64,000 nt of DNA from Blastocatellia bacterium AA13 (GTDB taxonomy: Bacteria > Acidobacteriota > Blastocatellia > UBA7656). The notes below the pieces were generated by a model that ran no database searches, was not told the DNA's origin, and saw only the letters and a list, made by a program, of their open reading frames with translations. The stretch is taken from positions 21,215 through 85,214 of the forward strand of contig QHVH01000023.1 in NCBI GenBank assembly GCA_003222245.1, in the 5' to 3' direction. Below, piece after piece: positions 1-64,000 of the stretch; within the stretch, counting starts at the first letter, position 1, and each line of letters opens with the position of its first letter. The position numbers were made by a program, and so were the translations under genes.

Positions 1-818
1 ATCGGCGAAGCTCCGTAGAGGATTTGTTTCACGCTTGAAAAATCCGCTTCCGCGCTTTCGGGCGCCTGAAGCAGAAACAGAATCAGGGCGGGAACCACAA
101 ACAGTCTCGTGACTCGAAGAGCAGCGACAATTCTGATTAGCTCGGCCGGAACAACTTCGCGCGTCACCACCGTTTTAGCGCCTGCATAAAACCCTATGAG
201 AGCCCAACCCGTTCCGCCGATATGGAATAAAGGCATGCAAACCAGGCTGACCTCGCCCTCACTCCACGCGCCCCACTCGGCCATGGAGACTGGCAGCAGT
301 GTTAGAAGATTATTATTCGTGAGCTGCGCGCCTTTCGGATAACCGGTCGTTCCGCTCGTATACATTTGCAGCGAGACATCCGACGGATCTACCTCGAGGA
401 AGGGATCACCGACGTCTTGCTCGTCGCGCCATTGAACATAGTCCTGCCATCCATCGCGAGAGCCCCCGAGCGCGATTATCTTCTTCAGCCTGGGCAATCG
501 ATCCACAATCCCCTCAATGATCGAGAAAAACTCCGGCCCGACGAAGAGCACGTCAGCCTCGGCATCATTGATGACATAAAGAATTTCAGGCGGAGCCAGG
601 CGCCAGTTCACAGCCACGACAACACAGTTCGCTTTGGACGCGCCAAACAAAATTTCGAAGAAGTGATCCGAGTTCTTGTCGAGTACGGCTATTCGCGTTT
701 GAGGCTTCAGGCCTGCGCGAAGAAACCCGTTGGCGACGAGATTGGATGCCTCATTTAGTCGAGCGTAGCTTGTCTCGCGACCTTCGAACGTGACGGCGAC
801 GTCGTTCGGGCGCACCAT
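1..818 (-). CDS. AMP-dependent synthetase/ligase (acyl-CoA synthetase family). N-terminal part only; C-terminus lies beyond the window start. Contains an apparent pair of compensating frameshifts at ~600 and ~661
   Basis: Manual minus-strand translation gives MVRPNDVAVTFEGRETSYARLNEASNLVANGFLRAGLKPQTRIAVLDKNSDH... then, in the conserved frame, FFEILFGASKANCVVVAVNW(R)LAPPEILYVINDAEADVLFV...LQMYTSGTTGYPKGAQLTNNNLL (the YTSGTTGxPKG P-loop). ATG at 816-818; an alternative GTG lies at 870-872. Not in the ORF track because it runs off the edge. Confidence 0.7.
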   Translation of the reverse strand, partial: MVRPNDVAVTFEGRETSYARLNEASNLVANGFLRAGLKPQTRIAVLDKNSDHFFEILFGASKANCVVVAVNWRLAPPEILYVINDAEADVLFVGPEFFSIIEGIVDRLPRLKKIIALGGSRDGWQDYVQWRDEQDVGDPFLEVDPSDVSLQMYTSGTTGYPKGAQLTNNNLLTLLPVSMAEWGAWSEGEVSLVCMPLFHIGGTGWALIGFYAGAKTVVTREVVPAELIRIVAALRVTRLFVVPALILFLLQAPESAEADFSSVKQILYGASP

Positions 819-910
819 TGCATGATGCCGAGGGATGTCGGCGACCGTTCGTATTTCTTTCCTTGAGGCCACGATATGAGTATCCCCGAAGTAAAACCGC
901 GCTCAGAACT

Positions 911-3900
911 TCATCTTGGAGACTCGATAACCTTGCCCGCGAGCACCGTCGGCGCTCCATACTTACGCAGGAGATCGTTGAGCTTCGGTACGGTTTCACC
1001 GATAAACTTGTTGACCTCCGCGAGGCGCGCCGGAAACGCCTTCTGAAGCTCCTCCAAGTATTCGCTCTGGGCGGGTGTAGGCGCGGCGTTCACGGACTCG
1101 ATCGATCCGGCCAACGAGCCAAGTCCGTCCATGAACTTCGCGCCGCCGCTCAAGCCGAGACCGCCGTCCTTGCGGAACAACTGCTCCTCGATTTGCTCGA
1201 TCATCTTTTTGTGTTCAGCTATCGCTTTGATCAGTTCCTCAGGAGGCGAGGTTATTCGATCCTTAATGGTCTTCTCAATCTGAGAAAGCTGTTCCTTCAC
1301 GCTGGCGAGCGCTTTGACCCCGTCGACGAGCGCGGATTGCATATCGCGAAGCTTCATACCGGAGGAAAACTCCGCCTGGAGATCAGCCGCGGGAGTTGAA
1401 ATAGTCGGATCAAGCAGAACCTGGACTTTTGTATCGAGCTTCTTATCGCCTATCGAAAGCCGAATCGTATAGACTCCGGGAAGCGCTCTTGGACCGGCCG
1501 GCGCTCCTCCGAAGGCGGCTTCTTCTTCAGTCGGCGGCCTCCGAACACGAGGCCCTTCGTAGCGCAGATCCCAGCTCGCTCTGTTAATTCCCTTCTCTTT
1601 CGAAATAGTCTTCAATTCGCGAATGACCTTGCCGGACGAATCCAGCACCTCGATCTTCGCCGCGGCTTTGTCGTCCGGTTTGTCCTTCAAGTAATAGGTA
1701 ATGAGCGCGCCGTAAGATGGATTTGCCCCCGTGAACTGCTTATCCCCGATACCGTATTTTTGAAATCTGGCGGTGAACCTCAACGCCGGCCTCACGTCGA
1801 AGAGGTGAACGTCCTTGGATGCAATCTCCGGGGTCATTTGCTGGAGCGCGCTTGCGTCGTCGAATATCCACACGCTCCGGCCGTGAGTCGCGAGAATCAG
1901 ATCGTTATCGCGCGGATGAATCTGGATGTCTCGAACCGCAACCGCCGGCAGATTCTTTAGACCGAGAGAAACCCAGTTGGTTCCTCCCGTGTACGAGGCG
2001 AACAATCCAAGCTCGGAGCCGGCGTAGATCAAATTTGGGTTCTTCGGGTCTTCGCGCACGGTGTGCACGTACCCAACCTCGGGAAGGTTCCCGCTGATAT
2101 CGAACCAACTCTTCCCTCCATCGGTTGTCTTGAAGATATGGGGCCGCAGATCGTCGAACATATGGCGATCGAAAGAAGCGTAGACGATGTTGACATTCGT
2201 TCTTGAAGGCTCAACATGCGAAACCGGTGAATTGGCCGGCAGATTCGGAACGTTGCGAATAACGTTAGTCCAGTTCTTGCCCCCGTCGGTCGTTACTTGA
2301 AGATTGCCGTCGTCGGTTCCGGCCCAAATAGTTCCGGCCTTTGCGGGTGATTCGGCAAGGGTGATGATCGTACAGTGATATTCGGCCGTCGAGTTCTCGA
2401 ATGCTATGGGACCGCCGGCGTCTTTCAGCTTTGCCGGATCGTTCGTAGTAAGATCGGGGCTGATGCGAGTCCACGTCTTTCCGAAATCCGTCGACTTGAA
2501 TACGACGTTCGCTCCAAGCAGGACGGTATTCTTGTCGTGAGGCGTAGGCAAAAGCGGTGAGTTCCAGTTGAATCGATACTTGATGTCCGATGCGGGTCCG
2601 CTTCCATTGTCCTGAGCTTGCGGGCTTACGGCCTGTTGCTCTCGCGTACGAAGATTCGTGCGATAGACTTCGCCTCCCTGTGACTCTGACAGATAAAGAT
2701 CGGGATCGTCGGGATGATTGAGCATCCAAAACCCATCGCCGAAGCTGACCATCGTCCAATCGTCGTTCATTATGCCGAGCGGCTCGCGGTTGCGAGATGG
2801 ACCGGTCCAGCTTCCGTTGTCCTGCAGTCCTCCGCTTACCCAGTAGAAAGGCAGCCGGTTGTCCGCGTGAACCTCGTAGTACTGCCCGAGCGGAATGTTG
2901 TAGATCGGCTCCCAGGTTTCGCCGCGATCATACGAGACCGCGATGCCTCCGTCCTGGCCAACCCAGATTCGACGCGGGTTCTTCGGATCCACCCAGAAGC
3001 AGTGATAGTCCACGTGAACGCGTCCGGCAATCGAGCGGAATGTTTTACCGCCGTCGATTGAAACGAAGAGCGTCGATGCTACCGCGTAAACGCGGTTCTC
3101 ATCCGTCGGATCGACGCGAATGCGAGTGTAATAGAATCCTCGCGAGACGATCCGCGCCTCCTTCGACACCTCCTTGAAGCTTTCTCCTCGATCGTCGGAG
3201 CGGTACAACGTACCTTCTTTTGTTTCGGCGATCACATATATGACGTTGGAATTACTCGGCGCGACGCGCACGCCCATTCTACCCATCAACTTCGGCAGGC
3301 CCTTCGATAACTGGTTCCACGTACGTCCGCCGTCTATGGACTTGAACAGACCGCCTTTTTCGCTGCCGCTGGTGAAAGTCCAGGGCTTGCGCTCGAACTT
3401 CCACATTCCGGCATAAAGTATGTTCGGATTATTCGGATCTATTTCGATATCGCAGGCGCCGTGCTCGCGATCGATATAGAGAGTTTTTTGCCAGGTCTTG
3501 CCGCCGTCGGTTGTCATAAAGACGCCGCGTTCTTCGTTGGGGCCGAACGCGTGGCCGACCGCGGCTACGTAGACGATGTCGGGATTGGTCGGATGAATAA
3601 CGATTCTCGAAATGTAGCGAGTCTCGCGCAGACCCATATGCTGCCAGGTCTTCCCGCCGTCGTTAGACCTGTATACTCCATCGCCGAACGAAATGCTGTT
3701 GCGAGTGTTCGATTCGCCGGTTCCAACCCAGACCAGATCAGGGTTGTTGGGACCGAGGGCAATGTCTCCGACGGAAATCGTGCCCTGTCGCTCGAAGATC
3801 GGCGTCCATGTAGTTCCCGCGTTGGTTGTTTTCCACACGCCGCCCGAGGCAGTTCCGACGTAGACAATATTTGGATCGCCGGGAACGCCTTCGACATCGG

Positions 3901-4072
3901 CGGTGCGGCCGCCCATATTACACGGGCCAATACTCCGCCATTCGAGGTTGGCAAATACTCCCGCCTCCACCGTTGTCCGGCCTTGACCAAAGGCTGTGGA
4001 CGCGACTAGGAGCTGCGCAATGATCATGACTATGAATGCAATCGGGCCCTTTAGCCGAACTCGGTTCAGCAT
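911..4072 (-). CDS. Sortilin/VPS10-type BNR (Asp-box) repeat beta-propeller protein, secreted, with a coiled-coil C-terminal region
   Basis: 1053 aa with N-terminal signal peptide (IAFIVMIIAQLLVASTAFGQG). Many S-x-D-x-G-x-T-W Asp-box repeats (SNDGGKTW, TTDGGKTW, SIDGGRTW, SIDGGKTF, TTDGGKNW, TTDGGKSW), typical of sortilin-like glycosyl-hydrolase/BNR proteins of Acidobacteria. Confidence 0.75.
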   Translation of the reverse strand: MLNRVRLKGPIAFIVMIIAQLLVASTAFGQGRTTVEAGVFANLEWRSIGPCNMGGRTADVEGVPGDPNIVYVGTASGGVWKTTNAGTTWTPIFERQGTISVGDIALGPNNPDLVWVGTGESNTRNSISFGDGVYRSNDGGKTWQHMGLRETRYISRIVIHPTNPDIVYVAAVGHAFGPNEERGVFMTTDGGKTWQKTLYIDREHGACDIEIDPNNPNILYAGMWKFERKPWTFTSGSEKGGLFKSIDGGRTWNQLSKGLPKLMGRMGVRVAPSNSNVIYVIAETKEGTLYRSDDRGESFKEVSKEARIVSRGFYYTRIRVDPTDENRVYAVASTLFVSIDGGKTFRSIAGRVHVDYHCFWVDPKNPRRIWVGQDGGIAVSYDRGETWEPIYNIPLGQYYEVHADNRLPFYWVSGGLQDNGSWTGPSRNREPLGIMNDDWTMVSFGDGFWMLNHPDDPDLYLSESQGGEVYRTNLRTREQQAVSPQAQDNGSGPASDIKYRFNWNSPLLPTPHDKNTVLLGANVVFKSTDFGKTWTRISPDLTTNDPAKLKDAGGPIAFENSTAEYHCTIITLAESPAKAGTIWAGTDDGNLQVTTDGGKNWTNVIRNVPNLPANSPVSHVEPSRTNVNIVYASFDRHMFDDLRPHIFKTTDGGKSWFDISGNLPEVGYVHTVREDPKNPNLIYAGSELGLFASYTGGTNWVSLGLKNLPAVAVRDIQIHPRDNDLILATHGRSVWIFDDASALQQMTPEIASKDVHLFDVRPALRFTARFQKYGIGDKQFTGANPSYGALITYYLKDKPDDKAAAKIEVLDSSGKVIRELKTISKEKGINRASWDLRYEGPRVRRPPTEEEAAFGGAPAGPRALPGVYTIRLSIGDKKLDTKVQVLLDPTISTPAADLQAEFSSGMKLRDMQSALVDGVKALASVKEQLSQIEKTIKDRITSPPEELIKAIAEHKKMIEQIEEQLFRKDGGLGLSGGAKFMDGLGSLAGSIESVNAAPTPAQSEYLEELQKAFPARLAEVNKFIGETVPKLNDLLRKYGAPTVLAGKVIESPR

Positions 4073-4419
4073 CTACTCACCTCCGCGGAGTGAATCGTTG
4101 GATTAAAATCGAAGTCGAAGGATAAATGAGTATTGCTCCGGAGTCCAAGCGCACAGCGCCGAATGGCCCAGGTGAGGCTCTTGGTTCAGTCCGCAATCCG
4201 ATTCAACAAGTCGATTCAATCAGTCATGGATATCCATAACGGCCTGTTGTATATTTTGCCGCCGGTAGAGAAGTCCTTTCGGTCATTTGGTGGAGACCAT
4301 GCCTTGAAAAATCTCGGATCCCTTGTCTCCTTCATGTCTACATTCGCGGCTCGGGGAAAGGGCTTGTCGTCGCATGGCACGCATCTCCCTTCGCGGATTG
4401 ACCGTCAGCGCAAGGATCG

Positions 4420-5016
4420 ATGATGGTTCGCCGCCTTCACAGAATCATCGGCCTCGCGCTCATGCTCCCTTTTCTCGCCTGGGCCATTACGGGCTTCGTA
4501 TTCTTCGTGAAACCGGGATATGCCGGGGCCTATGAAGTCCTGAGCCCGAAGATGTACAACCTGGATCAAGCGATCTCGATTCAGCCTGATTCCGGCTGGC
4601 TCGAATTCCGAGGTTTTAAAACGGTACTTGGAAATCATCTCATCGTTCGCACGATGTCGGGATGGATTCATCTCGATCCGGTGACGCTTCAGCAGCGAGG
4701 GCTTCCGTCTGAAGCGGATCTGATCCGTCTGGTCAGCGACGCCTTCTCGGCAAATCCGAGTCGGTACGGAAAGATTAACACGATTTCGGGTGATTCAGTG
4801 ACAACGGACACCGGCGTTGAAATAAAAGTCGACTGGAGCCGATTGAGCTTTCAGCAAAGGGGAAAGGATACCGCTCGACTGGACCTGCTGTATCGGATTC
4901 ACTACTTGCAATGGACCGGTTTAAAGACGCTCGACAAGATTCTCGGTATGGTTGGAATCGCGCTCATCATTATCCTGACTCTGCTGGGGGCTCGGCTTGC
5001 GTTGCGAGGCGCATAG
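4420..5016 (+). CDS. PepSY-associated TM-helix type membrane protein
   Basis: 198 aa. N-terminal TM (IIGLALMLPFLAWAITGFVFFV) and C-terminal TM (ILGMVGIALIIILTLLGARLAL) flank a soluble region; the pattern resembles PepSY_TM family proteins. Confidence 0.45.
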   Translation: MMVRRLHRIIGLALMLPFLAWAITGFVFFVKPGYAGAYEVLSPKMYNLDQAISIQPDSGWLEFRGFKTVLGNHLIVRTMSGWIHLDPVTLQQRGLPSEADLIRLVSDAFSANPSRYGKINTISGDSVTTDTGVEIKVDWSRLSFQQRGKDTARLDLLYRIHYLQWTGLKTLDKILGMVGIALIIILTLLGARLALRGA

Positions 5017-5308
5017 AACAATCCACACGATTCCGAAACTAATGTAGCGGCGCTCCTCCGTGCTATGTAGGCCTGAAAGGCCGACTATAAAAGAGCCAGG
5101 GGCAAGCGCGTAGCGCGTCGCCCCTGGTTCCAGCCCCAATGCCCTCCAGCGCTGCGCTGGCCGTCATAAAATTCAATCTCCAGTCGCTCTCATATATGGT
5201 AGAGTCGTCGCGTCGGATTCAATGAACGTCCTTACGGATTGATCGTATGCTGTAAGGCAACCGGTACTCTCACGAGTTTTCATACCCTTACCTTGGAGGT
5301 GCTAATCA

Positions 5309-6052
5309 ATGCAGAAGATCGCAAAGCTCGCCATCGTCGTAGCGTTCGTCACCGCCGCTTTCGCCCAGTCACCTGAGCCGCCAATCAAGGATTCGAGGCT
5401 CTCCATTCACACCCTGCTCCGAGAAGATATATTCGCCGGTTTTCTGACCGACGACATGGAGCGATTCAATAGGGGAGAAAAGAACATTCAAGCTCTTATG
5501 GAGCTACGGCCCACGCAGAAGGCCGAGCTTCTGGCCTGGAAAGGCGGCGCGACTCTCTATAGAGCCGTACGCGCGCTGGAGAATAATCAGAAGGAAGAGT
5601 TTCAACGATATTACAAGTCCGCGCTGGAGTCCTTTTCACAAGCACGTGAACTCGATTCCCGGAATGGCGGTGTGTCGGCCGTGACCGGAGGCAGCCTCGC
5701 GATATTCGCCGATCGGCTCCCCAAGGAGTATCGCGCCGCGGCGTGGTCACAGGCATATGAGTCCTATCAAACTCTATGGAAGCAACAATCGGCGATGGCC
5801 GAGCGTCTGCCGCTGCACCTGAAAGGTGAATTGCTTGGAGGTCTCGCTCAGTCAGCGCAGCGCACGGGACACACCGAAGAAATGTCCCAGGCGCTGGATA
5901 AGATCATCGCGATAATTCCCAACTCGCCATATGAATCGGTCGCAAAGAAATGGAAGGCGAATCCGAAGGCGGCCGAGAGCGCCGGCATCACCTGCCTTAG
6001 CTGCCACGACGGCGGAAGGCTCTCGGCCCGATTATCCGAGGTAAACAAATAG
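5309..6052 (+). CDS. Secreted hypothetical protein with C-terminal CxxCH haem-binding-like motif
   Basis: Signal peptide MQKIAKLAIVVAFVTAAFAQS and a helical body. The C-terminus has ITCLSCHDGG, a single CxxCH. RBS GGAGG lies 8 nt upstream. Confidence 0.55.
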   Translation: MQKIAKLAIVVAFVTAAFAQSPEPPIKDSRLSIHTLLREDIFAGFLTDDMERFNRGEKNIQALMELRPTQKAELLAWKGGATLYRAVRALENNQKEEFQRYYKSALESFSQARELDSRNGGVSAVTGGSLAIFADRLPKEYRAAAWSQAYESYQTLWKQQSAMAERLPLHLKGELLGGLAQSAQRTGHTEEMSQALDKIIAIIPNSPYESVAKKWKANPKAAESAGITCLSCHDGGRLSARLSEVNK

Positions 6053-6187
6053 TAAGAAAGAAGCGGATCGCAAAACACGAGCCGGTCGCGCGATGGAGAT
6101 CAACTCATCAAGCGAACGGCTCTTTTGAAGTTTTATCCGTCGGACTGTGTGCGGCGCAGGTAGGCGGGAATAGCGGGCGCGGAAATA

Positions 6188-6238
6188 CTGAGAGGGATGA
6201 CACAGCCCCCGTTGCGTCATCCCTCTCAGCTTTTTTTT
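6188..6238 (+). terminator. Rho-independent terminator: 14-bp perfect stem + T8
   Basis: CTGAGAGGGATGAC (6188-6201), a 14-nt loop, GTCATCCCTCTCAG (6216-6229), then CTTTTTTTT. Lies downstream of the 5309-6052 gene. Confidence 0.6.
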
Positions 6239-6506
6239 ACTACTATTGTCTGTCGCTTCTCTCAGTCTTGCCGTGATCAACGGAGCCCCCTTTCCCTCGA
6301 TCACCGCGTAACTTTGTTAAGCTACGCCTTAGCAATTGGCAACGCTTATGCCACAGGCGAATGGCCCGTGCAGGTATGCTAAGTCCTTCAAATATGCGGA
6401 AGCGCTTCAGCGCCGCGCGCATCGCTAACAAAACTCGTCATTCCACGAGTGACAGATTGTGTTAGCGCGATAGTGGAGGATGAGAGTCTTTCGGTGTGCA
6501 TATTAC

Positions 6507-7643
6507 TCATAGCGCGCCTAGAGGGTTGATGCCGGCTCTTTCAAGGATATGCCACGAGATCCGCTGAAGCGGCACCACATCATCCACCGCTCCCCGTGCG
6601 ATGGCTTCCTTGGGCATGCCAAAGACCGTGCACGAGGCTTCATCCTGAGCAATCGTCACAGCTCCCGCCCGCTTCATCTCGCTCATTCCCTCCGCGCCGT
6701 CGTTTCCCATCCCGGTCATTATCACTCCAATGGCGTTGTACCCGACTGATTTGGCGACGGAATGGAAGAGCACGTCCACGCTGGGACGGTGACGCGAAAC
6801 CAGAGGGCCGTCGCTTACTTCAACGGCGTAGCCGCCTCCAACGCGAACTACCGAGATATGATGATTTCCCGGCGCCACCAGCGCCATTCCCGGCTTCAGA
6901 ATGTCCCCGCTTGCAGCTTCTTTGACATGGATTCGACATAGCTGGTTCAAGCGGTTGGCAAAGGCCGCCGTGAATCCTTCCGGCATATGCTGAACAATGA
7001 CGATCCCCGGCGCGTTTGAGGGCATCGCCTCCAGCACCATCTTCAAGGCCTCGGTTCCGCCGGTGGAAGCTCCAATCGCGACAACTTTGTCCGTGCTAAC
7101 GACCGCTGAGAACTTGCCGGGCATCACCAGCGCGCCGGTCTTGAATCTCTGCATGGCGGGAGCGGCGGCCGAACGGCTGCGCAAGCGAGACTCCGCGGCG
7201 CCGCGTATCGTGTCGATTAATAGGAGCGCCGACTCCTCCAGAAAATCACGGACACCCACCTTTGGTTTAGCAACAATCTCGACCGCGCCTTCTTCAAGGG
7301 CTTTCACTGCCGCTTCCGTTCCCGGGCCCGCCGCACCTGAGCAAATTACGACCGGAATCGGATCCTCGCTCATGATCTTGCGCAGGAAGGTAAGGCCATC
7401 CATCCGGGGCATCAGGACATCGAGCACTATTACATCCGGCCGCTCGACTTCCATCTTTCTCATCGCGAAGTAAGGATCGGCGGCGACGGTTACTCTCAGG
7501 CCCTTGTCTCTGGAAAGGATTGAGGTCATGGCTTGACGGACTACGGCGGAGTCATCTACTACCAGCACGTTCAAAACTGATTGAGCGCCATGGCCGCTCC
7601 GCTCGTCTATTCGATCTGTGATTCCATCTCCTCTCATCCCCAT
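6507..7643 (-). CDS. cheB: Chemotaxis response regulator protein-glutamate methylesterase CheB
   Basis: Receiver domain (VLVVDDSAVVRQ...DVIVLDVLMPRMDGL) followed by methylesterase domain (VVAIGASTGGTEAL...GVIMTGMGNDGAEG...TIAQDEASCTVFGMP). Confidence 0.85.
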   Translation of the reverse strand: MGMRGDGITDRIDERSGHGAQSVLNVLVVDDSAVVRQAMTSILSRDKGLRVTVAADPYFAMRKMEVERPDVIVLDVLMPRMDGLTFLRKIMSEDPIPVVICSGAAGPGTEAAVKALEEGAVEIVAKPKVGVRDFLEESALLLIDTIRGAAESRLRSRSAAAPAMQRFKTGALVMPGKFSAVVSTDKVVAIGASTGGTEALKMVLEAMPSNAPGIVIVQHMPEGFTAAFANRLNQLCRIHVKEAASGDILKPGMALVAPGNHHISVVRVGGGYAVEVSDGPLVSRHRPSVDVLFHSVAKSVGYNAIGVIMTGMGNDGAEGMSEMKRAGAVTIAQDEASCTVFGMPKEAIARGAVDDVVPLQRISWHILERAGINPLGAL

Positions 7644-8191
7644 TACTCTATGCGAAAGTCCGATCTTTGTCGCGGGTAATTATCAACAAGTCGATGCTGA
7701 AAAAGAGGGCGGCAGCCTGGCTGGCGGCTGCGATTACCAGCGCACGGAGTCTCACATCATATATTTCCGGCTCATTTTGCGACGCGTCGCTTGGGAAGAG
7801 GATCGAGCTCCGAGTTTCAAGGCGCGATGTTCCGAGGTTCCTGCCAGAGGAATCTGAATCGCACTTCCAGTCACTCGTCCTTTACCCCGTTTCGGCCAAA
7901 TTTGATAGCAAATATTTGATCTTCGTATATAATGTGAGCCGGGTTATTGAGCACATATCCCCAGGCCGCCTTGCAGCAGTTTGTTTTCCATGGTTTGGCG
8001 GAACGGATAAAAGCGTCAGCTTTCTCGACGCTTTGCAGGCGGCGATTAAGGGGGAGTTGAGACCATTGCTGAGGGTGTCCTGCGTGTCCGATGACAGGGC
8101 ACGGCATATCTTTAATAACTCGAGTTAGGCTCTATCTGTAGGCGTCGTATAAGCAGGAACGGCTCAAGCAAATAAGAAGGACGGAGGTTAT

Positions 8192-9235
8192 ATGCGATTT
8201 GACGTTACTCTGATCCGTATCGTCTTCATCGCGGCGCTCGTGGGTGCAGGCTTGTATCTTGAGCCGATATCTGGAAGCCTGGTTTCCGCGGTAGTGGGCG
8301 CGCTCATAGCGGTCTCGATCATATTTTTCGAAACCCGCATCCGCAAAGCTCCGCTGCGCACTCTGATCGGAGGCGCGGTGGGTTCCATACTCGGAATAAT
8401 CGGAGCTGCCTTAATAGGTTTCCTGCTGTCGACTCAGAAGGCCATTCCAAATAATATTGCCACCTTTGTCACGCTCGCGTTGACGCTGTTCATGGGATAT
8501 GTCGGACTGATCGTCGGCGCTATCAAAGGAGACTACATCGATCTCGCGGCCCTGGGCGGGATTCTGGTGGAAAAAGGACCGAGTAAATCGCATCCGCTGA
8601 TACTCGATACGTCCGTCATCATCGACGGCCGAGTAGCCGATATAGCCGAAACCGGATTCCTGGCGGGAACTCTTATCATCCCCCAATTCGTCTTGCGCGA
8701 GCTTCAGCAGATCGCCGACAGCGCGGATTCAATCAAGCGAAACCGCGGCAGGCGGGGCCTTGATATTCTGCAGCGACTTCAAAAGGATAAAGGCAGCTAC
8801 GAGATAGTCATCAGCGAAGCCGACTTCCCTGATGTTCGCGACGTGGACCACAAGCTCATCGAGCTTGCTCGCCAGCTTGAAGGCAAGATCGTGACCAACG
8901 ACTTTAATCTCAACAAAGTCGCACAGCTTCGCGGCGTGTCCGTGCTGAATATCAACGAGCTTGCCAATGCGCTGAAGCCGGTAGTCCTTCCGGGCGAGAT
9001 AATGCGCGTATTCATTCTCAAGGAAGGCAAAGAGTACAATCAAGGTGTTGCTTATCTCGACGACGGCACGATGGTGGTTGTCGATAACGCCAGGAGGATG
9101 ATCGGCAAAAACGTTGATGTTTCGGTTACCAGCGTGTTGCAAACGACCGCTGGAAAAATGATTTTTGGACGCTTTAATGAAGAGGGTCGAGCAGCCGCTC
9201 CCGCGCCTCGACAACAACAGACTGCGACCTCGTGA
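8192..9235 (+). CDS. yacL: PIN/TRAM-domain membrane protein (YacL-like)
   Basis: N-terminal TM helices, a PIN core ([11 protein letters not shown]...NDFNLNK) and a C-terminal TRAM-like beta region. Sits directly upstream of ispD-ispF, as in Bacillus yacL. Confidence 0.7.
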
Positions 9236-9939
9236 CCGACCGTCTCAACATCGCCATAATCGCCGCGGCGGGCTCGGGAACGCGAATGCAAGCCGACCGG
9301 GCCAAGCAGATGATCGAGCTTGGCGGTAAGCCTCTACTCCTGCATACCCTCAAGAGATTTGAAAAGTGCGATTCCGTTCACGAGATTGTTCTGGTTCTTC
9401 AACCCGATCTCACATCTGAAGCGCTGGCCGCGATCTCAAGACATGGACTACTCAAGATCAAGCGCGTTGTTGCGGGCGGAGCGGAGCGCCAGGATTCGAT
9501 CTATCGCGGACTCCAGGTAATAAACGCTAATAGCGCCGGAATCGTCGTAGTGCACGACGCGGCCAGGCCGTTCGTCCGACCCGAAGAGATTACGACCGTG
9601 ATCGATCGAGCCGAATCCACGGGAGCGGCGCTCATGGCTTTGCCCGCCGTCGATACCATCAAGCAGATCAAGACCGCTCGGGTTCAACGCACGCTTGACC
9701 GCAGCCGCATTTATCACGCGCAGACCCCGCAGGCATTCAGATTTTCCATAATTCGAGAGGCATACGAACGAGCTCGCGTAGACGGTTATTCGGCTACGGA
9801 CGATTCGCAGTTGGTCGAGCGAATCGGACAGCGGGTGTCTATAGTTGAAGGGTCTCCATTGAATATTAAGATCACTCGTCCATTCGACCTGAAGATCGCC
9901 GAACTGATCAACACTGAATACTTTAATGGAGCGCGATGA
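9232..9939 (+). CDS. ispD: 2-C-methyl-D-erythritol 4-phosphate cytidylyltransferase
   Basis: [13 protein letters not shown]...[11 protein letters not shown] motifs; 235 aa. Its ATG overlaps the yacL stop by 4 nt. Confidence 0.9.
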
Positions 9940-10433
9940 GTCATCCCTCGAGAGTTGGAATCGGTTACGACATTCACAGGCTGGTCGGCGACCGCAAGCT
10001 TGTGCTTGGCGGAATCGAGATTCCGTTCGACAAGGGACTGCTCGGCCACTCCGATTCCGATGTGCTTTCTCACGCGATCTGCGACGCCCTGCTCGGCGCC
10101 GCCGCGCTGGGCGACATCGGAGCTCACTTCCCCGATACGGACGACCGGTTCGAGGGAATTTCGAGTCTCGACATGCTGGCGCAAATAGTCGCAAAGATCG
10201 CCGAGCGAGGGTATTCAGTTCTTAACGTCGACTCAATCGTGGTTGCCGAACAACCCAAACTCGCTCCCCATATTCCATCCATGCGTGGACGGCTTGCCGA
10301 AGTGCTGGGGATCGATCTCAGCCGCGTGAGCGTTAAGGCCAAAACCAATGAGGGCCTCGACTCTGTCGGGCGGACAGAAGCCATCGCCGCTCACGCAATC
10401 GCGATGTTGAGCGAACAAGCAATAGTCGAATGA
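9936..10433 (+). CDS. ispF: 2-C-methyl-D-erythritol 2,4-cyclodiphosphate synthase
   Basis: RVGIGYDIHRL...GHSDSDVLSHAI motifs; 165 aa. Overlaps ispD by 4 nt. Confidence 0.9.
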   Translation: MSHPSRVGIGYDIHRLVGDRKLVLGGIEIPFDKGLLGHSDSDVLSHAICDALLGAAALGDIGAHFPDTDDRFEGISSLDMLAQIVAKIAERGYSVLNVDSIVVAEQPKLAPHIPSMRGRLAEVLGIDLSRVSVKAKTNEGLDSVGRTEAIAAHAIAMLSEQAIVE

Positions 10434-11734
10434 GAGCCTCCGATATCATTGCCAAGAAACGCGACGGCCAGCCGCTGACCCGCGAAGAGATTCGCTTCAT
10501 TGTGCGCAGCTACACGCGAGGCGGCGTCGAAGATTATCAGATGTCGGCGCTGATGATGGCCATCTATTTTCGCGGTATGAACGCTGAAGAGACCTTCGCG
10601 CTGACCGAAGAGATGATGCGCTCGGGCGCGGTGCTGGATTTTTCGGATCTCGGTCGACCTGCCATTGATAAGCACTCCACCGGCGGCGTGGGCGATAACA
10701 CGTCTCTTGTCATCGCGCCGGTTGTCGCAAGCGCCGGAGTGCTGGTTCCAATGATCTCCGGACGCGCGCTCGCCCATTCCGGCGGAACTCTCGACAAGCT
10801 TGAATCGATACCCGGCTTCAGGACGAACCTGTCGCTCGAAGAGTTTCGCGCGACCCTGGACAAGGTCGGGACCGCCTTGATCGGCCAGACCCGCGAAATT
10901 GCTCCGGCTGATCGAAAGCTGTATGCGCTTCGCGATGTCACGGCAACCGTGGAATGCCGCCCTCTTATCACCGCCTCCGTTATGAGCAAGAAAATGGCGG
11001 AGGGCATCGACGGAGTCGTGCTCGACGTTAAGTACGGCAGCGGGGCTTTCATGAAAACCGAGTCGGAGGCTATAAAGCTCGCGGAGTTGATGCTCGATGT
11101 AGCGCGCAAAATGGATCGCCGCTGCATTGCTCTGATGACGGATATGAATCAGCCCCTCGGCCGCGCCGTCGGCAATTCTCTCGAAACCATTGAGGCGATC
11201 GAGACCTTAAAAGGCGCCGGGCCGGCGGATCTCACATTTTTGTGCCGGGAGCTCTCGGCCCACATGATCCTGATGGGCGGACGAGCAAGAGACATCGAAA
11301 GCGCCCGCGAAATCTATGATGACTCCATCTCGTCCGGAGCGGCATTGAATAAGATGCGTGAAATAATTCGCGCTCAAGAAGGAAACGAAGAGGTCGTCGA
11401 AAACTACTCGCTCTTTCCCACCGCTCAGCACAATGAGGATGTCACGGCCTCGCGACAGGGTTATCTTCAGCGAATCGATACCGAGGCCGTCGGCCGCTCG
11501 TGCATGCTGCTTGGAGCAGGGCGTACGCGCGTAGATGGTCCTATTGATCTCAGTGTCGGTCTCGAGATGCACGTGCGGCTTGGAGATCGCGTCGACCCTG
11601 GTTCGAAGCTCGCAACCATCTACTACAATGATCGCGAGCGGCTGGAGCTCGCATTGCCGATTCTCGAGACCTCCTTCACCATCGGAGATGAATCCGTCGA
11701 GCCGCCGCCGCTTATAGCCAGGATCTTGCGTTGA
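10430..11734 (+). CDS. deoA: Thymidine phosphorylase / pyrimidine-nucleoside phosphorylase
   Basis: 434 aa: IIAKKRDGQPLTREEIRFIV...DKHSTGGVGDNTSL...GRALAHSGGTLDKLESIPG. Overlaps ispF by 4 nt. Confidence 0.85.
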   Translation: MRASDIIAKKRDGQPLTREEIRFIVRSYTRGGVEDYQMSALMMAIYFRGMNAEETFALTEEMMRSGAVLDFSDLGRPAIDKHSTGGVGDNTSLVIAPVVASAGVLVPMISGRALAHSGGTLDKLESIPGFRTNLSLEEFRATLDKVGTALIGQTREIAPADRKLYALRDVTATVECRPLITASVMSKKMAEGIDGVVLDVKYGSGAFMKTESEAIKLAELMLDVARKMDRRCIALMTDMNQPLGRAVGNSLETIEAIETLKGAGPADLTFLCRELSAHMILMGGRARDIESAREIYDDSISSGAALNKMREIIRAQEGNEEVVENYSLFPTAQHNEDVTASRQGYLQRIDTEAVGRSCMLLGAGRTRVDGPIDLSVGLEMHVRLGDRVDPGSKLATIYYNDRERLELALPILETSFTIGDESVEPPPLIARILR

Positions 11735-11786
11735 AGAAAGCGCCCCACCGCGCTATAAACCTGTCGAATCCCTAAGGCGTTTTGAG

Positions 11787-12794
11787 ATGAAAAGAACCGG
11801 TATCCTTATTCTACTATGCGTCGCGATCAGCCTGCCCGCGTGTTCCAGCCTGAGGCATCACGACGAAGACGGAGGGCGCAAGCGCGTCGGCATTGTGTTC
11901 GACATAGGCGGAAAGGACGACAAATCGTTTAACGCCGCTGCGTGGGTCGGCGTGCAGCGGGCGGAAAAAGAGCTTCCGATCAAGCTGCGCAATGTCGAGC
12001 CGGGCGATCCTACCTCCATCGAGCCCTCGATGCGGGCCTTCGCCGAACGCGGCTATGATCTGATCATCGGCGTCGGCTTTGCTCAAGCTCCGATCATGGA
12101 GCAGGTGTCGCACGACTATCCCAATCTGAACTTCGTAATCATCGACGGCTTGATCGACAATCCCAATGTCGCTTCGCTGATCTTCAAAGAACACGAAGGC
12201 TCGTTTCTAGTCGGTATGATCGCGGCCAAAACAACAAAGACCGGTAAGGTCGGATTTGTTGGAGGCATGGACATCCCCCTGATTCACAAGTTCGAGACCG
12301 GCTACGCCGAGGGCGCGCGATACGCGGACCCTTCGATTCAAGTATTCGAAAATTATGTCGGCGTTACCGATGCCGCATGGAACAACCCCGGAAAGGGAAA
12401 AGAGCTTGCGAAAGCTCAAATCGAACGAGGCGCCGACGTGATCTTCCAGGCGGCCGGCAACTCCGGACTCGGCGTTTTTGATGCGGTCGAGGAGACAAAT
12501 CATCTCGCAATCGGCGTCGACTCCAATCAGAACTGGGTTAAGCCCGGATTCATTCTGACGAGCATGATCAAACGAGTCGATGTAGCCGTGTTCAACACGG
12601 TGAAAGAGCTCATCGAAGGCCGCTTCAGCGGCGGCGTGCATCTCTACGGCCTGGAAAACGAAGGCGTCGCTTATGCGCTGGACGACTATAATCGAAGCCT
12701 CATATCACAGTCCGTCATTGATGAGGTGGATCGCGCCAAGAAAGAGATTATCGAAGGCCGGATCAAAGTGACGGACGCAATGGCAGCGAAGTAG
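11787..12794 (+). CDS. BMP-family (PnrA/Med-like) ABC-transporter substrate-binding lipoprotein, probably nucleoside-binding
   Basis: Lipobox LPAC followed by SS; BMP fold motifs (VGIVFDIGGKDDKSFNAAAW...GVDSNQNW). Fits a nucleoside-salvage context next to deoA. Confidence 0.8.
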   Translation: MKRTGILILLCVAISLPACSSLRHHDEDGGRKRVGIVFDIGGKDDKSFNAAAWVGVQRAEKELPIKLRNVEPGDPTSIEPSMRAFAERGYDLIIGVGFAQAPIMEQVSHDYPNLNFVIIDGLIDNPNVASLIFKEHEGSFLVGMIAAKTTKTGKVGFVGGMDIPLIHKFETGYAEGARYADPSIQVFENYVGVTDAAWNNPGKGKELAKAQIERGADVIFQAAGNSGLGVFDAVEETNHLAIGVDSNQNWVKPGFILTSMIKRVDVAVFNTVKELIEGRFSGGVHLYGLENEGVAYALDDYNRSLISQSVIDEVDRAKKEIIEGRIKVTDAMAAK

Positions 12795-12835
12795 CGGATA
12801 GAGAAGATTCTTGACTCTCTTTATACGAACATGCG

Positions 12836-13627
12836 TCAATCTCTCTCATCCTTGAACTCCGCTGAAAAGTAACGGCTCGGCGTAGTCCCAAGAATCTTCC
12901 GAAACATCGCGATGAATGCGCTTGTGCTGGTATAGCCCGCCTCCAGAGCCGCACTGGTAACCGACTCGCCGCCGCCCAGCAGTTTTAATGCATGAATAAT
13001 GCGGAGCCGCTGGCGCCACTGATTGAAGGGCATTCCGGTCTCAGACCTGAATAGCCTCTCGAGAGTCCTTTTGCTCGCACCCACCTGCCGCGCGATCTCC
13101 GACAGAGGCGCCGGCATACTGGGATCTTCTTTCAACCATGCGGCTATTTTCCGAGCTCGTATGTCTCGAGGAATCGGCAACTGCATCGGAACCGTCTTCA
13201 CGAGTTCGAGTTGATCCAGAATCACATCGATCAATCGTGATTGCGTGGGAATCTTGCAGTCGAGAACCGCAAGGTCGGTCGCATGCAGGATAAGCTCGCG
13301 AAGCAGCGGCGGCACGTTGACCGTGCTGCAATCCCTCGGCAGCGCCTTCGACAAACCCGAAACGAAGAAAAGCGAACGCGCCGCGACGTGTCCGGACATC
13401 TCCTCTTCGTGCTCGACTCCGGACGGCACCCACACGGCGCGGTGCGGAGGCACAACCCACACGCCTTTGCCGGTATGGACCGTCATCACGCCCTGCGCGG
13501 CGTACGTGAGTTGATCCCAATCGTGCTTGTGCGGTCCGCTTTTATGACCGTTTAGAAACGTCACCCCGTAGGTGCGCACGAGCACGCTTCCATCGGGTCC
13601 GAATCGCTTTTTCTCGATGTGTCGCAT
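12836..13627 (-). CDS. AraC-family transcriptional regulator with N-terminal cupin domain
   Basis: True start is MRHIEKKRFGPDG at 13627. The track ORF extends upstream but overlaps the divergent glyoxalase gene. Cupin segment (HKHDWDQLTYAAQGVMTVHT) and C-terminal AraC HTH (LSEIARQVGASKRTLERLFR...SAFIAMFRKILGTTPSRY). Confidence 0.75.
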   Translation of the reverse strand: MRHIEKKRFGPDGSVLVRTYGVTFLNGHKSGPHKHDWDQLTYAAQGVMTVHTGKGVWVVPPHRAVWVPSGVEHEEEMSGHVAARSLFFVSGLSKALPRDCSTVNVPPLLRELILHATDLAVLDCKIPTQSRLIDVILDQLELVKTVPMQLPIPRDIRARKIAAWLKEDPSMPAPLSEIARQVGASKRTLERLFRSETGMPFNQWRQRLRIIHALKLLGGGESVTSAALEAGYTSTSAFIAMFRKILGTTPSRYFSAEFKDERD

Positions 13628-13729
13628 TCTCGATATTTGTTGGCAATATACAGCAAGACAACGCGAGCTCAAACCGTTATTCTGCTGACAGCTAAACGCA
13701 GCAAACAAATCTTGGTAAAGGGGGAAACG

Positions 13730-14110
13730 ATGGGAAATGTTGCGCATTTCGCGATCAACGCCGACGATCTGGAGCGGGCGCGTAAGTTCTACGGCAAGGT
13801 TTTTGGATGGCAGTTTGAGGCCTGGGGGCCGCCCGGCTTCTATCAGATCAAGGCTGGAGACAACCAGCGGCCCAACCCTATGGGTGCGCTTCAAGGGCGA
13901 CGGGAGCTGATTGCCGGTCAGCGAACCAATTGCTACGAATGCTCGATCGCCGTCGATTCTATAGACGATACCGTTGCGGCTGTCGAAGCTCAGGGCGGCA
14001 AGATCGTTATGCCCAAAGTCATCATCGCGGGCGTCGGTACTCTGATTTTCTTTCAAGACACGGAAGGCAATATTGCTGGAGCAATGCAGTACGACCAGAA
14101 TATCCGCTGA
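13730..14110 (+). CDS. VOC/glyoxalase-family protein
   Basis: MGNVAHFAINADDLERARKFYGKVFGWQFE...FFQDTEGNI; RBS AAGGGGGAAACG ahead of the ATG. Divergent from the AraC regulator. Confidence 0.7.
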   Translation: MGNVAHFAINADDLERARKFYGKVFGWQFEAWGPPGFYQIKAGDNQRPNPMGALQGRRELIAGQRTNCYECSIAVDSIDDTVAAVEAQGGKIVMPKVIIAGVGTLIFFQDTEGNIAGAMQYDQNIR

Positions 14111-14163
14111 CTCTTTTGCCGCCTTCTTTCTTTAGCGAATCAAATTCGAAAGGTGATCAATCG

Positions 14164-14484
14164 ATGAAAACAGTATCAGTGTGCGTGTGCTTCATAGTGC
14201 TGGCCTGCTCGATTGCGGCACGAACCGAACTAACCCAAAGACGAAACAGCCCTACCGGCGTCATGGTTGTCGTCGCGTACAAGCCGCATCAGGGTAAGGA
14301 ACAGGAGCTCCTTCAACTCACGAGGGAACACCTTCCGATTCTTCGATCTCAAGGGCTTGCGACCGACAGGCCCTCATACACAATGAGAGCCGGTGACGGA
14401 ACTATAGTCGAGGTATTCGAGTGGAAATCGAAGCAGGCGATTGAGTCCGCGCACACAAATCCCGCGGTGGCCGCGTTATGCTGA
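14164..14484 (+). CDS. Secreted ABM (antibiotic-biosynthesis-monooxygenase fold) domain protein
   Basis: Signal peptide MKTVSVCVCFIVLACSIAA; ABM-like core VMVVVAYKPHQGKEQELLQLTREH...IVEVFEWKSKQAIESAHTNP. Confidence 0.5.
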   Translation: MKTVSVCVCFIVLACSIAARTELTQRRNSPTGVMVVVAYKPHQGKEQELLQLTREHLPILRSQGLATDRPSYTMRAGDGTIVEVFEWKSKQAIESAHTNPAVAALC

Positions 14485-14734
14485 AGCATGTGAGTTCACA
14501 CCGCTGTCGAAGGTCCCGGAGTGCAGTAATCTTTTCGCGGAGTTCGAGCCGATTGACCTGACGGCTCGATAACGATCGATTCGTTTCAATTATGACAAGA
14601 GTCTGAAAGCATTGTACGGGCGGGCCTCGGCGTCCGCCCCTTTTCGCGCTTGATATTTTCTAAGAGAGCATCACCAGTACGCTGGCATAGGACTGGGACT
14701 TACCCGGATCTCTTCAAGAAGAATTATCGAGTCG

Positions 14735-14753
14735 CTCTCACATTGCGTAGCAC
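14735..14753 (+). repeat. 19-bp perfect direct repeat, copy 1 (CTCTCACATTGCGTAGCAC); left boundary of the low-GC islet
   Basis: Identical 19-mer recurs at 16862-16880, and the flanks show extra partial identity. GC content drops between the two copies. Confidence 0.8.
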
Positions 14754-14829
14754 TCTATTCCTGCGTTGCTCCTAATTTTCTAGTTTTCCTCGAAAAGGAT
14801 GCATAATCGCCGAGCCATTGGCGAACAAT

Positions 14830-14873
14830 GCAGAGACGGACTGTCCGTGGCCATGGCTCCAGTTCGTCTCTGC
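14830..14873 (+). promoter_or_regulatory. Inverted repeat in 5' leader of islet ORF: GCAGAGACG-N26-CGTCTCTGC
   Basis: Perfect 9-bp arms at 14830-14838 and 14865-14873; the spacer contains CCATGG. Lies 26 nt upstream of the ATG at 14899. Confidence 0.4.
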
Positions 14874-14898
14874 CACTCCTACCTGATACGAGGAAAGC

Positions 14899-15267
14899 AT
14901 GTCCCTTATGGGCGACGGTCGCGAGTATGCTATCTGGCTTGATCTGTTGATGCCAGCCCTTCAGGAAGAATCAGTCAAAGCCGAACAAACCGCGAGGCTC
15001 TTTCATTCTCTGCTCGTGGAGATCGAAAACAATCCACAAGGCTCGCTGCATGCTATAGAGTGTCTTGAAACCGCTCTAGCGGTGGCGTTCTCATTCACTC
15101 CGATATATCCGACAAGTCACATCCTATTTCAGGCTTCGCTTGATGAAGACCTCCTGGCTGGTCTGGATTCAACGGAGCGATTGATGGAAGCCATGAGGCG
15201 AGTGAAAGCAGAGCTGAAACGGGACTCAAGATCGCAACCAAAGACAAGTCGTAGACGAAAGGGCTAG
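14899..15267 (+). CDS. Hypothetical acidic helical protein (islet cargo)
   Basis: 122 aa with no recognisable motif; RBS GAGGAAAG upstream. Lies inside the low-GC islet and converges on the SecB-like gene. Confidence 0.4.
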   Translation: MSLMGDGREYAIWLDLLMPALQEESVKAEQTARLFHSLLVEIENNPQGSLHAIECLETALAVAFSFTPIYPTSHILFQASLDEDLLAGLDSTERLMEAMRRVKAELKRDSRSQPKTSRRRKG

Positions 15268-15303
15268 AGAAAGAAATAAGGTAGTAATTGCTCTAAAATA
15301 TTT

Positions 15304-15762
15304 TCACGCGCCTAGAGCTTTCCTTGTGGGTCTCTTCGCTATTCCCTTCTTATCTAACGGCAGGAATGTCACTAGAGGCAAAATGCTAATAGGGTACGGA
15401 CTTCGGGAGGCGAGAGTTATTATCGTCTCTCGCGCAGCCGAATATAGCACTGCCGGACCGTTGGTTTTTGCCAATAACGCAACCTTCTCCAAAGGATAGC
15501 GAGGATCTACTTCAAAGAAACCGACATATGTAACCACAAATGAGTAAGGGGGCTTTGACCGTGATGGCTGTTTAGTACGCACCGTGACCTCACAACGCCA
15601 CTTGTAGGGGTCTCTCGCATCCTGCTCAGCTTTGTGTGTTATGTCTAGGTTGACTCTCCCGGAATCAACAGATTTCTCCGGTAAATTCTCCAAAGGAGAT
15701 ATCGACTCAAACCGTGCCTCCTTTAGATAATATCCATCAAGCTGCAAAGGCGAGGGTAGCAT
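15304..15762 (-). CDS. SecB-like chaperone (putative TAC-system chaperone)
   Basis: 152 aa. Aligns along its whole length with E. coli SecB from memory: YYLKEARFESISP~YTKDISFEAPN, WRCEVTVRT~YEVVLRVTV, and VLYSAARETIITLASRSPYPISILPLVTF~[29 protein letters not shown]. Confidence 0.8.
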   Translation of the reverse strand: MLPSPLQLDGYYLKEARFESISPLENLPEKSVDSGRVNLDITHKAEQDARDPYKWRCEVTVRTKQPSRSKPPYSFVVTYVGFFEVDPRYPLEKVALLAKTNGPAVLYSAARETIITLASRSPYPISILPLVTFLPLDKKGIAKRPTRKALGA

Positions 15763-16450
15763 TATCAGCCTCCGTACCTAGCGTTAGCGGAATTTCATTT
15801 AATGAGTCAATTGCCAATGGTACCTCGTACTCAGAAAGCCCTCGGTCGAGAACTTCACAACCTTCTAGGGTCTCGCATAAGGTTTCTGTTTCAACCAGAT
15901 CGAGTATGAGTCGCTCGAACAGAACTGCAATTTCAGAACTGTGCGCCGATTTGCTAGCAATCGTGCATTTTGCGCTTGACATATTCGCAGCTCGCGTATT
16001 CACAAAAAGTACTGGGCTCGGCGGACGGCCACCTTTTTTACCGTTCTCCCTAGCTGCCAAGGTCTTTCTATCCGATATGACACGTCCGCCCTGTTGCCCT
16101 AATCGAGCCATCCATCTGCGTGTTCCAAAGATACCTTCGACCAACTCAGGAACACCGAGATCGATATCTAGGGTATTCCATCGCAATGCCGTACCATCTC
16201 CAACGACAGCGACATCAGCAATGTCTTCCGTACTAGCCCCTACCAGTCCCTCGACACAATCGACGGGAAAGATAAAAGTCTTTTCATCTTCAAGATTAAG
16301 TACTATACGCCCGGAGTCACGATCGTATTCGACGCTTCGCGCGTGCGGTTGTGTTAGCCTCGCTTTTTCCCCTCGCTTTGTAGCTTCTGCGAGCTGACGA
16401 TCAAGTTCATCCTCATCGTATTCCCATTTACCGTCTTTTAACTTAGCCAT
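15737..16450 (-). CDS. DUF2442-domain protein with ~40-aa N-terminal and ~100-aa C-terminal extensions (putative antitoxin with chaperone-addiction tail)
   Basis: Core RSVEYDRDSGRIVLNLEDEKTFIFPVDCVEGL...GTALRWNTLDIDLGVPELVEGIFG matches the DUF2442 pattern, followed by a basic KTLAARENGKKGGRPP segment and a ~100-aa tail. The ATG (16448-16450) overlaps the DUF4160 stop by 8 nt (ATGGCTAAGTAA), and the 3' end overlaps the SecB-like start by 26 nt. Confidence 0.7.
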   Translation of the reverse strand: MAKLKDGKWEYDEDELDRQLAEATKRGEKARLTQPHARSVEYDRDSGRIVLNLEDEKTFIFPVDCVEGLVGASTEDIADVAVVGDGTALRWNTLDIDLGVPELVEGIFGTRRWMARLGQQGGRVISDRKTLAARENGKKGGRPPSPVLFVNTRAANMSSAKCTIASKSAHSSEIAVLFERLILDLVETETLCETLEGCEVLDRGLSEYEVPLAIDSLNEIPLTLGTEADNATLAFAA

Positions 16451-16682
16451 GAATTTCCCTCCACTTCCTGAGCAGATAGCTCTGCTTCTGAGCAACTATC
16501 GCAAGTGCTCTTTTTGCATCTCTTGTGCTCATTTTATTCTCCCGAAAGGAAGGAGCAGTACGACTATCGCCGAGATTGATTATTACTACTCTTCCGGCCT
16601 TAAATACGTGTACGTGTGAGGGATTATGATCGTTAGAATAGATACGAAATGCAAAGCCATCTTGCCTCCATACCTCTGCCAT
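16443..16682 (-). CDS. DUF4160-domain protein (putative toxin partner of DUF2442)
   Basis: 79 aa; FRIYSNDHNPSHVHVFKAG...RALAIVAQKQSYLLRKWREIHG matches the DUF4160 signature (YxNDHxPPHxH). It is the first gene of the three-gene minus-strand operon. Confidence 0.8.
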   Translation of the reverse strand: MAEVWRQDGFAFRIYSNDHNPSHVHVFKAGRVVIINLGDSRTAPSFRENKMSTRDAKRALAIVAQKQSYLLRKWREIHG

Positions 16683-16711
16683 TCAAGGTGTCCCTTATTG
16701 ACACCAAGCCA

Positions 16712-16740
16712 ATACTAACCTAACCAGCTTGGGTTGTCTA
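16712..16740 (-). promoter_or_regulatory. Putative sigma70-type promoter of the DUF4160-DUF2442-SecB operon (TAGACA-17 nt-TAGTAT)
   Basis: Minus-strand reading: TAGACA (16740-16735), a 17-nt spacer, TAGTAT (16717-16712), then 29 nt to the ATG at 16682. Confidence 0.35.
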
Positions 16741-16861
16741 CTAGGTAATGGTATAGATCAGCGATCTGTTACTCTTTTGACTTGGCCATGCCAAAACTAT
16801 AGCACGATGGTTTTCAGGTAGGAAAAGTTTCATTCGTGACAGCAACGCAGATTAGAGCACT

Positions 16862-16880
16862 CTCTCACATTGCGTAGCAC
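16862..16880 (+). repeat. 19-bp perfect direct repeat, copy 2 (CTCTCACATTGCGTAGCAC); right boundary of the low-GC islet. Overlaps a putative -35 (TTGCGT) with TATACT 19 nt downstream
   Basis: Identical to 14735-14753. Followed by TTGCGT...TATACT and then the small zinc-ribbon ORF and hemB. Confidence 0.8.
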
Positions 16881-16912
16881 GGCGCCTTCTTTGTTATACT
16901 CGCAATCTCGAA

Positions 16913-17101
16913 ATGGCAATTTGCACCGTCTGTTTGCAGTCCGATAAGACGGCCCGGATGACCAAATGCGCCGGGTGCTTCAAGCCCATCTGCGAGGACT
17001 GCGGGCTCAGGCGGTACGGAAAATCATTTTGCAATCAGAACTGCTCTGCTGTCTTCTTCTTCGGCGCCGACCCTGACGAAGAAGAAAAGAAGCCCGCTTA
17101 G
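16913..17101 (+). CDS. Small Cys-rich zinc-ribbon protein
   Basis: 62 aa with four Cys pairs (CTVC...CAGC...CEDC...CNQNC). Ends 13 nt before hemB. Confidence 0.5.
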
Positions 17102-17114
17102 AAGGATCCGTGCA

Positions 17115-18080
17115 ATGGAACTTATACAACGCCCGCGTAGACTCCGCCGCAACGAGCAGCTTCGCACGCTCGTTCGAGAAACCGCTCTCACGCCATCCAA
17201 TTTCGTCTACCCGCTATTTGTATGTGAAGGCGAAGGGGTCAAACGGGAGATCGCTTCAATGCCGGGCTGCTACAACATGTCGATCGACAACCTTGTCGAG
17301 GAGGTCGGTTTCGCGCGGAACGAAGGGATAAGCTCGGTCATCCTGTTTGGCGTTCCGGACGAAAAGGACGCGGCCGGATCGGGAGCTTACGCCGAAGACG
17401 GCATAGTCCAAAGAGCGACTCGCTCCCTGAAACGTCATTTCAACGATATTCTCGTGATCGCCGACAATTGTCTTTGCGAATACACGGATCACGGCCACTG
17501 CGGCGTGATCGACGACGGCGAGGTGCTGAACGATCCGACGCTCGATCTTCTTGCTCGAACGGCCGTCGCCCAAGCTCAGGCGGGCGCGGACATTATCGCG
17601 CCTTCGAACATGATGGATGGGTTTGTGGCGGCGATCCGTTCCGCTCTGGATCGACAGGGTTACGAAGGCGTGCCTGTGATGTCCTATGCAGTCAAGTACG
17701 CATCCGGCTTCTATGGTCCTTTTCGGGAAGCTGCTCAATCGACTCCGCGGTTTGGGGATCGTAGCGGATATCAGATGGATCCGGCCAACGTGCGTGAAGC
17801 TCTCCGCGAGGCCGCGCTCGACGTGGAGCAGGGAGCGGACATTCTAATGGTGAAGCCGGCGCTTCCCTATCTCGATATAATTCGCGCGGTCAGGGAACGG
17901 TTCGATTTACCCGTGGCTGCGTATCAGGTGTCCGGCGAGTACGCGATGATCAAGGCGGCGGGCCGAATGGGATGGATCGACGAAACGCGAGTTATGATCG
18001 AGTCGCTTACTTCAATCAAGAGGGCGGGCGCCGAGATCATACTGACCTACTTTGCGCGGGACATGGCTCGGGCGCTGTGA
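17115..18080 (+). CDS. hemB: Porphobilinogen synthase (delta-aminolevulinic acid dehydratase)
   Basis: 321 aa: [30 protein letters not shown] and the active-site region [17 protein letters not shown]. Confidence 0.9.
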
Positions 18081-18087
18081 TGATCGA

Positions 18088-18483
18088 TTACGGCGTTGCG
18101 ACCTTGGGCGAATTCAGCATTCCTTCAACTTTTTCCGTCAATTTCTTTGGATCGATCGGCTTCGTAATGAAGCCGTTGCATCCGATTGTTTCGGCCAGCT
18201 TTCGCAGCGTGGGCCGATCCTGATTGATGAGCAGCAGGATCGGAGCGAGTGACGCGCCCGCCTCGCGAATCTGTTTCGCTATCGCGACTCCGTCCGTAGC
18301 GGAGACCGTGTGATTCAGCAGTATCAAATCCGGGTCCTTCTCGGATATGAGCTGGAGCGCTTCCTCGCCCTCGATGGCGAACAGAAGCTCATACGAGTCG
18401 CCGAGCACGGTCTCAAACAATTTCCGTGATCGAGCGCTATCGAGGATGAGCAGTCGGGGCCTGCTTCCGTTACTCCTGGCCAT
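18088..18483 (-). CDS. Stand-alone response regulator receiver protein (CheY-like)
   Basis: 131 aa: LLILDSARS...DPDLILLNHTVSATDGVAIAKQIR...GFITKP. Confidence 0.75.
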   Translation of the reverse strand: MARSNGSRPRLLILDSARSRKLFETVLGDSYELLFAIEGEEALQLISEKDPDLILLNHTVSATDGVAIAKQIREAGASLAPILLLINQDRPTLRKLAETIGCNGFITKPIDPKKLTEKVEGMLNSPKVATP

Positions 18484-18817
18484 CGTTGAATTCCTTATTT
18501 AATTCTTATTTTGCCTCTGGGGTGCAGGACGGCCACACAATCCTAGCATCAAAGATTCCTTTGTCAACTACGCTCCGACGAAGCCCATCAGACGGCTGAG
18601 ACAATTCCCTTTTGGTCGCGCTATCGACGCAGCTCCGAACGATTCTTACCGATGCCTCGCATAGTCCAGCTACTTGCCGTTCGGTCGCTCGACTGGAATT
18701 CACATCAGGGCTAAGACAACCCCGAACACATCGGACGCTTGAAAAATTTTCTTCGAGTGCGGTTGATTGACCGCGCTGTAAGCCAAACCTATAATGCGCT
18801 GAACTCCTCTTAAAAAG

Positions 18818-20143
18818 ATGAATGTCGCCATTAACGAGAGAAAAGGGTCGCTATTCGGCTGGACTCGCGAAGTAACCCGTTATCAATGGCTCGTGCTGTT
18901 GGTCGGATGGCTCGGATGGGTATTCGACAGCATGGACGGAACTCTGTTCTCGCTGGTTCAGCAGCCGTCGATGACCGAGTTGATGGGCGCGGGGGCGGAC
19001 GCCGCAACGGTAGCCCTGTACAGCAGAATCGTGCTTGCGGTCATGCTTCTCGGCTGGGCAGTGGGCGGAATCGCTTTTGGAGCGCTTGCCGACTACATCG
19101 GCCGAACGCGCGCATTAGTCGCGACGGTACTCATCTACTCGATCTTCACTGGCCTTTCGGCCGCGGCGCATTCGTGGATGCAGCTTTCAGCTTATCGATT
19201 TCTGACCGGTCTCGGACTTGGCGGCGAGTGGGCGGCAGGGGCGGCTTTGATCGCCGAGGTATGGCCCAATCACCTCCGCGCAAAAGCGGGAGCATTGCTT
19301 CAGTCCGCCGCCGCCTTCGGTTATTTTCTCGCGGCGCTGATAAACCTCTACATCGGAGTCTATTCGTGGAGATATGTTTATCTCGTGGGCGCGCTTCCTG
19401 CTGTCTTTGTCGTGACGATTCGGCTTCTCGTCAAAGAACCCGAGGCGTGGCTTGCGGTTCGAGCAAAGCGAAAGATGGCCGCCGCGCTGCAAACATCGCA
19501 AGGAGGCGAAGAACTCCGGCGGTTCACGCTGCGGGAATTATTCAATCCGAAGTTGAGGCGAGACACTCTGGTGGCGTCGGGGCTTGCCTTTGTGGTCCTG
19601 CTTGCGCTCTGGGGAGCTACCGTGTGGATTCCCGCCGCCGTGCGTGAAATGGCGGCGCACGCGGGATTCGATCTCAAGACCCAGTCGCGCTACGCCAGCT
19701 TCGGAGTGATGTTGTTGAACGGCGGCTCACTCGTCGGCTATCTGTCGTTCGGGCCGCTGGCGGATAAGCTTGGAAGGCGCGCCACTTTTTTGCTCTATTT
19801 CATAGGCGGCGTAGTGATGTTCCCGACGACTTTTCTTCTGACTTCCGGCCTCACGCAGGTATTCATCCTGCTGCCAATCCTCGGGATCTTTACGCTCGGA
19901 GTCACGAGCGGATTTCCGATCTACCTTCCGGAGTTATTCCCGACATACGTTCGAACAACGGGAGTGGGCTTCTGCTATAACCTCGGCAGGATCTTTACCG
20001 CGGGAAGCGTCTTCGGCATCGGGTTCGTGGCCGCCCTGTTTGGGTCCGAGGCGCGAACCGCCAGCGCCGTTAGCATGATTTATATTCTCGGAATGGTGCT
20101 TGTGATATTTGCGCGCGAGACCAAAGGCAAAGCGCTCGAGTAA
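18818..20143 (+). CDS. MFS transporter
   Basis: 441 aa with ~12 TM helices; MFS signature GRTRALVATVLIYS...LTGLGLGGEWAAGAALIAEVWP. Confidence 0.8.
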   Translation: MNVAINERKGSLFGWTREVTRYQWLVLLVGWLGWVFDSMDGTLFSLVQQPSMTELMGAGADAATVALYSRIVLAVMLLGWAVGGIAFGALADYIGRTRALVATVLIYSIFTGLSAAAHSWMQLSAYRFLTGLGLGGEWAAGAALIAEVWPNHLRAKAGALLQSAAAFGYFLAALINLYIGVYSWRYVYLVGALPAVFVVTIRLLVKEPEAWLAVRAKRKMAAALQTSQGGEELRRFTLRELFNPKLRRDTLVASGLAFVVLLALWGATVWIPAAVREMAAHAGFDLKTQSRYASFGVMLLNGGSLVGYLSFGPLADKLGRRATFLLYFIGGVVMFPTTFLLTSGLTQVFILLPILGIFTLGVTSGFPIYLPELFPTYVRTTGVGFCYNLGRIFTAGSVFGIGFVAALFGSEARTASAVSMIYILGMVLVIFARETKGKALE

Positions 20144-20340
20144 GTGCGTTCATAGATTACAGAAGAACGCGAGTCGAACGCTGACTTTCAGAAAGAAGAG
20201 ATACGCTACATAGACAGCCGCGTCGAGAACTCAGCCGGACCACAATCGTTCACCAAGAGTTAAGACTCCAAACACGCTCCTGCAAACACAACACGGAAGC
20301 AACACGGTTTACCAGATAGTTAAGGTGAACTGATCTATTG

Positions 20341-20372
20341 AAGCGACTCGGGCGGCATCCGGCCGTCCGAGT
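20341..20372 (-). terminator. Stem-loop immediately 3' of dnaE (putative terminator, weak U-tract)
   Basis: GACTCGGGCGG-catcc-GGCCGTCCGAGTC imperfect inverted repeat, 7-38 nt downstream of the dnaE stop. Confidence 0.35.
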
Positions 20373-20378
20373 CGTCCT

Positions 20379-23300
20379 TCACCCCAGAACAACTCTACAG
20401 TCGTGAAGAGTGTCGGTGATTGCGGCAATGAGGTTGGATGAGACCTTGACCTTGATAAACTGGTTGGGTTGCACTCGTATGATAGTCCCGCCCGCGCGCT
20501 CGACCTCAAAAATAACGTTGCAGTCGCCGCGATGGGCATCAAGAAGCTTGTGCAGTCGTTCGATTTTTTGGTCAGCCGTAGATTCAGCCATGCGAATCGT
20601 GACCTGACGCGCGTTCCGCTCCTGGATGCCGTCAAGGCCCTGTATGTCATCCGCAATGATCGTCATCGAGCCGCTGTCGTCGATTTCGAGCTTGCCTTTG
20701 ACAAGCACGGGCGAGTCGTTTTGAAGGAATCCGTTTGCCCTGCCGAACACCTCGGGCCACGCGACGACCTTGACCGAGCCAAGATGATCTTCGAGCTGGA
20801 ACAGCCCAAAGCGGTCGCCTTTCTTCGTCGTGCGAACGTTCAGCTCCATTACGATACCGCCGACCGCCGCCTGTGAGGCGTTCTCCATACCCGCCAGCTT
20901 GTCTACATCGGCATTCGCGAAGATCTTCAGCGCTTCGTCATAGCGAGCAAGCGGGTGTCCCGAAATATAGAAGCCAAGCGTCTCCTTCTCGCCTTTCAGC
21001 AGTTCGTGGTTACTCATCTCCTCGACGTTCGGCAGCGGCGGTTCAGCCGCTTCGCCCATCTGCTCGACTACGGCTCCAAACAGGCTTGCCTGCCCCGTAG
21101 CTTTTGCGCGTTGCGAGCGCTGGCCTGTTTCAATAGCGGAGTCGATAACCGCCATCAACTGCGCTCGATTGGCGTGAATAGAATCGAAGGCGCCGCCTTT
21201 GATAAGACCCTCGAGTACGCGCTTGTTGACCGCCCGCGAATCGACGCGCTCCGTGAAATCAAAAATGGACCTGAACGATCCTCCGGCTTCGCGGCCCTCG
21301 ATCATGCAGCTAACGGCGGCCTGCCCGATGCCTTTGATTGCAGCCAGGCCGAATCGAATCGCGTTTCCGGCCGCGCTGAATGTATCCACGCTCGCATTGA
21401 CATCGGGCGGCAAGATTTGAATTCCCTGCCCTCGCGCCTCGTTGATGTACTTCACGACTTTTGCCGTGTTGTTCAGTTCGTTCGACAAAACGGCGGCCCA
21501 AAAATGAGTCGGGTGATGGGCTTTCAAAAAGGCGGTCTGGTATGCCAAAAACCCGTATGAAAACGAATGCGCGCGGTTGAATGCATAGTCGGCGAAGCCT
21601 TCAAAGCCCTGCCACAGTTGCTCCAGCTTCGGCCGGGCGTGGCCGCGCTCGGCTGCTTGATTGAGGAATTTTTCCTTATGCTTATCAAGCTCCTCGCGCT
21701 TCTTTTTTCCCATCGCCCGGCGGACAAGATCGGCTTCACCGAGCGAGTATCCGGCAAGCCTCTGGAATACCTCCATCAGTTGTTCCTGATAGACGCAGAT
21801 TCCGAGCGTGTTGCCCATGACTTCTTTGAGCTCGGGAAAGTCGTAGCGAACCTTGCGGCGACCGTGGCGGCGTTCGATGAAGTCGTCAACCATTCCGCTG
21901 TCGATCGGACCCGGACGATAGAGCGCGTTGAGCGCCGAAAGATCTTCGAGCCCATCCGGTTTAAGACGCCGGCATAGATCTTTCATTCCCTCGGATTCAA
22001 ACTGAAAGATGGCTTCCGTCTTTCCTTCAGCAAATAGTCTCAGCGCGGCCGGATCGTTTAACGGAATTTGGCTCAGATCCAGTACCTCGGACGTTTCCCG
22101 CTCAATCGATTTCAGGCAATCCTCGATGATGGTCAGCGTCGTCAGGCCAAGAAAATCCATCTTGAGCATGCCGGTCTTTTCCAGATCGTTCATCGAGTAC
22201 TGTGTCGTTATTTCATCCCGGCTTGTCTTCGACACAGGCACGAGCTCCGAAATCGGCTTCGGAGAGATGACCACCCCCGCCGCGTGAACCGAGGCGTGAC
22301 GCGAGCACCCTTCGAGGCGCTTGGCTATCTCGATTACGTCCTTCACTCGAGGATCATTATCAATGGCCTGTTTCAGATCGGAGTTCTGCTTGATTGCTTC
22401 GTCGATTGAGACGTTTCGCCCGCGAACCGGCGGCGGGATCATCTTGGCGATTTTCTCGACCTCCGAGTACGGCATTTCAAGCGCTCGTCCAACGTCCTTG
22501 ATGGCCGCCTTGGACGCAAGTGTACCGAACGTGCTGATCTGGGCTACGTGATCGCGGCCGTAGTAACCGGCGACATACTCGATTACCTTCTGTCGGCCTC
22601 GAACGCAGAAGTCGATGTCGATATCGGGCATCGAAACACGCTCGGGGTTCAGGAACCGCTCGAAGATCAGATCGTACTGAAGCGGATCGAGATCCGTGAT
22701 TCTCATGCTGTAGGCTACGAGCGAACCGGCCGCCGATCCGCGCCCTGGTCCGACCGGAATCCCGTTCTTCCTCGCATATGAAATGAAATCCCAGACGATC
22801 AGGAAATAGGCCGCGTAGCCCATCTCATTAATAACTTTGATTTCGAGCTCGAGCCGCTCTTTGTAATCGTCAAGATCGCGCTTGCGATCCGGGTGGTCCT
22901 TGATCGATTGCCAGCGTTCTTCGAGTCCTCGCCTCGCGACTTTCTCGAAGTAGCTTTCCGTGGATTCGCCTTCGGGAACGCGGTATTCCGGCAAATGGTT
23001 TTGACCTTGCGGCAATTGCAGATCGCACATCTCCGCTATTCGAACCGTATTCAGGAGGGCTTCAGGAAACTCCGATCCAAACAGATCCCACATTTCCCGC
23101 GGAGTGCGGTAATAGAACTCGGCCTCTTTGTACTTCAGCCTCCGCTGTTCGTTCACGGTCTTTCCAGCGCCTATACAAACCAGGACGTCGTGAGCCCGCC
23201 AGTCCTCTTTCATCAAGTAGTGGCAGTCGTTCGTTGCCGCAAGCGGAATCCCTGTCTTTTTGGAAATCTCGCGCATTCCCGGAATCACGGCGCCTGTTTC

Positions 23301-23855
23301 TTCCTCCAGTCCGTGATTCTGGATTTCGAGAAAGTAGTTGCCCTTGCCGAAAATGTCTTCGAACTCCTTGGCCTGGGCTATGGCCTGATCCATCTTGTCG
23401 GTAAGCAGAAGCGATGAGGGCACGCCGGAAAGGCAGGCAGAGAGACCGACCAGCCCTTCTGAATGTTTCGCCAATAGTTCTTTGTCGATGCGAGGCTTGT
23501 AATAGAAGCCTTCAAGGTAGGACACCGACGAGAGCCGCGCGAGGTTATGATAGCCCTCCAGGTTCTTGGCCAGTAGGATGATGTGATTCGTTCCGCGCTC
23601 TCCGGCGTCGTCTTTGCGATCCGTATGCTTGCCTTTTGCTAGATAGGCTTCGATGCCGATGATGGGCTTTATGCCCGTCCCCTTCATGTTGTTATAAAAG
23701 GAGACGGCTCCATATAGATTGCCGTGATCGGTTACGGCGACTGCTCTGGCGCCGGTCTCCTGCGCCCTTTTTGCGAGCGGCTTTATCTGAATCGCTCCAT
23801 CCAGGAGACTAAAGTCGGTATGAAGATGCAGGTGTACGAAATCCTTTTCGTTCAT
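20379..23855 (-). CDS. dnaE: DNA polymerase III alpha subunit
   Basis: 1158 aa. PHP domain FVHLHLHTDFSLLDG, polymerase core and OB fold; full-length DnaE. Confidence 0.95.
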   Translation of the reverse strand: MNEKDFVHLHLHTDFSLLDGAIQIKPLAKRAQETGARAVAVTDHGNLYGAVSFYNNMKGTGIKPIIGIEAYLAKGKHTDRKDDAGERGTNHIILLAKNLEGYHNLARLSSVSYLEGFYYKPRIDKELLAKHSEGLVGLSACLSGVPSSLLLTDKMDQAIAQAKEFEDIFGKGNYFLEIQNHGLEEETGAVIPGMREISKKTGIPLAATNDCHYLMKEDWRAHDVLVCIGAGKTVNEQRRLKYKEAEFYYRTPREMWDLFGSEFPEALLNTVRIAEMCDLQLPQGQNHLPEYRVPEGESTESYFEKVARRGLEERWQSIKDHPDRKRDLDDYKERLELEIKVINEMGYAAYFLIVWDFISYARKNGIPVGPGRGSAAGSLVAYSMRITDLDPLQYDLIFERFLNPERVSMPDIDIDFCVRGRQKVIEYVAGYYGRDHVAQISTFGTLASKAAIKDVGRALEMPYSEVEKIAKMIPPPVRGRNVSIDEAIKQNSDLKQAIDNDPRVKDVIEIAKRLEGCSRHASVHAAGVVISPKPISELVPVSKTSRDEITTQYSMNDLEKTGMLKMDFLGLTTLTIIEDCLKSIERETSEVLDLSQIPLNDPAALRLFAEGKTEAIFQFESEGMKDLCRRLKPDGLEDLSALNALYRPGPIDSGMVDDFIERRHGRRKVRYDFPELKEVMGNTLGICVYQEQLMEVFQRLAGYSLGEADLVRRAMGKKKREELDKHKEKFLNQAAERGHARPKLEQLWQGFEGFADYAFNRAHSFSYGFLAYQTAFLKAHHPTHFWAAVLSNELNNTAKVVKYINEARGQGIQILPPDVNASVDTFSAAGNAIRFGLAAIKGIGQAAVSCMIEGREAGGSFRSIFDFTERVDSRAVNKRVLEGLIKGGAFDSIHANRAQLMAVIDSAIETGQRSQRAKATGQASLFGAVVEQMGEAAEPPLPNVEEMSNHELLKGEKETLGFYISGHPLARYDEALKIFANADVDKLAGMENASQAAVGGIVMELNVRTTKKGDRFGLFQLEDHLGSVKVVAWPEVFGRANGFLQNDSPVLVKGKLEIDDSGSMTIIADDIQGLDGIQERNARQVTIRMAESTADQKIERLHKLLDAHRGDCNVIFEVERAGGTIIRVQPNQFIKVKVSSNLIAAITDTLHDCRVVLG

Positions 23856-24290
23856 TGTCGTTTCTTATAAGTTGTCAAAGTGAAAGGGTGCTTTAATCGT
23901 GGCGCCTCGCCTCGGCAGGCGAAGCTGTCGATCAAAATGATTGTAATCGTAGGTGGTTCAATACATCCAGAACGCGTCGGCACTATAGCACAACGAGAAT
24001 CGCCCGGACACCACAAATTGTGGGGATCAGCGGGAGAGCCCCGTCATATTGGGGATTGAGCTTTGGACGATCTGAGATACGCCTCAGCATGGTATGGGGC
24101 CGGTCTAACGGGCTGCATTCCGCGGGAGAGACTCGAGGGAACTTGGTTAATGTTCAAGATGCAATCAGCCGGTATCGGAGCGTTTCTACGACAACCCCTG
24201 ATCCAATCGATTTCATTGCCATCGAACATTTCTACTTTATAATACCAGTGCGTCCTTTTTTGTTTTGAACACGAGCTTGATGGAGATCTG

Positions 24291-25283
24291 ATGGCGACCG
24301 CGCCTGTATCCAATATTGATGTGAATGTTGTGCCTCTGGCCGACGTGAAGCTGGCCAGGCTCGAGGATCTATTCGATCGACAGTGCGATGAATGGTTCTC
24401 CCTCTTGCGCTGGGACTATACCGGGCCGAGTCGTTTGATCCGAAACGTAGCCAGGGAGGGCGAGCTCACCGGGTTCGCCGCTTCGGTCAACGGCGACGTA
24501 GTCGGTTTCGCGTTCTATGTCATAGAGGGGTCGCGCTGCTCCGTCGGCGACATCTATGTTGCTGAAGCGTGGAGGGGAAGAGGCGTGGATCGCCGCTTGA
24601 CCCTCTCGATTCTCGAGCACATCGAGAAAGTCCCTCGCGTTCGCCGCGTTGAGAGCCAGTGCCTGAGTATCGGGAACGACGGCATTGATGAGCTCTTCGT
24701 CTCGCGCGGCTTCGAGCGATTCAACCGGCAGTATCTGATGATCAATCTCGACTCCCCAAGCCAGTCGTCCAGGCGGCCGCAGCCCGTAAGCGGCAAGGCG
24801 AGATCGCTGCCGGATGTAGTAATCAGGCCATGGTCAGACTCGGATTTTAGCCGGGCGGCACAGGTGATTCACGCGTCGTACGTAGGCCAGCACGATAGCA
24901 AGATCAACGCGCAGTATCGCACGGAACCGGGCTGCGTCGAGCTGATGTCGATACTAACCGACACGCTCTGGTGCGGAAAATTTCTTCCGGAAAAGTCCAA
25001 GACCGTAATCGATCGGTCGAGCGGAAATCTCATCGGCGTTCTGATAGCTTCCAAGATCGCGAATCGAGCCGGACACATCGGGCAGATTTCGATCGCTCCG
25101 GCGGTTCAGGGCTGCGGACTCGGACGCCGCTTGATTGAAGCAACACTCGGGAACTTCCGCGAGTCCGGATTTGAAACCACATCTCTGGCCGTCACCAAAG
25201 AAAATTTCCGGGCGCTTCACCTCTATCAGTCGTGCGGTTTTCGGCTGGTGCATTCCTTCCCGGTATTCTTCCACGGCTGGTAG
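24291..25283 (+). CDS. GNAT-family N-acetyltransferase (tandem GNAT domains)
   Basis: 330 aa. Two acetyl-CoA-binding motifs: VAEAWRGRGVDRRL and QISIAPAVQGCGLGRRLIEA. Confidence 0.7.
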   Translation: MATAPVSNIDVNVVPLADVKLARLEDLFDRQCDEWFSLLRWDYTGPSRLIRNVAREGELTGFAASVNGDVVGFAFYVIEGSRCSVGDIYVAEAWRGRGVDRRLTLSILEHIEKVPRVRRVESQCLSIGNDGIDELFVSRGFERFNRQYLMINLDSPSQSSRRPQPVSGKARSLPDVVIRPWSDSDFSRAAQVIHASYVGQHDSKINAQYRTEPGCVELMSILTDTLWCGKFLPEKSKTVIDRSSGNLIGVLIASKIANRAGHIGQISIAPAVQGCGLGRRLIEATLGNFRESGFETTSLAVTKENFRALHLYQSCGFRLVHSFPVFFHGW

Positions 25284-25294
25284 ATCCTCTCCGT

Positions 25295-27019
25295 TTATTG
25301 CCTCCCTGTCACGCGGCCCGGACCCCACAGAGCACGGCCGGGCTTCGCGCCCGTATGCTCGCCATCCTTCAGCACCTGAACCCCGTTCACGAATACATGC
25401 TTCATCCCGATTGAATATTGATGCGGCTTTTCAAAGGTGGCGCGATCGGCAATTGTGGCCGGATCGAAGATGACCACGTCCGCGAACATCCCTTCCTTGA
25501 TAAAGCCCCGGTGATCCAAACCGAGATTCGTAGCGGGTAGTCCGGACAATCGCTTTATCGCCTCTTCAAGAGAGATAACTTTTTCTTCGCGCACGTATTT
25601 GCCGAGCAGTCTCGTAAAATTGCCGTAGGCGCGCGGGTGGGTCGACGATTTCAGAAAGACTCCCTCCGGCGCCATCGATCCGGCATCGGAGCCAAACGAA
25701 ACCCAGGGCTGTCGTATCTGCTTTTTTATATTCTCTTCATTCATCATGAAGTAGACGGTTCCAACTCGCGATTGATCCTCGAGCACGAGATCCATAACAG
25801 TCTCCACCGGATCTTTGCCTCGGAGCTTCGCCGCCTCCGCAAGCGTTTTGCCTGTATATTGCTTCAACTTTTCAGATTTGAATTCCACAAGGAGGATTCG
25901 GTCCGGCGAGCCCGCCGCGAGATAGAGGTTCTCCCAATCATCCGAAGGCGTGCGAATCGCCGCCGCGATCTTCTTGCGCTCTTCCGGATCTCGCAGGCGT
26001 TTGAAGAGAGCATCATAGCCGCCGTCTTCGGCCCACGGAGGCATCGCCGCATCCAGGCCGGTTGCACCAGCGGGATAAGTGTACATATCGGCGGTGATCT
26101 TCAGGCCTTCCTTGCGCGCGGCGTCGATCATTGCGATCACCCGATCCATCTTATCCCAGTTTCGCTGACCGGCCGCTTTCAAGTGATAGATCTCCGCTGG
26201 AACGTGAGCCTCGCGCGCTATGCGAATGAGCTCGGCTACGGCTTCGAGGAGCCGGTTGCCTTCGCTTCGCATGTGAGATATGTACTTGCCCTGATATTTG
26301 GCGGCGACTTTGCACATCTCGATAAGCTCCTCAGTATTGGCATAAAAAGCTGGAGCATAGATCAGCGATGAGCCAATCCCGAGCGCTCCTGCCCTCATCT
26401 CGCGCTCTACAAGCTCTCGCATCTTCTGAAGCTGTGCGGGAGTCGCTCTTTTATCTTCCAGTCCGACGACGTACTCCCGAATCGTTGTAGCGCCGATATA
26501 AGACGCGATGTTCGGCGAAATTCCGCGCTTCTGCATATACAAAAGGTAGTCGCTCAACGTAGTCCACGGAATGTCGTACTTCAGATCGCCCTGCTGCTGT
26601 TTGCGCCTTTTTTTCATCTCCTGGGTGAGCGGACCCATCGAATCGCCTTCGCCGAATATCTCGGTTGTGACGCCCTGCCGTATCTCCCCTTGCGAGCGTC
26701 CGTCTATGATCAGAGTATCGACCGACCAGGAGAGCATGTTTATGAATCCGGGAGCTACCGCAAGCCCGCCTGCATTGATGACTTGTCTCGCATCCGCCGA
26801 TTTGAGATCGCCGATCGCTGCGATTCGATCCCCCTTAATCGCAACATCGGCTCTAACCGGACTCGCGCCCGTACCGTCGTAAACGGTTCCTCCCTTGATC
26901 AGCACATCGTAGCGCGTCTTTTGCCCTTTCCGGCGAGATCCCTGCGCTGCTTGCGGACTGGGCGGAAAGGCGGATGCCGCGAGTAGCAGCAATACAATCG
27001 CAGTGACGGCACGTCTCAT
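25295..27019 (-). CDS. N-acyl-D-amino-acid deacylase (D-aminoacylase) family amidohydrolase, secreted
   Basis: Likely start is MRRAVTAIVLLLLAASA (signal peptide). Amidohydrolase motifs: DVLIKGGTVYDGTG...GLAVAPGFINMLSWS...GSDAG. Confidence 0.75.
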   Translation of the reverse strand: MRRAVTAIVLLLLAASAFPPSPQAAQGSRRKGQKTRYDVLIKGGTVYDGTGASPVRADVAIKGDRIAAIGDLKSADARQVINAGGLAVAPGFINMLSWSVDTLIIDGRSQGEIRQGVTTEIFGEGDSMGPLTQEMKKRRKQQQGDLKYDIPWTTLSDYLLYMQKRGISPNIASYIGATTIREYVVGLEDKRATPAQLQKMRELVEREMRAGALGIGSSLIYAPAFYANTEELIEMCKVAAKYQGKYISHMRSEGNRLLEAVAELIRIAREAHVPAEIYHLKAAGQRNWDKMDRVIAMIDAARKEGLKITADMYTYPAGATGLDAAMPPWAEDGGYDALFKRLRDPEERKKIAAAIRTPSDDWENLYLAAGSPDRILLVEFKSEKLKQYTGKTLAEAAKLRGKDPVETVMDLVLEDQSRVGTVYFMMNEENIKKQIRQPWVSFGSDAGSMAPEGVFLKSSTHPRAYGNFTRLLGKYVREEKVISLEEAIKRLSGLPATNLGLDHRGFIKEGMFADVVIFDPATIADRATFEKPHQYSIGMKHVFVNGVQVLKDGEHTGAKPGRALWGPGRVTGRQ

Positions 27020-27335
27020 TTCTTTCCTCCGTTCGACGAATTGTGTCGGGATGATAGTGTCTGCTGCCCGTCCTTGCAACAAGACTGCTTGCGAAAAAAC
27101 TCTGATTGATCACCATCCCGATAGACACCTGAAGTTTGGCAATTGGCAAGGCTGGGAGCCCCAGGGCATCCTGCCTGTGCGCTGCCAGTCCACTGGTGGT
27201 TCTCGAGATCGGGGACTCGAGAATAGGCAGCCGGTACACTGGTCGGCGCGTCGCCTGTCCGGCTTGCCGTCGAGCTTGAATAACGGATACCATCTGCGCT
27301 CTTGAACCAATCATCACGCCGCCGGAGTTAGAGCA

Positions 27336-28202
27336 TTGGAACCTGTCTCGCACTACTATTACTCTCATCGACTGAAGCTTCATTTTTGGGACTGGGGGCA
27401 GGAAGGCAAGCCTGCCCTGATATTGGTACACGGCGGACTCGACCACGCGCGAAATTGGGATTGGGTTGCGCGAGTCCTGCGAGAGCATTTCCACGTTTAC
27501 GCGATCGATCTGCGAGGCCACGGAAACAGCGCATGGGCTCCTGGAGCCCTTTACAGCATAGCCGAGCACGTGCTCGATCTCTCCGCGCTGGCGGACATCA
27601 TAAACGATTTCCCGATCTACATCGTCGGACATTCACTCGGCGGCATCGTAACGCTGCTGTATTCGGGTGTGTATCCGGATCGAGTAAAGAAAGCGGTGTC
27701 AATCGAAGGGCTCGGCCCGCCGCTGTCGCATCCGGTTTTCGGGCCCGCATCCGAACGAATGAGGAACTGGATCGAAAAGATCCGAAACACTGAAGGCCGA
27801 GAGTCGCACAGCTATCCGTGCCTTGCCGCGGCGATCAAGCGAATGAAAGAAGCAAATCCGCATCTCTCGGATGAAGTGGCCGAGCATCTCACTCTACACG
27901 GAACCAACTGGAACGCCGACGGCTCGCTGATCTGGAAGTTCGACAACTACGCGCGGCCTTTCGCTCCATATGGCCATAATGCGGATGATATGAGCGAGAT
28001 ACTCGGACAGATACGATGCCCGGTACTGTTGTTCTGGGGGATGGAGAGCTGGGCGACCGATCCCGAAGCCGACGGCCGAGCAGCCAAAATAGCAAACCAT
28101 AGACTCGTGAAGGTCGCCAATGCAGGCCATTGGGTCCACCACGATCAATTGGATCTCTTTTTAAAGGAGACGACGAGCTTCCTGCTCGGTTCGCCGATAT
28201 GA
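27336..28202 (+). CDS. Alpha/beta-fold hydrolase
   Basis: 288 aa; HGG oxyanion region (ALILVHGGLDHARNW) and nucleophile elbow GHSLGG. Confidence 0.75.
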   Translation: MEPVSHYYYSHRLKLHFWDWGQEGKPALILVHGGLDHARNWDWVARVLREHFHVYAIDLRGHGNSAWAPGALYSIAEHVLDLSALADIINDFPIYIVGHSLGGIVTLLYSGVYPDRVKKAVSIEGLGPPLSHPVFGPASERMRNWIEKIRNTEGRESHSYPCLAAAIKRMKEANPHLSDEVAEHLTLHGTNWNADGSLIWKFDNYARPFAPYGHNADDMSEILGQIRCPVLLFWGMESWATDPEADGRAAKIANHRLVKVANAGHWVHHDQLDLFLKETTSFLLGSPI

Positions 28203-29578
28203 AAACTATAATAAAGAACGGCAATATCGTAACCGCGGTAGACAATTATTTCGCGGACATCCTTATCGAAGACGGCAAGGTTGCCATCATAGGGGCCAAA
28301 CTCCACATGGATGCCGACCAGTTCATCGACGCCGCCGACAAACTCGTCATCCCGGGCGGAATCGATCCGCACACGCATATGGAGCTTCCTTTTGGAGGCG
28401 CTTCGTCTTCCGACGACTTCAAAACGGGAACCATAGCCGCGGCCCACGGCGGCACGACCACCATCATCGACTTCGCGGTCCAATATCACGGCGAGTCGCT
28501 CGTCGAGGCGGTAGACAACTGGCACAAGAAAGCCGAAGGCAAAACCGCGATCGATTATGGTTTTCACCTCATAACGACAGACCTGCCCGATGAGCGCGTG
28601 CCGGAAATGCGACAGCTCATAAGCGAAGGCGTGATGAGCTTCAAGCTCTTCATGGCTTATCCGGGAGTCTTTCTCGTGGATGACGCGACGATCTACCGGG
28701 CTATGAAGAACGCAGGCGAGGCCGGCGGCTTGATCTGTATGCATGCCGAAAATGGAGTCGTCATCAACGAGATCATCAAACACGCACTCGCGGAAGGAAA
28801 GACGGCTCCCAAATATCACGCGCTGACTCGTCCTACAAAAGCCGAAGCCGAAGGGGTCCACCGCGCGATTGCCATCGCGGAGATGGCGGAGGCGCCGGTC
28901 TACATTGTTCATCTGAGCTGCTCGGATGCGCTTGACGAAGTTCGAGAAGCGCGCGACCTCGGACTGCCCACCTACGCCGAAACGTGCCCGCAGTATCTCT
29001 TCCTCGACTACTCACTTTATGAGCGCGAAGGGTTCGAAGGCGCGAAGTGGGTGATGACGCCGCCGCTTCGCGAGAAATGGAACCAGGAGAAGCTGTGGCA
29101 GGGCCTCAAGGGAAACGATCTGCAGGTTATCTCTACCGACCACTGCCCGTTCTGTTTCAAAGAGCAGAAGGAGCTTGGCCGCGATGACTTCACCAAGATT
29201 CCGAACGGCGGCCCCGGCGTCGAACATCGAATGAGCCTGATCTACAACGGAGGCGTAGCCGAAGGCCGGATCGACGTGAATCGCTTTGTTGAGCTGACTT
29301 CAACCGCCGCCGCGAAATTATTCGGGCTCTTCCCGCGCAAGGGAACCATCGCCGTAGGCTCGGACGCCGATATCGTAGTATTCGATCCCAACGAAGAGAT
29401 GGTGCTCTCGTCCGCGACTCATCATATGAACGTCGACTACAGCGCCTATGAAGGCATGAAGATCCGGGGCGCGGCCAAGACGGTTCTCTCACGGGGCCGT
29501 ATCGTCATTGAAAAGGGCGAGTATGTCGGCCGTCCCGGCGACGGTGAATTCCTTAAGCGCGGGACGTTCAGCATGTGA
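28199..29578 (+). CDS. hydA: Dihydropyrimidinase / D-hydantoinase
   Basis: ATG at 28199-28201 overlaps the upstream stop (ATATGA). Motifs: MKTIIKNGNIVT...GGIDPHTHMELPFGG...SFKLFMAY...VHLSC. Confidence 0.85.
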   Translation: MKTIIKNGNIVTAVDNYFADILIEDGKVAIIGAKLHMDADQFIDAADKLVIPGGIDPHTHMELPFGGASSSDDFKTGTIAAAHGGTTTIIDFAVQYHGESLVEAVDNWHKKAEGKTAIDYGFHLITTDLPDERVPEMRQLISEGVMSFKLFMAYPGVFLVDDATIYRAMKNAGEAGGLICMHAENGVVINEIIKHALAEGKTAPKYHALTRPTKAEAEGVHRAIAIAEMAEAPVYIVHLSCSDALDEVREARDLGLPTYAETCPQYLFLDYSLYEREGFEGAKWVMTPPLREKWNQEKLWQGLKGNDLQVISTDHCPFCFKEQKELGRDDFTKIPNGGPGVEHRMSLIYNGGVAEGRIDVNRFVELTSTAAAKLFGLFPRKGTIAVGSDADIVVFDPNEEMVLSSATHHMNVDYSAYEGMKIRGAAKTVLSRGRIVIEKGEYVGRPGDGEFLKRGTFSM

Positions 29579-29685
29579 AGCAAGAAAGCCGAAGATTCCG
29601 CCGCCCGGTGATATAATGCCGCCCAGCCCTGAAACACCCTAAGCGAGCCAGCCCCAAATACTCCGGGCCGAATCAAGGAGAGCAA

Positions 29686-31221
29686 ATGTCTGGCTCCGAA
29701 ACCAGGATCAAGAGTGTATTCGTAGAACTGCACGAAGATGTGTCCGCGAGTCCTCTCTGGAACAGCGATCTTGCGCCGGTTCCGATCTCGAAGCGAAACT
29801 GGACCACCTATAATTATGCGGCGCTGTGGATCAGCATGGCGCATTGCATACCGACTTATATGCTTGCCTCCAGCCTTATCGGCTCGGGGATGAACTGGCG
29901 GCAAGCGCTCGTGACCATTCTTCTCGGAAACACTATCGTACTCGTTCCCATTCTTCTGAATTCGCACCCGGGAACTAAGTACGGAATTCCCTTCCCTGTA
30001 TTCGCGCGCGCAAGCTACGGCACGGTTGGCTCAAATCTGCCGGCGCTTATGCGCGCGGTGGTCGCGTGCGGCTGGTTCGGAATACAGGCGTGGATTGGAG
30101 GCCAGGCTCTCCACGTGTTGTTCACTTCGATGCTGCCGGCCTGGCCCACTCTCCTTGGAGGGCCGGTAACATCTCCGGGAATCATTTCAGGTCATAGCCC
30201 TACTGAATACATTTCGTTTCTACTTTTCTGGGCTCTGAACATCTATATCGTCTATCGCGGTATGGATCTCTTGCGGCGAGTGGAAAATTGGGCCGCGCCG
30301 TTCGTTCTCGTAATGGCGCTCGCGTTGATGATTTGGGCGCTGTGGAAGGCAAAAGGGCTCGGCTTGATAATGGAGTCACAAGGCCGGTTCAACAGCCTTT
30401 CGTCATTCATGCCCGTGTTCATTCCTTCTTTGACCGCGATGATAGGCTACTGGGCCACGCTGTCGCTCAATATGCCGGACTTCACGCGATTCGGGCGCTC
30501 TCAGCGAGAACAGATTGTCGGCCAGGTAGTAGCGCTTCCGACCACGATGACGGTATTCGCCGCGATGGGCGTCATCATCACTTCTGCTTCGGCAATCATC
30601 TATGGCCGCTTGATATGGGACCCGGTGTTGTTGATCGGAGAGTTCCGGCAGCCCGTAGTCGTCGCGATCTCGATGTTCACCGTAGTCGTGGCGACGTTGT
30701 CGGTCAACATCGCGGCGAATGTCGTATCGCCGGCGAACGACTTTGCCAATGCATTCCCGCGCTGGATTACCTTCAGTCTCGGAGGCCTGCTAACCGGTAT
30801 TCTGGGCATACTGATGCAGCCGTGGCGGCTGTTAGCGGATCCGTCTCAGTACATCTTTAGCTGGCTTCTCGGCTATTCGGGCGGGCTGGGTTCGATCGCC
30901 GGAGTGCTGATCGCGGATTACTGGATAGTTCGCCGAGCGAGGCTCGAGCTCGCGGACTTGTATCTCACTGACGGGATCTACTCTTATGCTAAAGGATGGA
31001 ACTGGCGCGCTGTCGCAGCGACGCTCCTGGGATGCGGTCTGGCGTGGGGCGGGCTCGTGATACCGGCGATCCGCCCGCTATATGACTACGCGTGGTTTGT
31101 GGGCCTGTTTGTTTCCGGCATAAGCTATGTGTTCTTGATGCGGATTTCGGCGCCTCCTGTGTCAACGAAGATCGCATCCGAGAGCGCCGCGATCGCGAGC
31201 GAAGAAAGTACAAACGGCTAG
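29686..31221 (+). CDS. NCS1-family nucleobase/hydantoin:cation symporter
   Basis: 511 aa, 12 TM helices; NCS1 N-terminal signature LAPVPISKRNWTTYNYAALWIS... Confidence 0.85.
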   Translation: MSGSETRIKSVFVELHEDVSASPLWNSDLAPVPISKRNWTTYNYAALWISMAHCIPTYMLASSLIGSGMNWRQALVTILLGNTIVLVPILLNSHPGTKYGIPFPVFARASYGTVGSNLPALMRAVVACGWFGIQAWIGGQALHVLFTSMLPAWPTLLGGPVTSPGIISGHSPTEYISFLLFWALNIYIVYRGMDLLRRVENWAAPFVLVMALALMIWALWKAKGLGLIMESQGRFNSLSSFMPVFIPSLTAMIGYWATLSLNMPDFTRFGRSQREQIVGQVVALPTTMTVFAAMGVIITSASAIIYGRLIWDPVLLIGEFRQPVVVAISMFTVVVATLSVNIAANVVSPANDFANAFPRWITFSLGGLLTGILGILMQPWRLLADPSQYIFSWLLGYSGGLGSIAGVLIADYWIVRRARLELADLYLTDGIYSYAKGWNWRAVAATLLGCGLAWGGLVIPAIRPLYDYAWFVGLFVSGISYVFLMRISAPPVSTKIASESAAIASEESTNG

Positions 31222-31245
31222 GATGGAACCTCGGGTAATCAAGGT

Positions 31246-32277
31246 ATGAATCATCTCGTTGGAATTAAATCGGCCATGCTCATGATGGTGACCTTCGGAG
31301 CTCATCTGTTATTCGCGGCCGCGATTGCATATTCTCAAGCTCCTGCGAAACCTGAGCCGGTGCCGCAGCGGCTCTTCAGCGAGCTTCGAAGCGGAGACAT
31401 TCTCGCGCGGCGCAAAGCCGCTATACAGATGGGCGTGCTTCGGAATCGCAGCTCGATGCGCGCATTGCTTTCCGCGCTCGGAGACAAGGAATGGCGAGTG
31501 CGCGAGGCCGCCGCTTTTGCGCTTGGACAGATCGCCGATCCGGCCGCCGTGGAAGGCTTAACGACAGCGGCGTTGTCAGACAAGGAACCCGAGGTCCGTG
31601 CCTCGGCGGCTTTCGCGCTTGGGATGCTGGCTAACGAAAAGACCGCGGAGGCGCTATCGAAAGCGCTGGAAGACGATGAATCGGCGGTGCGCTCTTCCGC
31701 AATCGTCGGGCTTGGCTTATCTCAAGACGAAGCCGCTGTAGACGAACTGGTCGATCTACTGGATGACGCTTCGTTCGATGTGCGGTACGATGCCGCCTGG
31801 GCTCTCGGCCAAATCGGAGATGCCGACGCCGTGGATCATCTGAGGGCATCAATCGTCGGCGTCGATCAGATGCGCCTGGAGGCCGCAATGCGAGAAGCTT
31901 ACAGGCAAACGGTACAGAACGCGCTCGAGAATATCGCGGCCCAGACTGGAACGGTTTCGAAAGCTGGACCTTCGAGCAGACCACGACGAGCGTCAGGCGA
32001 CGACGCTGCACGCATCGGCAACAGGCCGGCTGTAGTGATCAAGACGGCCGCTGCGGTTCCGACAGAAAGGGCGCTTCAAGCAGTGGTAAAAGGGGCCGTC
32101 GGTTTGAGAGTGCTTGTCGGGAACAGCGGGCGGGTCGAGCGGGCTTATGTGATTCGGAGGCTCGGCTACGGACTCGACCAGCGCGCAGTTGAAGCCGTTC
32201 TCCAATACAGGTTCGAGCCGAGCTACGTCTCCGGTTTGCCGCAGACTTCCTGGCTCGACATTGATGTTCGATATTAG
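31246..32277 (+). CDS. HEAT-repeat (PBS-lyase type) protein with C-terminal TonB-like domain, secreted or membrane-anchored
   Basis: Signal/anchor at the N-terminus; repeated motif (VRxxAAxALGQIGDxxAVxxL); C-terminal VGNSGRVERAYVIRRLGYGLDQRAVEAVLQYRFEP resembles the TonB C-terminal fold. Confidence 0.55.
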   Translation: MNHLVGIKSAMLMMVTFGAHLLFAAAIAYSQAPAKPEPVPQRLFSELRSGDILARRKAAIQMGVLRNRSSMRALLSALGDKEWRVREAAAFALGQIADPAAVEGLTTAALSDKEPEVRASAAFALGMLANEKTAEALSKALEDDESAVRSSAIVGLGLSQDEAAVDELVDLLDDASFDVRYDAAWALGQIGDADAVDHLRASIVGVDQMRLEAAMREAYRQTVQNALENIAAQTGTVSKAGPSSRPRRASGDDAARIGNRPAVVIKTAAAVPTERALQAVVKGAVGLRVLVGNSGRVERAYVIRRLGYGLDQRAVEAVLQYRFEPSYVSGLPQTSWLDIDVRY

Positions 32278-32343
32278 TCATTGGTCATTTGCCGCTTGTT
32301 ATTTGTGACCGTAACAAATGACAAGTGACCCAGGACCAATGAC
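32278..32343 (+). promoter_or_regulatory. Nested palindrome (putative operator) upstream of the carbon-nitrogen hydrolase gene
   Basis: Outer arms GTCATTGGTC (32278-32287) / GACCAATGAC (32334-32343) are a perfect 10-bp inverted repeat. Inner arms TTGTTATTTGT / ACAAATGACAA have one mismatch around a 7-nt centre. No T-tract follows. Confidence 0.4.
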
Positions 32344-32370
32344 CAAAGACAAATTGAAAAGGACTAAGAA

Positions 32371-33240
32371 ATGGCCAAAATCGTTAAGTGCGGACTCATT
32401 CAAGCGACCAATGCAGGCTCGCCTGAAGAGCCCATTGAGAAGATCAAGCAAGCTAATATCGACAAGACCCTGAAGTTCATCGAACAGGCAGCCGGCAAGG
32501 ATGTGCAGATCCTCTGCATGCAAGAAATCTTCACAACTCCCTATTTCTGCGCCGAGCAGCAGCCGAAGTGGTATAGCGCCGTAGAGAAGATTCCGGACGG
32601 GCCTACCGTCAAGCTCATGCAGGAAATCGCTCGGAAGCACGGCATGGTGTTGATCGTGCCGATCTATGAAGAAGAGATGACGGGCGTGTATTACAACACG
32701 GCCGCGGTGATAGACGCCGACGGAACTTATCTTGGCAAGTACCGCAAGAATCATATTCCGCATACGGCGCCGGGATTCTGGGAGAAGTTTTATTTCAAGC
32801 CCGGTAATCTCGGGTATCCAGCATTCGATACTGCCTTCGCGCGGATCGGCGTCTATATTTGCTATGACCGGCACTTCCCGGAAGGCGCGCGAGCCTTGGG
32901 CCTGGCCGGAGCCGAGATAGTATTCAATCCGTCGGCAACCGTAGCGGGGTTGAGCGAATACCTGTGGGAGCTCGAGCAGCCGGCGCACGCGGCCGCAAAC
33001 GGTTACTTCGTGGGCGCGATTAACCGGGTGGGGCACGAGCAGCCATGGGATGTCGGCGAGTTCTACGGCAAGAGCTACTTCTGCGATCCGCGCGGCCAGA
33101 TCATCGCCCAGGCTTCAAGAGACAACGACGAATTGGTAGTCGCCGACCTCGATCTGGATCAAATCCGCGAAGTGCGAAACATCTGGCAATTCTTCCGCGA
33201 CCGCCGTCCCGAAAGCTACGGCGCCCTCGTCAAGGAATAA
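32371..33240 (+). CDS. Carbon-nitrogen hydrolase family amidase (beta-ureidopropionase / N-carbamoyl-amino-acid amidohydrolase type)
   Basis: 289 aa. Nitrilase-superfamily catalytic triad context: MQEIF (Glu), GKYRKNHIP (Lys), GVYICYDRHFPE (Cys). Confidence 0.8.
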   Translation: MAKIVKCGLIQATNAGSPEEPIEKIKQANIDKTLKFIEQAAGKDVQILCMQEIFTTPYFCAEQQPKWYSAVEKIPDGPTVKLMQEIARKHGMVLIVPIYEEEMTGVYYNTAAVIDADGTYLGKYRKNHIPHTAPGFWEKFYFKPGNLGYPAFDTAFARIGVYICYDRHFPEGARALGLAGAEIVFNPSATVAGLSEYLWELEQPAHAAANGYFVGAINRVGHEQPWDVGEFYGKSYFCDPRGQIIAQASRDNDELVVADLDLDQIREVRNIWQFFRDRRPESYGALVKE

Positions 33241-33260
33241 GGTCTCGTTGAGGATTCTTC

Positions 33261-34256
33261 ATGCTTGAATTCGCTATTACGTTCAAACCGGACATGCCTC
33301 ATCAGCGCATGATCTCGCTCACGAAGCAGGCCGAAGCGGCGGGCTTCAACTACGGCTGGATATTCGACTCGCATGTCTTATGGAAAGACCCATATCCGCT
33401 CCTGACTCTGATGGCTCAAGCGACGGAGCGCATGCGGCTCGGCACCTGCGTGACCAATCCGGGTGTCAGAGACGCAACGGTCACCGCCAGCCTGCTTGCG
33501 ACTCTTAATACCATCTCCGGCGGGCGAATGGATCTGGGTATCGGCCGAGGCGACAGCTCTCGTCGGGTGATGGGCAAGAAGCCGCTGACTCTCGAACGCC
33601 TCGAGGAAACCGTCCAGATTGTTCGCGATCTCTGCTCCGGCCGGCGAATCTCCTGTGAAGGTCAGGACATTCAAATGCCGTGGGCCGATGGCGGTGTTCC
33701 GCCGGTATGGGTCGCCGGTTACGGCCCGAAGGCGCTCAAGTGCGCGGGCCGCGTCGGCGACGGAGTCATACTGCAGTTCGCGGACCCTCATCTAATCAAA
33801 TGGTGCCTGGGATTCGTTAAAGAGGGCGCGGAAGAAGCAGGCCGGGATTTTTCCAAGATCCGTGTGATGAGCGCGGCCCCGGTATGGATTTCGGAATACC
33901 TTGAGAAAGCGCGCGATCAAGTTCGCTGGTTTCCGGCGCTAGTCTCCAACCATGTTGTCGATCTGGTTTCGCGCTACAAGCCAGAAGAGCTGCCGCCCGA
34001 GCTCACGTCATACGTCAAGGACCGAAAAGGCTATAACTATCTCCATCACGCGGAGGTGGGAAGCTCAAACGCGGAGTTCGTCACCGACGAAATAGTCGAC
34101 AGGTTCGCGATTGTCGGTCCGGCTGAAGAGCATATTCGCCGGCTCAAGGAGCTCGAAGAGATAGGCGTGACTCAGTTCAATATCTATCTGATGAGCGGTG
34201 ACGAAGAAGATACGCTGGAGATATACGGCAGGGACGTCGTGCCGAAGTTAGGCTGA
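33261..34256 (+). CDS. Luciferase-like monooxygenase (LLM) family flavin/F420-dependent oxidoreductase
   Basis: 331 aa, TIM-barrel LLM pattern (GWIFDSHVLW...RMRLGTCVTNP...GRMDLGIGRGDS...GYGPKA). Confidence 0.7.
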   Translation: MLEFAITFKPDMPHQRMISLTKQAEAAGFNYGWIFDSHVLWKDPYPLLTLMAQATERMRLGTCVTNPGVRDATVTASLLATLNTISGGRMDLGIGRGDSSRRVMGKKPLTLERLEETVQIVRDLCSGRRISCEGQDIQMPWADGGVPPVWVAGYGPKALKCAGRVGDGVILQFADPHLIKWCLGFVKEGAEEAGRDFSKIRVMSAAPVWISEYLEKARDQVRWFPALVSNHVVDLVSRYKPEELPPELTSYVKDRKGYNYLHHAEVGSSNAEFVTDEIVDRFAIVGPAEEHIRRLKELEEIGVTQFNIYLMSGDEEDTLEIYGRDVVPKLG

Positions 34257-34264
34257 CGAAGCCT

Positions 34265-36076
34265 TCAAAAAGTGGTACTCGGAGCCGATGAGGGAATGTC
34301 GCGGTCGTCGAGAATCCGGTGGGCCAGGTCAGAGAACATCTCGTATTCGGGCAAAGAGAGCCTCACATGGGCGACCGCCAGTACCTCGTCGAAATTCCAG
34401 GCTTCTCGTTCAAAACCCTTCTTAAAAAGCCTCCTTAGCTCTTCTAGCGGTTCTACAGCGTCGTCGCCTTTTAGCCGCGAAAGAATAGCTGAATAGAGAG
34501 CGATTTCAGCGGCGAGTTGATTGGTCTGGCCTTTGTTTAACGCCCTCGCCCTTGTCGCCATTTCAGCAGCCTCATCCAGGCGGCCTCGAGCCACGAGAAA
34601 GCCGGTGTAGTTACCGGCGCCAATCGCGTAGTTCGGATCAAGCTCAAGCGCCCTGCGATAGAGCTTCTCGGCTTCATCGTAGTTCTTGCGAACATGGAGC
34701 ATGAAAACAGCGAAGTTGCCCGTGACAATCGCCCTGTTCGGATCAAGCTCAAGCGCCTTGCGATAAAGCCTCTCGGCTTCATCGTGGTTCTTGCGAAACT
34801 GGGTCATGAAATTGGCGAAGTTGCCCGTGTTGCGCGCGTGGTTCGGATCAAGCTCAAGCGCCCTGCGATAGAGCTTCTCGGCTTCCTCGTGGTTCTTGCG
34901 AACATAGGTCATGAAATTGGCGAAGGCACCCGTCAACTCCGCGCTTTCAAGGAACTGCCGTAGGCCGGCGCGATAAATCTCCTCCTTCTCTTCCGGATCG
35001 GATTCCGATTCGGCTTTCAGATACCAGGCCCACCAGCTCTCTTCCGCGGCAAAGCGATCAGCGGCAGCCTTCGCGGCCTCGCGCACCGGTTTTCTTGCTT
35101 CCTCGGCTTCCTCAGTGTCCGCCTTCTTGCTGAGTTTGGCGTTGAGCTCCTCGAATGATTTTTGATACTCAGCGCTTCGCTTCTTATGAGCGCGCTCCAG
35201 TTCAGGCAGAGCGGAGGGGAGCTTGAGCTTCTCTTGAAGCTGAAGCATCAATTCGTCGAATCCAGCGATAGGCACAAGTCTTCCTCGATGCCGTTCCACC
35301 ACTTCGTGAATCGCCTGGTCAACGGTTTCGCCGTCAAGATGACACCAGAAAATCCCGCCGTCGATCGCCTCCGCTTCCTTCAGGTAGCCCATGAGACTGC
35401 CGTCGTTGCCTCCATACCCGATGACGATCGGCGCGAAGCGGCTGAATATCCTTTTCAGCGCGGCTTTCCATTCCTCGGAAAGGTTCGCGATTTCATCGGG
35501 ATTGCTGAACGGCTGAAGCAAGAGGTCGCGATGAATTTTCGCGACCAACGGCCGCCGCGGGTTAGGCCGAATGTAGCCGGTCAATGACTCGTGACCACAT
35601 ACAAGAGGAAAGGTGCGAGTGTAGATAGACAGCGCGTCGGCCACAAGATTATCGAAGTTAGTGGTCACAGCCACGCTGTGCGCCTTGAACGCCATTATTT
35701 GTGCAAGCACGGAATACCCGAAACTCGGCTCCGCGTGTTCCATAGCGCTCTCAAGGAACGCGTAGCCATGTTCTTTGAAGTGGCGAAAGCGTCGCTGATA
35801 GATATAGGGATAGAAACTCGCCGCCTTTTCGTACTCAAAACCCGGAATGTCCAGATTCTCAGCCGTCGCCCATTTTTCAATCGGCTGTTTGGAGAAATCC
35901 TCCTGGAGATGGATATCCTCGAGCCACCGTTTCACAAGCGCGGCGCCTGTGAGGATGCCCGATTGAACCGACGCGCCCGAACCGAGCACCCAGCAGAAGG
36001 GCCGATCCTTCATTTGCTCGTGACGCTGAAGGAATTCCTCGAGGAACCCCTCGACTGTCATCTTTTTCGCCGTCAT
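34265..36076 (-). CDS. SIR2-like (SIR2_2) NADase-domain protein fused to C-terminal TPR repeats
   Basis: 603 aa. N-terminal Rossmann FCWVLGSGASVQSGI, conserved TTNFDNL and KIHRD (putative catalytic His), as in ThsA/DSR-type SIR2 domains. The C-terminus holds three near-identical 34/35-aa TPR units (EAEKLYRRALELDPNHARNTGNFANFMT...). Confidence 0.7.
   Translation of the reverse strand: MTAKKMTVEGFLEEFLQRHEQMKDRPFCWVLGSGASVQSGILTGAALVKRWLEDIHLQEDFSKQPIEKWATAENLDIPGFEYEKAASFYPYIYQRRFRHFKEHGYAFLESAMEHAEPSFGYSVLAQIMAFKAHSVAVTTNFDNLVADALSIYTRTFPLVCGHESLTGYIRPNPRRPLVAKIHRDLLLQPFSNPDEIANLSEEWKAALKRIFSRFAPIVIGYGGNDGSLMGYLKEAEAIDGGIFWCHLDGETVDQAIHEVVERHRGRLVPIAGFDELMLQLQEKLKLPSALPELERAHKKRSAEYQKSFEELNAKLSKKADTEEAEEARKPVREAAKAAADRFAAEESWWAWYLKAESESDPEEKEEIYRAGLRQFLESAELTGAFANFMTYVRKNHEEAEKLYRRALELDPNHARNTGNFANFMTQFRKNHDEAERLYRKALELDPNRAIVTGNFAVFMLHVRKNYDEAEKLYRRALELDPNYAIGAGNYTGFLVARGRLDEAAEMATRARALNKGQTNQLAAEIALYSAILSRLKGDDAVEPLEELRRLFKKGFEREAWNFDEVLAVAHVRLSLPEYEMFSDLAHRILDDRDIPSSAPSTTF
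34629..34935 (-). repeat. Three tandem ~104-bp near-identical coding repeats (TPR units) inside the SIR2-TPR gene
   Basis: Plus-strand units begin at ~34631, ~34736 and ~34840 (GTTCGGATCAAGCTCAAGCGCCCTGCGATAGAGCTTCTCGGCTTC...) with roughly 85-90% nucleotide identity. Confidence 0.7.
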
Positions 36077-36494
36077 CAGTGAATGCTCAAATGAATCGTG
36101 AATTTCGAATTATTTTCGAATTATTAAGGTCTCTACGCGATCATAGCCTTGAGAGCGCGGTTTCAGTGAAAGTATCGGGCTGAATATCCATTCTCTCTAT
36201 CATTTCTCTCTATCATTGCCGCGATGGCAACCATCGATCCGTTGCAGGTGCGTTTTTGAGGCTTGCCCCTACAAATCCACAAGATGCGGTTCTGATCAAC
36301 TTAACCAACCAACCGCCGCGAGAACTTATCGTGTTCGGCTTGTCTTGTAAAGCGGCGCGAGCTTCATTACCGGGCCTGAGATCTACGAGCGTAACCGCTT
36401 CCCGTCTTGATTGAAAGCTGACACTCCTCACCTATCGAAACACCGTCGCACTGAACCGATTCGCTCCGCCCTGCGCCCCACGCGTTTTCATTGT

Positions 36495-37283
36495 TCAACT
36501 CAAAACCAGCGAGCTACACAACGCGGCCACATGCTCTACGACTGCGCGGTCGCCAATGTGTTTTTCTATCTCGAGCACGATTCGGCTTCCGACGACGGCG
36601 GCATCCGCGTGCCGCCAGACCTCTTTCACATGCTCAGGCGTCGATATTCCGAATCCTACGGCGACGGGAAGATCGCTGAACTTGCGAACCCGTTCGACCA
36701 GCGACGACGAGGCTTCGGAAAGATTCTGCCGGACACCCGTGACGCCCGTTCGCGATACCGCGTAGACAAACCCGGTGCTGGCCTCAGCAATCATTTTGAT
36801 TCGAGCGTCCGAGCTCGTAGGCGCAACCAGAAATATCAGATCGACTCCCGATGAAGCCAACTGCTCTCTGATTTCGCCGGCTTCTTCAGGAACTAGATCG
36901 GTTATTAAAGCCCCGTCTATTCCGGCCTCTTTGAGCGCTGGACCGATGTTGTCAAAACCCAGGGAAAGCAGCGGATTGAAATAAGTGAAGAGCACGATGG
37001 GTATTTTGCTTTCGCGCCTCACCTGTTTGACGAGATTCAAACAGTCATGAAGAGTGACGCCGTTAGCCAACGCGCGTTCGGATGCCCGCTGAATGACCGG
37101 ACCGTCCGCCATTGGATCGGAGAACGGAACTCCAAGCTCGATTATGTCCGCGCCGTTCTTTTCGAGCTCAAGAATCAATCGGCCGGTCGTCTCCAGATCG
37201 GGGTCACCGGCTGTGATGTACGGAATAAAGGCCTTCTTGCCCTTCTCACGCAACGCGAGGAAGGTCCGTTCAATATTGCGCAT
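36495..37283 (-). CDS. trpA: Tryptophan synthase alpha chain
   Basis: 262 aa; FIPYITAGDPDLETT...ELGVPFSDPMADGPVIQ. Confidence 0.9.
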   Translation of the reverse strand: MRNIERTFLALREKGKKAFIPYITAGDPDLETTGRLILELEKNGADIIELGVPFSDPMADGPVIQRASERALANGVTLHDCLNLVKQVRRESKIPIVLFTYFNPLLSLGFDNIGPALKEAGIDGALITDLVPEEAGEIREQLASSGVDLIFLVAPTSSDARIKMIAEASTGFVYAVSRTGVTGVRQNLSEASSSLVERVRKFSDLPVAVGFGISTPEHVKEVWRHADAAVVGSRIVLEIEKHIGDRAVVEHVAALCSSLVLS

Positions 37284-37294
37284 GCTTAAGTTTC

Positions 37295-38497
37295 CTATTC
37301 CCCGCGATCGAGGAACTCGGCGACCGTATTTACATCCTTGTCGCCTCGGCCCGACAGGTTCATCACGATAATCTGATCGCGGTCGAGAGCCGGAGCTTGC
37401 TTCACTACTTCAGCGATCGCGTGCGAGCTTTCCAGCGCCGGAATGATCCCTTCTAGTTTTGCGAGCAACTGGAACGCTTCAAGCGCTTCGTCATCCGTCG
37501 CCGAAGTGTATTCCACGCGTCCGATGTCGTGCAGGCGAGCGTGCTCCGGGCCGATCGCGGAGTAATCAAGTCCGGCTGAAACCGAATGCGTGGTCGAAAC
37601 CTGACCGTGCGCGTCCTGAAGAATATAACTTCGAGTGCCCTGCAACACGCCCGGTCTGCCCCCGTTGAATCGAGCCGCATGGTCCCCGAGCGCCGGTCCC
37701 CGGCCTCCCGCCTCGACTCCGACCATTCTAATCTCGGTGTCACCAAGAAACTCATAGAACAATCCGATCGCATTGCTGCCGCCGCCCACGCACGCGACGA
37801 GCAGATCCGGAAGGCGGCCCGCTTCGGCGACGATCTGATCGCGAGTCTCGCGTCCGATCACCGCTTGAAAATCTCTTACCATCGCGGGATACGGATGCGG
37901 GCCCAGGGCCGAGCCGAGCAAATAGTAGGTATCGCCGACATTGGTGACCCAGTCGCGAAGCGCCTCATTGATCGCGTCTTTGAGCGTCTTGCTTCCGGCG
38001 TTCACGCCCGATACTTCCGCGCCGAGCAGCTTCATTCGAAACACATTCAGCGCCTGCCGCCGCATGTCCTCGGTACCCATATAGACGAGACACTGGAGGT
38101 TCATCAGGGCGCACACGGTGGCCGTGGCAACACCATGCTGACCGGCGCCGGTCTCGGCGATGATTCTGTTCTTTCCCATTCGCCGCGCCAGCAGTACCTG
38201 TCCCAGCGCGTTGTTGATCTTGTGGGCTCCCGTATGACAGAGGTCTTCCCGCTTCAGATAAATCCTGGCTCCGCCGAGGTGCTCTGTCAGCCGGCCGGCG
38301 TAGAACAGAGGCGTGGGCCGCCCGACGAAATGTTTCAGCAGATGATTCAACTCGTTCTTGAAGGATTCGTCTTGCTTGGCGGCTTCATAAGCGGCGGCCA
38401 ATTCTTCGAGCGGCTGCATCAATGTTTCGGGAACAAAGCGCCCGCCGTATTCGCCAAAGTGGCCGCCTGAATCTGGAACTTCATAGAACTGATTCAT
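37295..38497 (-). CDS. trpB: Tryptophan synthase beta chain
   Basis: Probable start is MNQFYEVPD (the track ORF extends to 38524). Motifs: [31 protein letters not shown]. Confidence 0.9.
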
Positions 38498-38597
38498 TGC
38501 TGCTTCCTTTCCAGCCGCCTGCATTGTTCAATCCTCCATTAACCGCGCTCAAGTCAGTCGCGTTGTCTAACATGCCTAGACGAGGCCCAGACGAGAG

Positions 38598-39236
38598 CTA
38601 GACGTGAACGCGACTTCGATCGCGCGCAGCCTCGGCCATGAACGCATCCAGCTTTGCGATATCTTTCTTGCCAGGCTCGGACTCTACGCCGCTGCAAACA
38701 TCGACAGCCATCGGCGCGACCGCTTCAATTGCGCGCCTGACATTTTCGATTGCAATTCCGCCGGCCAGGATGATCGGAGCAAACTGCTTCGCTTCAAGAG
38801 CGACCTTCCAGTCGAAGCGCTCACCGGTACCGCCGTATTGTCCCTTGACGCTCGAGTCGAGCAGGATCGCGCTAACGGAATAGCGCACAATCGATGACGG
38901 ATCGAAGCCGTTGCCGACCCGAATCGCCTTGATGACTTTGACGCCTTCCAGTGCGATACACATTTCCGGCGGTTCATCCCCGTGCAACTGCACCGTGTTT
39001 ATGCCGGTTTCCGCTATGGTCTCTCTGATGTTATCCAGGGTCTCGTTAACAAACACGCCGACTGTGGTTATGAAAGGCGGCAATTCTCTGATAATAGATT
39101 TTGCGTTCGCCGGAGTGATGAACCTGGAGCTTCGCTGCCAAAAATTAAAGCCCAGCGCATCGGCTCCAAGCTCGGCCGCTCGCAGCGCTTCTTGCGGATG
39201 ACCAATACCACAAATTTTGATACGGACTCGACTCAT
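38598..39236 (-). CDS. trpF: Phosphoribosylanthranilate isomerase
   Basis: 212 aa; VRIKICGI...GADALGFNF...QLHGDE. Confidence 0.85.
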   Translation of the reverse strand: MSRVRIKICGIGHPQEALRAAELGADALGFNFWQRSSRFITPANAKSIIRELPPFITTVGVFVNETLDNIRETIAETGINTVQLHGDEPPEMCIALEGVKVIKAIRVGNGFDPSSIVRYSVSAILLDSSVKGQYGGTGERFDWKVALEAKQFAPIILAGGIAIENVRRAIEAVAPMAVDVCSGVESEPGKKDIAKLDAFMAEAARDRSRVHV

Positions 39237-40050
39237 CTCGATTCACTCGCTTCCGCAAGCAGAGCTCTCAAAGCCTCGCCCGGATCTGGAGCGCGCATCA
39301 AATGCTCTCCAATGAGAAACGCGCGAAAACCTGAGAATCTGAGCCTTCGAATATCACTTGCCCGCTCGATACCGCTTTCGGTGACCAGGATCGTATCGGC
39401 GGGCGCCAGCGTAGCGAGGCGTTCGGAGGTTTCAAGAGCGACGTCGAACGTTCTGAGGTCGCGATTGTTAACTCCAATGATCGCTGCTCCCGCCTCGACG
39501 GCTCGCCTCATCTCGTTATCATCGTGCACCTCTACGAGGGCATCCAGTCCGCGTTCACTAGCAAGCTGGATCAGGCCTCGGAGGAGACTATCGTCCAGAA
39601 TCGCCGTTATCAACAGGACGGCATCGGCTCCCGCCTGAACCGCTTCAAGAATCTGATACTCATCGAAGATGAAGTCCTTTCGCAAAAGCGGAACCGGTAC
39701 AGTCCCGCGGATCTTCGTCAAATATTCGAGTGAGCCGTCAAAGAAGTCTTCTTCGGTTAGAACCGAGATAGCGGTCGCGCCTCCATTTGCGTATGACTCG
39801 GCGATCGCCGTCGGATCAAAGTTCTCGCGGATCACACCCTTCGACGGAGACCTCCGCTTTATCTCGGCGATCACATTGATCCCATCTCTAGTAAGCGCCT
39901 CGGAGAATCTCGTTCGACTGGAATCGCGTGTTGCCGAGGCCAATGTCCCTATCGGATGAATCTCGCGCGCGGCGCGCAATCTACTTGCCTTAGCCTCGAC
40001 GATGCGGTCGAGAATGCCCCCGCTCGACAAGACTCCGGCTGGCGCTGAGA
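39233..40050 (-). CDS. trpC: Indole-3-glycerol phosphate synthase
   Basis: Start is MQSISAPAGVL at 40050; the track ORF runs further upstream but overlaps trpG. Motifs: IAEIKRRSPSKG, LRKDFIFDEYQI, GVNNRDLRTF. Confidence 0.85.
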
Positions 40051-40059
40051 TTGATTGCA

Positions 40060-40623
40060 TTAGAGACTCAAGAAATTGTTGACGAGCTTCTTGCCATGCT
40101 CGGTCACTATGGATTCGGGGTGAAACTGGACGCCTTCGAGCAGGAATTCGCGATGCCGCACGCCCATTATCAATCCATCGGGAGCTGTAGCCGATACCTC
40201 CAGACAATCCGGCAACGTCTGCTTCTCCACAATCAGCGAGTGATAACGCGTGGCCTTGAACCTGTAGGGCAGCCCCTTAAAAATCGACCGCGAATCATGA
40301 CAAATCTCGGTGGTCTTGCCGTGCATCAAATACGGCGCGCGAATCACGCTGCCGCCAAAGGCCACTCCGATAGCTTGATGTCCGAGGCATACGCCAAGTA
40401 TCGGAATCTTCCCGCCGAGCTCGCGAACTATCGGTATGCTGACGCCGGCTGCTTCCGGTATTCCCGGTCCGGGAGAGATCACGATGTGATCGGGCTTGAG
40501 AGCTTCGATCTCCTCGATCGTAATTTGATTGTTGCGCCGGACCTCTACGTCCTTGCCCAGCTCTCCGATGTACTGGACGAGATTAAACGTAAAGGAATCG
40601 TAGTTGTCTATTACGAGCACCAT
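40060..40623 (-). CDS. trpG: Anthranilate synthase component II (glutamine amidotransferase)
   Basis: 187 aa; MVLVIDNYDSFTFNL...GVCLGHQAIG...FHPES. Confidence 0.85.
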   Translation of the reverse strand: MVLVIDNYDSFTFNLVQYIGELGKDVEVRRNNQITIEEIEALKPDHIVISPGPGIPEAAGVSIPIVRELGGKIPILGVCLGHQAIGVAFGGSVIRAPYLMHGKTTEICHDSRSIFKGLPYRFKATRYHSLIVEKQTLPDCLEVSATAPDGLIMGVRHREFLLEGVQFHPESIVTEHGKKLVNNFLSL

Positions 40624-41778
40624 TTATTGAACGGTTACTTTCTTTATCTCGACGCGCTGCTTCGGCTTGTCGCCCTCGACTTCGGCGCCGGCAATCTTGT
40701 CCAACACATCCAGGCCGTCGGCTACCCTGGCAAATGGCACATGCTTTCCGTCCAGAGCGGGGTTGTCCTGTGCCAGGATAAAGAAGAACTGGAGCGTCGA
40801 ATCATCGACTCGCCTGAGCGAAACGGTTCCGCGAACCTGCTTCGTATCGCTCTTTTCGGCCGCCACAGGCCATATTGAATGCGTGCGCTTGCGATTCGGA
40901 CTGTCTTGAGGCCACTCCGCCGCATTGCCCGCCTCGAGAAAATATTTCTGAGACACTCGGAAAAACGTCGTCCCGTCATAGAAACCCGATCTCGCGTACC
41001 GCAAGAATGAACGAGCCGCGTCGGGAGCAGCGTCCGGCATCAATTGCAGTTTCAGATCGCCGAGCGAAGTTTCAATCACCACGCTCATTATTTTCATTTG
41101 CTCGACGGTGGGTGTTTTCTCACGCAGTGAGATCTTTTTTATCTCTATTCGATCATTCGCAATCTTGAGATCATTGACGGGTGTCTCTGAGATCTTCATC
41201 GCGATATCCATCCCCTCGAGCACGCGACCGAAGACGGTAAACTTTGAATCAAGACTCGCCTGGGCCGAGCCCGCGTTCAGGACGATAAAGAACTGCGAGC
41301 CTGAACTGCCGGGTTTAACATCGGTCGATCCGGCCTTCTCGGCTTGCAGCACCGCGGAAACCGCGCCAGGAATGTGCTTGTTCTTATTGATCTCATCTGG
41401 AATCCCGGCATTCAGTCCGCCGGTTCCAATCTGCGCGCGTCCTTTTGCAGGCTGTGTCTTTGCGAGGGGATCGCCGCCCTGAATGAGGCCGTATTTCACC
41501 AGCCTGAAGAACGTCGTTCCGTCATACGCCCCTGCCTTTATCTGATTGACGAAATACTCGACATGGCGCGGCGCATCTTTCGGAAACAACTCGATAACAA
41601 TCGTTCCGAGACTCGTCTCAATGACCGCTTCGCTATTCTCTAAGTTTTCTACCGGGGATCGATGAGGCAATTCTCCGGCGGCTCCGCGCATTCCGCCCGA
41701 GGCCATGCAGAGACCGATCGCGAGGACGCAACCGGAAAGTCTGAGATTCTTTCTGCTCATCGGGACGTTCTCCCGCAA
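40624..41778 (-). CDS. Secreted tandem cyclophilin-type peptidyl-prolyl cis-trans isomerase
   Basis: Signal peptide followed by two cyclophilin domains (...GAYDGTTFFRLV...GSQFFIVL...; second copy ...GFYDGTTFFRVS...LQFFFIL...). Sits between trpE and trpG. Confidence 0.8.
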   Translation of the reverse strand: MRENVPMSRKNLRLSGCVLAIGLCMASGGMRGAAGELPHRSPVENLENSEAVIETSLGTIVIELFPKDAPRHVEYFVNQIKAGAYDGTTFFRLVKYGLIQGGDPLAKTQPAKGRAQIGTGGLNAGIPDEINKNKHIPGAVSAVLQAEKAGSTDVKPGSSGSQFFIVLNAGSAQASLDSKFTVFGRVLEGMDIAMKISETPVNDLKIANDRIEIKKISLREKTPTVEQMKIMSVVIETSLGDLKLQLMPDAAPDAARSFLRYARSGFYDGTTFFRVSQKYFLEAGNAAEWPQDSPNRKRTHSIWPVAAEKSDTKQVRGTVSLRRVDDSTLQFFFILAQDNPALDGKHVPFARVADGLDVLDKIAGAEVEGDKPKQRVEIKKVTVQ

Positions 41779-41782
41779 CAGT

Positions 41783-43270
41783 CTAGACTGCGCCTTCGGC
41801 CATCTCGATCGCCTGAAGCATAGCTCTGGCCTTGTTCACGGTTTCGATGTACTCGGCTTCGGGAACCGAGTCCGCGACGATGCCGGCTCCCGCCTGAATA
41901 TACGCGCGCCCATCTTTCACGACAATAGTTCGAATGGCTATGCACGAATCGAGATTTCCGGAATAGTCCATATAAAGAGCCGCGCCCGCGTAGACGCCGC
42001 GCCGAGTCGACTCGAGCTCGTCGATGATTTCCATAGCCCGTATCTTCGGAGCGCCGCTGACTGTTCCGGCCGGGAAACAGGCTGCCAGAGCATCGAATCG
42101 ATCGAAGCCGCGTCGCAGTCGAGCCTTTATGGCCGACACAAGATGCATCACGTGCGAGTAGCGCTCTATGACCATCAGTTCGTTGACCTCGACCGAGCCA
42201 TAGTCCGCCACGCGGCCCAGGTCGTTGCGGCCCAGGTCCACGAGCATTATGTGCTCGGCGGTCTCTTTCTCATCCGCAAGCATTTCCTGCCCGAGCAGCG
42301 CATCTTCGGTCTCCGTAGCGCCGCGCGGCCGAGTTCCGGCGATGGGGCGATACTCCAGCCGCCTGCCGGTCGCCTTCACCAGCATCTCGGGAGACGCGCC
42401 GATAATCGAGCTGTCGTCGAGCTTGAGGTGGAACATGTAGGGCGATGGATTGACGACCCGCAACGCCCTGTACACTTCGAACGGATGCGCTTTTAGCGAC
42501 GTATCGAACCTCTGAGAGAGAACTACCTGAAAAATGTCGCCGGCAGCTATATATTCCTTCGCGGCGACGACGGCCTTCTCGTATTCCTCCTTCGTCATGT
42601 TCGACCGCAGGGGTGAACCGGCTCGCTCCGAAGGCGTCGCTAGCGGAGGAGTTGGATCCTCCAGCCGCGCTTCCATCGCTTCAATATCGTCAATCGCCTG
42701 CTTGTACTCATACTCCAGACCCGACGTTCTGCCTCCGGTAAACACGTTGGCTATCAGGTGAACCTGGTGTCGAACGTGATCAAATGCAAGGAGGCGCGAG
42801 AAGAACATCATTACCGCATCGTCCATCCCGACAGTGTCGGGATTTTTGTCCGGGACCTTTTCGAACCAGCGAACGGCGTCGTATCCGAGATAGCCGACCG
42901 CGCCGCCGATAAAAGGCGCCATTTCCGGGAGCCGAACCGGAACGTGCTTGCCCATGAGATGCCGCATCATTTCGAGCAAGGGTTGATCGACTACCTCTTC
43001 ACCGCTCTTTGTTTTGAGTATGACTTTTCCGCCGCGCGCTCGAAGGACAAGATGTGGGTCGTAACCGAGGAAGGAGTAGCGGGCTACCTTTTCGCCTCCT
43101 TCGACCGACTCGAGCAAAAAAGAGTAGGGACTGGCGTGTTCGATCCTCAGGTAAGCGGCGACCGGAGTAAGCAGATCCGCCATCACTCGCTTTATTACGG
43201 GGATGACCGTCCCTTCCGCGGCAAGCTTCTCAAACTCGGAATAGCTTCGAGGCGTTAATGAGTTAATCAT
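41783..43270 (-). CDS. trpE: Anthranilate synthase component I
   Basis: 495 aa; chorismate-binding domain with GAGIVADSVPEAEY near the C-terminus. Confidence 0.9.
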   Translation of the reverse strand: MINSLTPRSYSEFEKLAAEGTVIPVIKRVMADLLTPVAAYLRIEHASPYSFLLESVEGGEKVARYSFLGYDPHLVLRARGGKVILKTKSGEEVVDQPLLEMMRHLMGKHVPVRLPEMAPFIGGAVGYLGYDAVRWFEKVPDKNPDTVGMDDAVMMFFSRLLAFDHVRHQVHLIANVFTGGRTSGLEYEYKQAIDDIEAMEARLEDPTPPLATPSERAGSPLRSNMTKEEYEKAVVAAKEYIAAGDIFQVVLSQRFDTSLKAHPFEVYRALRVVNPSPYMFHLKLDDSSIIGASPEMLVKATGRRLEYRPIAGTRPRGATETEDALLGQEMLADEKETAEHIMLVDLGRNDLGRVADYGSVEVNELMVIERYSHVMHLVSAIKARLRRGFDRFDALAACFPAGTVSGAPKIRAMEIIDELESTRRGVYAGAALYMDYSGNLDSCIAIRTIVVKDGRAYIQAGAGIVADSVPEAEYIETVNKARAMLQAIEMAEGAV

Positions 43271-43665
43271 TTCAGAGTTTTGCTTCGCGCTTTATCCTTT
43301 GAAGCGCCTCTTGCCGCGGCGGATCTCCGGACTCTCAACTCCGCCGTGATCTCGTCGAGAGTGAGTCCGCGTTCAACCAGAAGGACGAGCAGATGATAAA
43401 GAAGATCAGCGGTTTCCGAAGCAATGCGGTCTGGTGAGTGGTTCTTGGCCGCGATAATAACTTCGCCTGATTCCTCCGCTACTTTTTTGAGGATTTTATC
43501 GAGGCCGCTTTCGAAGAGATAGGTAGTGTAAGAACCCTCCGGCAGGTTCTCTTTACGCTCCGAGATTACGCTGTAAAGCTCCTCGAGCACATTGCCAAGC
43601 TCGCCATAAGCCGCGCCCGCCGATCGTCCCGAGGAGACCGCCCTCTTTCCCGCAACATCCGTCAT
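43267..43665 (-). CDS. hisE: Phosphoribosyl-ATP pyrophosphatase
   Basis: 132 aa; SYTTYLFESGLDKILKKVAEESGEVIIAAKN...LLYHLLVLL. Its stop overlaps the trpE start by 4 nt. Confidence 0.8.
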   Translation of the reverse strand: MTDVAGKRAVSSGRSAGAAYGELGNVLEELYSVISERKENLPEGSYTTYLFESGLDKILKKVAEESGEVIIAAKNHSPDRIASETADLLYHLLVLLVERGLTLDEITAELRVRRSAAARGASKDKARSKTLK

Positions 43666-43831
43666 AGAAGCCCTTCCCTTACATCAGTGCGCAAAACAGC
43701 GAGTAATGCTAGCACTCGCTAATCGTCCTTACAAACGGCGGTATCCGGTATCAGCGGCAAAAGATTTAAGCGCCCTCTCACTCATACTCACACTGCGCGG
43801 TGACAATCTTCTTCCAATTCAAGAAAAAGCC

Positions 43832-43882
43832 GTCAAAAAAAGAGCCTTCCGGGGCGAGTCGCGGATTCCGAGACCCGCCCGG
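43832..43882 (-). terminator. Putative rho-independent terminator of bfr (imperfect GC-rich stem + U7)
   Basis: Minus-strand reading CCGGGCGGGTCTCGGAATCCGCGACTCGCCCCGG-aaggctc-TTTTTTT, lying 65-115 nt downstream of the bfr stop. Confidence 0.45.
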
Positions 43883-43946
43883 TATGGCCGCTTCTTAACC
43901 GAGTCGATTTCTGTATATCTTGATTATCTTCGCAGGACTGTTTTGG

Positions 43947-44486
43947 CTAGGTACCCATCCCTTGTAACAGACTCACCAGATCCTCGGCGTGCTCTTCTTC
44001 AACGGCGAGAATGCCTTCGAGCATGCGCCGCGTTGTAGGATCGTCGTTATGTAGATAAACGATCATCTCACGATAGCTGTCGATTGCGATCCTTTCAGCT
44101 ATCAGATCTTCCTTGATCATATCGATAAGCGAGTCGCCTTCGACATACTCGGCATGGCTTCGGGATGAGAGTCCTTCAGGAGAAAAGTTCGGCTCGCCTC
44201 CGAGCTGAACGATTCGTTGAGCGATCTGATCGGCGTGACCCTGTTCTTCGTTGGCGTGTTGCAGGAATTCATCCGCGACACTCTGAGCGTTTATCCCTGA
44301 GGCCATGAAATAGTGCCGTTTGTAGCGCAGAACGCAGATTATTTCGGTTGCAAGCGCCTCGTTCAGAATTTTGAGGACGGTAGCGCGGTCGGCGGCATAG
44401 CCTTCGGTGACCGCTCCGTGTTCAATGTGTTTCCTCGCTCTTTCACGAAGCGTCTGTATGTCGGACAAGAATGGTTTGCTTGACAT
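43947..44486 (-). CDS. bfr: Bacterioferritin / ferritin-like protein
   Basis: 179 aa four-helix ferritin-like pattern (EALATEIICVLRYKRHYFM...EEQGHADQIAQRI...EEEHAEDL). Confidence 0.8.
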   Translation of the reverse strand: MSSKPFLSDIQTLRERARKHIEHGAVTEGYAADRATVLKILNEALATEIICVLRYKRHYFMASGINAQSVADEFLQHANEEQGHADQIAQRIVQLGGEPNFSPEGLSSRSHAEYVEGDSLIDMIKEDLIAERIAIDSYREMIVYLHNDDPTTRRMLEGILAVEEEHAEDLVSLLQGMGT

Positions 44487-44790
44487 GTTACGGACCTACC
44501 TCCGGATAGTTTTTATTGCAGCGCGTTTATTCAAATCCTACGGCGTCCGCTCAATGGTAACTCGGCAGGCTTGAAGAGGTCGAGCAAATGCAGGATGTCT
44601 AACTGACTCGCAGGATGGAAATGCCTGCTGCCTGCCTGAACTCGTTCGCCGCGCCGCGCCGTGGATTGGCCCGATTAGATTTATTTCAAATCGATAGAAG
44701 GTAACAGAAGAATAGGAAATTGTTTTGCGCCGCCCCGTGAGTTTGACCGCCCCTTCGCGGCCAAACCAGGAGATGCAAAGCGCCGAGATA

Positions 44791-45972
44791 CTAACCGTTG
44801 AATGCCGGTATTCCGGTTATGTGATTCCCGATTATCAGCATGTGCATTTCGTTGGTGCCTTCGTAGGTGTATACCGATTCGAGATTGCACATATGACGCA
44901 TTATCGGATACTCGGCCATGATGCCGTTCGCGCCCAGCACGCTTCGAGCAGTGCGCGCGCATTCAAGGGCCATCTTCACATTGTTCATCTTCGCCATCGA
45001 GACGTGAACAGGATCGTAGTCGCCTTCATCCTTCATGCGGCCCACCCTCATGCATATCAATTGAGCCTTGCTTATCTCGGTAAGCATTCCGGCGAGTTTT
45101 TCCTGGGTCAGTTGGAACGATGCGATCGGTTTTCCGAATTGAATTCTCTCCTTGGCGTAATCGACGGCGGTCTTGTAGCAGGACATCGCCGCCCCCAGAG
45201 CTCCCCACGCAATACCGTAGCGCGCCTGCGTAAGGCACATCAGCGGGCTCTTGATACCGCCGCTCTCCGGCAGGACATTCTCTTCGGGTATGAGACAGTC
45301 CTGGAAGAAGAGCTCCGACGTGATCGAAGCTCGCAGGCTCATCTTGTGCTTGACCTCCCGTGCGATGAACCCCTTGGTTCCCTTCTCTACTAAAAAACCC
45401 CTGATCCTCTCGCCGTCCGCCTTTGCCCACACGATCGCGATATCCGCGACGCTGCCGCTGGTTATCCAGGCCTTCGATCCATTCAGCAGCCATCCGTCTT
45501 TGACTCTATCCGCTCGCGTGCTCATTCCAGCGGGGTTCGAGCCGAAGCTCGGCTCCGTGAGTCCGAAGCATCCGAGCGCTTTTCCCGCCGCCATCGGAGG
45601 AAGCCACTTCTTACGTTGTTCTTCGCTGCCGAATTTATATATCGGATACATGCACAGCGCGCCTTGCACGGAAGCGAAGCTGCGGATCCCGGAATCGCCC
45701 GCCTCCAGCTCCTGCATCACGAGTCCATAGCCGACGTTGTTCATTCCGGCGCAGCCGTATTTCTCGGGAAGATTAGCGCCCAGCACGCCAAGCTCCGCCA
45801 GCTTTGGTATCAGCTCGGTTGGAAACCTTCCCGCCTCGTAACACTCCGCGATTATGGGATTGATTTCCTTTTCGACGAAGGATCGAACCGATTGTCTTAC
45901 CAGCCTCTCTTCGTCTGAAAGCAATGAATCCAGCTTAAAGAAGTCGACGTCAGCCGTGCTGCTGTTAGCCAT
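44791..45972 (-). CDS. gcdH: Acyl-CoA dehydrogenase (glutaryl-CoA dehydrogenase-like)
   Basis: 393 aa; GCFGLTEPSFGSNPAGM...YEGTNEMHMLIIG (ACAD signatures). Confidence 0.85.
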   Translation of the reverse strand: MANSSTADVDFFKLDSLLSDEERLVRQSVRSFVEKEINPIIAECYEAGRFPTELIPKLAELGVLGANLPEKYGCAGMNNVGYGLVMQELEAGDSGIRSFASVQGALCMYPIYKFGSEEQRKKWLPPMAAGKALGCFGLTEPSFGSNPAGMSTRADRVKDGWLLNGSKAWITSGSVADIAIVWAKADGERIRGFLVEKGTKGFIAREVKHKMSLRASITSELFFQDCLIPEENVLPESGGIKSPLMCLTQARYGIAWGALGAAMSCYKTAVDYAKERIQFGKPIASFQLTQEKLAGMLTEISKAQLICMRVGRMKDEGDYDPVHVSMAKMNNVKMALECARTARSVLGANGIMAEYPIMRHMCNLESVYTYEGTNEMHMLIIGNHITGIPAFNG

Positions 45973-46076
45973 TATTCACCTCGTGTGCTCTACAGTTCGT
46001 GGAGCGACTCACGCTCGGCAGCTTCAAAACCATGCCGAGTCGATTCGCTCAAATAGACTCAATCGTCACAAGCTCT

Positions 46077-46817
46077 TCAGCCGCCGTTCAGCGTCTGAAT
46101 TATCTGAGCGATGATTGCGACCCCGATCTCTTGCGGAGACCGGGCGCCGATAGACAATCCAATTGGCGCGTGCACCCGCTCCAGCAACGAGCGGTCGATT
46201 CCCGCTCCGGTCAACCTATCGAATACGCCTATCACGCGTCTCCTGCTGCCGATCATTCCGATGTAAGCCGCGGGCGACGGAGCCGCCAGCCTTAGGCAGA
46301 CCTCGTCGTACTGGTGACCTCGAGTAACAATCACAATCGCCGTACTGCCGGAGATGTTCACGTGTTCGAGCGCCTGCTCGAACGGAGCCACGACGATTTT
46401 GATCCGTTCATCCGGCAGCTTGTCCCGCCGCGCGAAGAATTCCCGATCGTCGAACACTGTTACATCATAGCCGAGCATAGCCCCAAGCATCGCGACGGCG
46501 CGGCCCACGTGTCCCGCGCCGTATACGATAATCGAGGGTTTCGGCCGTATCAGCTCGAGGGCGGCTTTTCTCAAGCTGCCATCCGTCCACGTTATCTCCG
46601 CGATAATCGTGGGACGACGCCGCTCGGTCATTTCATGCGCGAGATCAAGAAGCTGTTTGAACGTGGGGGACTCGACGCACTGAGATTGAGCGCTCGCATC
46701 CAACGGGAGGACGAGCTTATCAAGTTTTCCGGAGCCGTCGAAGGCGCTCGCGATAAGCACGCGCTCGTTCGACCTGGAATACTCGACTATCTCACTGAGC
46801 AGTTCGGCGGAGCCCAC
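46077..46817 (-). CDS. xdhC: XdhC/CoxI-family molybdoenzyme maturation protein
   Basis: 246 aa; Rossmann-like IVYGAGHVGRAVAMLGAMLGYDVTVFDDR. Confidence 0.75.
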   Translation of the reverse strand: MGSAELLSEIVEYSRSNERVLIASAFDGSGKLDKLVLPLDASAQSQCVESPTFKQLLDLAHEMTERRRPTIIAEITWTDGSLRKAALELIRPKPSIIVYGAGHVGRAVAMLGAMLGYDVTVFDDREFFARRDKLPDERIKIVVAPFEQALEHVNISGSTAIVIVTRGHQYDEVCLRLAAPSPAAYIGMIGSRRRVIGVFDRLTGAGIDRSLLERVHAPIGLSIGARSPQEIGVAIIAQIIQTLNGG

Positions 46818-46831
46818 GCAGCCTCCAAAGC

Positions 46832-47962
46832 TTAACGAGCCGGCTTATCAAAAAAGAAGGCCGAGTTCACTAATCGCGCGCCCTTTTCATCGCAGACCGC
46901 GTAACGCGCGCCCGCATAGCGGTCAATTCGCCAGGCGCTGCTCCACAGCGAGGCGCTTCCGTGCTCGCCCTTCTTGTTCAGCGCGTAAAAGATCATATTG
47001 AACTTCATCAACTTTTCTTCGTTGCCGCCGTAGTTCGCCGCCACTCGCTTGCAGGCTTCAAGGCATGCATCGGTCGGCGACGCCCCTCGTCTCATCATCT
47101 CGACGATCGTATGGCCGCCGGCGATTCTTATGTTCTCCTCGCCGCGCCCTGTCGAACCCGAGCCTCCAACCGAGTTGTCGACAAAGAGCCCCGAGCCGAT
47201 AAGCGGCGAGTCTCCGACGCGGCCGGCTAGCTTCCAGGCGAGTCCGCTCGTGGTCGTGGAGCCGGAGAGGTCGCCTCGCTCGTTAATCGCCAGACAGTTG
47301 AGCGTACCAGTCGGCCGATGTCGCAGGACTCCGACGACCCAATCGCTCAGGTCGCCGCGCTTCATTTCTTCGAGCATCCCCCGAACTTTTTTCTCCTCTT
47401 CTTTTTCCTTATCGGGAGTGGAGAGGCCCGGACCCCAGCTATCCTTGTCGCTCATCGTTTCTTTCCAGGCGAGCCAAGCCATTCGGGATTTCTCGGTTAG
47501 AAGATTCTCACGCTTGAACCCATGAGCCAACGCGAACCGCAGCGCGCCCTCGCCTACCAACATCACGTGGTCGGTTCGCTTCATAACCTGATAGGCCACG
47601 GCCGCGGGGTTCTTAACGTCGCGTAATCCTCCAACGGCTCCGCAGCGAGCGCTGGGTCCGTGCATCACCGAAGCATCGAGCTCGACAACGCCGTCCTCAT
47701 TGGGCAACCCACCGTACCCGACACTGTTGTCTTCAGGATCATCCTCCACAATCGCAACGCCGGAGACGATCGCCTCAAGTGTATCCATTCCGGCCTTGAT
47801 CTTGTTATAAGCGCTCTCGACCGCTCGAAGCCCGTTAGCGCTCGAGATCACAACCGGAACCGGGTCCGCCGCGCGGACCGACTTAAGCCCGACGATTGCG
47901 GGCGCGGCAAGCCCCGCGACCGCGCTTCCCTTAACAAACTGACGCCTTGATATTCCTGACAC
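46832..47962 (-). CDS. Asparaginase-2 family Ntn-hydrolase (isoaspartyl peptidase / glycosylasparaginase), Tat-secreted
   Basis: Twin-arginine signal SRRQFVKGSAVAGLAAP. The Ntn autoproteolysis region is GTLNCLAINERGDLSGSTTTSGL, and GSGLFVDN is also present. Confidence 0.75.
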   Translation of the reverse strand: MSGISRRQFVKGSAVAGLAAPAIVGLKSVRAADPVPVVISSANGLRAVESAYNKIKAGMDTLEAIVSGVAIVEDDPEDNSVGYGGLPNEDGVVELDASVMHGPSARCGAVGGLRDVKNPAAVAYQVMKRTDHVMLVGEGALRFALAHGFKRENLLTEKSRMAWLAWKETMSDKDSWGPGLSTPDKEKEEEKKVRGMLEEMKRGDLSDWVVGVLRHRPTGTLNCLAINERGDLSGSTTTSGLAWKLAGRVGDSPLIGSGLFVDNSVGGSGSTGRGEENIRIAGGHTIVEMMRRGASPTDACLEACKRVAANYGGNEEKLMKFNMIFYALNKKGEHGSASLWSSAWRIDRYAGARYAVCDEKGARLVNSAFFFDKPAR

Positions 47963-48060
47963 TCTCCACCTCCCAGCGTTCTTCCGATGAGAGCTTGCCC
48001 AAGTTTAGTAAGCTGCTCGCTTCCATCACATCGTTCCAGGCGCGCACGGTATCACCACAA

Positions 48061-49371
48061 TTAGTGCGCGCGGTTCCTGCCCATTGAAACGTACTTGAAT
48101 CCAAAACTCCTGACCGTATGCGGCTCGTAGACGTTGCGCAAGTCGACGATATTCGGACTGCGTATCTCGTTCCGCAGCCGTTGTAGATCGAGGCCGCGGA
48201 ATTGGTTCCACTCAGTGATCAACACCAGCGCGTCGGCTCCTCGGCCCGCCGCATATTCATCTTCGCAATATTGCACCTCGGGCAGCACCGCTTTTGCGGC
48301 TTCCATCGAAGCGGGATCGTACGCTTTGACTCGTGCTCCAGCGGCAATCAGCTTCTCAATGATCTTGATCGCGGGCGATTCGCGTATGTCGTCGGTTTCC
48401 GGCTTGAATGAAAGTCCAAGGACGGCGATCGTTTTTGCATTTAGATCGGGAACCAACTCCCTGATTCGATCAAGCGAGAGCTCTCGCTGCTGTTCGTTGA
48501 CATCGATCACCGCGTTTGCGATTTTCAACTCATAGCCGGCGTCTTTCGCAAGCGCAACCAGGGCGCGTGCGTCTTTTGGAAAGCAACTGCCTCCGAAGCC
48601 GGGGCCCGGGTGCAGGAACTTGGGCCCTATGCGCTTGTCCATCCCCATGCCTTTCGCAACGTCCTTCACATCGGCTCCGAGCAGGTCGCATAGATTAGCG
48701 ATTTCGTTGACGAACGATACTTTCGTGGCAAGAAACGCATTGGAAGCGTATTTGATCAACTCGGCCGACTCCGGCGTGGTTATGACAAAGGGGGTTTCTA
48801 TCAGGTACAAGGGTCTGTACAGATCCTTCAAGATAGCGATTGCTTCCTCATCTCGGCATCCGATGACGACCCGGTCGGGCCGAAGAAAATCGTTAATGGC
48901 CGCGCCTTCGCGCAGGAATTCGGGATTGGCGGCGACCGAGAATCGAACGCCGGAGGTCTTGTTCTCGTCTATTATCGACTTTATGCGCCCAGCCGCGCCG
49001 ACCGGAACCGTGCTCTTTGTAACGATAACCTTGTAGCCGTTCAACGCGAACGCGATCCGCCGGGCCACTTCTTCGATCTGGCTCATATCGGCAAAGCCGT
49101 CGCCGCGATCCGGCGTTCCGACCGCTAGAAGTACAACCAGCGATTTCTCGATCGCTTCGGCGAGATTGGTGCTGAAGGCAAGCCGGCCTTCCTTAAGGTT
49201 CTTCTGTACGATCGCATCCAGTCCGGGCTCGTAGATCGGCACCCTTCCCTTTATCAGTGAATCGATTTTTGCGGCGTCCTTGTCGACACAGGTGACCGTG
49301 TTGCCGAACTCGGCAAAGCAAGCGCCGGTGACCAATCCGACGTATCCGGTGCCGATTACCGCGATTTGCAT
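48061..49371 (-). CDS. ugd: UDP-glucose 6-dehydrogenase
   Basis: 436 aa; MQIAVIGTGYVGLVTGACFA...GFGGSCFPKD (catalytic Cys). Confidence 0.9.
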   Translation of the reverse strand: MQIAVIGTGYVGLVTGACFAEFGNTVTCVDKDAAKIDSLIKGRVPIYEPGLDAIVQKNLKEGRLAFSTNLAEAIEKSLVVLLAVGTPDRGDGFADMSQIEEVARRIAFALNGYKVIVTKSTVPVGAAGRIKSIIDENKTSGVRFSVAANPEFLREGAAINDFLRPDRVVIGCRDEEAIAILKDLYRPLYLIETPFVITTPESAELIKYASNAFLATKVSFVNEIANLCDLLGADVKDVAKGMGMDKRIGPKFLHPGPGFGGSCFPKDARALVALAKDAGYELKIANAVIDVNEQQRELSLDRIRELVPDLNAKTIAVLGLSFKPETDDIRESPAIKIIEKLIAAGARVKAYDPASMEAAKAVLPEVQYCEDEYAAGRGADALVLITEWNQFRGLDLQRLRNEIRSPNIVDLRNVYEPHTVRSFGFKYVSMGRNRAH

Positions 49372-50352
49372 TTACTCCTCCCGGCCGGTCGCTATTTCAC
49401 TGAAGTACTGAATGGTCTTGGCAAGTCCCTCTTCAAGAGGAACAATAGGGCGCCACTCCAACAGCTTATTAGCGCGCGCGATGTCAGGCTGACGGACTTG
49501 CGGATCGTCGATCGGAAGGGGCTTAAATTCTACAGGGCTCTTGCTGTTGGTCTGTCGCTTCACCTCGTGAGCGAGTTGGACAACAGTGAATTCCACCGGA
49601 TTTCCAATGTTCACCGGAGAATGAACGTCCAGGTCGCTCGCCTGTTCTTTGTGGCAATGATCTTCCAGGTAGAGCAGCCTTACTATTCCATCAATCAGAT
49701 CGCTCACATAACAAAAAGACCTTGTTTGCGTGCCCTCGCCGTAGACGGTCAGCGGTTCTCCGGCGAGCGCCTGCACGATGAAATTGGAGACGACTCGTCC
49801 GTCGCGGGGCCGCATTCTCCCGCCATATGTATTGAAAATCCTCGCGATTCTTGTATCGACTCCGTGATAGCGGTGATAGGCCATGGTCATCGCTTCGGCG
49901 AATCGCTTGGCTTCATCATAGACTCCGCGAGGGCCGACGGGGTTCACGTGCCCCCAGTAGTCTTCCCGCTGCGGATGCACCTGCGGATCGCCATAAGTTT
50001 CCGAGGTTGACGCGAGCAGGAACCGTGCTCCTTTTTCGCGGGCCAGCCCAAGCGCCTTGTGAGTGCCGAGGCTCCCTACTTTCAGGGTTTGAATTGGAAG
50101 CTGAAGATAGTCGATCGGGCTTGCTGGAGATGCGAAATGGACAACGGCGTCAAGGCGGCCCGCTACATACAAATATTCGGTTACGTCCTGTTTAACGAAC
50201 TTGAACGTCTCGGTTCCAAGATGATGGGCAATGTTGTCGATTCTGCCGGTCAGCAAATTGTCGAATACGATTACCTCGTGTCCATCGGCAATCAGCCGAT
50301 CGACAAGATGCGAACCCAAAAACCCGGCGCCGCCTGTTATCAAAGTTTTCAT
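49372..50352 (-). CDS. uxs: UDP-glucuronate decarboxylase (UDP-xylose synthase) family SDR
   Basis: 326 aa; [16 protein letters not shown]...ASTSETYG...YDEAK. Confidence 0.85.
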
Positions 50353-50355
50353 ATG

Positions 50356-50856
50356 TCAGTCTATCCGATAGATGGTATCAGGGTCCTTCTCGTGCCTTAT
50401 CTCATCGATTTCTTCCGCGCGCGCCCGACCGCGATAGAGTTTGTTTGCACAGTTGATCACCCATCCGTCTACCGTGCCTATGTTCTTGTAGGCATGCACA
50501 ACCCTCGGAGGGATCAACACCACTGAGGGATTTCTTTCGCCTACTTTCAGCATCATTCTTCGGCGATGTGTTTTGCTATCGGGCCGGTTGTCCCACAGAT
50601 AAAGAGTAAAGTCGGAAGGACCAAGAAACCCGAACAGATCAGTCTGGGCTACATGTTCGTGCGGGCCCCGCGTGACTCCGGGCCGGGTGGACGAAATGTA
50701 AGCCATGACCGGCACATCTTCTTCGGCGATCTCATCCGCTCTGTAAATCTCCGCGAGCCAGCCGCGGTCGTCGCTATGATGATGAAGGCTCCGCACGGAA
50801 ACGCCTGCGATCTCTCCGTCTTCAAAGTGTTCTTCTATATTTCCGCTCCGAGTCAA
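50356..50856 (-). CDS. RmlC-like cupin (dTDP-sugar 3,5-epimerase / WxcM-FdtA-like keto-isomerase family)
   Basis: 166 aa cupin: [15 protein letters not shown]...TRGPHEH...[10 protein letters not shown]. Confidence 0.6.
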
Positions 50857-50944
50857 ATCAATCCTCCATCACCGATTGTCGCGCATTGTCGTTGATCGTT
50901 TCCGTCGTGCTCGGATTATGAGACAGCGTCATCTTCAACGCGCG

Positions 50945-52123
50945 TTAGCCGTAGAATGAGTCAATCGTGTGCACGACGTATTCCTGGTCTTCAGCGCTCA
51001 GTTCCGGATAGACCGGAATCGCCAGCGCTTCCTGAGTCGCCCGCTCCGACGCCGGGAAGTCGCCTTGCTTATAGCCAAGCGACTTAAAACAGTGCTGAAG
51101 GTGCAGAGACATCGGGTAGTAGACTTCGCTGCCGATGCCCTTCTCTTTCAAATAACCCTGAAGCCGGTCTCGCTCTTCGGCTCGAATTACGAATTGATTA
51201 TAGACGTGAAAACAACCCGCGCTCTCGGAAGGAAGCTTCACCTTTCCGTTTTCCAGCAGACCCGTTTGCGCGAACAGCGAGCGATACCGAGCTGCGTTTT
51301 CGCGCCGCGCCCCCGCCCAGTCATCCAGATGACGCAGCTTCACTCGCAAAATCGCGGCTTGGAGCGAGTCCAGGCGGCTATTCATTCCGACAAATTCATG
51401 AAAGTACTTCTTCTTCGCTCCGTGTCCTCGGAGCACCTTGAGCTTCTCGGCGAACTCAGCGTCGTCGGTCGTCAACATTCCGCCGTCGCCCGCGCCGCCT
51501 AGGTTCTTCGAGGGATAGAAACTGAAACAGGCCGCCAGGCCGAGTCCTCCCGCTGGTCTGCCGAAGTACGTTGCTCCGATGGCCTGCGCGGCATCCTCGA
51601 TGATCGGAACCGAGCGCTCGGAGGCCAGCGCCTTTATCTGATCCATTGCAGCGCACTCGCCAAAGAGGTGAACCGGCAAAATGGCCTTGGTCCGATTGGT
51701 TAATGCCTTCTCGATAAGCGATGGATCGATGTTGTAAGACAGCTCGTCGATATCCAAGAAGACGGGACGCGCTCCAAGCCGAACTATCGAACCCGCGGTT
51801 GCGAAAAAAGTAAACGGCGAAGTGATTACTTCATCGCCCGGCCCCACTTCGAGCGCCATTAGCGCCAGGAGGATCGCGTCCGATCCCGACGCGCAGCCGA
51901 CGGCATGAGCCGTTCCACAGTAGCCGGCTATCTCGGATTCTAGTGCTCGCACTTCGGGTCCGAGAATGAATTGCTGGCTTTCGAGCACGGATAGCGCGGC
52001 CGCGTTGATTTCGTCGCTTATTGTCCGATACTGCGCATTGAGATCCAGAAGCGGAACCCTTCTGACGGTCTGTTCGATCATTTTGTTCCCCAGGGCCAGG
52101 TAAGTCGCGGGGGCATCGATCAC
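50945..52123 (-). CDS. DegT/DnrJ/EryC1/StrS-family PLP-dependent sugar aminotransferase
   Basis: 392 aa; SGSDAILLAL...FSFYPSKNLGGAGDGGM (PLP lysine region). Confidence 0.85.
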   Translation of the reverse strand: MIDAPATYLALGNKMIEQTVRRVPLLDLNAQYRTISDEINAAALSVLESQQFILGPEVRALESEIAGYCGTAHAVGCASGSDAILLALMALEVGPGDEVITSPFTFFATAGSIVRLGARPVFLDIDELSYNIDPSLIEKALTNRTKAILPVHLFGECAAMDQIKALASERSVPIIEDAAQAIGATYFGRPAGGLGLAACFSFYPSKNLGGAGDGGMLTTDDAEFAEKLKVLRGHGAKKKYFHEFVGMNSRLDSLQAAILRVKLRHLDDWAGARRENAARYRSLFAQTGLLENGKVKLPSESAGCFHVYNQFVIRAEERDRLQGYLKEKGIGSEVYYPMSLHLQHCFKSLGYKQGDFPASERATQEALAIPVYPELSAEDQEYVVHTIDSFYG

Positions 52124-52402
52124 GCTACTCGATTAGGGCAGACAATATTATATGGAAACCCTCTTATCGTCAAAAACTTTGGAGTCCAACGGCGAACCCG
52201 CGCTTAGTCTTTTAACACCTTCGCGTCTCGCGCCCATAACACTTTTGGTTAGGTGTCCGCTGACAAAATATGTAAATCAAGAAGAGATCCGACCTTACTA
52301 ATCGAGTCCGGCCATTCATATTCAATAATTTAGTCTATCGACTACGCCGTCGGCCTCGCGGCATCGAGCTTGCACTAGACCAGACCGAGCTTCGGAGAAA
52401 CA

Positions 52403-52464
52403 AGAGAGACCGGATGATCTGGGTACTGGGGGCTACGTTGATCATCCCGGTCTCTCTTAATTTT
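52403..52464 (+). promoter_or_regulatory. Long hairpin + T-rich tail in the divergent intergenic region (attenuator, small RNA or terminator-like element)
   Basis: AGAGAGACCGGATGATC (52403-52419), a 20-nt loop, GATCATCCCGGTCTCTCT (52440-52457), then TAATTTT. Confidence 0.35.
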
Positions 52465-52693
52465 AAACCGCTGCATTTTTGACATTCCACATCCTCAGCA
52501 ACAAAACCACCCGATCAAGCCATCTCTACTACCTTCCAAACTTCCTGATCTGATCTTTCGAAACGCCCATTCTCAATCTTCCCATCTCCGAAGCCAATAC
52601 TTAGCTACTTCGCTAATTTTATTCTTGACTTATTGCTAGCCATTCAGCTAAACATCTCGGCGCAATTCAAATTAAGATTGGAGAATAAGCAAA

Positions 52694-53002
52694 ATGTCGA
52701 AGCCGATGAGTGTGTTGTGCATATATCGCATCAAGCCGGGTAAAGAGGGAGAGTTTCTCGAGATCCTGCGCCGTCACTGGCCCACCCTGGATCGCGCCGG
52801 TCTGGTCTCTGAAACCCCGGCCCGAATATTCAGCGGTTCCACCAAGGATGGCAAGCAGTCGTTCATTGAAATCTTCGAGTGGAAGGACGAAGAGACGCCC
52901 AACATCGCGCACCAAACGCCCGAAGTTATGGCGATCTGGGAACCGATGGGCGCGCTCACCGAAGGCATGGAGTTCATACACCTTGAGCCGGTGACTGCTT
53001 AG
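52694..53002 (+). CDS. Small ABM/Dabb-fold protein
   Basis: 102 aa; VLCIYRIKPGKEGEFLEILRRHW...FIEIFEWKDEE. Confidence 0.5.
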   Translation: MSKPMSVLCIYRIKPGKEGEFLEILRRHWPTLDRAGLVSETPARIFSGSTKDGKQSFIEIFEWKDEETPNIAHQTPEVMAIWEPMGALTEGMEFIHLEPVTA

Positions 53003-53003
53003 A

Positions 53004-53306
53004 TTGGACACGTTTGACGCAAAAGAACGCCTCGATGAGGTCGACAAGGTATTTGCCGCGCTCGCACACTCATCGAGGCGTCACATATTGCTGGTCGTCA
53101 TGCTGCGCGGCGGAAAGATGACCGCGGGCGAGATCGCGGGGCGCTTCGGCTGTTCCTGGCCTACGACAAGCAGACATCTTCGCGTGCTCGAGAAGGCGGG
53201 CCTTATAACCTTCAAGAAGGAAGGCCGGACTCGCGTGTATATGATCGACAACAAAAAGCTCGATCGAGTACGGGAATGGCTCGGATGGTTCAAACCTGTC
53301 GAGTGA
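53004..53306 (+). CDS. ArsR/SmtB-family transcriptional regulator
   Basis: 100 aa; wHTH ALAHSSRRHILLVVMLRGGKMTAGEIAGRFGCSWPTTSRHLRVLEKAGLI. Confidence 0.8.
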   Translation: MDTFDAKERLDEVDKVFAALAHSSRRHILLVVMLRGGKMTAGEIAGRFGCSWPTTSRHLRVLEKAGLITFKKEGRTRVYMIDNKKLDRVREWLGWFKPVE

Positions 53307-53355
53307 GCAATCTTCGCAGTCGCTCGCCGCATCATCGCAATGCTATGATCGCCGA

Positions 53356-53871
53356 ATGTTAAGCAACGCCGCCCCTTTTTTCATTGGCCGCTTCATCGCT
53401 GCGCTAGTCATAGCGTTCGGTATATCCGGGAATGCGTTGGGCGTACCGTGGCGCGGGGTTGTTCCGCTTCATTCAACCAAAGCTCAGGCTCGAGCAAAGC
53501 TCGGCAAACCAACATACGAAACAAGCGATCGGATGGAATTCACCACGCGCGACGGCAAAGTCGTGATCTTCTTTTATACGACCGAAGATACTCAGAACCT
53601 GAAACTGGCGCCCTCTCTGGCGGGAAAAGTTCTCACAATTTATGTTTATCCGAAGAGACCTCGATCTTACGATCCAGCTCAACTAAAAAAGAGAACCCGC
53701 ACTGTCGGCCGAGGCGTTACGTCGGAAGGCGAGACGATGGTGAGTTATGACGACGGAGAGCGGGGCATCAGCTATCATTTCAAAAAGGAAGAAAACAAGG
53801 TGTGGCGCATCGTCTACTACGCGCCGCGAGCCGAGTTCGCCAGGTTCAAGCTTGAAGAGCCTGCAAAGTAA
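53356..53871 (+). CDS. Hypothetical secreted protein
   Basis: 171 aa, N-terminal hydrophobic signal, no recognisable motif. Confidence 0.45.
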   Translation: MLSNAAPFFIGRFIAALVIAFGISGNALGVPWRGVVPLHSTKAQARAKLGKPTYETSDRMEFTTRDGKVVIFFYTTEDTQNLKLAPSLAGKVLTIYVYPKRPRSYDPAQLKKRTRTVGRGVTSEGETMVSYDDGERGISYHFKKEENKVWRIVYYAPRAEFARFKLEEPAK

Positions 53872-53880
53872 ACGATCTCA

Positions 53881-55173
53881 TTACCGGCCCAGTCCTTCGC
53901 CTTCATCCTTCTCCGATCTAGCTTTTGAGCGCCTGGATTCGAGGTATGCGTCGATCCAGTGATATTGCCTGACGTATTTGTTTGTTTCGTAGCGAAAAAT
54001 CGGCTGCGTGTATGTCCGATTGACGTAGACCGTGCGCGTCCGGCCTTTCTGAGCGCGGACGCTGACCGGAACCTTCCTGGTCACGCTCATCATCGGCTGG
54101 CTTTCCGCATTGGGGTCTTCCATCCACTCCGCGCCATCGTGATTTAGAACCGAGAGCACGCGGCCCACGCCTCCGTTGTAAGCGGCAGCCAGATAGGGAC
54201 CGATCCTCTCGCGCGGGATGTCGCTTACGTTCCTGATCGTTTCCCAATCCGAATCGCATAACAACATCTGAGCCGTTATCGCGTTGGTCGTATCTTTCAT
54301 GCCGCGCGCGAAGTCGGGTATCAGCTCAGCCGCGGGATAAAACCTTGCGATTCTCGCGTAGACCGAGGGCATCATCTGGACCAGTCCTCTGGCGCCCGCG
54401 GGGCTGATCGAATACGCATATGAGTGCTCTCGATTTGTTCCGATTATCGTAAGAACTCGCTCGACCAAACCTGCCGTGTTCTGAGCGCTCTTGAACTCGC
54501 CTGGATCGATGTGCTCGTTGATGAGCAGTTCGCTTACGAGATCTCTGGGAATAACTTCCGAGACTTTCTTGCCCGGTATCGCTCGCGAATAGACCTGTCT
54601 TTCCTTTAGTCGGGAATATGCTTTAGCGACGAGATCCGCCTGAACTTCGAAGCCCTTTTTAACTACTTCCTCGGTCTTTATCTCCGCCGAATATGGCGTA
54701 TAGACGGCTTCAATAACGGATGGGCCTGGCCCAAAGCGATACCCCTCGTTCGATACGGGATATTTTACGGCCAGAATCCGGCCGCCCGCGGGCCTATCGC
54801 AGGCAAAATCGGTATTGATGCCGTTGCTGTTTCTCTGATAGATCGCAAACCCGTCGGTCGAGATCTCAAAGCCGTTGTCTCGTTTAATGCCGCGAGCCAC
54901 GTGCAGCTTCCCTTCCCTGTCCATTACGGCGAGGGCCATCTCGCGGCCGACGATACCCATCACCGGAATTTCTTTGTAGCTTCGCCGCGACACTTTGACT
55001 CTCTTAGCGCCTACGACGCCTTCAACCATCTTAACGCTTTCGTCTTTGAGCTTGTGTCTGGCTTCGTCAATCTTCGAGAGAAGGTTAATGGCCTCGCTCT
55101 TCTGGCCATGACTGACGATCTGAAATCCGGTGAAGGTGAGGAATAACGCGAAAAGAACCGCCGACCTTTTCAT
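53881..55173 (-). CDS. Lytic transglycosylase (SLT domain), secreted
   Basis: Signal peptide; SLT core ARGLVQMMPSVYA...AYNGGVGRV. Confidence 0.75.
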   Translation of the reverse strand: MKRSAVLFALFLTFTGFQIVSHGQKSEAINLLSKIDEARHKLKDESVKMVEGVVGAKRVKVSRRSYKEIPVMGIVGREMALAVMDREGKLHVARGIKRDNGFEISTDGFAIYQRNSNGINTDFACDRPAGGRILAVKYPVSNEGYRFGPGPSVIEAVYTPYSAEIKTEEVVKKGFEVQADLVAKAYSRLKERQVYSRAIPGKKVSEVIPRDLVSELLINEHIDPGEFKSAQNTAGLVERVLTIIGTNREHSYAYSISPAGARGLVQMMPSVYARIARFYPAAELIPDFARGMKDTTNAITAQMLLCDSDWETIRNVSDIPRERIGPYLAAAYNGGVGRVLSVLNHDGAEWMEDPNAESQPMMSVTRKVPVSVRAQKGRTRTVYVNRTYTQPIFRYETNKYVRQYHWIDAYLESRRSKARSEKDEGEGLGR

Positions 55174-55358
55174 TCCACTGCCCCGCTTGTGATTTTACTT
55201 CCTGCTAAAAATGTTCTTGGATCATAGCAGGACGCGGGTTGCGGACCAACACTTTTTTACACCTACACTTTTATACCTGATTGGGAATGGGTGCACTCAA
55301 TCGTTGAAAGCTGTCCGCTGATCGCTGCTCGACTACCGCCGAAGGCTGATCGCCATCC

Positions 55359-56255
55359 TTGCTTACACATGTCTCTCAATGTACCTTCTTCGTGCCCGGC
55401 CCAATCCCCGGACCAATCCAATGTAGGAGCGCAGCCCCTTTGCAGACTGTCAGCCTGACAAAAATACTCTCGGATCTGGCCAGGGGTGATCTGACGGATT
55501 TTCGCGGCGAATTGGCGGAGCTGGTTATCCGAATCGCCGTGGCTTTATCGATCTTCGTCGGGAGCCTCCTGATCGCCAAGTACATGCGAAGCGGCCTGGG
55601 CCGAATCCTGGATCGCGGCCGCGTATCCAAAGACCCTCTCCTGCGTAATTTCTTTCTTCGAGCGACCTCAATCACAATTTCCGTACTGGGCTTTTTGATA
55701 GCCCTTACGCATGTGGGATTCGACGTCACTACTTTCGTGGCCGGACTGGGCGTGACGGGTCTGATACTCGGCTTCGGGTTCAAGGACGTGCTCTCCAACT
55801 TTGCCGCCGGGCTTCTCCTGCTTGTTTACAGGCCCTTTCGAGCCGGTGAGGTAATCGAAGTCGAGGGAACTCAGGGAACCGTAACGGAGCTGACCATCGT
55901 CAACATCAATATGACAACCACCGACGGCGTCTGCGTAATCATGCCCAATTCAAAGGTGTGGGGCGCGAAGATCATCAATTATTCACTGAGTCAGCGGCGC
56001 CGCGCTGAGTTTACATTCAAGGTAAAGAGAGAGCAGCTCAAGCTCGCGATGGGTGTTATCGAATCGGTACTGGAAAAGGACGAACGGATTCTGAAGACTC
56101 CTCAGCCGATCACGCGAGTGACCGGAGTGGGCGACGGCGCGGCAACGTTCAGTGTTCTCGTCTGGACAAAACCCGAAGACTACCAGGCGGTAGTCGGCGA
56201 CGAATACGCTCAGCTCCTGGCGGCGTTCAACTCACATCAACTTGATATCCTGTGA
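55359..56255 (+). CDS. Small-conductance mechanosensitive channel (MscS family)
   Basis: TM helices followed by the MscS beta domain: GFKDVLSNFAAGLLLLVYRPFRAGEVIEVEGTQGTVTELTIVNINMTTTDG. Confidence 0.8.
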   Translation: MLTHVSQCTFFVPGPIPGPIQCRSAAPLQTVSLTKILSDLARGDLTDFRGELAELVIRIAVALSIFVGSLLIAKYMRSGLGRILDRGRVSKDPLLRNFFLRATSITISVLGFLIALTHVGFDVTTFVAGLGVTGLILGFGFKDVLSNFAAGLLLLVYRPFRAGEVIEVEGTQGTVTELTIVNINMTTTDGVCVIMPNSKVWGAKIINYSLSQRRRAEFTFKVKREQLKLAMGVIESVLEKDERILKTPQPITRVTGVGDGAATFSVLVWTKPEDYQAVVGDEYAQLLAAFNSHQLDIL

Positions 56256-56359
56256 GACGCACGCGCTCGGATTCTGACTGGCCGCATCGCGGCCTCCGCC
56301 CGAGAATTCCATACGAAAGAGAGGCTGCTGCAATGCGGCCCGGCGTTAGCGAGATGGGT

Positions 56360-56926
56360 TCAGCCGAGAATATCATCCGTGTTCAGTATCAGGGGCCGGA
56401 TGCTCTCCGATGAGACAGCCTCCCCGCGCCGCGCCATTCTGATACTCTGATATGCTCCATTCACGGGCTCCGAGTGGGACTCAACTCGATCTTCGGGCAG
56501 ATTCACTAGCCATACCTCAGGAATGCCTGCTCTCGCATACAACGGAAGCTTTACTCTCCGATCGAGATTCACGGAGGCGTCCGCTACCTCTATGATCAGA
56601 AGTACGTCGGCGGGCGTGGGCAGTGATTGAGCGTAGAAATCTTCTCGAGGTTTTAACAGCGCTATATCGGGTTCCGGTTCGGAATAATTGTCGAGACGAA
56701 AGGGATTCTGAACGCTGACGATTACCTGCTCGCCGATCTTGCGATTCAGCGTCGCATTGAGTCGGTTTACACATGCCACATGGCGGCTCCCTATGGGGCT
56801 CATCTTTATGATCTCACCATCGATAAGCTCAACATGATCGTCTTCCGAGAGAATACCGGCCTCCAACATGCGCTGATATTCATCGACGTTAAAGATCCGA
56901 TGTTCCAGTTGGACCGACATAGTCAC
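56360..56926 (-). CDS. Uma2-family (DUF820) endonuclease-fold protein
   Basis: 188 aa; EYQRMLEAGIL...VELIDGEII.MSP...PDIALL...LIIEV (PD-(D/E)xK-like). Confidence 0.8.
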   Translation of the reverse strand: MTMSVQLEHRIFNVDEYQRMLEAGILSEDDHVELIDGEIIKMSPIGSRHVACVNRLNATLNRKIGEQVIVSVQNPFRLDNYSEPEPDIALLKPREDFYAQSLPTPADVLLIIEVADASVNLDRRVKLPLYARAGIPEVWLVNLPEDRVESHSEPVNGAYQSIRMARRGEAVSSESIRPLILNTDDILG

Positions 56927-57026
56927 TCACCTTCGCGATAATCGTTCACCTACAGGATAGCCCGTCGAAGGCGTTCCGCATATACGAAATTTACGGGTCG
57001 ACGCAGCCCTGGCGGCCCACATCCGA

Positions 57027-57755
57027 TCAGGAAACATCAGGGAAGATTGGGTCGAATGTCTCGATCGATTCGTGTCCCCCGCTTTCGATCTTTCTTCCCG
57101 GCCTAACGCACAGCAGAGTATTCAGCCCGGCTTGTTGAGCGGCATCAAGCTCCGCAACTACATCGGAGACGAATAGAATGTCCGAAGGCGAATCATCGAT
57201 CTCGGCGGCAATACCTTTGTAGCTGTCCGCGTTGACCTTTGGGCCGACGTTCGTGTCGAAATAGTAACTAAGCAGAGGCGTCAGATCGCCGGCTGTGGTG
57301 TGCGAGAAAAGGAGTCGCTGGGCAAGGACGCTTCCGGACGAGAAGATGCCTGCCTTTCTTCCCTGTTTGCGCCATCGCTCTAACGCCCGCGGAACGTCGT
57401 CATAAATCCGGCCATGCAATTGGCCGCTTTCGTAACCAGCGCGCCAGATCTTTCCCTGCAGCGATTTCAGAGGCGTGGCTTTGCGATCGAGCGAGATCAG
57501 CCATCGCACATAAGCTCCGAGCGATTGCGGGTCGCCGCGGATTTCAGGCGGATCGAGACCCTTGTCGGCATCGCCTTCGCGCTCGGCTCGCAGGCCGGCA
57601 ATGTCGCTCTGAACAGATTGATCGTCCCAACGCTCTCTTAAAAACTGCTCCGCCTGAGCGCTTGCGAACGGAAACAGCACATCGTAGACAAATTCGACGG
57701 GTGTCGTAGTCCCTTCGATGTCCAACAGGATCGCGCGAACGGCTCGATCGCTCAT
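57027..57755 (-). CDS. mtnC: Enolase-phosphatase E1 (HAD hydrolase, methionine salvage)
   Basis: 242 aa; ILLDIEGTTTP...IFSSGS...LFVSDV. Confidence 0.8.
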   Translation of the reverse strand: MSDRAVRAILLDIEGTTTPVEFVYDVLFPFASAQAEQFLRERWDDQSVQSDIAGLRAEREGDADKGLDPPEIRGDPQSLGAYVRWLISLDRKATPLKSLQGKIWRAGYESGQLHGRIYDDVPRALERWRKQGRKAGIFSSGSVLAQRLLFSHTTAGDLTPLLSYYFDTNVGPKVNADSYKGIAAEIDDSPSDILFVSDVVAELDAAQQAGLNTLLCVRPGRKIESGGHESIETFDPIFPDVS

Positions 57756-57756
57756 G

Positions 57757-58320
57757 CTAGATCGCGGTTCCCAACGGAATATATTCGTGGCCGAGGCAAA
57801 CGGGCTCGTAAGCCTTTTCCGTCAGGCTCTCGGTATAACGAGGCGTCCAGCCGGACTGGTCCTTGAACAGCCTGATCGCACGAATACGCCGATCGGAGCA
57901 AAGATCGAACCAGTGCAGAGTGTCTTTCGGCACCCTGATCAGGTCTCCGGACTCAACCTCGATGGCGACCACCGGAAGATCGGGCGGGTGAATATGAAAT
58001 ACGCCGCGTCCTTCGATTATGAATCGAACCTCGTCGTCGTCGTGCCAGTGTTCCTTGCTGAACTTCGCCAGCATCTCATTCAGTCCGGGAGTTGACTGAG
58101 TGACGTCGATGACATCAGCCGTGACGTAGCCTTCGCGTGATTTAAGCTCGTCGATTTGGCGTGAATAGGCTTCTAGAATCGCCTCGCTCGATGCACCCTG
58201 AGACACGGGCTCGGAGGCTTCCCAACGCTCGTATTCGATTCCGATGCCGTCCAGGTAAGATGCGATTTCGGTTGTTGATTCGATTGTTCTGTCTTCGGCT
58301 GGAACTCTGACTCTTGCCAT
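57757..58320 (-). CDS. mtnD: Acireductone dioxygenase (ARD, cupin)
   Basis: 187 aa; [21 protein letters not shown]...HWF. Confidence 0.85.
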
Positions 58321-58331
58321 TTAGATCCTCC

Positions 58332-59003
58332 TCACATCGTATTTAGCGTCGAGCGTCTCCCCGCGACTTCCAAAAGAAATTCAAGAATTTCAATGTGGCG
58401 GCGAGCCTCAGCCAAATCGCGGCCCCAGGTATAGAGCCCGTGCCTTCTCAAGAGGAACGCGTGCGCTCCGTCGTATTTTTTGAGACAGGCTTTCACCTTT
58501 TCGGCCAGCACGGTCATATCCTGATGATTATCCAGAATGGGCAGCTTCTCCCGGTGTTCGTGGGTTCGGATTCCGTCCAGACCCTTCAACATCTCGTAGC
58601 CCTCGATCTCGATATAGTCGCTTCGGGCATCAGCGGCTATCGTGCTCCAGATCGAATGCGTGTGCAGCACTGCTCCGGCTCCTCGCGCCTGAGCCACCGC
58701 GAGATGAAGCAGCGTTTCATCCGAGGGTTTTCCAGAGCCTTTTAGTACCTTGCATTCTTCATCAATCAGAAGAATCTGTTCGCTGGTTAAGGCGCCTTTA
58801 TCGGCGCCTGATTGTGAGATCGCAAGCACGAGCGGCGAGCGGCTGATCACCGCGCTGAAGTTACCGCTCGTTCCCATTACCCAGCCGCGAGCATAGAATC
58901 CCCTTCCAACCTCTACAAGGCTCTCGGCTATCTCGGAAGATGCAAGCGTTTGATCCATGCACCGGCTATTCTCCCTCTCGAAACTTATGTTGGCAACCGA
59001 CAT
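58332..59003 (-). CDS. mtnB: Methylthioribulose-1-phosphate dehydratase (class II aldolase/adducin fold)
   Basis: 223 aa; [12 protein letters not shown]...AVLHTHS. Confidence 0.8.
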
Positions 59004-59158
59004 CAGAGGACTATGTGTTAACCGAATTACGGCGGCGCTCTTTCTTGACGATAAAACACTTGAAAGCGTGAGAGCCTCAATGAGTTCATAGAACCCAGAC
59101 GCGATTATTGATCCTGTGTGATATAAAATCAGCCGGGCGGATTTCTTCAGGAGGATAT

Positions 59159-61159
59159 ATGAAACCAGCGCGCGTATTCGGAATTCTACTTCTAATCTGT
59201 TGCTTGTCTATGGGCGTGATCGGCATTTCTCACGTCTCCGGCTTCGATCAACAGACCGATGATCAGAAAAAGAAGGCTCAATCACAATCCGCGGATCAGA
59301 AGAGACAGTATCCCGCGCTGCCCAGCGAAACGCCCCAGAAGTTCGAGCCGACGAACTACGGCTTTGACTACTCGCGGCGCGACGTGATGATTCCGATGCG
59401 CGATGGAATCAAGCTTCATACCGTGATCCTCGTGCCGAAGGGCGCGAACCGCGCTCCGATACTGCTGACTCGCACGCCCTACAATGCCAGCGAGCTTACA
59501 GGCCACGCCGACAGCTCGCATCTCGGCCCGATACTAACCGGCTACGATAACGCAACGGATGTGATCGTAGATGGAGGCTATATTCGAGTTGTTCAGGATA
59601 TTCGGGGCAAGTACGGCTCGGAAGGCGACTATGTTATGAATCGTCCGGTGCAGGGTCCGCGGAACCCGACGCCGGTCGATCATGCCACCGACACCTACGA
59701 CACTATTGACTGGCTCGTGAAGAATGTATCGGAGAGCAACGGCCGCGTAGGAATACTCGGCATTTCTTACGACGGCTTTCTTCCATTGATGGCGCTCATC
59801 AACCCGCACCCGGCGCTGAAAGTCTCGGTTCCGATGAACCCGATGGTCGACGGTTGGATGGGAGACGACTGGTTTCACAACGGCGCCTTCAGACTGCCCA
59901 ATATGAGCTACATATATGATCAGCAAGCCACTCGCGGCAACGAGCTGAGGTGGTGGACAAGCCACTTCGACGAATATGACACCTTCATGGAGGCGGGTTC
60001 CGCGGGCGAGTTAGGACGCAGGCGCGGACTGGAACAAACCGGCTTCTGGAGAAAGATTCTGGAGCATCCGGCTTACGACGCATTCTGGCGAGATCAGGCG
60101 ATGGATCGGATTCTGGCGGCGCAGCCGTTGAAAGTTCCGGTTATGCTCGTACACAGCCTTTGGGATCAGGAAGACATCTACGGCGACATCGCGGTCTATA
60201 AGGCAATCAAACCGAAGGATACAAACAACGACAAGGTCTTTCTCGTGATGGGTCCGTGGCATCACGGACAGGAGATTCTCGACGGCAGCGCTCTCGGAGC
60301 GGTGAAGTTCGGCAGCGACACGGCACAGTATTTCCGGCGCGAGATACTGAGGCCGTTTCTCGATCATTACCTCAAAGATGATGCTCCAAGGGCCGACGTC
60401 CCGCCGGTGATCGCGTTTGAAACCGGAACAAACACCTGGAGGCGATTGCCGTCGTGGCCCTCCGGCTGCGCAAGCGGATGCAGCGTGAAACCGACTCCGC
60501 TATATCTGACCAGCGGCCTGAAACTCAGCTTCAACTCTCCGACGTCCAGTGATCACGCATTCGAAGAATACATCTCTGATCCCGCCAAACCAGTTCCGTA
60601 TCGCGCGCGGCCTATAGACAAACCGTCATGGTCGCGATGGCTGGTGGACGACCAACGTGAAGCGTCAGGCCGTCCGGACGTGGTCGCGTTCGTCTCCGAC
60701 GTCATCACCGATCCCGTGAAAATAAGCGGACAGCCGCTTGTCAATCTCATAGCCTCGACCAGCGGTACGGATTCGGATTGGGTAGTGAAGGTAATCGACT
60801 TGTATCCTGACGAAGTTGCCGGTCAGCCGAATATGGGCGGATATCAATTGATGATCTCCGCGGACATCTTCCGCGGGCGTTATCGCGAGAGTTTCGAAAC
60901 GCCAAAGGCGATCGAATCGAACAAACCGCTGCCCTACCGCTTCGCTCTGCCGACTGCGAATCACGTTTTTCTGAAGGGCCATCGAATTATGGTTCAGATT
61001 CAGTCGACGTGGTTTCCGCTCTACGACAGAAACCCTCAGACATTTGTGCCGAACATCTTCTGGGCCAAACCCGGAGACTACCGAAAAGCCGTGCAGCGAA
61101 TCTATCACGCTCCTGGAGAAGCCAGCTTCAGAGAGCTGCCGCTCGTAACCACACCGTAG
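59159..61159 (+). CDS. CocE/NonD-family hydrolase (S15 X-Pro dipeptidyl-peptidase-like), secreted
   Basis: Start is [14 protein letters not shown] (signal peptide). Motifs: [17 protein letters not shown]...RTPYNA...GISYDGF (Ser nucleophile). Confidence 0.8.
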
Positions 61160-61200
61160 CTTCGGGAAGGGGCTTCGGGAAAGGGGCTTCGGGAAAGGGG
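61160..61200 (+). repeat. Triple tandem 13-14-nt repeat (CTTCGGGAA(A)GGGG x3) immediately after the CocE/NonD stop
   Basis: Copies at 61160-61172, 61173-61186 and 61187-61200. Confidence 0.7.
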
Positions 61201-61579
61201 CCCGTCGAAACTTCATCGCCAAAATTTTGGTGTGATGTTTTACCCGGAATAATCATTTCCAGTTGAGAAGCCATTCCCCGGACCGTTCTCCTGGGGGCGC
61301 GCGCTCCCAGGTGCGAAGAAAGCTCAGGTAACTTTCTGGGGGATCCAGGAGCGAACCGATGCGAGCGCGGAAAAGACGAAATTAGCGTTTCGTAACAGCT
61401 TAATTTTTTCAAAAGAATTCAATTCAACTTTGCGTCTAGCCCTATTGAAGGCGGCGCGGCATTTCAGCGGGCCTCTGGTCAGCAAAATAGAGCAAGACAA
61501 TCTGATCGAGCTCGGAGCTCGGTTCATCGATCTCCATCTGGATGTTTGATCCGGATGCCGGCTGGATAGCGAGGAATTT

Positions 61580-63211
61580 ATGGAGACCATTATCGGATGG
61601 TTCAAAACGAATCTCGGTGAGCGATTTTCGGCAAGCCCATACAACGTGATTATGATGGCGATCTTGACGATCGTAATACTGGCTCTGCTCGCTTCTCTCG
61701 CGTTCAAGAGGTGGAAATCGCAGCGCGCGAATCAATTCCTGACCATTGTAATCGCGGCCTTACTGCTCTTAATCGTGAGCGCCGAGCCAACCTTCCGGTG
61801 GCAGCTCGTCGTGGCGCTGCTGCCCGCCATAATGGTCGCCTATCAGGCGTTCTTCCTGTGGCTCTACCATCCAAAATCTAAAAAGAAATCAAGCGATTCG
61901 ATGAACGGCCAGGCAACGGACTATGGCCCAACCTCGGACGATGTTGAGCGGGCGCAACGGGCGGTAGACAGTCATTTCGGGCTTAGAACACTCTCTATTC
62001 GATACGGTTTTCCCGCGATTCTGCTCGGCTTGACCGGAATCGTCGTACTCAATGTTCTCGTATCCCCGACCCTGTTTCTCCCATCGCTCACAGCCGAGGC
62101 AGTGACCGGCATCAAGTTCGGCGCCGTCGGCTCCTATATATACGTTCTTATCGAGCTGGGGCGTAGGACATTTCGCCACGATGTGACCGGGGCCAGCGCG
62201 ATGTGGTGTTTGGTCACGCTTATTTTAGGACCCGTGCTCGCCGCAACGGTGGCCATCTTATGGCACATGAAGCAGCCTGACGATCAAGGCTGGTGGGCCG
62301 GCGGTGTCGTTCTCTTTTTTGCCGGGTTTGCGCCCCGGAGAGTTATCGCCGCCATAGAGCAAGCAGCCATTCAACTGCTGAAGGTTGGAGGCCAGACCGC
62401 AGTTGTAGAAAATCGTCAAATTCCGCTTGGCAAGATTCGCGGCATCGGTCCCCAGGTCGAAGAAAGGCTCAGCGAAGAAGGCATTCTCGATGTGAACTCG
62501 CTTGCGACAGCCGAGCCTCTTCGCTTGATTCGAAACACCAGCTTCGATATGAAACAGATACTCGGCTGGATCGACGAGGCAATTCTTCTGGTAACTCTTC
62601 CAAAGGGATGGGAGGCGCTCGAGGACCACGGAATCACGGGAGCTATAGACCTTGCCTGGTACAACAATCAGCTTGACACTGTTGCGCAGCCATTCACGGA
62701 CGCCGGACTGCCCCAGGAGATCAAGGATATTGCCAACGCCGCCAAGATCTCACCCGCCTCGAACCTGGCTTCGACGATTGTTCGCCTCTATGAAGACCGA
62801 CAGGTGCAGTACATCTGGGCGCTCTATAACAGTTTTTCGGAGTTTGCCGGAGGCGACGACGAGGGACAGAGTGTTAGCGCGCCGCGATGGACCAAATGTT
62901 TTATTCCGGAGATTAAAGACGGCTTCGACCGCCTCCTGATAGAAGAGATCATAAAACAAGAGCTTCCGCTCACCATTGTGACCGAACCGGGCGACGCTGC
63001 GTACGAGATCACCTGCTCGTCCACGACGGCCGAAGACAAATCTAAGGCCTACAACGTTCGTCTAATCGAACCCAAATCCGGCTCAGTGATCTGGGCAGGC
63101 GACGCGAGCGAGAAATCGATCTGGCCGGCATTCGTTGGAAGATCCGGGCCAAGAGGCGCCGCCGCCCGCATTGTTTCTAAGATGAAGAATGCCCTCGCCG
63201 GCAAGGGCTGA
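61580..63211 (+). CDS. Large polytopic membrane protein with cytoplasmic helix-hairpin-helix motif; function unknown
   Basis: 543 aa with ~7 predicted TM helices in the first ~300 aa, then IPLGKIRGIGPQVEERLSEEGILDVNSLATAEPLRL (HhH-like) and a ~230-aa soluble C-terminal region. I recognise no family signature. Confidence 0.5.
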   Translation: METIIGWFKTNLGERFSASPYNVIMMAILTIVILALLASLAFKRWKSQRANQFLTIVIAALLLLIVSAEPTFRWQLVVALLPAIMVAYQAFFLWLYHPKSKKKSSDSMNGQATDYGPTSDDVERAQRAVDSHFGLRTLSIRYGFPAILLGLTGIVVLNVLVSPTLFLPSLTAEAVTGIKFGAVGSYIYVLIELGRRTFRHDVTGASAMWCLVTLILGPVLAATVAILWHMKQPDDQGWWAGGVVLFFAGFAPRRVIAAIEQAAIQLLKVGGQTAVVENRQIPLGKIRGIGPQVEERLSEEGILDVNSLATAEPLRLIRNTSFDMKQILGWIDEAILLVTLPKGWEALEDHGITGAIDLAWYNNQLDTVAQPFTDAGLPQEIKDIANAAKISPASNLASTIVRLYEDRQVQYIWALYNSFSEFAGGDDEGQSVSAPRWTKCFIPEIKDGFDRLLIEEIIKQELPLTIVTEPGDAAYEITCSSTTAEDKSKAYNVRLIEPKSGSVIWAGDASEKSIWPAFVGRSGPRGAAARIVSKMKNALAGKG

Positions 63212-63306
63212 ATTTCGACGCGGCTTTCCAGCTCTCAAACTCTCATCACCATCCTGCCCATCGTCTCGGTCATGTGATATTGTCGAACCCCGAAGGAGAA
63301 CGTCGT

Positions 63307-64000
63307 ATGGACAGTATGGACGAAAAAGAAAGTCTGAACTCATCCCTCTTTTCGAGACGCTCATTTTTAGCGACTTCACTTATGGCGCTGCCTTCCTTGA
63401 AGGCGCTTTCGGCAATCTCTACAGCTCCGAAGCCTGATCAAAACTGGCCGGAGTTTCGAGGCCCCGGCGCACGAGGCGTAGCCGACGGCTATCCGACCCG
63501 GGCCTCATGGAACGTAGACAGTTCGTCGGGCAAGACATCCGGTCTGCTCTGGCGCATCGACGTTCCCGGACTCAGTCATTCCAGCCCGATCATCTGGGGC
63601 GATCAGCTCTTTATTGCAACCGTAGTCAAATTATCCGGCAAGGCCACTCTGCGAACCGGCTACTACGGAGACGTGAGAACGGCGAAGGACAACGACCAGC
63701 AGAAGTGGACCGTTCTCTGCTTCGACAAGAAGACCGGAAAGAAACGATGGGAACACACGGTCAAGACCGGCAAGCCCGCTACTGAAAGACACGAGAAATC
63801 CTCGCACGCAAATACGACGCTGGTTACCGACGGACGGAAGCTGCTGGCGTTCTTTGGATCGGAAGGTCTGTATTGCTTCGATCTGACCGGGAAATTGCTT
63901 TGGAGCAAGGACCTCGGGGTGATCAACAACAGTTGGCACGGTATCGGGTGGGGATACAGCAGCTCTCCGGCATTGAATGGCGACCGAATCGCGCTTCTTT
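63307..64000 (+). CDS. PQQ-like beta-propeller repeat protein, Tat-secreted (partial; continues past the window end)
   Basis: Manual translation MDSMDEKESL...SRRSFLATSLMALPSLKA (twin-arginine), then PQQ/BamB-like repeats (SSPIIWGDQLFIAT..., KRWEH..., LYCFDLTGKLLWSKDLG). Not in the ORF track because it is edge-truncated. Confidence 0.65.
   Translation, partial: MDSMDEKESLNSSLFSRRSFLATSLMALPSLKALSAISTAPKPDQNWPEFRGPGARGVADGYPTRASWNVDSSSGKTSGLLWRIDVPGLSHSSPIIWGDQLFIATVVKLSGKATLRTGYYGDVRTAKDNDQQKWTVLCFDKKTGKKRWEHTVKTGKPATERHEKSSHANTTLVTDGRKLLAFFGSEGLYCFDLTGKLLWSKDLGVINNSWHGIGWGYSSSPALNGDRIALL

Follow-up and report, generated by a model that had tools for sequence, protein, structure and literature searches.

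Three kinds of described element come closest to the locus analysed here. A CIME (cis-mobilizable element) is a small chromosomal insert lying between direct repeats with an identical core; it carries accessory cargo of foreign composition, has no integrase or transfer genes, and descends from an ICE or IME. The pseudo-SCC elements of staphylococci are cassettes located at orfX/rlmH, with direct repeats of 15–18 bp, imperfect inverted repeats at their extremities, and no ccr serine recombinase genes. Mobile insertion cassettes (MICs) and MITE-like elements are non-autonomous transposons with terminal inverted repeats, and target-site duplications are usually 2–14 bp long. As regards the cargo, tripartite toxin-antitoxin-chaperone (TAC) systems have been described (PMC5105189, PMC6377645), as has the DhiTA (DUF4160/DUF2442) toxin-antitoxin pair of Dickeya (PMC8198452).

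The DNA analysed is a stretch of 64 kb from 'Blastocatellia bacterium AA13', an uncultured acidobacterium from soil, and is referred to here as the window. It contains an islet of accessory genes bracketed by two copies of the 19-mer CTCTCACATTGCGTAGCAC, at 14735–14753 (copy 1) and 16862–16880 (copy 2), both on the + strand. The copies are identical at 19/19 positions, as the preliminary description had reported, and are candidates for the attL and attR cores of an integrated element, or for the two halves of a target duplication. There is no third copy in the window, even when up to three mismatches are allowed. Among exact dispersed repeats in the window the 19-mer is the longest. Those next in length (15-nt direct and 17-nt inverted pairs) are at chance level, and by our own estimate only about 0.01 exact 19-nt direct pairs would be expected anywhere in 64 kb. 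The only exact matches to the 19-mer among JGI metagenome contigs are two contigs, both of which represent this same occupied locus.

Copy 1 is sited in intergenic DNA, past the ABM gene and a terminator-like hairpin, and all conspecific contigs covering this place (8/8) have it unchanged. Copy 2 begins with CT in eight sequences (window included) and with AC in four conspecific contigs, in which it reads ACCTCACATTGCGTAGCAC. The invariant repeat is therefore 17 bp, and the two copies agree at 17 or more of their 19 positions in every strain. This invariant 17-mer has no match in viral contigs. The identity breaks off sharply at both edges of the repeat: when the sequences before the two copies, and those after them, are aligned directly, 313/500 and 310/500 shuffles, respectively, reach the observed score. 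An att core or a target duplication would be expected to have such sharp edges, whereas a segmental duplication or a shared promoter would not. Since the similarity ends with the 19-mer, we reject the idea that the hemB promoter region was duplicated more widely.

The present analysis also found an inverted repeat just inside the copies, which the preliminary description did not mention. Its left arm, TCTATTCCTGCGTTGCT (14754–14770, + strand), directly abuts copy 1. Its right arm, AGCAACGCAGATTAGA (16841–16856, − strand), lies 5 nt inside copy 2, from which it is separated by GCACT. In inverted orientation the arms match at 15/16 aligned positions with one 1-nt gap, giving a score of 22; among pairs of random 40-mers and shuffled sequences, 0.1% score as high or higher (p ~0.001). 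No comparable similarity is present in the outer flanks of the copies or in direct orientation. The 9-mer TGCGTWGCW occurs four times in the 64 kb, always at the two junctions and twice at each. There are no further copies of the arm ends in the window, and searches of viral contigs with inverted-repeat patterns returned 43 and 4 matches, which is about chance for a collection of that size. The arms (14754–14770/16841–16856) have the form of terminal inverted repeats of the MIC/MITE type, but the 5-nt offset of the right arm means that this is not a textbook combination of terminal inverted repeats and target-site duplication. A direct repeat with an inverted repeat on its inward side is the pattern left by site-specific integration or transposition.

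The composition of the DNA also changes at the repeats. Between the copies (14754–16861) it is 47.9% GC, against 55.3% for the window. The enclosed genes have GC3 values of 0.51 (hyp122), 0.48 (SecB-like), 0.41 (DUF2442) and 0.40 (DUF4160), which are 3.8–6.8 SD lower than the background of 0.652 ± 0.037 (38 genes), and the adjoining genes are native-like (VOC, 0.64; ABM, 0.60–0.62; Zn62, 0.73; hemB, 0.65). GC3 is thus 0.40–0.51 inside and 0.60–0.73 immediately outside, which amounts to a compositional break at the repeats; the left GC boundary is blunter than the right. GC and GC3 bear out the earlier statement that the islet is AT-richer than its flanks. Its content is likewise as previously described, namely a three-gene module (DUF4160/DUF2442/SecB-like) and one hypothetical ORF, here called hyp122. 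The flanks had been given as VOC/ABM on the left, which is correct, and hemB on the right, which requires amendment because a 62-aa Cys-rich ORF (Zn62) intervenes. The ABM gene is frameshifted in this strain. No integrase or transposase, or remnant of either, is present in the islet or within about 7–10 kb, on the basis of a precomputed Pfam table covering ±10 kb and a reading of the translations. The islet carries no transfer genes and no ICE or IME remnant genes, and no ccr-like gene was seen anywhere in the window.

The three genes of the module overlap and form one operon on the − strand. The toxin gene (DUF4160, DhiT-like) lies at 16443–16682; it matches Pfam DUF4160 with E = 7e-13 and the NCBIfam model toxin_DhiT with E = 8e-7, the latter below the curated cut-off. 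The antitoxin gene (DUF2442, DhiA-like) is at 15737–16495, with the Pfam DUF2442 match at residues 53–123 of 252 and a C-terminal extension of ~130 aa. Translation probably begins at the ATG at position 16450 instead, giving a product of 237 aa, the length called by both JGI and NCBI. The third gene (15304–15762) encodes a SecB-like chaperone, whose match to Pfam SecB (E = 5e-8) exceeds the gathering score. The operon resembles dhiTA in being toxin-first, with DUF4160 followed by DUF2442, and it resembles TAC modules in the long C-terminal extension of the antitoxin and the overlapping SecB-like gene that follows. It therefore has the organisation of a TAC. The TACs described so far contain HigBA, MqsRA, HicAB or Cmd toxins, whereas the islet has DUF4160, and in the literature searched we found no paper in which DUF4160 occurs together with SecB. 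The DUF4160/DUF2442/SecB-like operon thus seems to represent a TAC variant that has yet to be described.

The operon has its own promoter/operator at 16701–16740 (− strand), consisting of a promoter-like match, TAGACA-17 nt-TAGTAT, and a AACCCAAGC...GCTTGGTGT dyad. The block GACAAACCCAAGC(G)GCTGGGTTAT also precedes DUF4160 in two unrelated loci (L089 and L097), and this conserved operator is ~120 nt from the 19-mer. At 16761–16788 (− strand) there is the remnant of a small gene (MAKSKE*) together with the junction of a deletion of ~372 bp. L092, L095 and L096 carry 384 bp at this place, and the long form of the gene found in them is itself frameshifted; the deleted gene has no family match. 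The complete trio is also present in L097, on the contig of P0002, and in L089, where a HigB module and two DDE transposases adjoin it. DUF4160 and DUF2442 occur as two-gene pairs on 156 plasmids, and these plasmid-borne relatives match only the N-terminal 55–64% of the antitoxin.

The remaining gene, hyp122 (14899–15267, + strand), is an accessory gene for a small helical protein. Pfam, NCBIfam, PADLOC and PHROGs contain no family that matches it; a search of 5.8 billion clusters gave only 7 homologues, and on plasmids we found none. Its AlphaFold model is all-helical and of low confidence, with a pLDDT of 59 that precludes a fold search. One homologue adjoins TerB and CHAT (L088) and another adjoins HTH_17/SocA_Panacea/AIPR/IS1595 (L090), both without the TA trio. 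A palindrome with 14-nt arms (inverted repeat I16, 93% complementary; 14830–14873, + strand) precedes the start codon of hyp122 by 25 nt. L090 has a 13-nt perfect palindrome at the equivalent place, and the element in the islet would be either hyp122's own regulatory element or a 5' UTR hairpin. The cargo is thus a mosaic of accessory units, which are found separately elsewhere beside transposases and defence genes. The four loci with homologous cargo (L088, L089, L090 and L097) contain no 19-mer, no inverted repeat and no flanking direct repeats.

To the right of copy 2 lies the operon formed by Zn62 (16913–17101, + strand) and hemB (17115–18080, + strand). Zn62 is a conserved ORF located directly upstream of hemB in L006, L007, L008, L013 and L034 (tblastn), and the operon is native to the chromosome. 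Its extended −10 element, TGTTATACT (16892–16900, + strand), belongs to the flank and not to the islet: TGnTATACT is kept 12–13 nt upstream of the Zn62 start in L006, L007 and L008. Apart from this element, conservation across these three loci is limited to the region of the start; the sequence further upstream is not conserved, and the 19-mer is absent there. The preliminary description had pointed out a TTGCGT hexamer (16870–16875) 19 nt upstream of TATACT (16895–16900), and this reading of the sequence is correct. Copy 2, which ends 11 bp before the extended −10 and 14 nt before TATACT, overlaps the −35 position of the Zn62-hemB promoter.

The distribution of the islet among strains and relatives indicates its age. 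All conspecific contigs that span the locus (8/8) carry it, so that no empty site was found, and no circular junction was found. Divergence between strains is 0.3–0.7% in the islet and 0.4–1.4% in the flanks. The islet therefore diverges as its flanks do and shows no sign of current mobility; given its presence in every spanning contig, it is old, fixed and decaying. Loci anchored on hemB were drawn from 185,579 species genomes. In the nearest other genomes, hemB has 78–81% amino acid identity and synteny is lost on both sides of the locus; Zn62-hemB is present with the same extended −10, and there are no islet genes within 10 kb. The 90% cluster of hemB contains this species only, and those of hemB, Zn62, ABM and Bmp have conspecific members, all of them islet-occupied. 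These clusters led to one more distant relative, on the Bmp side (L145, about 76–82% nucleotide identity), in which synteny stops right after Bmp. A homology search with Zn62 returned only Zn62 itself, and neither Zn62 nor the ABM variant P0052 had a record when looked up.

Several other classes of element were considered and rejected. The islet is not an integron gene cassette: its junctions do not fit the RYYYAAC/GTTRRRY core, there is no integrase nearby, and its genes lie on both strands. A Xer/dif site was rejected by eye, since the core consensus is absent. A tRNA-targeted island is excluded by the lack of any tRNA in the window, with no Rfam match at E <= 1. Within this class, CAGATTAGAGCAC looks by eye like a tRNA D-arm, but not significantly so. 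In L013 and L034 a tRNA-Met stands ahead of Zn62-hemB; aligning it with the repeat likewise gives no significant match, since 19–27 of 300 shuffles reach the score.

Three other explanations of the repeat deserve consideration. The position of copy 2 over the −35 region of a promoter with a conserved extended −10 is compatible with the 19-mer, or TGCGTWGCW, being an operator or upstream promoter element through which one protein co-regulates hyp122 and Zn62-hemB, and possibly also the leftward small gene and the TA operon. Both copies are upstream of + strand genes, the 9-mer is confined to the junctions, and the inverted repeats are oriented alike relative to the two inward-facing end genes. 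However, the geometry of the two copies differs, the distance to the start codon being 145–146 nt for copy 1 (hyp122) and 32–33 nt for copy 2 (Zn62). Past copy 1 there is no −10 element at the matching distance, and the sequences downstream of the copies are not similar. The orthologous promoters in L006–L008 do without the 19-mer, which, as read from the sequence, has no dyad symmetry; strains of the species differ in its first two bases, and the rest of the region has no special conservation. In addition, the TA operon has its own palindromic operator, conserved in L089 and L097, and hyp122 its own palindrome. A shared regulator is therefore unlikely, and the promoter or operator offered as an alternative in the preliminary description is largely unsupported.

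A second possibility is that the islet is a non-autonomous MIC/MITE-like cassette transposed in trans, with the inverted repeats as its terminal repeats and the 19 bp as an unusually long target-site duplication. The layout of direct repeat, inverted arm, cargo, inverted arm and direct repeat is that of a transposon, with the left arm abutting copy 1 exactly, and homologous cargo elsewhere adjoins DDE and IS1595 transposases. Against this, the duplication does not abut both arms, the right one standing 5 nt from copy 2, and at 19 bp it exceeds the usual length. There is no second copy of the ends in the window or in the fetched loci, the viral contigs gave chance matches only, and no transposase lies nearby, so that we regard transposition as rather improbable. 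It could also be argued that the 19-mer pair is a coincidence, or the product of untargeted repair, recombination or gene conversion, and merely brackets accessory genes acquired piecemeal. The units of the islet are unlinked elsewhere, which allows for stepwise acquisition; exact repeats of 15–17 nt do arise by chance in the window, and the left GC boundary is the less sharp of the two. The number of 19-nt direct pairs expected by chance is, however, already very small and would be far smaller still for two copies that are both intergenic and at compositional boundaries, and an independent inverted repeat is located exactly on their inner flanks. We consider this explanation very unlikely.

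The reading that we favour, with moderate confidence, is that the 19-bp copies are a duplicated junction, either an attL/attR core or a long target-site duplication, produced by insertion of a horizontally acquired cassette. This had been proposed in the preliminary description. The composition break, the sharp edges of the repeat, the inverted repeat, the accessory cargo and the absence of the islet from the Zn62-hemB locus of relatives speak for it; the lack of a recombinase, of an empty site or circular junction and of shared ends at the other loci with this cargo, together with the 5-nt offset of the right arm, speaks against it. We hypothesise that, in an ancestor of this species, a small AT-rich cassette entered the intergenic DNA that precedes the Zn62-hemB operon. 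The 16–17-nt inverted repeats would be the ends of the cassette, and putative binding sites for its recombinase or transposase. The predicted empty site is ...ATTATCGAGTCG-CTCTCACATTGCGTAGCAC-GGCGCCTTCTTTG..., and the predicted circle junction is ...CAGATTAGAGCACT-CTCTCACATTGCGTAGCAC-TCTATTCCTGCG.... In such a circular form the arms would flank the 19-mer in the order AGCAACGCAGATTAGA-GCACT-[19-mer]-TCTATTCCTGCGTTGCT. With the target sequence on either side of the cassette, the operon would retain native sequence at the −35 position in the adjoining copy, and expression of hemB would be undisturbed. Lacking a recombinase, the cassette would be an element of the CIME or pseudo-SCC type, either non-autonomous or decayed. 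It has become fixed across the species, in which it is inherited vertically and is eroding. The origin of the repeat in recombination, the class of enzyme that acted and the present immobility of the element are inferred.

In its general features the islet looks like an ordinary fossil cassette of the CIME type, an old and immobile insertion scar. It has in common with CIMEs that it is a small chromosomal insert between direct repeats with an identical core, that it carries accessory cargo without recombinase or transfer genes, and that its foreign composition breaks at the repeats. Unlike them it contains no remnants of ICE or IME genes, and descent from such an element is thus not apparent. 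It occupies a promoter region between genes, not the 3' end of a gene or a tRNA, and no cognate integrase or related element is known for its 19-mer; the repeats are candidate att sites. The comparison with pseudo-SCC is close in layout: the direct repeats are of similar length, imperfect inverted repeats lie just inside them, there is no recombinase on the cassette, and the adjacent essential gene is left functional by the insertion. However, the islet is from an unrelated phylum and its sequences are unrelated, with no ccr-like gene and no tandem array of cassettes. From MICs and MITE-like elements, with which it shares passenger genes between inverted-repeat ends, the lack of a transposase and a direct duplication outside, it differs in the 19-bp duplication, the offset of the right arm and its occurrence as a single copy in the window, and in that no matching IS element is known.

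It is also conceivable, if highly speculative, that the islet is still mobilisable. In that case the 16–17-nt arms around the 19-bp core would form an attP-like site of ~57 bp, used by a trans-acting recombinase of Acidobacteriota that shuttles defence and TA cargo into promoter-proximal sites, and the cargo would be a previously undescribed toxin-antitoxin-chaperone system of the DhiT/DhiA type.

If the insertion reading is correct, the repeats offer a candidate att-like site for the Acidobacteriota, and little is known of the mobile elements of this phylum. They would mark the exact limits of acquired DNA beside an essential heme-biosynthesis operon, and show how the promoter of that operon survived the insertion. 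The islet would then be a routine example of the way in which small accessory modules enter a bacterial chromosome and subsequently fossilise there.

The 19-mer CTCTCACATTGCGTAGCAC is present in exactly two copies in the window, at 14735-14753 and 16862-16880, both on the + strand, as the preliminary description had recorded. A whole-window repeat scan found no longer exact dispersed repeat. The next longest are three 15-nt direct pairs and one 17-nt inverted pair, which is about the chance level for 64 kb; by our own estimate, an exact 19-nt direct pair is expected roughly 0.01 times per window. A search for further copies, as had been suggested, gave no third copy in the 64-kb window with up to three mismatches allowed, and the two exact matches among JGI metagenome contigs both belong to contigs of the same locus. 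Copy 1 does not vary among conspecific contigs. Copy 2 begins with CT in eight sequences, including the window, and with AC in four contigs; this leaves an invariant repeat of 17 bp and no visible constraint on the 5' end. This 17-mer has no match in viral contigs. Elsewhere in the window, a 105-nt unit is present in three tandem copies of 82-83% identity (34604-34933), within an ORF at 34265-36076 (- strand); the units encode TPR-like repeats (...YRRALELDPN...) of a 603-aa protein.

The 2,108 bp between the copies, here called the islet, have a GC content of 47.9%, against 55.3% for the window. The low GC that had been noted by eye is thus real, and it extends to third codon positions: the GC3 values of the four islet genes (0.51, 0.48, 0.41 and 0.40) are 3.8-6.8 SD below the background of 0.652 +/- 0.037, calculated from 38 long genes of the window. 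The genes adjoining on the outside are native-like (VOC 0.64, ABM 0.60-0.62, Zn62 0.73, hemB 0.65), so that composition changes where the repeats lie. Pfam agrees with the gene content originally proposed, a three-gene module plus one hypothetical ORF. The latter, hyp122 (14899-15267, + strand), encodes 122 residues and matches no Pfam family. The module is a minus-strand operon: a DUF4160 gene (16443-16682), a gene for a DUF2442 protein that is much extended at its C terminus (15737-16495) and a SecB-like gene (15304-15762). Neither the islet nor the adjoining 7-10 kb or so contains a recombinase gene or a remnant of one.

Sequence identity between the two repeat sites ends abruptly on either side: in direct-orientation alignments of the flanks, shuffles reach the observed score in 313/500 cases upstream and 310/500 downstream. 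The inner flanks carry an imperfect inverted repeat (IR), missed previously, formed by TCTATTCCTGCGTTGCT (14754-14770), which abuts copy 1, and AGCAACGCAGATTAGA (16841-16856), which lies 5 nt from copy 2. Only about 0.1% of random 40-mer pairs drawn from the window, and 0.13% of shuffles, score as high; the scores of the outer flanks and of the direct orientation are at background. All four occurrences of the 9-mer TGCGTWGCW in the 64 kb are at the two junctions. With DR for the direct repeat, the layout is [DR][IR->] ... [<-IR][DR]. Such a layout is left either by site-specific integration, where inverted arms surround the core of an attP, or by transposition, from TIRs and target duplication. 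The left IR abutting the DR fits either. The 5-nt offset at the right-hand end argues against a plain TIR+TSD structure, and site-specific recombination is favoured both by the repeat length of 19 bp and by the resemblance to an attP whose core is framed by inverted arms.

On the right, hemB had been named as the flanking gene; it does lie on that side, but a Cys-rich 62-aa ORF, Zn62 (16913-17101, + strand), intervenes between it and copy 2. The same order, Zn62 before hemB, is found in the nearest other Blastocatellia genomes (L006-L008) and in two Acidobacteriota that are more distant (L013, L034). Zn62 is unannotated, has the motif CxxC...CxxC...CxxC and is mostly missed by gene callers. 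In L006-L008 an extended -10 element, TGnTATACT, is located 12-13 nt before the Zn62 start codon, and its counterpart in the window is TGTTATACT (16892-16900). Upstream of this element, the L006-L008 promoters show no conservation and no counterpart of the 19-mer. The arrangement TTGCGT-19 nt-TATACT is therefore present as first described, but only its -10 half is backed by conservation. tRNA genes are classical island targets, and a divergent tRNA-Met (CAT) lies just upstream of Zn62-hemB in L013:465-541 and L034:1437-1513; there is none at this position in the window or closer relatives, and no tRNA remnant is detectable at the junctions.

Annotated proteins of the MAG 'Blastocatellia bacterium AA13' include identical matches to proteins of the window. 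Both junctions are covered by eight conspecific contigs from independent assemblies, and the islet is present in all of them (occupied contigs L001, L002, L091, L092, L094, L095/L086 and L096/L087; L005 contains the complete set of four islet genes). Strains differ from one another by 0.3-0.7% within the islet and by 0.4-1.4% in its flanks. The islet was thus present in the common ancestor and has been vertically inherited. It is eroding: in L092, L095 and L096 the toxin gene is separated from copy 2 by 384 bp that include a small, frameshifted gene, which in the window is cut down to MAKSKE and a stop at a deletion junction (16761-16772). In the 384-bp segment (region 4161-4640 of L095; 12 nt in the window), this gene (MAKSKEPIRR...GGKARAKKLS...) is accompanied by an acidic 35-aa ORF in convergent orientation. 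The conspecific contigs L004 and L093, both short, end about 30 nt from the indel, at about position 16731; we take this for a break in assembly due to the indel polymorphism. In the left flank, the ABM-like gene (14263-14572) has an 11-nt deletion and a frameshift at ~14478-14484 in the window and L002, giving a 73-aa product, and is intact (106 aa) in L001, L091, L092 and L094.

Relatives were searched for an empty site, as had been proposed. The conspecific contigs spanning the locus are all occupied, and the nearest species-representative genomes (hemB 78-81% identical in amino acids) lack the flanking synteny. Clustered at 90% identity, hemB, Zn62 and ABM group with members of this species only, and the Bmp cluster adds one more distant relative, L145 (GCA_023265195.1, about 76-82% nucleotide identity). 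No empty site was found in these clusters, the species-representative genomes, L145 or JGI metagenome contigs. From CheB through Bmp, L145 and the window are colinear, and divergence starts exactly after the Bmp stop codon (L145:10001-11260 against window 11787-12840), which places the islet about 2 kb from a synteny breakpoint. Beyond Bmp, L145 has an ECF sigma factor and a Ser/Thr kinase in place of AraC-VOC-ABM. The AraC-family ORF (12836-14056, - strand) is 406 aa long in several assemblies and overlaps the opposite-strand VOC/glyoxalase gene (13619-14110, +). Its Pfam domains begin at residue 166 and the JGI product has 263 aa, so the 406-aa call probably has an over-extended start.

The best-supported reading, which we consider somewhat more probable than its negation, is that the islet is an old insertion scar. 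A cassette, now without any recombinase, would have integrated just upstream of the Zn62-hemB promoter and duplicated 19 bp of the sequence at its target or attachment site, which would leave the -10 side still bordered by native DNA; it would then have become fixed and begun to decay. The mini-island with duplicated att or target sites of the preliminary description thus stays the most likely account, though neither an empty site nor a recombinase was found to go with it. Its alternative, that the 19-mer is a shared promoter or operator element, is weakened and now looks unlikely: the geometry differs between the copies, the 19-mer is not conserved in orthologous promoters and has no dyad symmetry, and the toxin-antitoxin (TA) operon and hyp122 each have dedicated regulatory palindromes. 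Copy 2 probably does contribute to the native promoter, because the target was promoter DNA, and to that extent insertion and regulation are compatible. Pure chance is more improbable still, given the independent IR and the location of the repeats at both compositional boundaries.

As an insertion scar, the islet partially matches a CIME, with which it shares DRs, foreign composition and the lack of a recombinase; there is no support for an origin in an ICE or IME. It resembles pseudo-SCC cassettes, which have 15-18-bp DRs with imperfect IRs and no recombinase. MIC/MITE-type elements are similar in their IRs and differ in duplication length, offset and copy number. Neither an integron-cassette nor a tRNA-island reading held up when tested.

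The islet is a mosaic of accessory units. There are only seven homologues of hyp122 in a database of 5.8 billion clusters, and none of those with known context is beside the TA trio. DNA similarity to the homologous loci is confined to the coding region. The family adjoins defence or mobile genes: TerB and CHAT in L088, and HTH_17, SocA_Panacea, AIPR and an IS1595 transposase in L090. Palindromes with 13-14 nt arms and a 16-18 nt spacer lie 25-37 nt before the start codon in two unrelated loci (window 14830-14873; L090:4365-4408), in the same position and with different sequence.

The trio DUF4160-DUF2442(long)-SecB (15304-16740 with its promoter, - strand) is found again in L089 (7760-9305), where it adjoins two DDE transposases and a HigB module, in L097 (545-2113) and in the contig of protein P0002. 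The block GACAAACCCAAGC(G)GCTGGGTTAT in its promoter is common to the window (16701-16740), L089 and L097; trio and block recur in at least two unrelated loci. This argues that the antitoxin operator would be the 16701-16740 dyad and not the 19-mer. Two-gene DUF4160/DUF2442 pairs occur on 156 plasmids, the match covering only the N-terminal 55-64% of the antitoxin; the DhiA-like cargo antitoxin has a C-terminal extension of ~130 aa. The DUF4160/DUF2442 pair of Dickeya, DhiTA, has been validated by experiment; its toxin comes first and it is autoregulated (PMC8198452). The islet DUF4160 scores under the curated cut-off of the NCBIfam DhiT model. Judged by its sequence, the cargo operon is a putative TAC-type module built on the DhiTA family, with a DhiT-like toxin, a DhiA-like antitoxin and a SecB-like chaperone.

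As a genomic scar, the islet is of an ordinary kind. The cargo is more noteworthy than the repeat structure: a literature search found no paper mentioning DUF4160 together with SecB, and here a DhiT/DhiA-type pair would be coupled to a SecB-like chaperone.

Follow-up and report, generated by a model that had tools for sequence, protein, structure and literature searches.

Toxin-antitoxin-chaperone (TAC) modules serve as a model for the chaperone gating of a toxin, and recent work has shown that the chaperone can double as a phage sensor. Known TAC cores comprise HigBA, MqsRA, HicAB, CmdTA and two unclassified HTH/MqsA-like groups. In a 64,000-nucleotide stretch of DNA from Blastocatellia bacterium AA13 (the window), three consecutive genes for a DUF4160 protein, a DUF2442 protein and a SecB-like protein raise the question of whether this layout is also built on another core. 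A first-pass annotation of the same DNA had proposed that it is, and the proposal finds good in silico support from profile matches, fold, a conserved antitoxin tail and the neighbourhood of SecB and DUF2442 genes. That annotation named HigBA, MqsRA and HicAB as the known TAC families, a list made incomplete by the ADP-ribosyltransferase system CmdTAC, and was aware of none based on DUF4160/DUF2442; among the papers searchable we likewise found no such TAC, and no paper linking DUF4160 to SecB. We assign a probability of roughly 0.78 to the reading that the three genes form a tripartite TAC operon with a DhiT/DhiA (DUF4160/DUF2442) toxin-antitoxin core.

Three overlapping genes in a foreign-looking islet

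The three ORFs lie on the minus strand, with overlaps of 8 nt and 26 nt between neighbours, in line with their earlier description as one operon. The toxin gene (DUF4160/DhiT-like, 16443..16682, 79 aa) comes first, followed by the antitoxin gene (DUF2442/DhiA-like, 15737..16450, 237 aa from its ATG) and the SecB-like chaperone gene (15304..15762, 152 aa). At the first junction, ATGGCTAA (16443-16450), the antitoxin ATG lies over the toxin stop; the first-pass annotation had the 8-nt overlap right but misread the string, quoting ATGGCTAAGTAA where the DNA has ATGGCTAAGTTAAA. Its claim that the SecB-like gene overlaps the antitoxin tail by 26 nt holds, at 15737-15762. The listed antitoxin ORF starts at an upstream TTG and encodes 252 aa, while the ATG start is backed by homologues beginning MAKLK, MAKMK or MSKKK. 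Shine-Dalgarno-like motifs (AAGGGA, GGAGGG and GGAGG) stand 6-8 nt before all three starts. Roughly 30 nt upstream of the ATG of the toxin gene, a promoter-like site on the minus strand, TAGACA-17-TAGTAT (16712..16740), matches the consensus, in a region where the count of such matches is not above chance expectation. A short way further upstream, the imperfect palindrome TTTTGACTTGGCCATGCCAAAA (16775-16796) is a possible operator.

The operon sits in a 2.1-kb, foreign-looking islet. Over about 15000-16900 the GC content drops to 0.43-0.49, against 0.55-0.58 in the flanks, and the islet is bounded by two perfect copies of a 19-nt direct repeat, CTCTCACATTGCGTAGCAC (14735..14753 and 16862..16880), in agreement with the first-pass description of a lower-GC islet bracketed by direct repeats. 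The 19-mer occurs exactly twice in the window at up to three mismatches, with zero copies expected, the right copy being 33 nt upstream of the 62-codon ORF that comes before hemB; a glyoxalase gene flanks the islet on the other side. Most TACs in a published survey likewise lie in lower-GC regions (PMC3581621). The second islet ORF (14899..15267, plus strand, 122 aa) is convergent with the operon, has no Pfam or PHROG match and is part of the islet, though probably outside the module; we rejected it as a fourth component, given its dissimilarity to the gene at the equivalent position in a related locus (L164). Origin as an integron cassette or a tRNA-targeted island is also unsupported, there being no tRNA in the window, no further repeat copies and no integrase.

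The first gene product matches Pfam DUF4160 (PF13711; 6.6e-13, 49 bits, cut-off 23), with the HNPSHVH string at aa 19-25 inside the signature D18-H19-x-P21-x-H23-V24-H25. Against the NCBIfam model toxin_DhiT (NF048015) it reaches 29.5 bits (8e-7), far below the cut-off of 100, so that its presumed toxicity is carried over from a remote homologue; judged by sequence, the protein is a member of the same Pfam family as DhiT, with no ortholog-level match to the Dickeya protein. A sequence search of the PDB returned no relative of it, and the only PHROG that it matched is one of unknown function. Directly upstream of the antitoxin, 107 of 160 related loci among the matches listed have a DUF4160-like ORF. 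The first-pass annotation regarded the functions of DUF4160 and DUF2442 as unproven. This is incorrect, as the pair corresponds to DhiTA, for which NCBIfam holds a DhiT model and which was validated in Dickeya dadantii in 2021: DhiT/DhiA is a toxin-antitoxin system of type II, toxic, neutralised and autoregulated in D. dadantii as well as Escherichia coli (PMC8198452).

The distance from validated DhiT agrees with a different account, in which the module has decayed or been domesticated and its intact ORFs have ceased to work as a toxin-antitoxin system, for instance through a DUF4160 protein that is non-toxic or an antitoxin-chaperone pair that acts as a mere regulator. Toxin-less 'AC' systems exist (PMC3581621), and the islet ORFs, by ORF list and Pfam, encode no mobility gene. 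We nevertheless regard decay as improbable: all three ORFs are full-length with good ribosome-binding sites, the toxin keeps its D-H-x-P-x-H-V-H signature, the overlaps are identical to those on independent contigs, and the family is diverse and maintained, with 39 long-tailed clusters among the best 150 antitoxin representatives of an exhaustive representative search.

The antitoxin and its C-terminal extension

The second protein matches Pfam DUF2442 (PF10387) above the curated cut-off over aa 38-108 (1.3e-11), and a profile of its N-terminal domain matches PDB 3k8r at 2e-39. A further 129 residues lie beyond the Pfam domain. The tail of about 100 aa noticed in the first-pass annotation is real, although it does not begin straight after this domain: aa 109-143 (GIFGT..WM...ENGKKGGRP) are conserved in short homologues, which stop just past the motif, and the lineage-specific extension is therefore aa 144-237 (94 aa; 15740..16021, minus strand). 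Invariant alignment columns define the preceding motif, GIFGT..WM...S..K..A.RENGKKGGRP, at aa 106-143 (16022..16135, minus strand). This motif is probably an AT-hook-like DNA-binding arm, and its resemblance to the arm region of DNA-invertase is weak and non-significant. On viral contigs, many unrelated ORFs likewise carry the motif by itself at their C-termini.

The extension is missing in the short homologues and is predicted with low confidence, AlphaFold2 pLDDT being 33-62 in the tail, whereas aa 11-100 of the N-terminal domain reach 84-95. Among the matches listed, the tail after GGRP has a median of 9 aa in 159 related loci, compared with 95 aa here. It is acidic, with aromatic residues F149, F178, Y208 and F235 spaced 29, 30 and 27 residues apart, and a Pfam search with the tail alone found no family. 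Most homologues of the antitoxin measure 132-164 aa, which would fit an assembly or frameshift artefact joining a short DUF2442 gene to downstream sequence. That explanation, which the first-pass annotation had itself raised for checking, is effectively refuted: an independent assembly contains a 99% identical antitoxin (P0022), the closest full-length homologue (P0023) aligns over its full length, tail included, at 58% identity, at least six other contigs show this gene order with antitoxins 240-266 aa long, and tail lengths are bimodal among antitoxin representatives.

The antitoxin terminates in L-A-F-A-A-COOH, an Ala-Ala end resembling that of the ssrA tag and a candidate degron feature of the ClpXP type. 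The same end occurs in 20 of 39 long-tailed representative relatives (nine of them LALAA), whereas among short relatives it is present in 6 of 73 (p=6e-7), conservation that could stem in part from the other frame, since the Ala-Ala codons overlap the conserved SecB N-terminus; L003 and L165 retain the -AA end without a gene overlap. With about 8% of short relatives also ending in AA, we rejected it as a unique marker of long tails. The tails of different triads gave no convincing alignment to one another, and homology of these ChAD-like extensions is thus demonstrable at most over the last ~10 residues. Across the family, the histogram of aromatic positions has maxima some 30, 60 and 90 residues before the C-terminus, a spacing that is suggestive only, because the autocorrelation is unclear; the tail of P0023 has no aromatic residue.

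The SecB-like protein and its association with the tail

The third protein matches Pfam SecB (PF02556) at 5.2e-8 (33.3 bits, cut-off 26), so that all three proteins lie above the cut-offs of the Pfam families named for them in the first-pass annotation. Its SecB fold is further backed by a profile match to PDB 1fx3 (9e-7), by a match to SecB that is collinear over its entire length, and by an AlphaFold2 model (pLDDT 81.6) of four strands and a long helix, which Foldseek places at probability 1.0 with 1qyn, 1fx3 and 5mtw (E. coli SecB, Haemophilus influenzae SecB and Mycobacterium tuberculosis Rv1957), at TM-scores of 0.49-0.70 over SecB and Rv1957 chains. Against the NCBIfam models of housekeeping SecB it scores 15-27 bits, below all cut-offs (103-277); the best score, 26.5 bits, compares with a cut-off of 143, and TIGR00809 gives 23.5 against 102.8. 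Canonical SecB has an acidic C-terminus, whereas that of the clade of the window chaperone is basic. This clade is formed with the four most similar SecB proteins, all of them DhiTA-linked and in triads, which settles the earlier query as to whether SecB homologues of this clade adjoin DUF2442 genes. It is nested among the chaperones of TACs that have a Gp49 (HigB-like) toxin and an HTH antitoxin.

Synteny is conserved in at least five further triads (L001, L164 and those on the P0003, P0023 and P0066 contigs), where the third position is occupied by a gene matching Pfam SecB or, in a single contig, by a truncated gene. The 8-nt toxin/antitoxin overlap recurs in all five and the 26-nt antitoxin/chaperone overlap in four, L001 having a 12-nt gap. 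Among the loci listed, counted where at least 500 nt of downstream sequence had been fetched, a SecB-like gene follows 3/3 long-tailed and 0/99 short-tailed antitoxins; inspection of gene contexts adds four more triads to this association. The extension is restricted to chaperone-linked homologues, with the exception of L252, a long-tailed antitoxin without a chaperone or a recognisable DUF4160 ORF, preceded by a 57-aa ORF without a Pfam match.

Scans of genomes and metagenomes with the antitoxin alignment listed almost exclusively short two-gene relatives and hence undercount the triad family; the sole new triad among the matches listed was L087. This locus and L251 contain a divergent 'NTWPYWRE' lineage of the third protein, a probable SecB homologue from its marginal Pfam score (E=0.014), an hhalign probability of 31-40% and a best PDB match to Rv1957 (E=0.003). 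The viral contigs searched yielded no DhiTA triad and two SecB-type TACs, with MqsA-like and HigA-like antitoxins. Since the 26-nt junction and the ssrA-like -AA end are also present in a HigA-type TAC (L168) and an MqsA-type TAC (L169), the tail end may well travel with the chaperone gene as a single DNA segment.

Another arrangement would be a two-gene DhiTA system that happens to lie beside a SecB-like gene with another job, as a general or export chaperone or as a chaperone for the toxin, the tail then being an unrelated regulatory or DNA-binding appendage without chaperone addiction. TAC chaperones can indeed replace E. coli SecB in export (PMC5105189), the tail is acidic, unlike the M. 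tuberculosis ChAD, the L087 tail shows a weak ribbon-helix-helix match (RHH_5, E=0.004), and L252 has a long tail but no chaperone. Mere adjacency, however, sits poorly with a 26-nt coding overlap conserved across triads, with the co-occurrence of tail and chaperone, with the nesting of the clade among TAC chaperones, with scores far below every housekeeping SecB cut-off and with the position of the module inside a foreign-looking islet, and we give this arrangement little credence.

Proposed mechanism and comparison with known systems

As a TAC operon, the three genes would be co-transcribed, with the 8-nt and 26-nt overlaps coupling their translation. As a growth-inhibiting toxin, the DUF4160 protein would be neutralised by the DUF2442 protein through its folded N-terminal domain, and the antitoxin would probably repress the operon via its ENGKKGGRP arm. 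The presumably disordered 94-residue extension may render the antitoxin unstable or prone to aggregation, with the C-terminal Ala-Ala serving as a putative ssrA/ClpX-type degron, while a SecB-like tetramer would bind and shield the extension and so keep the antitoxin functional. Titration of the chaperone, whether by clients denatured under stress or, as in E. coli HigBAC and CmdTAC, by a structural protein of a phage, would then expose the antitoxin to degradation and free the toxin.

On this reading, a DhiTA core in a chaperone-controlled layout represents a new toxin-antitoxin family for the known TAC kind. A bolder extension, less likely than not, sees DhiTA-SecB triads as chaperone-gated abortive-infection (antiphage) systems that form a family both widespread and undescribed. 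In these the SecB-like protein would be the phage sensor, the DUF4160 toxin would combine a novel fold with a novel biochemical activity, and the DhiTA core might have acquired SecB-like chaperones on two or more independent occasions, in the clade of the window and in the 'NTWPYWRE' lineage. The PADLOC defence models matched none of the three window proteins.

The toxin gene comes first in all known TACs (PMC3581621) and in DhiTA (PMC8198452), as it does here. The Dickeya dadantii 3937 DhiTA system also resembles the window in having overlapping genes for a DUF4160 toxin and then a DUF2442 antitoxin (PMC8198452); it differs in consisting of two genes, without the tail and the chaperone that the window has, and in lacking the ENGKKGGRP motif of the window antitoxin subfamily. 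Housekeeping SecB has its fold in common with the window chaperone, the gene of which, however, overlaps an antitoxin gene.

The M. tuberculosis TAC HigB1-HigA1-SecB^TA (Rv1955-Rv1956-Rv1957) has the same toxin-antitoxin-chaperone order, a chaperone of the SecB fold (5mtw, the structure matched by the window model at probability 1.0) and an antitoxin that, like that of the window, bears a C-terminal extension missing in two-gene homologues and closes on a small-aliphatic end, Val-Ala in HigA1 and Ala-Ala in the window. It lies in a horizontally acquired region, to which the setting of the window module may be likened. Its core, by contrast, pairs a RelE-fold RNase and an HTH antitoxin rather than DUF4160 and DUF2442, its ChAD is 45 aa long and basic/aromatic where the window extension is 94 aa and acidic, and Rv1957 has only 13-17% identity to the window chaperone in Foldseek structural alignments.

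The E. coli systems HigBAC and CmdTAC differ from the window in their toxin and antitoxin families, and the window module is without prophage context. In other respects they offer parallels. The ChAD of E. coli NT1F31 HigA, which wraps the SecB tetramer, is long, predicted to be unstructured and furnished with four aromatics about 30 aa apart (96 aa; W128, F158, F188 and Y214; bioRxiv 10.1101/2024.02.24.581848), and the window tail, modelled with low confidence, may be likened to it in length and in its four similarly spaced aromatics. CmdA ends in Ala-Ala, as does the window antitoxin, and both this end and the Val-Ala end of M. tuberculosis HigA1 are experimentally shown ClpXP degrons (bioRxiv 10.1101/2024.02.24.581848; PMC8165232). 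In HigBAC and CmdTAC the pairing of ChAD and chaperone is modular and transferable between toxin-antitoxin cores, and the closest relatives of the window chaperone outside the DhiTA clade serve pairs of Gp49/HigB-like and HTH proteins.

The operon and its low-GC islet

The operon consists of three overlapping minus-strand genes encoding a DUF4160 protein of 79 aa (16443-16682; Pfam 6.6e-13), a DUF2442 protein of 237 aa read from the ATG at 16450 (15737-16450; 1.3e-11 over aa 38-108) and a SecB-like protein of 152 aa (15304-15762; 5.2e-8). All three matches exceed the curated Pfam cut-offs, and a Shine-Dalgarno-like motif can be read 6-8 nt 5' of each start. The first-pass annotation had named these genes and domains; the ORF listing and the sequence bear it out, down to the overlaps of 8 nt between toxin and antitoxin genes (ATGGCTAA) and 26 nt between antitoxin and SecB-like genes. 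The source, a metagenome-assembled genome, annotates the SecB-like protein as no more than hypothetical. We regard the operon, with a probability of about 0.78, as a toxin-antitoxin-chaperone (TAC) module built on the DhiTA pair, that is, a DUF4160 toxin (DhiT) and a DUF2442 antitoxin (DhiA).

The lower-GC islet between direct repeats, also proposed initially, is real: GC content is 0.43-0.49 over approximately 15000-16900 against 0.55-0.58 in the flanks, and the two copies of a perfect 19-nt direct repeat, at 14735-14753 and 16862-16880, enclose 2.1 kb holding the operon and one 122-aa ORF. Nineteen nucleotides is long for a target-site duplication. Just inside these repeats, a short imperfect inverted repeat (CTGCGTTGCT / AGCAACGCAG; 14762-14771 / 16842-16851) was read from the sequence. 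The putative 122-aa ORF (14899-15267, plus strand) is convergent with the operon, belongs to no family in Pfam or PHROG and has no conserved counterpart beside the homologous triad (DhiTA pair plus SecB-like gene) of locus L164. No integrase, transposase or tRNA was found around the islet and no mobility gene within it; the flanking genes are housekeeping in nature (a glyoxalase-family protein, hemB and a response regulator). Directly 5' of hemB (17115-18080), and 33 nt past the right repeat, starts a plus-strand ORF of 62 codons (16913-17101) whose Cys-rich product (CxxC ... CxxC ... CxxC, with an acidic/lysine tail) has no Pfam match. About 85 nt before the left repeat, a plus-strand GC-rich hairpin with a T run (GGGCGGGCCTCGGCGTCCGCCCCTTTT; 14620-14650), not among the output of a simple terminator scan, has the appearance of a terminator for the preceding gene.

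IS transposases often adjoin homologous triads (L001, L164 and the contig of protein P0066), and restriction-modification genes adjoin that of L087. Locus L001 has transposase genes nearby, two of them upstream of the triad. A further three-gene set lies approximately 1.1 kb downstream (5576-7524), beyond an opposite-strand 316-aa gene with no Pfam family on record; it encodes a HigB-like toxin (98 aa), an HTH_3 plus Peptidase_M78 protein (380 aa) and a 166-aa protein without a family.

The antitoxin tail and its association with the chaperone gene

The N-terminal domain profile of the antitoxin matches the structural-genomics entries 3k8r (2e-39) and 2x8n, and AlphaFold2 models aa 11-100 with confidence (pLDDT 84-95). 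Because most homologues (132-164 aa) end a few residues past an invariant GIFGT..WM...S..K..A.RENGKKGGRP motif, the lineage-specific extension is counted from residue 144 and comprises 94 aa (144-237). The long tail recognized at first pass therefore stands, but begins after this conserved motif rather than at the domain boundary. It is acidic (pI 4.2), matches no Pfam family and is modelled at pLDDT 33-62.

The GIFGT...ENGKKGGRP motif probably constitutes a DNA-binding arm; its resemblance to the minor-groove arm of serine invertases is not significant. The pattern S..K..AAR.NGKKGGRP(R)K also forms, by itself, the C-terminus of many ORFs devoid of DUF2442 (L171-L250, on viral contigs, and many of L128-L162). 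Those on viral contigs, phage contigs included, are otherwise unrelated, and the pattern has the look of a transferable C-terminal module that probably binds DNA. Four much longer proteins, P0094 (478 aa), P0110 (597 aa), P0182 (436 aa) and P0207 (364 aa), start with the same DUF2442 and GGRP module; in these the antitoxin domain seems to have been fused to further domains.

Among the matches listed, 160 loci with antitoxin relatives were scanned with HMMs, and a DUF4160-like ORF lies directly upstream in 107. Among those listed with at least 500 nt downstream, a SecB-like gene follows all three long-tailed antitoxins (window, L001, L087) and none of the 99 short-tailed ones. Together with context look-ups, these counts uphold the expected vicinity of SecB-like relatives and DUF2442 genes: further triads occur at L164 (86/251/172 aa), on the contigs of P0003 (80/265/162 aa), P0066 (92/266/164 aa) and P0023 (79/240 aa, the contig end cutting the third gene), and at L251. 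The first four share both the 8-nt and the 26-nt overlap, and L001 the former. One exception, L252 (399-1187), encodes a DUF2442 protein with a 128-aa tail beside an opposite-strand AbiEii toxin gene, and neither a SecB-like gene nor a recognisable DUF4160 ORF was found at the locus; the association is thus strong rather than absolute, and not every long tail is a chaperone-addiction extension (ChAD). HMMER, run exhaustively against 1.84 billion representatives, yielded 1985 antitoxin relatives at E<=1e-3, and tail length past GGRP in the best 150 of these is bimodal (68 under 30 aa, 39 at 75-150 aa), so the chaperone-type architecture is common in metagenomes and no singleton.

The ChAD of E. 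coli NT1F31 HigA, 96 aa and predicted unstructured, wraps the SecB tetramer via four aromatics approximately 30 aa apart (bioRxiv 10.1101/2024.02.24.581848; PMC8165232). The 94-aa tail in the window likewise has exactly four (F149, F178, Y208, F235; spacing 29/30/27), as does that of L164 (25/31/24); random placement would give such regularity with a chance of approximately 0.003. Aromatic residues are absent from the tail of P0023, the closest homologue, and the family-wide pattern, with peaks about 30, 60 and 90 residues before the C-terminus, is no more than suggestive. The Ala-Ala end is the more robust feature: in the best 150 of the 1985 representative relatives it terminates 20 of 39 long-tailed proteins, 9 of them with LALAA, and 6 of the 73 with short tails (p=6e-7). 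The Ala-Ala end of CmdA and the Val-Ala end of M. tuberculosis HigA1 are experimentally shown ClpXP degrons (same two sources). The overlapping SecB reading frame could underlie part of the Ala-Ala conservation, although the -AA end is kept in L003 and L165 despite the lack of an antitoxin/SecB overlap.

Fold and relatives of the chaperone

A profile built from the SecB-like protein and 20 relatives hits the PDB entries for H. influenzae and E. coli SecB (9e-7 to 2e-5). The AlphaFold2 model of the protein (pLDDT 81.6) has four strands plus a single long helix, and Foldseek gives it a probability of 1.0 both to SecB structures and to the M. tuberculosis TAC chaperone Rv1957 (5mtw). None of the NCBIfam equivalog cut-offs for housekeeping SecB is reached, the scores being far below, so the protein is a SecB-fold paralogue and not an ortholog of the export chaperone. 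The four mutually most similar SecB proteins (window, P0002, P0003, P0004) coincide with the DhiTA-linked set. Their clade is nested among chaperones 3' of Gp49/HigB-like toxins and extended HTH antitoxins, in the classical HigBA-type TACs L003, L165, L166 and L168; related chaperones on viral contigs follow MqsA-like (L169) and HigA-like (L170) antitoxins. The junction is kept across antitoxin families: the antitoxins end in NATLAFAA (window), DETFSVAA (L168, HigA type) and NENFALAA (L169, MqsA type), and SecB starts 26 nt inside the antitoxin gene in the window, L164 and L168. Such a pattern is consistent with joint transfer of the ChAD end and the chaperone gene as a single unit.

In L087 (3762-4259) and L251 (1517-2035), the third gene, downstream of a long-tailed DUF2442 antitoxin, belongs to a second family. 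This family carries the motif NTWPYWRE...MGWP, has 30 relatives, among them Calidithermus terrae, and receives no Pfam assignment, its similarity to SecB being weak (Pfam E=0.014; hhalign E=3e-4 at 40% probability), as is its best PDB match, Rv1957 (E=0.003). Here, a divergent SecB-like chaperone was probably captured in a separate event.

Relation to known systems

The function of DUF4160/DUF2442, initially taken as unproven, has been demonstrated: in Dickeya dadantii and E. coli, DhiT/DhiA was shown to work as an autoregulated type II toxin-antitoxin system with the toxin gene first (PMC8198452). A further paper mentions the two domains together and reports no confident structural homologue for DUF4160 (PMC12065111). 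For the present module, gene anatomy, fold, synteny and phylogeny have been established directly. By analogy, the DUF2442 antitoxin would neutralise the toxicity of the DUF4160 protein, and its disordered, degron-tipped tail, through predicted chaperone binding and proteolysis, would render it dependent on the dedicated SecB-like chaperone, with stress or phage proteins as the putative trigger. No paper joining DUF4160 with SecB was found in the literature searched; much subscription literature lies outside that scope, and this absence is therefore no proof of novelty. TAC antitoxins on record are HigA, MqsA, HicB, MqsA-like and HTH-like (PMC3581621, PMC5105189), as well as CmdA (PMC11618068). 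Beside these, the DhiTA-SecB triad would represent a new toxin-antitoxin family inside an already known TAC architecture.
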